Virus record (IMG/VR): IMGVR_UViG_3300037088_000888
Strand: one strand, 5' to 3'
From: an uncultured virus (IMG/VR IMGVR_UViG_3300037088_000888)
Lineage: Duplodnaviria > Heunggongvirae > Uroviricota > Caudoviricetes
Length of the DNA: 20,000 bases
Each line of letters starts with the position of its first letter. Position 1 is the stretch's first letter. The notes below the pieces were generated by a model that searched no databases, was not told the origin of the DNA, and worked only from the letters and a program-made list of their open reading frames with translations. Made by a program: the position numbers and the translations under genes. Below are positions 1-20,000 of the stretch, piece by piece.

Positions 1-1396
1 AAGTAGCGCATATTGCTGTACTACCAGATAATAAAAATGATAATGGAACACAACCACATAATGCTTTTGAATTAATACTACTTGTCGAACATAATGCTGT
101 TGAACCCGTATTAAGATAATATGATGCACTTTGATTATTTAATTTTGAACTATTAACAGCAGTTCCACCTGATAAAAGAAAACTTGCAGGTACACAACCA
201 CAAAGTGCTTTTGAATTAATAGAACTTGTTGCACAGATAGCTGTACTACCTGTATTAAGATAGTATGTAGGTAATTTATTATTAAAACAAGTTGAATTTA
301 CAGAATTAGTCGCACAAATAGCTGTACCACCTGATAATAAGAAACTTGCAGGTACACAACCACATAATGCTTTTGAATTAATACTTGAAGTTGCACATAT
401 CGAAGTACCACCACTAAGTAAAAATGATGCTGGTACACAACCACATAATGTCAATGAATTTATTGCAGTTGTTGCACATATTGCAGTGCCACCACTTAAC
501 AAATATTGATTATGAGTGTGTCCAGTGTTACTTTTACCAGCTAAAGCATTAACAAGTCCCGTTACTTGATTTTGAGTAATTGTAATTCCTGATTGTTTAA
601 AATGAATTGTTGTATCGCCCGTATGTGAAACAAATGCAATATTAGGTGCATAAATTCCTGTGTGGGTATGTCCAGTACTTGATTTTCCTGCTAAATCTAA
701 CACTAAATTAGTTACTTGTCTTTCTGCAATAGTTATACCACTTTGTTTGAAATGTATCGTAGAATCACTTGTATGCCCCGTTAAATCCGATTCAAGTGCA
801 TAGATATCTAAATTTGGTAAATTTGTAAGTCCACTATAAGGATGCGTATGTATTAAATTCGCTTTCTCTGATAATAAATTTGGAATTGTTGTACCAGTAA
901 AAGCATTAAAATTGATGTTAGTAACACCAGAACCAGCAGCAATGATATTATTAATATTTAATCCACTATCAACTAAACTACCGTTTGTAGTGATTGTTGG
1001 AATATTATTAATAATTCCATCAGCAATTTTATTGATTTTATTTTCGGTTTTACCACTAATAGATTTGATATTGGTATTTAATGGTATTATTGTTTGAAAT
1101 AATTGATTTAATGTAATATTATCTGATAATACTGTTGTTCCTGTTAATTGATTGTAATTAGTAACATCAATAATATTTGATGGTGATATGTGATTTATCC
1201 ATTCTGATATATTATTTTCTAAATTATTAACAATTGTTGTTCCAACAACTCTCCAGAAATAAATTGGTTGTATTTCATTCAGAATAAAATCAGAATATAA
1301 TGATTGTTCTGTTCCACCTGTTGATGTATCAGAACTATTTTTTCTAATAATAGTGTTACCAAAATCTGTTCTATATATGTAATACAAATTAGTCAT
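1..1396 (-). CDS. Putative tail fibre / virion fibre protein with HxH repeats and Cys-rich 27-aa repeats (3' end outside the window; not in ORF track)
   Basis: Manual translation from ATG at 1396 (MTNLYYIYRTDFGNTII...) is open to the window edge (465 codons). It contains HTH tripeptides, two 50-aa repeats (HFKQSGITI...LAGKSxTGHTH) and tandem LLSGGTAICATSSINSKALCGCVPASF units. It lies 4 nt downstream of the gp15-like gene. Confidence 0.75.
   Translation of the reverse strand, partial: MTNLYYIYRTDFGNTIIRKNSSDTSTGGTEQSLYSDFILNEIQPIYFWRVVGTTIVNNLENNISEWINHISPSNIIDVTNYNQLTGTTVLSDNITLNQLFQTIIPLNTNIKSISGKTENKINKIADGIINNIPTITTNGSLVDSGLNINNIIAAGSGVTNINFNAFTGTTIPNLLSEKANLIHTHPYSGLTNLPNLDIYALESDLTGHTSDSTIHFKQSGITIAERQVTNLVLDLAGKSSTGHTHTGIYAPNIAFVSHTGDTTIHFKQSGITITQNQVTGLVNALAGKSNTGHTHNQYLLSGGTAICATTAINSLTLCGCVPASFLLSGGTSICATSSINSKALCGCVPASFLLSGGTAICATNSVNSTCFNNKLPTYYLNTGSTAICATSSINSKALCGCVPASFLLSGGTAVNSSKLNNQSASYYLNTGSTALCSTSSINSKALCGCVPLSFLLSGSTAICAT
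2..500 (-). repeat. Tandem ~81-bp (27-aa) imperfect coding repeats, about 6 units
   Basis: GG(T/A)ACACAACCACA recurs at 45, 189, 351 and 432 (spacings 144, 162, 81). These alternate with YYLNTGSTAxC variant units. Confidence 0.9.
516..780 (-). repeat. Two 150-bp (50-aa) coding repeats ending in GHTH
   Basis: TCCAGT at 521 and 671; HFKQSGITI is encoded twice. Confidence 0.85.
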
Positions 1397-1400
1397 TTTT

Positions 1401-2786
1401 TTATATTTTTTCTATTCTTATCCACGATTCGTTCGGTACTGATAGAGCACTTCCACTGTCACCGATTCTAAAAACCATTAATTCTATATAATCATTAGCA
1501 TATAATAATTTTGTATATGTGGGTATTTGACTTGTCCCCTCATTATCAAAGGTATTAATATCTCCAGATGTGGTCGTTAATTGCGCAACATAATTAATTC
1601 CATTTTTTCTTACTGAACTACCAATAAGTTTTATACCCTCTGATTGATTAAGAATAGTTACCGAGTATGATATATTATAATGACCAGTAGTTGTTATGTA
1701 AATACGAGAACCACCAGTAAAACTTATACTTTTTCCGCTATATTCCTGCGTGTCCCAATTAATTGGTGTTGGTATAATGTCATTTACTTCCAAATTTCCG
1801 ACACTATCAACTAATTGAATGAATGAATTTAATGTTGAAGCATTAAATATTAAACTATTTGTTGTGGCAGATATTGACATATTAGAACCAGCCACTAACG
1901 ATTTATTATTTACATTATTATTTATAATACCCACACTTAAAACATATCTATTACCTAAATTAGCAACATTTCTAATATTAGAAGCATATATATTTCCAGC
2001 ATTATATACTGCTCCGTGAGAACTTACTGTTTTAATACTGATTTTTGGTTTTCTTGATGTTTTAACAATTTCGAATTCTTTTTCGTCTTGGATAAAACCT
2101 AATATTTTCAAAGCATACTTGCTGACAAAAAATCTATCACCGTCAATATTTTCAATTGGATTTGCTTCAGCAAAACCTTCAAAAAGTAATGGTAAAGGAT
2201 TACCCTTAATAAAAAGATATTCCTGACGTGAAGCAAAGTTTTTCAAAACTTGTTCATCATATGTGTTAACATCAACTCTATATTTAGTAAACAACGCAAC
2301 TTCGTATATCATATCAACATTGGTGGGTTCTGGCATTTTAAATCTTAAATAAATAACTTCACCATTGTCCAATATTGGCACATCCATATATCTGAATTTA
2401 CGTGGCTGTGGTATACGATATTTTTTACCAAGACGTGTACCTGCCTGCTTGTCGATACGTCTGATTGTAATATATGGCGTGGGAACATTGTGGTCTAAAT
2501 CACTAAATTTCCATGTCTTACTGAATTCACCCCATCTGTCATTATCCATATAAAAAGTAGGGACGTTTCTATTATCAATAACTAATTTCATTCCGGTATC
2601 ATTAACATAATCGAATAGTCCCTGATCTAAATCTTCAAGCAATATGGTTCTTGGAAAATATTTGGTGTTAACATCTGTCAAACGCATCAATTCTTCAATT
2701 CTATCTATACCATACTTAAGATATTCAGTACCAATTTTTGGTGGGTTGATATCAAGGGTTAATTTTACTTTTTTTGGTAGTGACAT
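1401..2786 (-). CDS. gp15-like tail terminator / sheath stabiliser with C-terminal C1q/BclA-like beta domain
   Basis: N-terminal ~250 aa contain PTNVDMIYEVALFTKYRVDVNTYDEQVL, resembling the T4 gp15 family pattern. The C-terminal ~140 aa (RIYITTTGHYNISYSV...LYANDYIELMV...WIRIEKI) fit a C1q/TNF-like jelly-roll pattern. Structural gene context. Confidence 0.55.
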   Translation of the reverse strand: MSLPKKVKLTLDINPPKIGTEYLKYGIDRIEELMRLTDVNTKYFPRTILLEDLDQGLFDYVNDTGMKLVIDNRNVPTFYMDNDRWGEFSKTWKFSDLDHNVPTPYITIRRIDKQAGTRLGKKYRIPQPRKFRYMDVPILDNGEVIYLRFKMPEPTNVDMIYEVALFTKYRVDVNTYDEQVLKNFASRQEYLFIKGNPLPLLFEGFAEANPIENIDGDRFFVSKYALKILGFIQDEKEFEIVKTSRKPKISIKTVSSHGAVYNAGNIYASNIRNVANLGNRYVLSVGIINNNVNNKSLVAGSNMSISATTNSLIFNASTLNSFIQLVDSVGNLEVNDIIPTPINWDTQEYSGKSISFTGGSRIYITTTGHYNISYSVTILNQSEGIKLIGSSVRKNGINYVAQLTTTSGDINTFDNEGTSQIPTYTKLLYANDYIELMVFRIGDSGSALSVPNESWIRIEKI

Positions 2787-2871
2787 GAAAATAATTTATT
2801 ATAAATACTTGTATATTACTTATATTTTTTGTAATATTGCAAGTATTTATGTATAGCAAATAATAGACAAT

Positions 2872-3030
2872 ATGAAAAATTTAAATAAAATCAAAATGCT
2901 TACTGTCAGAATTGATTCTGATTTAAATGAAAAATTTCAAAAGCATTGTAAAAAAAATGGATATGCGATATCAAAAAGAATAAGAATATTAATGGAAAAC
3001 GATATAAATGGAAATAGAAATATTAGTTAA
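2872..3030 (+). CDS. Ribbon-helix-helix DNA-binding protein, 52 aa (not in ORF track)
   Basis: Manual translation MKNLNKIKMLTVRIDSDLNEKFQKHCKKNGYAISKRIRILMENDINGNRNIS*. It shows the LTVRI strand, a helix, G-x-x-x-S-x-x-IR and a second helix (CopG/Arc pattern). Overlaps the next gene by 23 nt. Confidence 0.7.
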   Translation: MKNLNKIKMLTVRIDSDLNEKFQKHCKKNGYAISKRIRILMENDINGNRNIS

Positions 3031-4714
3031 TGAAAAAGGTGATTGTATTAAAGAAATTTACTTAAAAAGGGATAATATTACTTTGCATAAGGAAATTAAT
3101 AAATTTAATTTAATTTTTAATAATAATAATTTTATTTGGAGTCATAAAGTTTATAATTATATAAACAATATCACGGAAATACCTAAATGTTCAATATGTA
3201 AAAAAGATTTAAATTTTTTATCATTTAAATCTGGATATAGAAAATATTGTTCAATTAAATGTGCTGTTAATTCTTCTGAGTTTAAAGCAAATAAAGAAAA
3301 AACGATGATTAAAAATTATGGGGTTAAAAATCCTTCACAATCTAATATAATTAAAGAAAAAAAAGAAAAAACGTTATTAAAAAACTATGGTGTTACGCAT
3401 CCATTAAAATCTGACATAATTAAAGAACGTGTAATTCAAACAAACATTAAACATTGGGGAGTAGAAAACGTATCACAATCAGATATTGTTAGTGAAAGAA
3501 AGAAAAATACATTCTTAAAAAATTATAATGTTGAATATGGTTTTCAGTCAGAAGAAATCAAAGATAAAATAACTACAACAATACAAAATAAATATAATGT
3601 TGATAATTACGTGCAATCCAAAGAAAATAAATTATGTATTAAAAATAGCATGGATATAAAAAGAAAAAATTTCTGGTCAGATTATTTAAAAATTGATGCT
3701 TCAAACATAATTATTAGTGGCAGTACAATTACAATAAAAAATTTATGTAAATTACATGACAGTTTTGAAATTAACAGATATAATCTTTACAACAGAACAA
3801 TTGTGTATTTGCTTGAAAACATATGTACAAAATGTAATCCAATATCTGAACAATCGTCAATTAAAGAAAATGAAGTTCGTAATTTTATTGAAAACGAATT
3901 GGATATTAAAACTGAAAAAATTAGAATAGATAATAAAGAAATTGATATTTATATGCCAGATTATAAATTAGGTATTGAATTTGATGGCTTATATTGGCAC
4001 TCTGATAATCAAAAAGATAGTAAATATCATTTGAACAAAACTGAATTATGCGAAAAAGAAAGAATACAATTATTACATATTTTTGAAGACGAATGGATAT
4101 TTAAAAAAGATATTGTAAAATCAATTATAAGGTCTAAGTTAAATATTATTGAAAATAAAATATTTGCTCGTAAATGTATAATAAGAGAAATTGATAATAA
4201 TCTTACAAAAGAATTTTTAATTAATAATCACATTCAAGGTAGTGTAAATAGTAAAATTAAATTAGGTTTATTTTATAATAACGAGTTGGTTAGTATAATG
4301 ACTTTCGGTAAAAAACGTATTAGTATGGGTAATAAAATCAGAACTGATGGCGAATATGAGATGTTGAGATTTTGTAACAAACTTAATACTCAAGTAATTG
4401 GAGGTGCAAGTAAACTATTAAGTTATTTTATTAAAACATATAATCCAAAGTCAATTTTAACTTTTGCAGATAAACGCTATAGTCAAGGCAAGCTATATAT
4501 AAATTTGGGATTTGAATTTGTCTGTGATACTCAGCCTAATTATTTTTATTTTAAACCAAGCGAAATGATTAGGTATTATCGTTTTAAATTTAGAAAAGAT
4601 GTGTTGGTTAAAGAAGGTTATGATTCATCAAAAACTGAATTTCAAATTATGAATGAACGTGAATATTTAAGAATTTATGACTGCGGTCACATGAAATTTG
4701 AAAAAATTCTTTGA
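3008..4714 (+). CDS. Hef-like / Vsr-like (PD-(D/E)xK superfamily) putative homing endonuclease with YGV repeats
   Basis: CSIC...YCSIKC Zn motif, five 23-aa KNYGVxNxSQS repeats, nuclease motif EIDIY...GIEFDGLYWHS...LLHIFEDEW, and a C-terminal ARKC...NHIQG...RFCNK...GGASKL...TFADKR...IYDCG domain typical of phage Hef-like proteins. Confidence 0.7.
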   Translation: MEIEILVNEKGDCIKEIYLKRDNITLHKEINKFNLIFNNNNFIWSHKVYNYINNITEIPKCSICKKDLNFLSFKSGYRKYCSIKCAVNSSEFKANKEKTMIKNYGVKNPSQSNIIKEKKEKTLLKNYGVTHPLKSDIIKERVIQTNIKHWGVENVSQSDIVSERKKNTFLKNYNVEYGFQSEEIKDKITTTIQNKYNVDNYVQSKENKLCIKNSMDIKRKNFWSDYLKIDASNIIISGSTITIKNLCKLHDSFEINRYNLYNRTIVYLLENICTKCNPISEQSSIKENEVRNFIENELDIKTEKIRIDNKEIDIYMPDYKLGIEFDGLYWHSDNQKDSKYHLNKTELCEKERIQLLHIFEDEWIFKKDIVKSIIRSKLNIIENKIFARKCIIREIDNNLTKEFLINNHIQGSVNSKIKLGLFYNNELVSIMTFGKKRISMGNKIRTDGEYEMLRFCNKLNTQVIGGASKLLSYFIKTYNPKSILTFADKRYSQGKLYINLGFEFVCDTQPNYFYFKPSEMIRYYRFKFRKDVLVKEGYDSSKTEFQIMNEREYLRIYDCGHMKFEKIL

Positions 4715-4740
4715 ACTTAAAAATTAAATGATTACATTTG
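4710..4740 (+). promoter_or_regulatory. Bacteroidota-type primary sigma promoter (-33 TTTG, -7 TACATTTG)
   Basis: TTTG at 4710-4713, 19-nt spacer, TACATTTG at 4733-4740; 18 nt upstream of the ATG at 4759. Confidence 0.65.
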
Positions 4741-4758
4741 CGTAATTAATATAAATTT

Positions 4759-5133
4759 ATGTTAGCAGAGCGTAAAGAAATTCTTAATGAGGATAAAAGT
4801 TTAGGATACATAGAATCAGTATTTGAATCTGATAATGTATTAAAAACTACATATTTCCCTAATAATCAAAGACTTTATATTGCATTTAATCGTGGCGAAA
4901 CTTATTCGTATAGTAATGTCACACCAGAAATGTATAAAGAATTTGAAGAAGCGGAATCTCAGGGCAAATGGTTTTTTAAACGAATCAACAAGAATCCAAG
5001 GCATCCATACCGTAAAGAATTTACTTTATATCCAAATGAAGTAAAAGAACTTAAGGAAATTGTAGAAGCAAAAAAATTATCTCAAATTGAGAAAGATCAG
5101 ATAGATAAAATAATGAAAAACGAAAATGAATAG
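4759..5133 (+). CDS. KTSC domain protein
   Basis: Y...QRLYIAFNRGETYSYSNVTPEMYKEFEEAESQGKWFFKRI matches the KTSC pattern. Confidence 0.75.
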   Translation: MLAERKEILNEDKSLGYIESVFESDNVLKTTYFPNNQRLYIAFNRGETYSYSNVTPEMYKEFEEAESQGKWFFKRINKNPRHPYRKEFTLYPNEVKELKEIVEAKKLSQIEKDQIDKIMKNENE

Positions 5134-5458
5134 TATCGAAGAACTTCAGAATCTTATTGAATTACTTAAACAGGCATTAAATTTTTATGCTAATGGTGAA
5201 AACTATAAAGGTAATAAAAGTGCAAGTAGTTGTTGTAGTGGTATATCAGTATCAAAAGTTGAAATGGACGAAGGTATTCAGGCACGCTTTGCGTTAAAAC
5301 AAGCAGAAGAATTGATTGAAACAAATCGTAAAATGCAAGAAGATTATGATAGACTTATGTCTGCTGCAGATCAACTTCAAGCAACCGGTGATATGGCAGA
5401 CCCACAAGAATTAATTAAAGCATTTAAAATATTAGGAAATGAAGATAAAAATGTTTAA
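5126..5458 (+). CDS. Hypothetical helical protein
   Basis: 110-aa ORF overlapping the upstream gene; predicted coiled-coil character. Confidence 0.7.
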   Translation: MNSIEELQNLIELLKQALNFYANGENYKGNKSASSCCSGISVSKVEMDEGIQARFALKQAEELIETNRKMQEDYDRLMSAADQLQATGDMADPQELIKAFKILGNEDKNV

Positions 5459-5493
5459 TTAATATAATTTTAAATCAATAATAAAAACATACT

Positions 5494-5682
5494 ATGAAAG
5501 GCACAACTGGAAAGAAAATGAGAAGGGAGAATGCCAAGAAAATGCTTGAAGCACAACTCCTTAGAGGTACAAAACCCGAAAAAGTAAATGGTAAAACAAC
5601 CAATAATATGATACCACTGACTACTGGTGATATCACCCGCATCAATCGTGAGATTGAAGAAATAAATAATAAGAAGAAATAA
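5494..5682 (+). CDS. Small basic hypothetical protein
   Basis: 62-aa ORF with an A-rich leader, co-oriented with its neighbours. Confidence 0.6.
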   Translation: MKGTTGKKMRRENAKKMLEAQLLRGTKPEKVNGKTTNNMIPLTTGDITRINREIEEINNKKK

Positions 5683-5869
5683 TACCATTACTGATTGAAT
5701 TTAAAGATGAAATACCAATAATTTTTGATAATATTATAATATAACAATGGGTTGAATGATAGTAACTAAAATATGGTACAATATTATACAAATGTGAACA
5801 TTTAATAACTTATTTTTAATAATTGTATAGCATTTCAACTCATTGGAGTATTTATAATAAAATATTTGA

Positions 5870-6469
5870 ATGATTGGAATTAAAGAAGCAGCAAAATTAC
5901 TTGGAATTACTCCCAAAACATTAAGAATATGGGAGAAGGAAGGTAAAGTTATCAGTCACAGGACTGAAGGGGGACATAGAAGATATAATGTTTCTGAACT
6001 TATTGGTAGTCATGGAGATAAATTATTAACAATTGCATACGCAAGAGTATCAAGCAGTGACCAAAAAGAAGATTTAAAAAGACAAGAAATGGTGTTGGAA
6101 AATTATTGTGCAAACAAAGGATTTGAATTTGAATTGATTTCTGATTTAGGTTCTGGAATGAACTACAAGAAAAAAGGACTTGTCAGATTAATAAAATTAA
6201 TTTGTAGTAATCAAATTGACAGATTAGTAATCACGCATAAAGACAGATTATTGAGATTTGGAAGTGAATTAATATTTATGCTTTGTGAAATATTTGCTGT
6301 TGAGGTTTGTATAATCAATAGAAGTGAAGATAGTACCCTTGAAGAAGACTTAGCCAATGATGTATTGGAAATTATAACTGTCTTCAGTGCAAGATTATAT
6401 GGAAGTAGAAGTCATAAGAATAAACAAATAATACAACAGTTGAAACAAGTAGCCAAAGAATTAAAATGA
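5870..6469 (+). CDS. tnpA: IS607 transposase (MerR-like HTH + serine recombinase)
   Basis: EAAKLLGITPKTLRIWEKEG...RTEGGHRRY; YARVSS catalytic motif; DLGSGMN; HKDRLLRFG; FSARLYGSRS. Confidence 0.95.
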   Translation: MIGIKEAAKLLGITPKTLRIWEKEGKVISHRTEGGHRRYNVSELIGSHGDKLLTIAYARVSSSDQKEDLKRQEMVLENYCANKGFEFELISDLGSGMNYKKKGLVRLIKLICSNQIDRLVITHKDRLLRFGSELIFMLCEIFAVEVCIINRSEDSTLEEDLANDVLEIITVFSARLYGSRSHKNKQIIQQLKQVAKELK

Positions 6470-7641
6470 AATCAATTAAAGTAAGATTGGAACTAAATAA
6501 TAAGCAAATCACACTTGCAAATAAACACGCAGGAGTGACAAGATATGCTTATAATTGGGGAAAATCTGTTTGTGATTTGGCAATACAAAATGGTGAACAC
6601 CGACCATCAGCAATTGATTTGCATAAGAAATTTGTTGCAGAAGAAAAAAGCGTTAAACCTTATTTATATGAAGTTTCTAAATGGTCTTCTCAACAAGGTT
6701 TGAGAAATCTGGATGAAGCATATAAAAGAATATTTAAAGTTAAAGGTAGTCGTTTTCCTAAGTTCAAAAAGAAAGGACAATATGATAGTTTTTACTTGGA
6801 AGGTGATATCAAAACAAATAACAATAAAATTAAAGTGCCTAAGTTTGGTTGGTTGAGATGCTCAGAAATATTACCAGAATGTCAGATTAAAAATGTGGTT
6901 ATTAGTAAAACGGCTAATCAATGGTTCATTGCTTTTAAAATACCTTTTGAACCAGAAATAATTAATAAAACAAATGGTATTGTCGGTATTGATTTAGGTA
7001 TTAAAACATTAGCAACATTATCAGATAGTAAAATATTTGAAGCAGTTAAACCATATAAAAAGAACAAGAGAAAATTAAAAATATTACAAAGAAAATTAAG
7101 TAAGAAACAGAAAGGTAGCCAAAACAGAAAAAAAGCAGTATTGAAAGTTGCAAAATTGCATTATAAAATTAGTTGTATTCGTAAAGATACCACACATAAA
7201 TTGACAACATATTTAAGTAAAAACCACACTGAATGTGTAATTGAAGACCTTTGTGTTCGTGGTATGAGTAAAAATCACAAACTTGCATCAGCCATATTGG
7301 ATGGTGGATTTTCAGAGTTCAGAAGACAATTGGAATATAAATGCCAATGGTATGGTAGTATTTTGACCATTGTTGATAGATTCTATCCGAGCAGTAAGAC
7401 ATGTTCAAATTGTGGTAATATTAAAAAAGAACTGAAACTATCTGAGAGAACTTATGTTTGTGAGAATTGCGGTCTGGTAATTGACAGAGATTTAAATGCT
7501 GCAATTAATTTAAGAAATAAGTCGGCAAGTTATGCCGAATCAGCCTGTGGAGTGCCTAAACAATTAAACTCTTTTGAGTTTAATGGTGCAATGAATCAGG
7601 AAGTAAACAGCAATGTTCAACATTGTGTAAGTTTTATATAA
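6466..7641 (+). CDS. tnpB: RNA-guided endonuclease TnpB
   Basis: RuvC I GIDLG, RuvC II VIEDL, Zn finger CSNC...CENC, RuvC III DRDLNAAINL. Confidence 0.95.
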   Translation: MKSIKVRLELNNKQITLANKHAGVTRYAYNWGKSVCDLAIQNGEHRPSAIDLHKKFVAEEKSVKPYLYEVSKWSSQQGLRNLDEAYKRIFKVKGSRFPKFKKKGQYDSFYLEGDIKTNNNKIKVPKFGWLRCSEILPECQIKNVVISKTANQWFIAFKIPFEPEIINKTNGIVGIDLGIKTLATLSDSKIFEAVKPYKKNKRKLKILQRKLSKKQKGSQNRKKAVLKVAKLHYKISCIRKDTTHKLTTYLSKNHTECVIEDLCVRGMSKNHKLASAILDGGFSEFRRQLEYKCQWYGSILTIVDRFYPSSKTCSNCGNIKKELKLSERTYVCENCGLVIDRDLNAAINLRNKSASYAESACGVPKQLNSFEFNGAMNQEVNSNVQHCVSFI

Positions 7642-7920
7642 CGGAAATATCAATTTTCATTTGATATTCCAATCGATTCAGATTTATTATTGGCTATCAA
7701 ACTTGCTATAGAAAAACGTGATAGAACATTTGATGATTTGGCTACATGTATAAAAACAGGTGGAATGCTTAAAGAAAATAGAAACGAAATGATTGTTAAA
7801 CTGGATACTATTTTAGAGCAGAATGAAAGTATTAAATTAATGGAAGATGCTCTGGTTGCAGTAAGAACATATAAACTTGAATTGAAAAATAATGAAGAAA
7901 ATAAAAAATAATTACGTTGA

Positions 7921-8175
7921 ATGATAATACTATACATATTGCTTATATTATTAGCATTAGCCGTTCTCTTTCTTTCTCTTGCAATATATTATTTTTTAAA
8001 AAAGGGAGTATTTATTTCTGATAAGGAAAAAGAATTTATTGTATTTGTTATTGATATATTTGAGCAATATGGTGATGATCTTGGTATTCAATCAAAAGAA
8101 CAACAGAAAAAATTGGTTGATGAACTTGAAAAGATAAAAAATAAATATTTTAAAATAAAAAAGGAGTCTAATTGA
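7921..8175 (+). CDS. Small membrane-anchored hypothetical protein
   Basis: N-terminal hydrophobic stretch of about 25 aa followed by a charged tail. Confidence 0.7.
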   Translation: MIILYILLILLALAVLFLSLAIYYFLKKGVFISDKEKEFIVFVIDIFEQYGDDLGIQSKEQQKKLVDELEKIKNKYFKIKKESN

Positions 8176-8190
8176 CTCCTTTATTATTAT
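8157..8190. terminator. Probable bidirectional intrinsic terminator
   Basis: AAAGGAGTC-TAATT-GACTCCTTT 9-bp stem between convergent genes, flanked by an A-run and T-rich sequence. Confidence 0.75.
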
Positions 8191-8207
8191 TTATTATAGT
8201 TTCATTG

Positions 8208-8459
8208 TTAAATCGGAGTATTTCCAACATAAAAATCTTTACTTTGATCATAAGAACCTACTGTATCTCCTGAAGTAACAAAATCTGCATCAAGTGCAAT
8301 CTTTTTTTGATTTGCTACATTCAGTGCATCTATTGCTGCAAGTTCAGTATCAAAATCTGTTTGTGCCTGTACAGGATTAGTTTCAAAATCAGCAATTTTT
8401 CCCGAATAAATACCTGTTCTAAGAAAAAATCTATCTGTTATTATTGTTAATGCTTTCAT
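8208..8459 (-). CDS. Small putative virion protein (LRTG...AAI module)
   Basis: 83 aa; shares RFFLRTG...FDTELAAIDAL with the two upstream genes. Confidence 0.7.
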   Translation of the reverse strand: MKALTIITDRFFLRTGIYSGKIADFETNPVQAQTDFDTELAAIDALNVANQKKIALDADFVTSGDTVGSYDQSKDFYVGNTPI

Positions 8460-8467
8460 AATTATAA

Positions 8468-9784
8468 TTATAAACCCATTGCTGTTAATTCTTCAGGTGT
8501 ATATGTTACTGCAAGATAAACAGTATGAGCAATTGCAGCAAATTCAGCATCAAATGCTGATATATCACCAATACCTGTTCTTAAATATAAATCGTAACCA
8601 GTTGTTGACACTTCTGTTGTCATTGCAAGAAATTTTATTTGATCTCCATAAGAAGTTCCGTCAGAATTTGTAACATAAGCACGTGCATAATATGTAGCAT
8701 TTTTTGTTAATCCAGTTAATGTACTTATAAAAATACCCGTAGTACCTGTTTGAATAGTTTTACTATTTCCAGTTGTTGGATTAGAAGATGTACCCCAAAC
8801 AACACCACGATGAACTATTGAAGCACCTACTGTAACATTACCACCACCACTTGCATTTATTTCTGTTATTTTTGTTATTGGTGTTGTAATAATTGTTGCT
8901 AATGCTGGTAATGTTGTAAATGTTACTTGATTTCCATAAGCAGTTCCCACACTATTGGTTGCATAAGCACGAACATAATATAAAGTATTTAATGCTAATC
9001 CTGTTAATGAACTTGTAAATATTCCACTTCCTGTACCGTTTGTTGTTTTACTATTACTTATTGTTGGTGTTGCGCCTGTACTCCAACAAACACCTTTTGC
9101 TGTTATTGTTGTACCTCCACTTGCCGTTACATTACCACCACCAGTTGCAGTAGTTTGTCCTATCGAAGTTATTGTTGTTGTAGTAACCGTTGGTATTGTT
9201 AATGTTGTAAATGTTACTTGATTTCCATAAGTAATTCCACCAGTATTAACAGCATAAGCACGAACATAATAAAGTGTGCCTCCTGTTAATCCAGTTAAAG
9301 AACTTGTAAACGTACCAGCTCCTGTACTATCAGAGGTATGACTACCTGATATTGTTGGAGTTGAACTTATACTCCAAGCAACACCACGAGCAGTTATTGA
9401 ACTACCAGTGACATTACCACCGCCTGTTGCAGTAGTTTGTCCTATTGTTGATATTACTGTTGTCGTAACTATTGGTATTGTTGCTAATGTTGTAAATGTT
9501 ATATCACTAGCATAAGTAGTTCCCGTGCTATTGGTTGCATAAGCACGAATATGATATAGAGTATTTTGTGTTAATACAGTCATTGGTGTTGTAAATACAC
9601 CAAGAGTATTACCAGTTAAAGTAGTATAACTACCTCCACTAATCGCTGGATTTGAACTTATACCCCAAGCAACGCCACGAGCTAATATTGTACCACCACC
9701 ATTACCAGTAACGTTACCACCACCAGTTGCAGTGGTTTGCAATATCGAAGTTACTGTTGTTCCAGTAACTGTAGGTTTTGTCAT
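8468..9784 (-). CDS. Four-repeat FN3/Ig-like protein, putative virion decoration or adhesion protein
   Basis: Four ~95-aa Thr-rich repeats PTVTT...GGGNVT...GVxW...F.S.LTGL...T.YYVRAYATN..GT.YG....FTTL, followed by a ~50-aa C-terminal module. Confidence 0.8.
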   Translation of the reverse strand: MTKPTVTGTTVTSILQTTATGGGNVTGNGGGTILARGVAWGISSNPAISGGSYTTLTGNTLGVFTTPMTVLTQNTLYHIRAYATNSTGTTYASDITFTTLATIPIVTTTVISTIGQTTATGGGNVTGSSITARGVAWSISSTPTISGSHTSDSTGAGTFTSSLTGLTGGTLYYVRAYAVNTGGITYGNQVTFTTLTIPTVTTTTITSIGQTTATGGGNVTASGGTTITAKGVCWSTGATPTISNSKTTNGTGSGIFTSSLTGLALNTLYYVRAYATNSVGTAYGNQVTFTTLPALATIITTPITKITEINASGGGNVTVGASIVHRGVVWGTSSNPTTGNSKTIQTGTTGIFISTLTGLTKNATYYARAYVTNSDGTSYGDQIKFLAMTTEVSTTGYDLYLRTGIGDISAFDAEFAAIAHTVYLAVTYTPEELTAMGL

Positions 9785-9827
9785 TATAGTAAATTTTTAA
9801 TTTATAAAATTATTTATATTTCAAAAA

Positions 9828-10004
9828 TTAGTCTTGAGAATCAAGTGAGTTTCCAGTAGTAAATGCTAATGCGTCTATTGCTGCAATTGCTGCTATTGCT
9901 GCATCTATTAATGTACCACTTGCATATCCAGTCTGAAAAGTTAGATAGGCTGCTGAACCTGTTTGTCTCAAATAAAGTCTGTAAGATGTTTGATTTAATT
10001 TCAT
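9828..10004 (-). CDS. Small putative virion protein (58 aa; start revised to 10004)
   Basis: MKLNQTSYRLYLRQTG...IDAAIAAIAAIDALAFT. Its leader AAAATTTACGACAATG mirrors AAAATTTACTATAATG of the next gene. Confidence 0.65.
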   Translation of the reverse strand: MKLNQTSYRLYLRQTGSAAYLTFQTGYASGTLIDAAIAAIAAIDALAFTTGNSLDSQD

Positions 10005-10028
10005 TGTCGTAAATTTTAATTGTTTAAA

Positions 10029-10196
10029 GTTATTTTTAATATAAATACTGAAGAATCTCAAGAATATTCTTATTCTTAAAATTATTTCATTAATTTCCTT
10101 TAGTTTCGCTTAAGAAAGGAGTAACGTCCTTTTTAATTATAAATACTTTGTTTTTATTCCAATTTAAATTATCTTTGTATTTATATTAAAAATAAC
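10029..10196. repeat. Perfect 20-bp inverted repeat GTATTTATATTAAAAATAAC
   Basis: 10029-10048 is the exact reverse complement of 10177-10196. Confidence 0.9.
10147..10177 (+). promoter_or_regulatory. Bacteroidota-type primary sigma promoter (-33 TTTG, -7 TATCTTTG)
   Basis: TTTG at 10147-10150, 19-nt spacer, TATCTTTG at 10170-10177, upstream of the ATG at 10201. Confidence 0.6.
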
Positions 10197-10200
10197 AAAC

Positions 10201-11241
10201 ATGGATAATCAAAATTTAAACTGTTGTGGAGTTTATAAAATAACTAACAGTATTAATAATAAATTTTATATTGGTTCATCATATAATATTAAAGCAAGAA
10301 TTAGAAAGCATTTTGAATTATTAAAAAGAAAATCACATCATAGTATTCATTTTCAAAATGCATATAATAAATATGGCAAAGAGGTATTCACTACATGTGT
10401 ATTAGAAACCTGCGAAAAAGATGATATATTATCTCTCGAACAAAAATATCTAGATAATATAATTGATTGGCAACACGTATACAATATGTCTAAAATTGCA
10501 AGTGGTTGTAATTATGATTTATCAACACATTCAAATCGAAACGAAATTATAGAAAAAATGAGTATTGCAAATATGGGCAAACATACTAAACCGTTTTATA
10601 TTGATAATGTGCGATACGAGACACTTCAGAATGCAGCAGAAGTTTATAGTATTGACATTAAAGCAATATCAAGTAAATTAAAAAATTGGAAAAATAAAAA
10701 TTATTATTATGAAAATAATCCTAAGATTGGTGAATATAATGTAGATATACACAAATCCTATTTTTACAGACCAATAAAGAATAAAATATTGTATTATTGT
10801 GATTGTGGTACTGAGATAACTAAAGATTCTAAATATTGTAAAGAATGTCGTAAACTCAGAAAAGATAAGAGAAAATATATCAATCCTGTTATAATTAATG
10901 GAGTAAAATATGATTCAGCAAAAATAGCTTCAAAAATTGTTGGAATTGAATATGCTACTTTAATATATAGAATCAATGCAAATACATTAATATTTAAGGA
11001 TTATTATTATGCCAATAAACCAAAAGATATTACCAAACTGGTAACAATTGAACAGATAAATAAAAAAATATCAATTAGTAATACTGGTAATAAAGGACCT
11101 GCTAATAAAAAACCCTTTACAATAAATAACGAGCATTTTGAAACATTAGGAAATGCATCAATAAAACTTAACATAAGAAAAAACAGAATCTGGTCGAGAT
11201 TAAATAATCCAAATTTTATTGAATATAAATATGTTAATTAA
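10201..11241 (+). CDS. Free-standing GIY-YIG homing endonuclease (Seg-like)
   Basis: GVYKITN...FYIGSS...RIRKH...LEQKYLD...YN. C-terminal repeated DNA-binding modules (PFYIDNVRYETL, PVIINGVKYDSA, PFTINNEHFETL) and a CDC...CKEC Zn motif. Confidence 0.85.
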   Translation: MDNQNLNCCGVYKITNSINNKFYIGSSYNIKARIRKHFELLKRKSHHSIHFQNAYNKYGKEVFTTCVLETCEKDDILSLEQKYLDNIIDWQHVYNMSKIASGCNYDLSTHSNRNEIIEKMSIANMGKHTKPFYIDNVRYETLQNAAEVYSIDIKAISSKLKNWKNKNYYYENNPKIGEYNVDIHKSYFYRPIKNKILYYCDCGTEITKDSKYCKECRKLRKDKRKYINPVIINGVKYDSAKIASKIVGIEYATLIYRINANTLIFKDYYYANKPKDITKLVTIEQINKKISISNTGNKGPANKKPFTINNEHFETLGNASIKLNIRKNRIWSRLNNPNFIEYKYVN

Positions 11242-11795
11242 ATAGAATCACCTTTAGTTCCATCATCAAAGGGAAATACATCGGATTTTGCGGGAATTCC
11301 TGTTACCTTTTTCCAGTAGGGAGCGAACCCACCAATAGTTTTTTTAGTTTCGTCAGTCACATTATTGGCACTTTCAAGTTCATAGTATCTGCTTTTTTCA
11401 CCACTCATATTATATTCAATAATGTCACCACGAGTAAGTTCTAAATTCTTTTCTTCCAATTCTTTAAGATACACACCAAATGAGATCACGCCTGTGTCAT
11501 CACGAGCAATACCTCCGGGGTTTGTACCATAGTTTTCCTGCTTGCCTTCTTCAACATTAACCATTACCGATATTCGAACAGGTGGAAGATATTTTTTATC
11601 TTTTGCTTTTGTCTGACCGTATAAATTATGTGACTTTGTTTCAATAATGTTAATTCTATGTATTGTAACTTCACCCACGTTATCAGTTTGCAAATAATTT
11701 CTACCATACATAACATCAAGATCAAAAGAATTCTGGGTCATAAACATCCCATATCTATTATCCTCTAAATCAATTATTTGTTTTTTCTTTTTCAT
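11238..11795 (-). CDS. Putative neck / head-closure protein (gp14 position); start revised to MKKKKQ at 11795
   Basis: Begins 1 nt after the gp13-like stop codon. Contains NLYG...K.Y.PPV and LTRGDIIEY...YYE motifs resembling head-closure proteins. Confidence 0.5.
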   Translation of the reverse strand: MKKKKQIIDLEDNRYGMFMTQNSFDLDVMYGRNYLQTDNVGEVTIHRINIIETKSHNLYGQTKAKDKKYLPPVRISVMVNVEEGKQENYGTNPGGIARDDTGVISFGVYLKELEEKNLELTRGDIIEYNMSGEKSRYYELESANNVTDETKKTIGGFAPYWKKVTGIPAKSDVFPFDDGTKGDSI

Positions 11796-11796
11796 A

Positions 11797-12915
11797 TTAA
11801 ATTGATATAATTGGGAAAGTTGGTGGTTGATATCCACGTTCTCTATTAACATTTTCAGCAATATCAGCACGAATTTTTGTTAAACTCTCCTGTGTTATAT
11901 ATGATAATTGTTCTAACAATTCTTTTTTAGTATCTTCTAATAATTTTGTACCTTCATCAAGCAAATGACGATAATCCATTGTTAATTGTTTATCTGTTAC
12001 ACCAAGTTCACCAGTATAAAACCCCCTCACTCCACCAATAACAATTTTTACCTGTGCAATAAGAAAATTTCTTATTTGCTGACGTGCAACATCATTCATT
12101 TTAGTCCAGTCCAATACTTTTGTTGGAGCATCTGAAGGCAATTTAACAATATCACTATTTTCTTCCAAACATTTATCCCTACCCCCCTGATTTGTATCAT
12201 AATACCAATACCAAACTTTTCTTCCAGCATAGTGATTACCCCATACTCCACTGATTTCATGACGACTACCCGGGATTGGGTACAAATGCAACACCTTTTC
12301 TCCACTTGCCAGACCTGTAATACGATATGTTAAAATTGACTGCATAACTCTTTGTTTCATTCTTCTGTCTTGTGCAGAAAGTAATGTTGAAAAAGTTGGT
12401 TGGACGTACATGGAGGGACGACCGAGGTATGACCATCCGACCATACCCGGTGACCAAGCATTCAGAGCAAACGGGTCTACCAGACCACCATCAATTTCTG
12501 CAGGTGTTTCCCACAACACTTCATTAACTTCTCTGCCTTTAGGTATGATATAATGTTGTGTATTTGCCAGTGTTATGATGAAATCACGTTTAAGTTCCCA
12601 ACCAGTAGCTGCAGGTGCATTAGTACCTAAACCTACTTGTCTTGAATAAGCATATGTGAATGATTCCATATAAGTATTTGGTTTTGTTGTGAAAGCACTA
12701 ACAAAATCACTATATTCCAAACTTAAACCTTCTAATCCAATCCATTGCTGTTGAATTAACCAACTATTTACTATTGATGAATAATCTTCAATAGCCATTT
12801 CAAAATATGAGTCCATCATTTCATCTTTGATTTCAAAGGGTCTCATTGGATATCCCAGCACATGTTTAACATGTGTGTATAATTTATTTTTATCAACTGT
12901 TGCAATTAACGCCAT
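11797..12915 (-). CDS. gp13-like neck (head-tail adaptor) protein
   Basis: N-terminal KHVLGYPMRPFEIKDEMMDSYFEMAIEDY resembles the T4 gp13 LG.P.I..E....Q.... pattern. C-terminal LTMDYRHLLDEG...KKEL also fits, as does the size. Confidence 0.65.
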   Translation of the reverse strand: MALIATVDKNKLYTHVKHVLGYPMRPFEIKDEMMDSYFEMAIEDYSSIVNSWLIQQQWIGLEGLSLEYSDFVSAFTTKPNTYMESFTYAYSRQVGLGTNAPAATGWELKRDFIITLANTQHYIIPKGREVNEVLWETPAEIDGGLVDPFALNAWSPGMVGWSYLGRPSMYVQPTFSTLLSAQDRRMKQRVMQSILTYRITGLASGEKVLHLYPIPGSRHEISGVWGNHYAGRKVWYWYYDTNQGGRDKCLEENSDIVKLPSDAPTKVLDWTKMNDVARQQIRNFLIAQVKIVIGGVRGFYTGELGVTDKQLTMDYRHLLDEGTKLLEDTKKELLEQLSYITQESLTKIRADIAENVNRERGYQPPTFPIISI

Positions 12916-12930
12916 AATTACTTATATTTG
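12899..12930 (+). promoter_or_regulatory. Possible Bacteroidota-type promoter (TTG-N20-TATATTTG)
   Basis: TATATTTG at 12923-12930 with TTG ending at 12902; heads the plus-strand block starting at 12968. Confidence 0.45.
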
Positions 12931-12967
12931 TATTCAAATTTATTATAAATACTTTAATAGTCTTATT

Positions 12968-13423
12968 ATGTATACAATTGACTTCGAAATTAATTTAAAT
13001 GAGAGAGGCAGACCTTGTATTGGATTACCAGCAAGCTATAAAGATAAACCAGAAGACAAATTTTTTGCAATTGAAATAGCAAGATATGTTTTACAAAATA
13101 CATATAATCGATTAAGTGAACACTTTGATGAAGATACTGCAAAAAAAATTGATCTTACTATTCGTGTACTTGGACAAGTTAGCGATGAAATGGCAGAATT
13201 ACTCTGGAACACTATGAAAGCATATGGAGATACTGAAATGATATTAGGCAAACCATATTATGTATCTGTTGATACTATTGAAGAAAGAGATAGTCTTGCA
13301 AGTACTGGTATTCTTGAAGGAGAAAAAATATATTTACGTGAAGACGAATTGAAAGTTCTTGTCAAAAGCGAAAATAAAATATATAAATTAACTGGTGGTA
13401 ATGATTGGATTGAAATATTATGA
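12968..13423 (+). CDS. Hypothetical protein (start revised to MYTIDFE at 12968)
   Basis: The longer track ORF overlaps the gp13-like gene; the ATG at 12968 follows the intergenic promoter region. Confidence 0.7.
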   Translation: MYTIDFEINLNERGRPCIGLPASYKDKPEDKFFAIEIARYVLQNTYNRLSEHFDEDTAKKIDLTIRVLGQVSDEMAELLWNTMKAYGDTEMILGKPYYVSVDTIEERDSLASTGILEGEKIYLREDELKVLVKSENKIYKLTGGNDWIEIL

Positions 13424-13626
13424 ATTGTATTGGTTGTGGTAAATGTTGTAAAAAACATTGGCTTTTACGATTAACAAGTGAGTACGAAAAGTCATTATTT
13501 CAAGGTTTAATAGTATATGGTGATTATATCTGGACTGACGAATGCCCTTATCAAAAAGATAATAAATGTACAATTCAAAATGATAAACCATATAAATGCA
13601 AAGAATATTTTTGTGAAAAATATTAA
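13420..13626 (+). CDS. YkgJ-like CxxCxxCC cysteine-cluster (Zn or Fe-S) protein
   Basis: CIGCGKCC...CPY.....CTI...KP..CK.YFC pattern. Confidence 0.75.
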   Translation: MNCIGCGKCCKKHWLLRLTSEYEKSLFQGLIVYGDYIWTDECPYQKDNKCTIQNDKPYKCKEYFCEKY

Positions 13627-13669
13627 AATAAATAAATTAATAATAAAATTATAATTAGGAGGAATTAAA

Positions 13670-13927
13670 ATGATACACAACATTACTGTTTCGATTGAAG
13701 TTGACCTTATCAACGTTTCTGAAGAAAAATATCGTGAAATTCATGCAAAACTCACGAAAAATATTTTTGATGCTAATCCAGAGAGACTTTCTTTTGATGA
13801 ATTGAATGAAATCTTATGTATAAAAAAGAGAAAATATCTTACAAAAAGTATTCAATTTCCTGAAATGGATAGCTCGGATGATAATGAATTTACTATTAAA
13901 ACAACACATATTGAAATTCAAGGATAA
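13670..13927 (+). CDS. Hypothetical protein
   Basis: 85-aa ORF preceded by AGGAGGA. Confidence 0.65.
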   Translation: MIHNITVSIEVDLINVSEEKYREIHAKLTKNIFDANPERLSFDELNEILCIKKRKYLTKSIQFPEMDSSDDNEFTIKTTHIEIQG

Positions 13928-13929
13928 TT

Positions 13930-14103
13930 ATGAAAAAATTTAAAATTGCATTTTTTGAGGGTGATAAAATCATTTATTCTAAGAAATTTGATTTAGATGC
14001 TCAAGGCATTAAATCTGCTGCTATAGAAATGAAATTATGGGAAAAGGGCAATGAATATGATAAATTTACATACACATCAATTGTATTAGAAGATGAATCA
14101 TAA
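13930..14103 (+). CDS. Hypothetical protein, 57 aa (not in ORF track)
   Basis: Manual translation MKKFKIAFFEGDKIIYSKKFDLDAQGIKSAAIEMKLWEKGNEYDKFTYTSIVLEDES* fills the gap exactly and overlaps the helicase start. Confidence 0.65.
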   Translation: MKKFKIAFFEGDKIIYSKKFDLDAQGIKSAAIEMKLWEKGNEYDKFTYTSIVLEDES

Positions 14104-15580
14104 ACCAACTGCTGAACAAGAAAGAATTTTCTTATTTACCAAAAAACGTCAGGAAAATATTTTAGTTAAAGCACGTGCAGGAACTGGCAAAACATATACA
14201 GCAATTGAATGTGCTAAATTATTGCCACAAGATAAAAACATTATGTTCTTGGCGTTTAATAAACATATTCAGGAAGAACTTAAAACTAAACTACCAGAAC
14301 ATATACGCTGCTACACAACTTATGGCATTGGTACTGGGGCAATTAAAAGAAAATATGGTGATAGCATTCAATTCGATGAATTCAAAGCAGATAAAATTAT
14401 TCAAAAGAAAGCAAAATCATGGGGGTTAGATGATGAATTTAATGATGAAGAAGAAATAAACTTTTATCTTAATTCAATAAAAAAACTTGCTAACTTATGT
14501 CGTTTAACATTAACCACAAAACCAGAATTTATACCTTATATTGCTGACAGATATGAGATTACAAATTTGAGAAAACCACAAGACATAAAAAGAGTGCTCA
14601 AAGTGCTTGATGAAATGAGCACTGATAGAAAAACATATGATTTTACAGATATGATTTATCTACCTGCGATTGATAATGGTATTTGGTTTTTTCCACAAGA
14701 TTATGTGTTAGTTGATGAATTTCAAGATTTAAATCGTTGTCAGATAAAAATTGTTGAAAAAGTTTTAAAAAAAGATAGAATAAGTAAAAAAATCACAGGC
14801 AGATTATTTGCTTTCGGGGACGAATTCCAAGGTATTTATGCCTTCAACGCAGCAGATGATAAAGTAATACAATGGTTCGAAAAATTTCAAAATACAAAAA
14901 CGTTACCCTTAACAATTTCTTTCAGATGCTCTCAAAATGTGATAAAAGAGGCACAGAAGATAGTACCAGATATCAAAGCACTCCCAGATGCCCCAGATGG
15001 TATCGTAAGAGATGGTAGCGTGCTCGCAGAAGCACAAAGTGGTGACTTTGTTCTTTGCAGGACAACAATGCCTCTGGTGAAGCTATTCTTTGAATTTCTG
15101 ACACAGAAGAAAAAGGCAATCATTAAAGGCAGTGATATTGGAGTACATTTAATTGAACTAATCGGCAAAATCAATACAATAGAAAAATTAGTTACTTTCT
15201 GGGAAAAAGAACTGGCTAAATTCAAAAAAGATTTAAAGGCAGATGGTATATTAAATCCTTATGAACATAGTGGTTATTCTGCACTTGAAGATAAAGTTAT
15301 GACGTTATTATTTTTAGCCAGACTTACTGATAGTATTGAAGGATTAAAAACCAGTATAAAAACAATATTTACTGATGAAATTCAGGGTATTGTACTCAGT
15401 ACAGTACATAAAATTAAAGGTTTAGAAGCAAAGAGAGTATTTATAATACGTCCTGATTTATTACCAATGAAGAACGTAAAAGGTTGGCAATGGATTCAAG
15501 AACAAAATTTACATTATGTTGCGATTACGAGAAGTTGTTTAGAACTTATTTATGACAGAACATGGACAGACGAAGAATAG
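14093..15580 (+). CDS. UvrD/Rep-like superfamily 1 helicase
   Basis: Walker A ARAGTGKT, LAFNK, Walker B LVDEFQD, GDEFQGIY, SFRC, STVHKIKGLE, YVAITR. Confidence 0.9.
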   Translation: MNHKPTAEQERIFLFTKKRQENILVKARAGTGKTYTAIECAKLLPQDKNIMFLAFNKHIQEELKTKLPEHIRCYTTYGIGTGAIKRKYGDSIQFDEFKADKIIQKKAKSWGLDDEFNDEEEINFYLNSIKKLANLCRLTLTTKPEFIPYIADRYEITNLRKPQDIKRVLKVLDEMSTDRKTYDFTDMIYLPAIDNGIWFFPQDYVLVDEFQDLNRCQIKIVEKVLKKDRISKKITGRLFAFGDEFQGIYAFNAADDKVIQWFEKFQNTKTLPLTISFRCSQNVIKEAQKIVPDIKALPDAPDGIVRDGSVLAEAQSGDFVLCRTTMPLVKLFFEFLTQKKKAIIKGSDIGVHLIELIGKINTIEKLVTFWEKELAKFKKDLKADGILNPYEHSGYSALEDKVMTLLFLARLTDSIEGLKTSIKTIFTDEIQGIVLSTVHKIKGLEAKRVFIIRPDLLPMKNVKGWQWIQEQNLHYVAITRSCLELIYDRTWTDEE

Positions 15581-15653
15581 ATATTGAAGAAGAACGCAAC
15601 ATAACAAATGACCATCGTTCAAAAAAAGAAAAAAATAAAAGAAAAGTATTAAA

Positions 15654-15893
15654 ATGGCTAAAGAAAAAACAATCGAACAACTTGAAAAAGAGTTAGAAGA
15701 CTTAAAAACATCCCATAGAAGTCAGTGGGACACTTACGGTAGCGAACTTTGTGCTGGTGATATGATCAGACAAGAAGAAGAACTTGAAAAAAAGATAGCA
15801 AATCTAAAAGCTACAAATATTGGTTTAAAACAACTTCGTGAAATAAAAGAAGAAACTAAAAAGCGTTGGGAAAAATTAGGACTATTAAAATGA
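15654..15893 (+). CDS. 79-aa coiled-coil protein with a C-terminal copy of the major capsid protein N-terminal segment
   Basis: Residues 55-78 NIGLKQLREIKEETKKRWEKLGLL versus MCP residues 12-35 NIGLKQLREQREITTNRWEKIGLL. ATGA overlap with the next gene. Confidence 0.75.
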   Translation: MAKEKTIEQLEKELEDLKTSHRSQWDTYGSELCAGDMIRQEEELEKKIANLKATNIGLKQLREIKEETKKRWEKLGLLK

Positions 15894-16240
15894 AAGTAAT
15901 TATAGCTGGCAGTAGAGATTTTGATGATTACGAATTGCTTCGTAAATATTGCGATTTTTATTTACAAAATCAAACAGAAATTGAAATCGTTAGCGGGACA
16001 GCAAAAGGTGCTGACCAGTTAGGTGAAAGATATGCAAAAGAAAAAGGATATCCAGTAAAACAATTTCCTGCTGACTGGAGTAAAGGAAAATCAGCAGGTT
16101 ATATCAGAAATGAAGAAATGGCAAAATATGGTGATGCATTAATTGCTTTTTGGAACGGAATGAGTAAAGGGACCGAACATATGATTAATTTGGCAAAACA
16201 ATATAATTTAAAAATAAGAATTTGTAATTATACAATTTAA
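15890..16240 (+). CDS. SLOG-superfamily protein (DUF2493 / YspA-like); start revised to 15890
   Basis: MKVIIAGSRDF...IVSGTAKGADQLGE.YA...FPADW..GKSAGYIRNEEMA...LIAFWNG.SKGTEHMI. Confidence 0.85.
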   Translation: MKVIIAGSRDFDDYELLRKYCDFYLQNQTEIEIVSGTAKGADQLGERYAKEKGYPVKQFPADWSKGKSAGYIRNEEMAKYGDALIAFWNGMSKGTEHMINLAKQYNLKIRICNYTI

Positions 16241-16245
16241 TAATT

Positions 16246-16557
16246 ATGGAATGGGTAATACATATTGAGGGAAAAAATGATCGAAGAATCATGATTTGTT
16301 TTGAACCATTGAAAGAATCGATACGATTTATTGGTCAATTCAAACCACTTGCAAGAGACACTATAATTAAAGACCTTAAAGCTGGTTTTACTTGGTCTGA
16401 TATTTCTGAAGAGATGCATTCAATGGATATGGATTTGGATACTCTTAAAGAATATATATCAAAAGTATATGACAAAATGGAAGAAAGATTGAAAGTTCAG
16501 GATGATCTTTCAAAAACCTTTACTGTTTTTAAGAAAATTGAAATAAAAGAAGATTAA
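16246..16557 (+). CDS. Hypothetical protein
   Basis: 103-aa ORF, last gene of the plus-strand block. Confidence 0.65.
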   Translation: MEWVIHIEGKNDRRIMICFEPLKESIRFIGQFKPLARDTIIKDLKAGFTWSDISEEMHSMDMDLDTLKEYISKVYDKMEERLKVQDDLSKTFTVFKKIEIKED

Positions 16558-16925
16558 TGATTGCCATTAACTGTAGTGTTTTTAATTGATGTAGAATCAC
16601 TACTATTACCGCCAAACGAACCACCTGTATTTGGAACGTTTTGTTTACTTTGTATATAACCAGAATTATTATTTAAAGCATTTACAGATGCACCTAATGC
16701 TCCAATTGAAGTGTTGATTTTTCCAAGTTCCTGATAAAATATAGTATTTTGTGCTTTTTGGTCAGTAAACATCATTTGATAATTTGTTTCAGTTAAATTT
16801 ACTTTAGGCACTACGACAAGTTGATAAAATCCATAAAATAAACCTAACATAGTTCCAATTAATGCAAAAAAACTTTTTACAGTAAAAATAATTTGAGTAG
16901 CTCCGCTAATTTGTTTTAATCCCAT
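16554..16925 (-). CDS. Single-pass membrane protein
   Basis: Hydrophobic segment FFALIGTMLGLFYGFYQLVVV, then a heptad-like region and a low-complexity tail. Confidence 0.65.
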   Translation of the reverse strand: MGLKQISGATQIIFTVKSFFALIGTMLGLFYGFYQLVVVPKVNLTETNYQMMFTDQKAQNTIFYQELGKINTSIGALGASVNALNNNSGYIQSKQNVPNTGGSFGGNSSDSTSIKNTTVNGNH

Positions 16926-16949
16926 TATTGTTGTAATTTTATTTTCTTT

Positions 16950-17414
16950 TTAATTATTATCTTTAAAATAAATTGAATTTTTCCAAGTGATTTTAATATT
17001 AATTGTATCTAAGCTGCTTTCATACCAATAAATTATTGTTGGTGTTGTTTCTATTATTGCTGTAAACCCATCTGGAAATTGTGAATGTGTTACTTCTGTA
17101 CTATCAATAAATACTTTTGCATTATATATCCATGTTTTAGTTAATTTACCGTTATAAATAGAATTACTTGTTAATATTAATTGATATCTATATTTTGGCA
17201 ATTTAGTTACAGTTTTTTGTATTTGTGCAAAATTTTCGTATGTTAAAATTTTTTCCTTGGTAACATATGATGAAATTGTAATTTTATTTCCTGAAGGTAA
17301 TTCTTTATCCCATGTACCAAAATCTTTAACTGTTACACTTTTACTATACGTTTGTGCGTTAAGGGTAACAAATCCAAAAAACAATAAAATAATAAACATT
17401 AATTTCTTCATCAT
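16950..17414 (-). CDS. Secreted / periplasmic protein with Sec signal peptide
   Basis: MMKKLMFIILLFFGFVTLNA|QTY: basic n-region, hydrophobic h-region, LNA cleavage site, Gln at +1. Confidence 0.7.
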   Translation of the reverse strand: MMKKLMFIILLFFGFVTLNAQTYSKSVTVKDFGTWDKELPSGNKITISSYVTKEKILTYENFAQIQKTVTKLPKYRYQLILTSNSIYNGKLTKTWIYNAKVFIDSTEVTHSQFPDGFTAIIETTPTIIYWYESSLDTINIKITWKNSIYFKDNN

Positions 17415-17446
17415 ATTAATATTACAACCATAAATACTTATATAAC

Positions 17447-17480
17447 AAAAAAAGGTAACCTATCGATTACCTTTTCTTTT
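17447..17480 (-). terminator. Intrinsic terminator downstream of the major capsid gene
   Basis: AAAAGGTAA-CCTATCGA-TTACCTTTT hairpin with T-runs on both strands, about 15 nt after the MCP stop codon. Confidence 0.75.
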
Positions 17481-17493
17481 ATTTAGCTATTGA

Positions 17494-19173
17494 TTACTGT
17501 AAGTCACCAATTCCGAAAGTCTGAAGACCATCGCAGAAGATTCTACCATAGTATCTGTTCAATACCATTTTCTTTGCATATCTTGTCATGATACCACGAA
17601 TCGGTGTGAAATCAAAAGGATTATACATGACAGGCGTAAGTTGCATTGGTACGTAAGGAGCGTAAATATAGCCGGTCTCTAAGATACTTGTTCCTTTATG
17701 TCCAACTAACACTGTGTTAGCAGGAGCATATGGGTCACGATATACCTGATATCTGCCACTAAGAGTACCGATTTTTTCAATACCCATATTGTATTTATCC
17801 TGCTCTGGAGCAGCATTAGATACATGGAAGTATTCAAGGTCATCGAATACTGCACTCACTTCAGGAGATACTACAACCCAAGAAGCACCACCACGAAGGG
17901 TTGCTTTATGAATCTGTGCTGAAATCTGGTTGATCTTTGTGATCAATGTCTGATTCCAGTCTTTCTGTACACCATAATAAGTGTTAGTTCCTTTACGAAG
18001 TCCGTTGTAGTCCCAACGAGCTGTCCAAGCTGCACCACGTCTTAAATCACGAAGGATTTCACGGTCAATTTCAGCAGCCATTTGTTCTGACAATAAAGCT
18101 GTTAATTCAGCTTCTGCGTCAATGTTATGGAATGCACTAACGTCCTGTGCCAATTCAGGTGTCCACATAGCACGCATTTTACGTGTTTCTACAGATACTG
18201 TTACTTGGTCAAGAACGAAGGTTACTTCAGCCATTCTTGAATCTTCTTCAAGATCGCTGTATACTCTGTAAGTAAAGTAGAATGTTATACCAGTTGCAAC
18301 TGTAGTTGCACTAAGTGGTAGATAACCACCAGTTCCAGCGTATTGTATGTCAGCTAAAAGTACAATTGTACCTGTTTTGCCAACAATTGCTTGACCGTAT
18401 TTTTGAACCTTTACGTTGAAAGGAATTGCTGTACCTGCAGAAATACTACCATCTGTAGCATAAGGAGAAGGAGCAACAAAATTAGTTTTTGAAGTGATTC
18501 TCAAACCAGCAAGGAATGATTCGGTATCCATTGGCACGCCAGCAGGACCGATCAATTTACCTTCACTTGTAGTAGTGAAACCACTAAGTGTGAGTGTAAC
18601 GAATTTATCAGTACCAACTACCCAAGTAGAAGCAGCAGTTTTACCGGTTATAATTGTCATTTCACCTTTTGAACGATCAAACAATGATGTACCTTCTTCA
18701 TTATATTTAGTTGCATAGAATGCATCGTACAATGAACGACTTTCGAACTGTGTTTTTGCACTAAGTGCTTTTTCAGCAGAGTTTCCATATGCACCATCAG
18801 GTGATGTTTGATTGAAATTAGGAGCATTATCTACTCTTACGCTTGCTTTCGGATTGATGTAGTACAATTTACCAATCGGTAAGTTAAGTGCCTGTACAGA
18901 CACGATGTCATTTGCTAACAATTTAGCAAATACTCTACGAATTACGGGGAATGCAACGGTTTCGAATTGTCCACTTGAAGACGAATCTGACGATTCATTG
19001 ATCATGTGTGATAACTGGTTTTCGAAAAGCTGTGCGCAATTCTCTTTCACGTTACCTTCAAGACCTTCAAGAAGACCGATTTTTTCCCAACGATTTGTTG
19101 TTATTTCTCTTTGTTCACGGAGTTGTTTTAAACCAATGTTACCAACTTCCGCACTTTCCATTAAAAATCCCAT
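17494..19173 (-). CDS. gp23: Major capsid protein, T4 gp23 family
   Basis: LFENQ, IRRVF..L.ANDIVSVQ, ELAQDV.AFH.IDAEAELT.LLSEQ.AAEIDREI, GY.YAPYVP, F.P..G.MTRYA motifs. Confidence 0.95.
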   Translation of the reverse strand: MGFLMESAEVGNIGLKQLREQREITTNRWEKIGLLEGLEGNVKENCAQLFENQLSHMINESSDSSSSGQFETVAFPVIRRVFAKLLANDIVSVQALNLPIGKLYYINPKASVRVDNAPNFNQTSPDGAYGNSAEKALSAKTQFESRSLYDAFYATKYNEEGTSLFDRSKGEMTIITGKTAASTWVVGTDKFVTLTLSGFTTTSEGKLIGPAGVPMDTESFLAGLRITSKTNFVAPSPYATDGSISAGTAIPFNVKVQKYGQAIVGKTGTIVLLADIQYAGTGGYLPLSATTVATGITFYFTYRVYSDLEEDSRMAEVTFVLDQVTVSVETRKMRAMWTPELAQDVSAFHNIDAEAELTALLSEQMAAEIDREILRDLRRGAAWTARWDYNGLRKGTNTYYGVQKDWNQTLITKINQISAQIHKATLRGGASWVVVSPEVSAVFDDLEYFHVSNAAPEQDKYNMGIEKIGTLSGRYQVYRDPYAPANTVLVGHKGTSILETGYIYAPYVPMQLTPVMYNPFDFTPIRGIMTRYAKKMVLNRYYGRIFCDGLQTFGIGDLQ

Positions 19174-19191
19174 TTTATAAATTTTTAGATT

Positions 19192-20000
19192 TTATGATAT
19201 TATTTTTTTGCCTCTGTGTTCTATGGTTTCGATAATTTTCCTCATTCTCTGAATATGTTTATCGTCTGCATAAGCTGTTTTTTCGATTACTTCATCAAGT
19301 TTTTGTTTTGAAGACGGCTGTATAGAAGCTGATACTTTAGTCTCAATACTTTCAGTAAGTGTTTTCTTTCCACCTTTCATTTCTGTAAGGAAATTCTTAT
19401 ACACTTTCTGTGATGAAATGATATTATCAACTTTTTTAAATTCGTTGATAATTTTAACTTTATCCTCTTGTGTTAATGCCAATTCTTCGTTTACCAATAA
19501 ATTATTTACATGAGATAAATTGGTATTGAAAACTGCCATTTCTTTTAACTGTCCACGATATTTGTCCAGTGCGGATTTGTATTTTTCTACTAAAACCGTA
19601 GCGGTTTCTTTATATTTCTTAGTTTCGTTTATTTTTTTGGTCAACTTTTTGTTTTCCTCAATTAAACCACTAATCTTTTTCTCTGATTCTGTTCTAAGAC
19701 CACTACGCATTTTTTCAGCAGCAGCCGTAGATTTATATTCTTTGCCCGGTATTGATGTTGAAGGAACTTTTTTCATATTTCCTAAAGTCTGTGTTAAACT
19801 TTCTTCAACAGGTGCTTCATTTGCACCACCCAATACTGCATCAATGTCGGCTTCTGATATTTCCATATTTCCGCCTAATTCATCAATAAGTTTTGAATCA
19901 TATTGACCCTGATGCATTTTATCTAATGGGAAATTACCAGCATGCATTTCATCGACTGATTTTTCATCAATCATTGCTGTGGTCGGTCCGCCAGCATTTA
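19192..20000 (-). CDS. Putative prohead core / scaffold protein (5' end outside the window)
   Basis: Directly upstream of the MCP gene; acidic region plus coiled coil with several (L/I/V)xE sites. The frame stays open upstream of 19974 (..NAGGPTTAM) to the window edge. Confidence 0.6.
   Translation of the reverse strand, partial: NAGGPTTAMIDEKSVDEMHAGNFPLDKMHQGQYDSKLIDELGGNMEISEADIDAVLGGANEAPVEESLTQTLGNMKKVPSTSIPGKEYKSTAAAEKMRSGLRTESEKKISGLIEENKKLTKKINETKKYKETATVLVEKYKSALDKYRGQLKEMAVFNTNLSHVNNLLVNEELALTQEDKVKIINEFKKVDNIISSQKVYKNFLTEMKGGKKTLTESIETKVSASIQPSSKQKLDEVIEKTAYADDKHIQRMRKIIETIEHRGKKIIS

Follow-up and report, generated by a model that had tools for sequence, protein, structure and literature searches.

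Capsid propeptide modules on small proteins of uncultured phages: a candidate docking peptide for the prohead

Introduction

Why does a phage carry a piece of its own major capsid protein (MCP) at the end of an unrelated small protein? The question is raised by a small open reading frame (ORF) of an uncultured member of the Caudoviricetes (IMG/VR record IMGVR_UViG_3300037088_000888). The window analysed here is a stretch of 20,000 nucleotides (30% G+C) that forms the last 20 kb of the 50.9-kb viral record. An initial annotation, made from the letters of the window, noticed the MCP-like segment and proposed three functions for it: a decoy against a capsid-sensing defence, an inhibitor or timer of assembly, or a tag that loads cargo into the prohead.

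In the excerpts of the literature used here, the T4 capsid protein gp23 has a 65-residue propeptide that is removed by gp21 at Leu/Ile-x-Glu (PMC9958956, PMC9026906), and T4 internal proteins reach the scaffolding core via short targeting peptides that are cut at Leu/Ile-x-Glu (PMC9026906, PMC3012670, PMC5694885). The same excerpts describe the internal proteins of T-even phages as diverse, with only the targeting sequence conserved (PMC3012670), and report that Alt loses both its N-terminal and its C-terminal propeptide to gp21 (PMC5694885). The localisation of proteins to the T4-type scaffolding core "remains mysterious", in the words of an excerpt from a recent T4 review (PMC9958956). A different use of a copied assembly element is described in an excerpt on SaPI1, whose CpmB protein carries a C-terminal copy of the scaffold helix-and-hook and competes for the capsid protein of phage 80alpha (PMC5644958).

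Results

The small protein ends in a copy of the first propeptide helix

The small ORF (15654..15893, + strand) encodes 79 residues and consists of an N-terminal domain and a C-terminal MCP-like segment. An AF2 model built on a 25-row alignment (mean pLDDT 84.2) predicts two helices, at residues 7-31 and 34-74. The N-terminal helical domain (residues 1-54; 15654..15815, +) contains a Tyr-Gly-Ser-Glu-Leu-Cys motif, is itself a conserved handle across its homologue family, and is unrelated to the MCP. The protein has 54 homologues at E <= 0.01 (best 2e-39) and matches no Pfam or PHROG family.

The MCP-like segment comprises residues 55-78 (15816..15887, +). It aligns without gaps to MCP residues 12-35 (19140-19069, - strand), with 18 identical residues out of 24 and 56 identical bases out of 72; 12 of the identical residues use the same codon and 6 a synonymous one. 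These values, recounted here, agree with those first reported. The similarity is significant: within the 50.9-kb record, the small protein has a single match besides its own gene, namely the MCP N-terminus (E 7e-7), and the segment matches positions 2-23 of 51 in a profile of the module (alignment A3) at E 9e-8.

The window copy is a short form, made up of the first helix and the Gly-Leu-Leu of the turn. It ends after Gly-Leu-Leu-Lys, in the middle of the turn and one residue ahead of a stop codon that overlaps the start of the next gene. The second helix (Asn..Ala..Leu-Phe/Tyr-Glu) is absent and, owing to the truncation, so is the equivalent of the [Ile/Leu]-x-Glu cleavage site. The full helix-turn-helix unit is present in three relatives (P0007, P0020 and P0041). 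Two further database sequences, one of them 92% identical, share the same 77-residue ending, and their differences from the window protein are confined to the N-domain.

The similarity is old and the locus is real

We compared the codons of the 18 identical residues with the expectation from the codon usage of 16 window ORFs. Twelve shared codons were observed and 10.4 were expected (P(>=12) = 0.29). Shared codons are thus no more frequent than codon usage predicts, indicating an old similarity at the protein level, and the base identity is accounted for by amino-acid identity plus codon bias, which argues against a recent copy. Synonymous sites are saturated, yet 18 of 24 residues are kept. 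An RNA-level or regulatory cause of the similarity is ruled out, because synonymous sites are unconstrained. Judged by its sequence, the segment is a true copy of propeptide helix 1 that selection has retained.

Contigs from two DNA runs of different studies, one run being possibly the source sample, span 15762-15931 with zero differences, and this excludes an assembly chimera. Two contigs from one RNA library match 15773-15832 and 15834-15931, again with zero differences. The second crosses the junction of the ORF with the downstream SLOG gene and is consistent with co-transcription; DNA carry-over into an RNA library is possible. RNA-library contigs leave 15540-15647 without coverage. A scan for promoters and terminators returned 31 sites where 25 are expected. 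For dN/dS, the three locus sets with a module protein in common carry no information, since their DNA does not differ, and the closest DNA orthologue of the truncated form in a metagenome scan is 66-67% identical. The ESM Atlas and a sequence search of the PDB with the module profile gave nothing usable.

Several claims of the initial annotation are borne out by these results, namely that the N-terminal domain is unrelated to the MCP, that the segment reflects constraint on the protein and not a fresh duplication, and that the ORF is coupled to the SLOG gene through an ATGA overlap (below). The assembly chimera that it had named as grounds for refutation is dismissed by the exact DNA contigs.

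The copied element belongs to a T4-type capsid protein

Downstream of the small ORF lies a SLOG gene of the YspA/cpYpsA-related type (15890..16240, +; Pfam YAcAr 3.7e-19). The stop codon of the small ORF overlaps its ATG in the sequence ATGA at 15890-15893. SLOG domains are associated, as a class, with conflict systems that use nucleotide signals. Upstream, in the same non-structural block of the plus strand, lies a gene for a UvrD-like helicase (14093..15580, +; Pfam UvrD-helicase 1.8e-17; phrog_1967), a neighbour that is also present in the related locus L022.

The MCP itself (17494..19173, -) is a 559-residue member of the gp23 family (Pfam Gp23 3e-74; phrog_138). Its propeptide module (residues 12-60; 18994..19140, -), supported by AF2 secondary structure, conservation and the T4 gp23 pattern, is predicted to consist of a helix at 12-32, a Gly-Leu-Leu-Glu-Gly-Leu-Glu-Gly turn and a helix at 41-61 with an Ile-Asn-Glu end. 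The AF2 model has a pLDDT of 58 overall and 64-74 in the propeptide stretch, too poor to place propeptide docking. The MCP has 183 relatives in IMG/VR, many of them on contigs of 300-365 kb. The propeptide is the most conserved part of the protein: among 20 relatives, residues 12-35, the part matched by the small ORF (19069-19140), are 98.3% conserved, whereas the mature part reaches 82%.

Immediately upstream of the MCP gene, cut by the end of the record, lie the C-terminal 260 residues of a scaffold-like protein (19192..19974, -). It has no Pfam family; full-length counterparts of 442-681 residues stand at the same place in 64 related loci. Its position, composition and the T4 gene order suggest a scaffold role. 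The window holds only the MCP and this C-terminal part, and L022 holds a T4-type head-morphogenesis gene set: a portal (Portal_T4 2e-58), a protease (Peptidase_S77 1e-18), a 548-residue scaffold-like ORF and an MCP, encoded together. Given the portal of T4 type, the Peptidase_S77 prohead protease and the scaffold of relatives, we can fairly infer gp21-like maturation at [Ile/Leu]-x-Glu.

Other genes of these loci deserve mention. Between the portal and protease genes of L022 lies a gene (2306-7393, -) whose 1695-residue product ends in a lysozyme domain of glycoside hydrolase family 25. The window contains an IS607-type pair inside the phage (5870-7641, +), in which a MerR-HTH serine recombinase (Resolvase 3e-19) precedes a TnpB/OrfB_IS605 protein whose TNB domain is Cas12f-like. 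Two proteins of the window resemble homing endonucleases: one of 568 residues (3008-4714, +) with matches to DUF7487, Mom-like and REase_MTES_1575 (phrog_3339, 2e-131), the other a GIY-YIG protein (10201-11241, +) whose tail resembles the DNA-binding part of I-TevI.

Free propeptide modules form a large family

Around related MCPs, the module is carried by seven different non-MCP proteins, the window protein included, and one of them has two copies. The aligned similarity covers the whole propeptide, from helix 1 through the Trp-x3-Gly-Leu-Leu-Glu/Asp-Gly-Leu turn and helix 2 to an Ile/Leu-x-Glu end, which aligns with the presumed MCP maturation site. In some of these proteins it extends into the N-arm of the MCP.

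We searched 1.84 billion cluster representatives with the module profile and recovered 503 protein clusters at E <= 1e-3, of which 65 reach E <= 1e-10. Among the best 150 of the 503, 102 are clearly non-MCP, 29 are MCPs or MCP fragments, and 19 are ambiguous; the latter have an MCP-like beginning and could represent either disrupted MCP genes or complete propeptides that occur free. The 102 clear non-MCP proteins among these best 150 are small, with a median length of 85.5 residues. The module takes an N-terminal, internal or C-terminal position on unrelated partners, which include the window-type N-domain, a recurrent C-terminal domain and, as assigned by Pfam, a Zn ribbon, an ASCH domain and a GIY-YIG nuclease. 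Other proteins, of 53-70 residues, consist of the module alone.

The 121 non-MCP representatives keep the same positions as the MCPs do (Trp in 100%, Gly in 98%, Leu in 98%, Gly-Leu in 98-99%, Ala in 82%, Phe/Tyr in 88%, Glu in 84% and, at the equivalent of the cleavage site, Ile/Leu in 89% and Glu in 69%), values that are inflated by the choice of the sequences with the profile itself. The module is without a family in Pfam or PHROGs. A literature search of limited coverage found no published description of MCP-propeptide copies on other proteins. Together, the module proteins form a large family that lies outside Pfam and PHROG coverage and for which we found no published description.

The initial annotation had regarded the segment as a special mimic of this phage's own MCP. 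That view gives way here: the window protein is a truncated member of a family with hundreds of propeptide copies, and the search for non-MCP bearers that it had called for yielded the 102 clear cases among the best 150 of the 503 clusters.

The module proteins are accessory. Among 11 genomes of the clade that are at least 90% complete, four have one extra copy, one has a marginal match and six have none. In a second MCP clade, which has Gly-Phe-Leu in place of Gly-Leu-Leu, the module was found solely in the MCP, both in four large records and in 80 loci of +/-10 kb. A tblastn search of a phage collection, with the first 62 residues of the MCP and with the module protein P0060, matched MCP genes only, at one place per record; one of these matches is annotated merely as "hypothetical protein". 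The free-module protein P0185 had zero tblastn matches in the same collection.

Several subtypes were observed. One sub-family of 116-193 residues copies the MCP N-terminus through the N-arm (the Phe-Pro-Ile-Ile-Arg-Arg region) and adds a conserved C-terminal domain. It is found in L078 (8571-9092, -), L089 (1282-1629, -) and L090 (1486-1905, +) and in P0058, P0062, P0066 and P0189; some of its members have two tandem modules, and its genes lie about 148 kb from the MCP gene in G002 and about 35 kb in G001. Another subtype of free copies (alignment A4) has Gly-Phe-Leu in the turn and Cys-Cys at the position of Asn-Gln in the MCP, and several of its members are MCP-like from residue 1. It comprises P0113, P0122, P0126, P0164, P0169-P0173, P0179, P0185 and P0204. 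A DNA pattern scan of IMG/VR located the Cys-Cys subtype on a single 11-kb fragment that has no MCP, and a search for it as free modules returned MCPs only among the 80 loci listed in that search. Subtype-specific residues appear to be common to MCPs and free copies at the level of the clade, unpaired by genome, a pattern that is suggestive. A search for longer fused forms was swamped by MCPs. In P0059 and in L064 (9950-10522, +), MCP frames are normal for about 85-100 residues and then run into unrelated sequence; an intron, a mobile-element insertion or a frameshift could be the cause.

The N-domain is constant and its tail is exchanged

We collected 86 distinct members of the Tyr-Gly-Ser-Glu-Leu-Cys N-domain family, to which the window protein belongs. 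The N-domain occurs alone (often about 58 residues), at the C-terminal end of longer proteins, or before ASCH-like and other tails. The MCP-like module is present on 22 of the 86 and absent from 64. The proposed refutation that orthologues lack the segment or let it decay thus holds in one half and fails in the other: the 64 members carry other tails or none, and where the module is present its key positions are conserved and show no decay. Short forms that keep only the Trp...Gly-Leu-Leu core, with different sequence after it, recur in several members, so the truncation of the window copy need not mean lost function.

The tail of the window protein is polymorphic within the community. In a co-occurring strain, a cassette of 95 bases (15792..15886, +) gives way to 113 unrelated bases, and the tail they code for is another one. 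Two DNA runs, X1 and X2, and one RNA-library run, X20, contain the joint of this alternative allele (15791>15887). Locus L289 has the alternative allele too, with flanks that are 91.3% and 92.2% identical and a tail at 47%, which is chance level. The alternative tail was considered as a mimic of another structural protein, and this was rejected since its five-residue match to a 373-residue ORF (11797-12915) fails to extend. The intergenic stretch between the helicase gene and the small ORF (15528-15664) is also polymorphic, with 135 bases replaced by 51 in the co-occurring strain.

Gene fusions link the N-domain to other domains. In L310, SLOG and an N-domain protein are again neighbours, with their order inverted and within a single open frame. 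Fusions of the N-domain with an ASCH-like domain recur, in L310 (129-1016, +), in L293, L300 and L301, and in L077 (12082-12585, -). The frame of L310 thus holds a SLOG domain, the N-domain and an ASCH-like part; the ASCH assignment is confirmed by Pfam only for P0125. The fusions hint that SLOG, N-domain and ASCH work together. Recurrent tails of another kind were also seen. An acidic tail, Glu-Asp-Pro-Ser-Gln-Ile-Val/Ile-Asp-Asp/Asn, stands at the extreme C-terminus of many small proteins with or without the module (P0018, P0021, P0022, P0028, P0031, P0042, P0084, P0108, P0172 and others), and a second recurrent tail reads Pro-Ser-Asp-Pro-Pro...Thr-Ile-Glu-Pro-Ile. Both may be further docking peptides.

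Discussion

Our results suggest that the small ORF is part of a modular group of accessory proteins encoded by huge, uncultured phages of T4-like type, with a constant N-domain and an exchangeable tail, and that its present tail is a short form of a widespread module descended from a gp23-type capsid propeptide. We tentatively favour the reading that the module is a portable docking peptide which uses the partner of the MCP propeptide in the prohead core; we hold this to be plausible, though at somewhat less than even chances, and binding, packaging and cleavage are deduced from the pattern of the family. The partner inside the assembling prohead would most likely be the scaffolding core, and alternatively, perhaps, the prohead protease or the MCP propeptides themselves. 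Through docking the small protein would enter the head, perhaps along with the SLOG protein translated with it, and there a gp21-like protease would trim full-length modules at the [Ile/Leu]-x-Glu site.

Of the three functions that were proposed at the outset, a cargo or prohead tag appears to be the best fit to the family pattern, because the same module stands on varied domains and is accessory and patchy, like the internal proteins of T4. Its occurrence at any position on unrelated partners is the pattern of an address tag, and the conserved propeptide with a core motif common to T4 gp23 argues for a conserved partner. The loss of both terminal propeptides of Alt to gp21 gives a precedent for C-terminal tags.

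Several observations weigh against docking. The window copy is without helix 2 and the equivalent of the cleavage site, and so might fold or dock differently from the complete unit. In many family members there is nothing but the module, hence no cargo, and the 64 of 86 N-domain proteins without it indicate that the N-domain can do without a module. The gene is next to that of a helicase, within a non-structural block and on the strand opposite to the head genes. If the docking site is that of the MCP, the tag would compete with the MCP. No non-MCP copy is present in any cultured phage of the collection. T4 has no second propeptide copy, and its targeting sequences are unrelated, making the analogy a functional one only.

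Known systems resemble the module in part. Encapsulin cargo-loading peptides are short terminal peptides that dock cargo inside an HK97-fold shell; unlike the module, they do not derive from the shell protein, to which they bind directly, and there is no sequence relation. The T4 gp23 propeptide is homologous to the module and shows the same Trp...Leu-Leu-Glu-Gly...Phe-Glu-Asn-Gln pattern, including the Trp...(Gly)-Leu-Leu-Glu-Gly turn, and fuller relatives keep helix 2 and the [Ile/Leu]-x-Glu end. In contrast, the window copy is C-terminal on a 79-residue non-capsid protein, is truncated after helix 1, and is encoded in a non-structural block on the opposite strand. In T4, the gp23 propeptide matches only itself; the A3 profile misses even T4 gp23 and is therefore uninformative on T4. 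The module resembles the peptides of T4 IPI-III and Alt, as described in the excerpts cited in the Introduction, in being one element on many diverse, dispensable and patchily distributed partners. In the same excerpts, the T4 proteins are dispensable and change fast, and the T4 targeting sequences have about 10-19 residues, are N-terminal and are unrelated to gp23, whereas the module has about 50 residues (24 in the window), is MCP-derived and stands at either end or internally. The window segment is thus no N-terminal targeting peptide of the IPIII type, being C-terminal and MCP-related, an assignment made by position and kinship.

The likeness to CpmB leads to the alternatives. As an excerpt on CpmB describes it, that protein too is small and helical: its N-terminal domain serves oligomerisation, and its C-terminal peptide reproduces the element by which a capsid-assembly protein docks, with the same interactions; unlike the window protein, it copies the scaffold C-terminus, has the capsid protein as its binding partner and comes from a satellite that parasitises the phage (PMC5644958). 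The window protein is not a competing scaffold of this kind, as its copied element is the MCP propeptide and its gene is on the same phage record as the MCP. It is possible, though on the whole we doubt it, that the propeptide serves as a free, exchangeable mimic of nascent capsid protein, displayed by hundreds of small phage proteins, which captures the scaffold, the maturation protease, a chaperonin or a host sensor; its tails would be swapped in an ongoing conflict, among co-infecting huge phages or between the phage and a capsid-sensing defence, and the window protein would be a weapon or a shield and not cargo. A further reading, which we consider unlikely, is that the module acts as a soluble competitor or modulator, occupying the partner of the nascent MCP propeptide (scaffold, protease or chaperone) without being cargo. 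Assembly or maturation would be slowed or adjusted in this way, or else co-infecting relatives would be impaired in building their heads, effects to which we give an equally low chance; the mode of action would be that of CpmB. The small helical N-domain with a C-terminal mimic peptide, as in the CpmB excerpt (PMC5644958), speaks for such a role, as do the many members that are the module without cargo, and cassette swapping between strains and patchy distribution fit a conflict gene. The near-invariance of the MCP propeptide in the clade cuts both ways: a mimic would act on all relatives, but the phage's own assembly would be hit equally, and no difference between self and non-self is visible. 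The gene is also carried by the phage itself and not by a satellite, and the fused ASCH and GIY-YIG enzymes go unexplained by pure competition.

The conflict could instead be with the host, in that the protein soaks up a host factor which recognises the MCP propeptide, be it a capsid-sensing defence, a protease or a chaperonin. We judge this very unlikely, and give as little credit to the timing that it implies, namely that the protein is made before or alongside the MCP. The adjoining SLOG gene, the fast turnover of the cassette and the extreme conservation of the propeptide, which makes it a good sensor target, would suit such a shield. However, the known capsid sensors CapRel and Lit recognise epitopes of the mature region, and we know of no capsid sensor for the propeptide. 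A faithful mimic would moreover be expected to trigger, not block, a sensor that is activated by binding; the protein matches no defence or anti-defence family in Pfam or PHROGs, and a literature search for capsid mimics or decoys found nothing relevant. We think it quite unlikely, too, that the 24-residue piece of the window is a leftover of tail shuffling and that the protein works through its N-domain, together with SLOG, a reading under which the full module of the family may still be functional. The copy does stop in mid-turn, one residue before the stop codon, its tail is replaced wholesale in the co-occurring strain, and most N-domain proteins have other tails or none. Against this, 18 of 24 residues are kept while synonymous sites are saturated, two further sequences end alike and differ in the N-domain, and the retention of only the Trp...Gly-Leu-Leu core by other members suggests a functional minimal motif.

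Whichever partner the module has, the family singles out about 50 residues of the MCP with a Trp...Gly-Leu-Leu-Glu/Asp-Gly-Leu core that is also found in T4 gp23, and the repeated cutting and pasting of this stretch onto other proteins marks it as a self-sufficient interaction unit. It offers a concrete peptide for testing core docking in T4. If the module is indeed a targeting tag, huge phages would have a second, MCP-derived route for loading the head, and the fused partners (the SLOG-linked N-domain, ASCH and GIY-YIG) would be candidate injected effectors. If it is a competitor or a decoy, it would represent a new class of self-mimicry in phage conflicts. Under either reading, several hundred unannotated protein clusters gain a common description.
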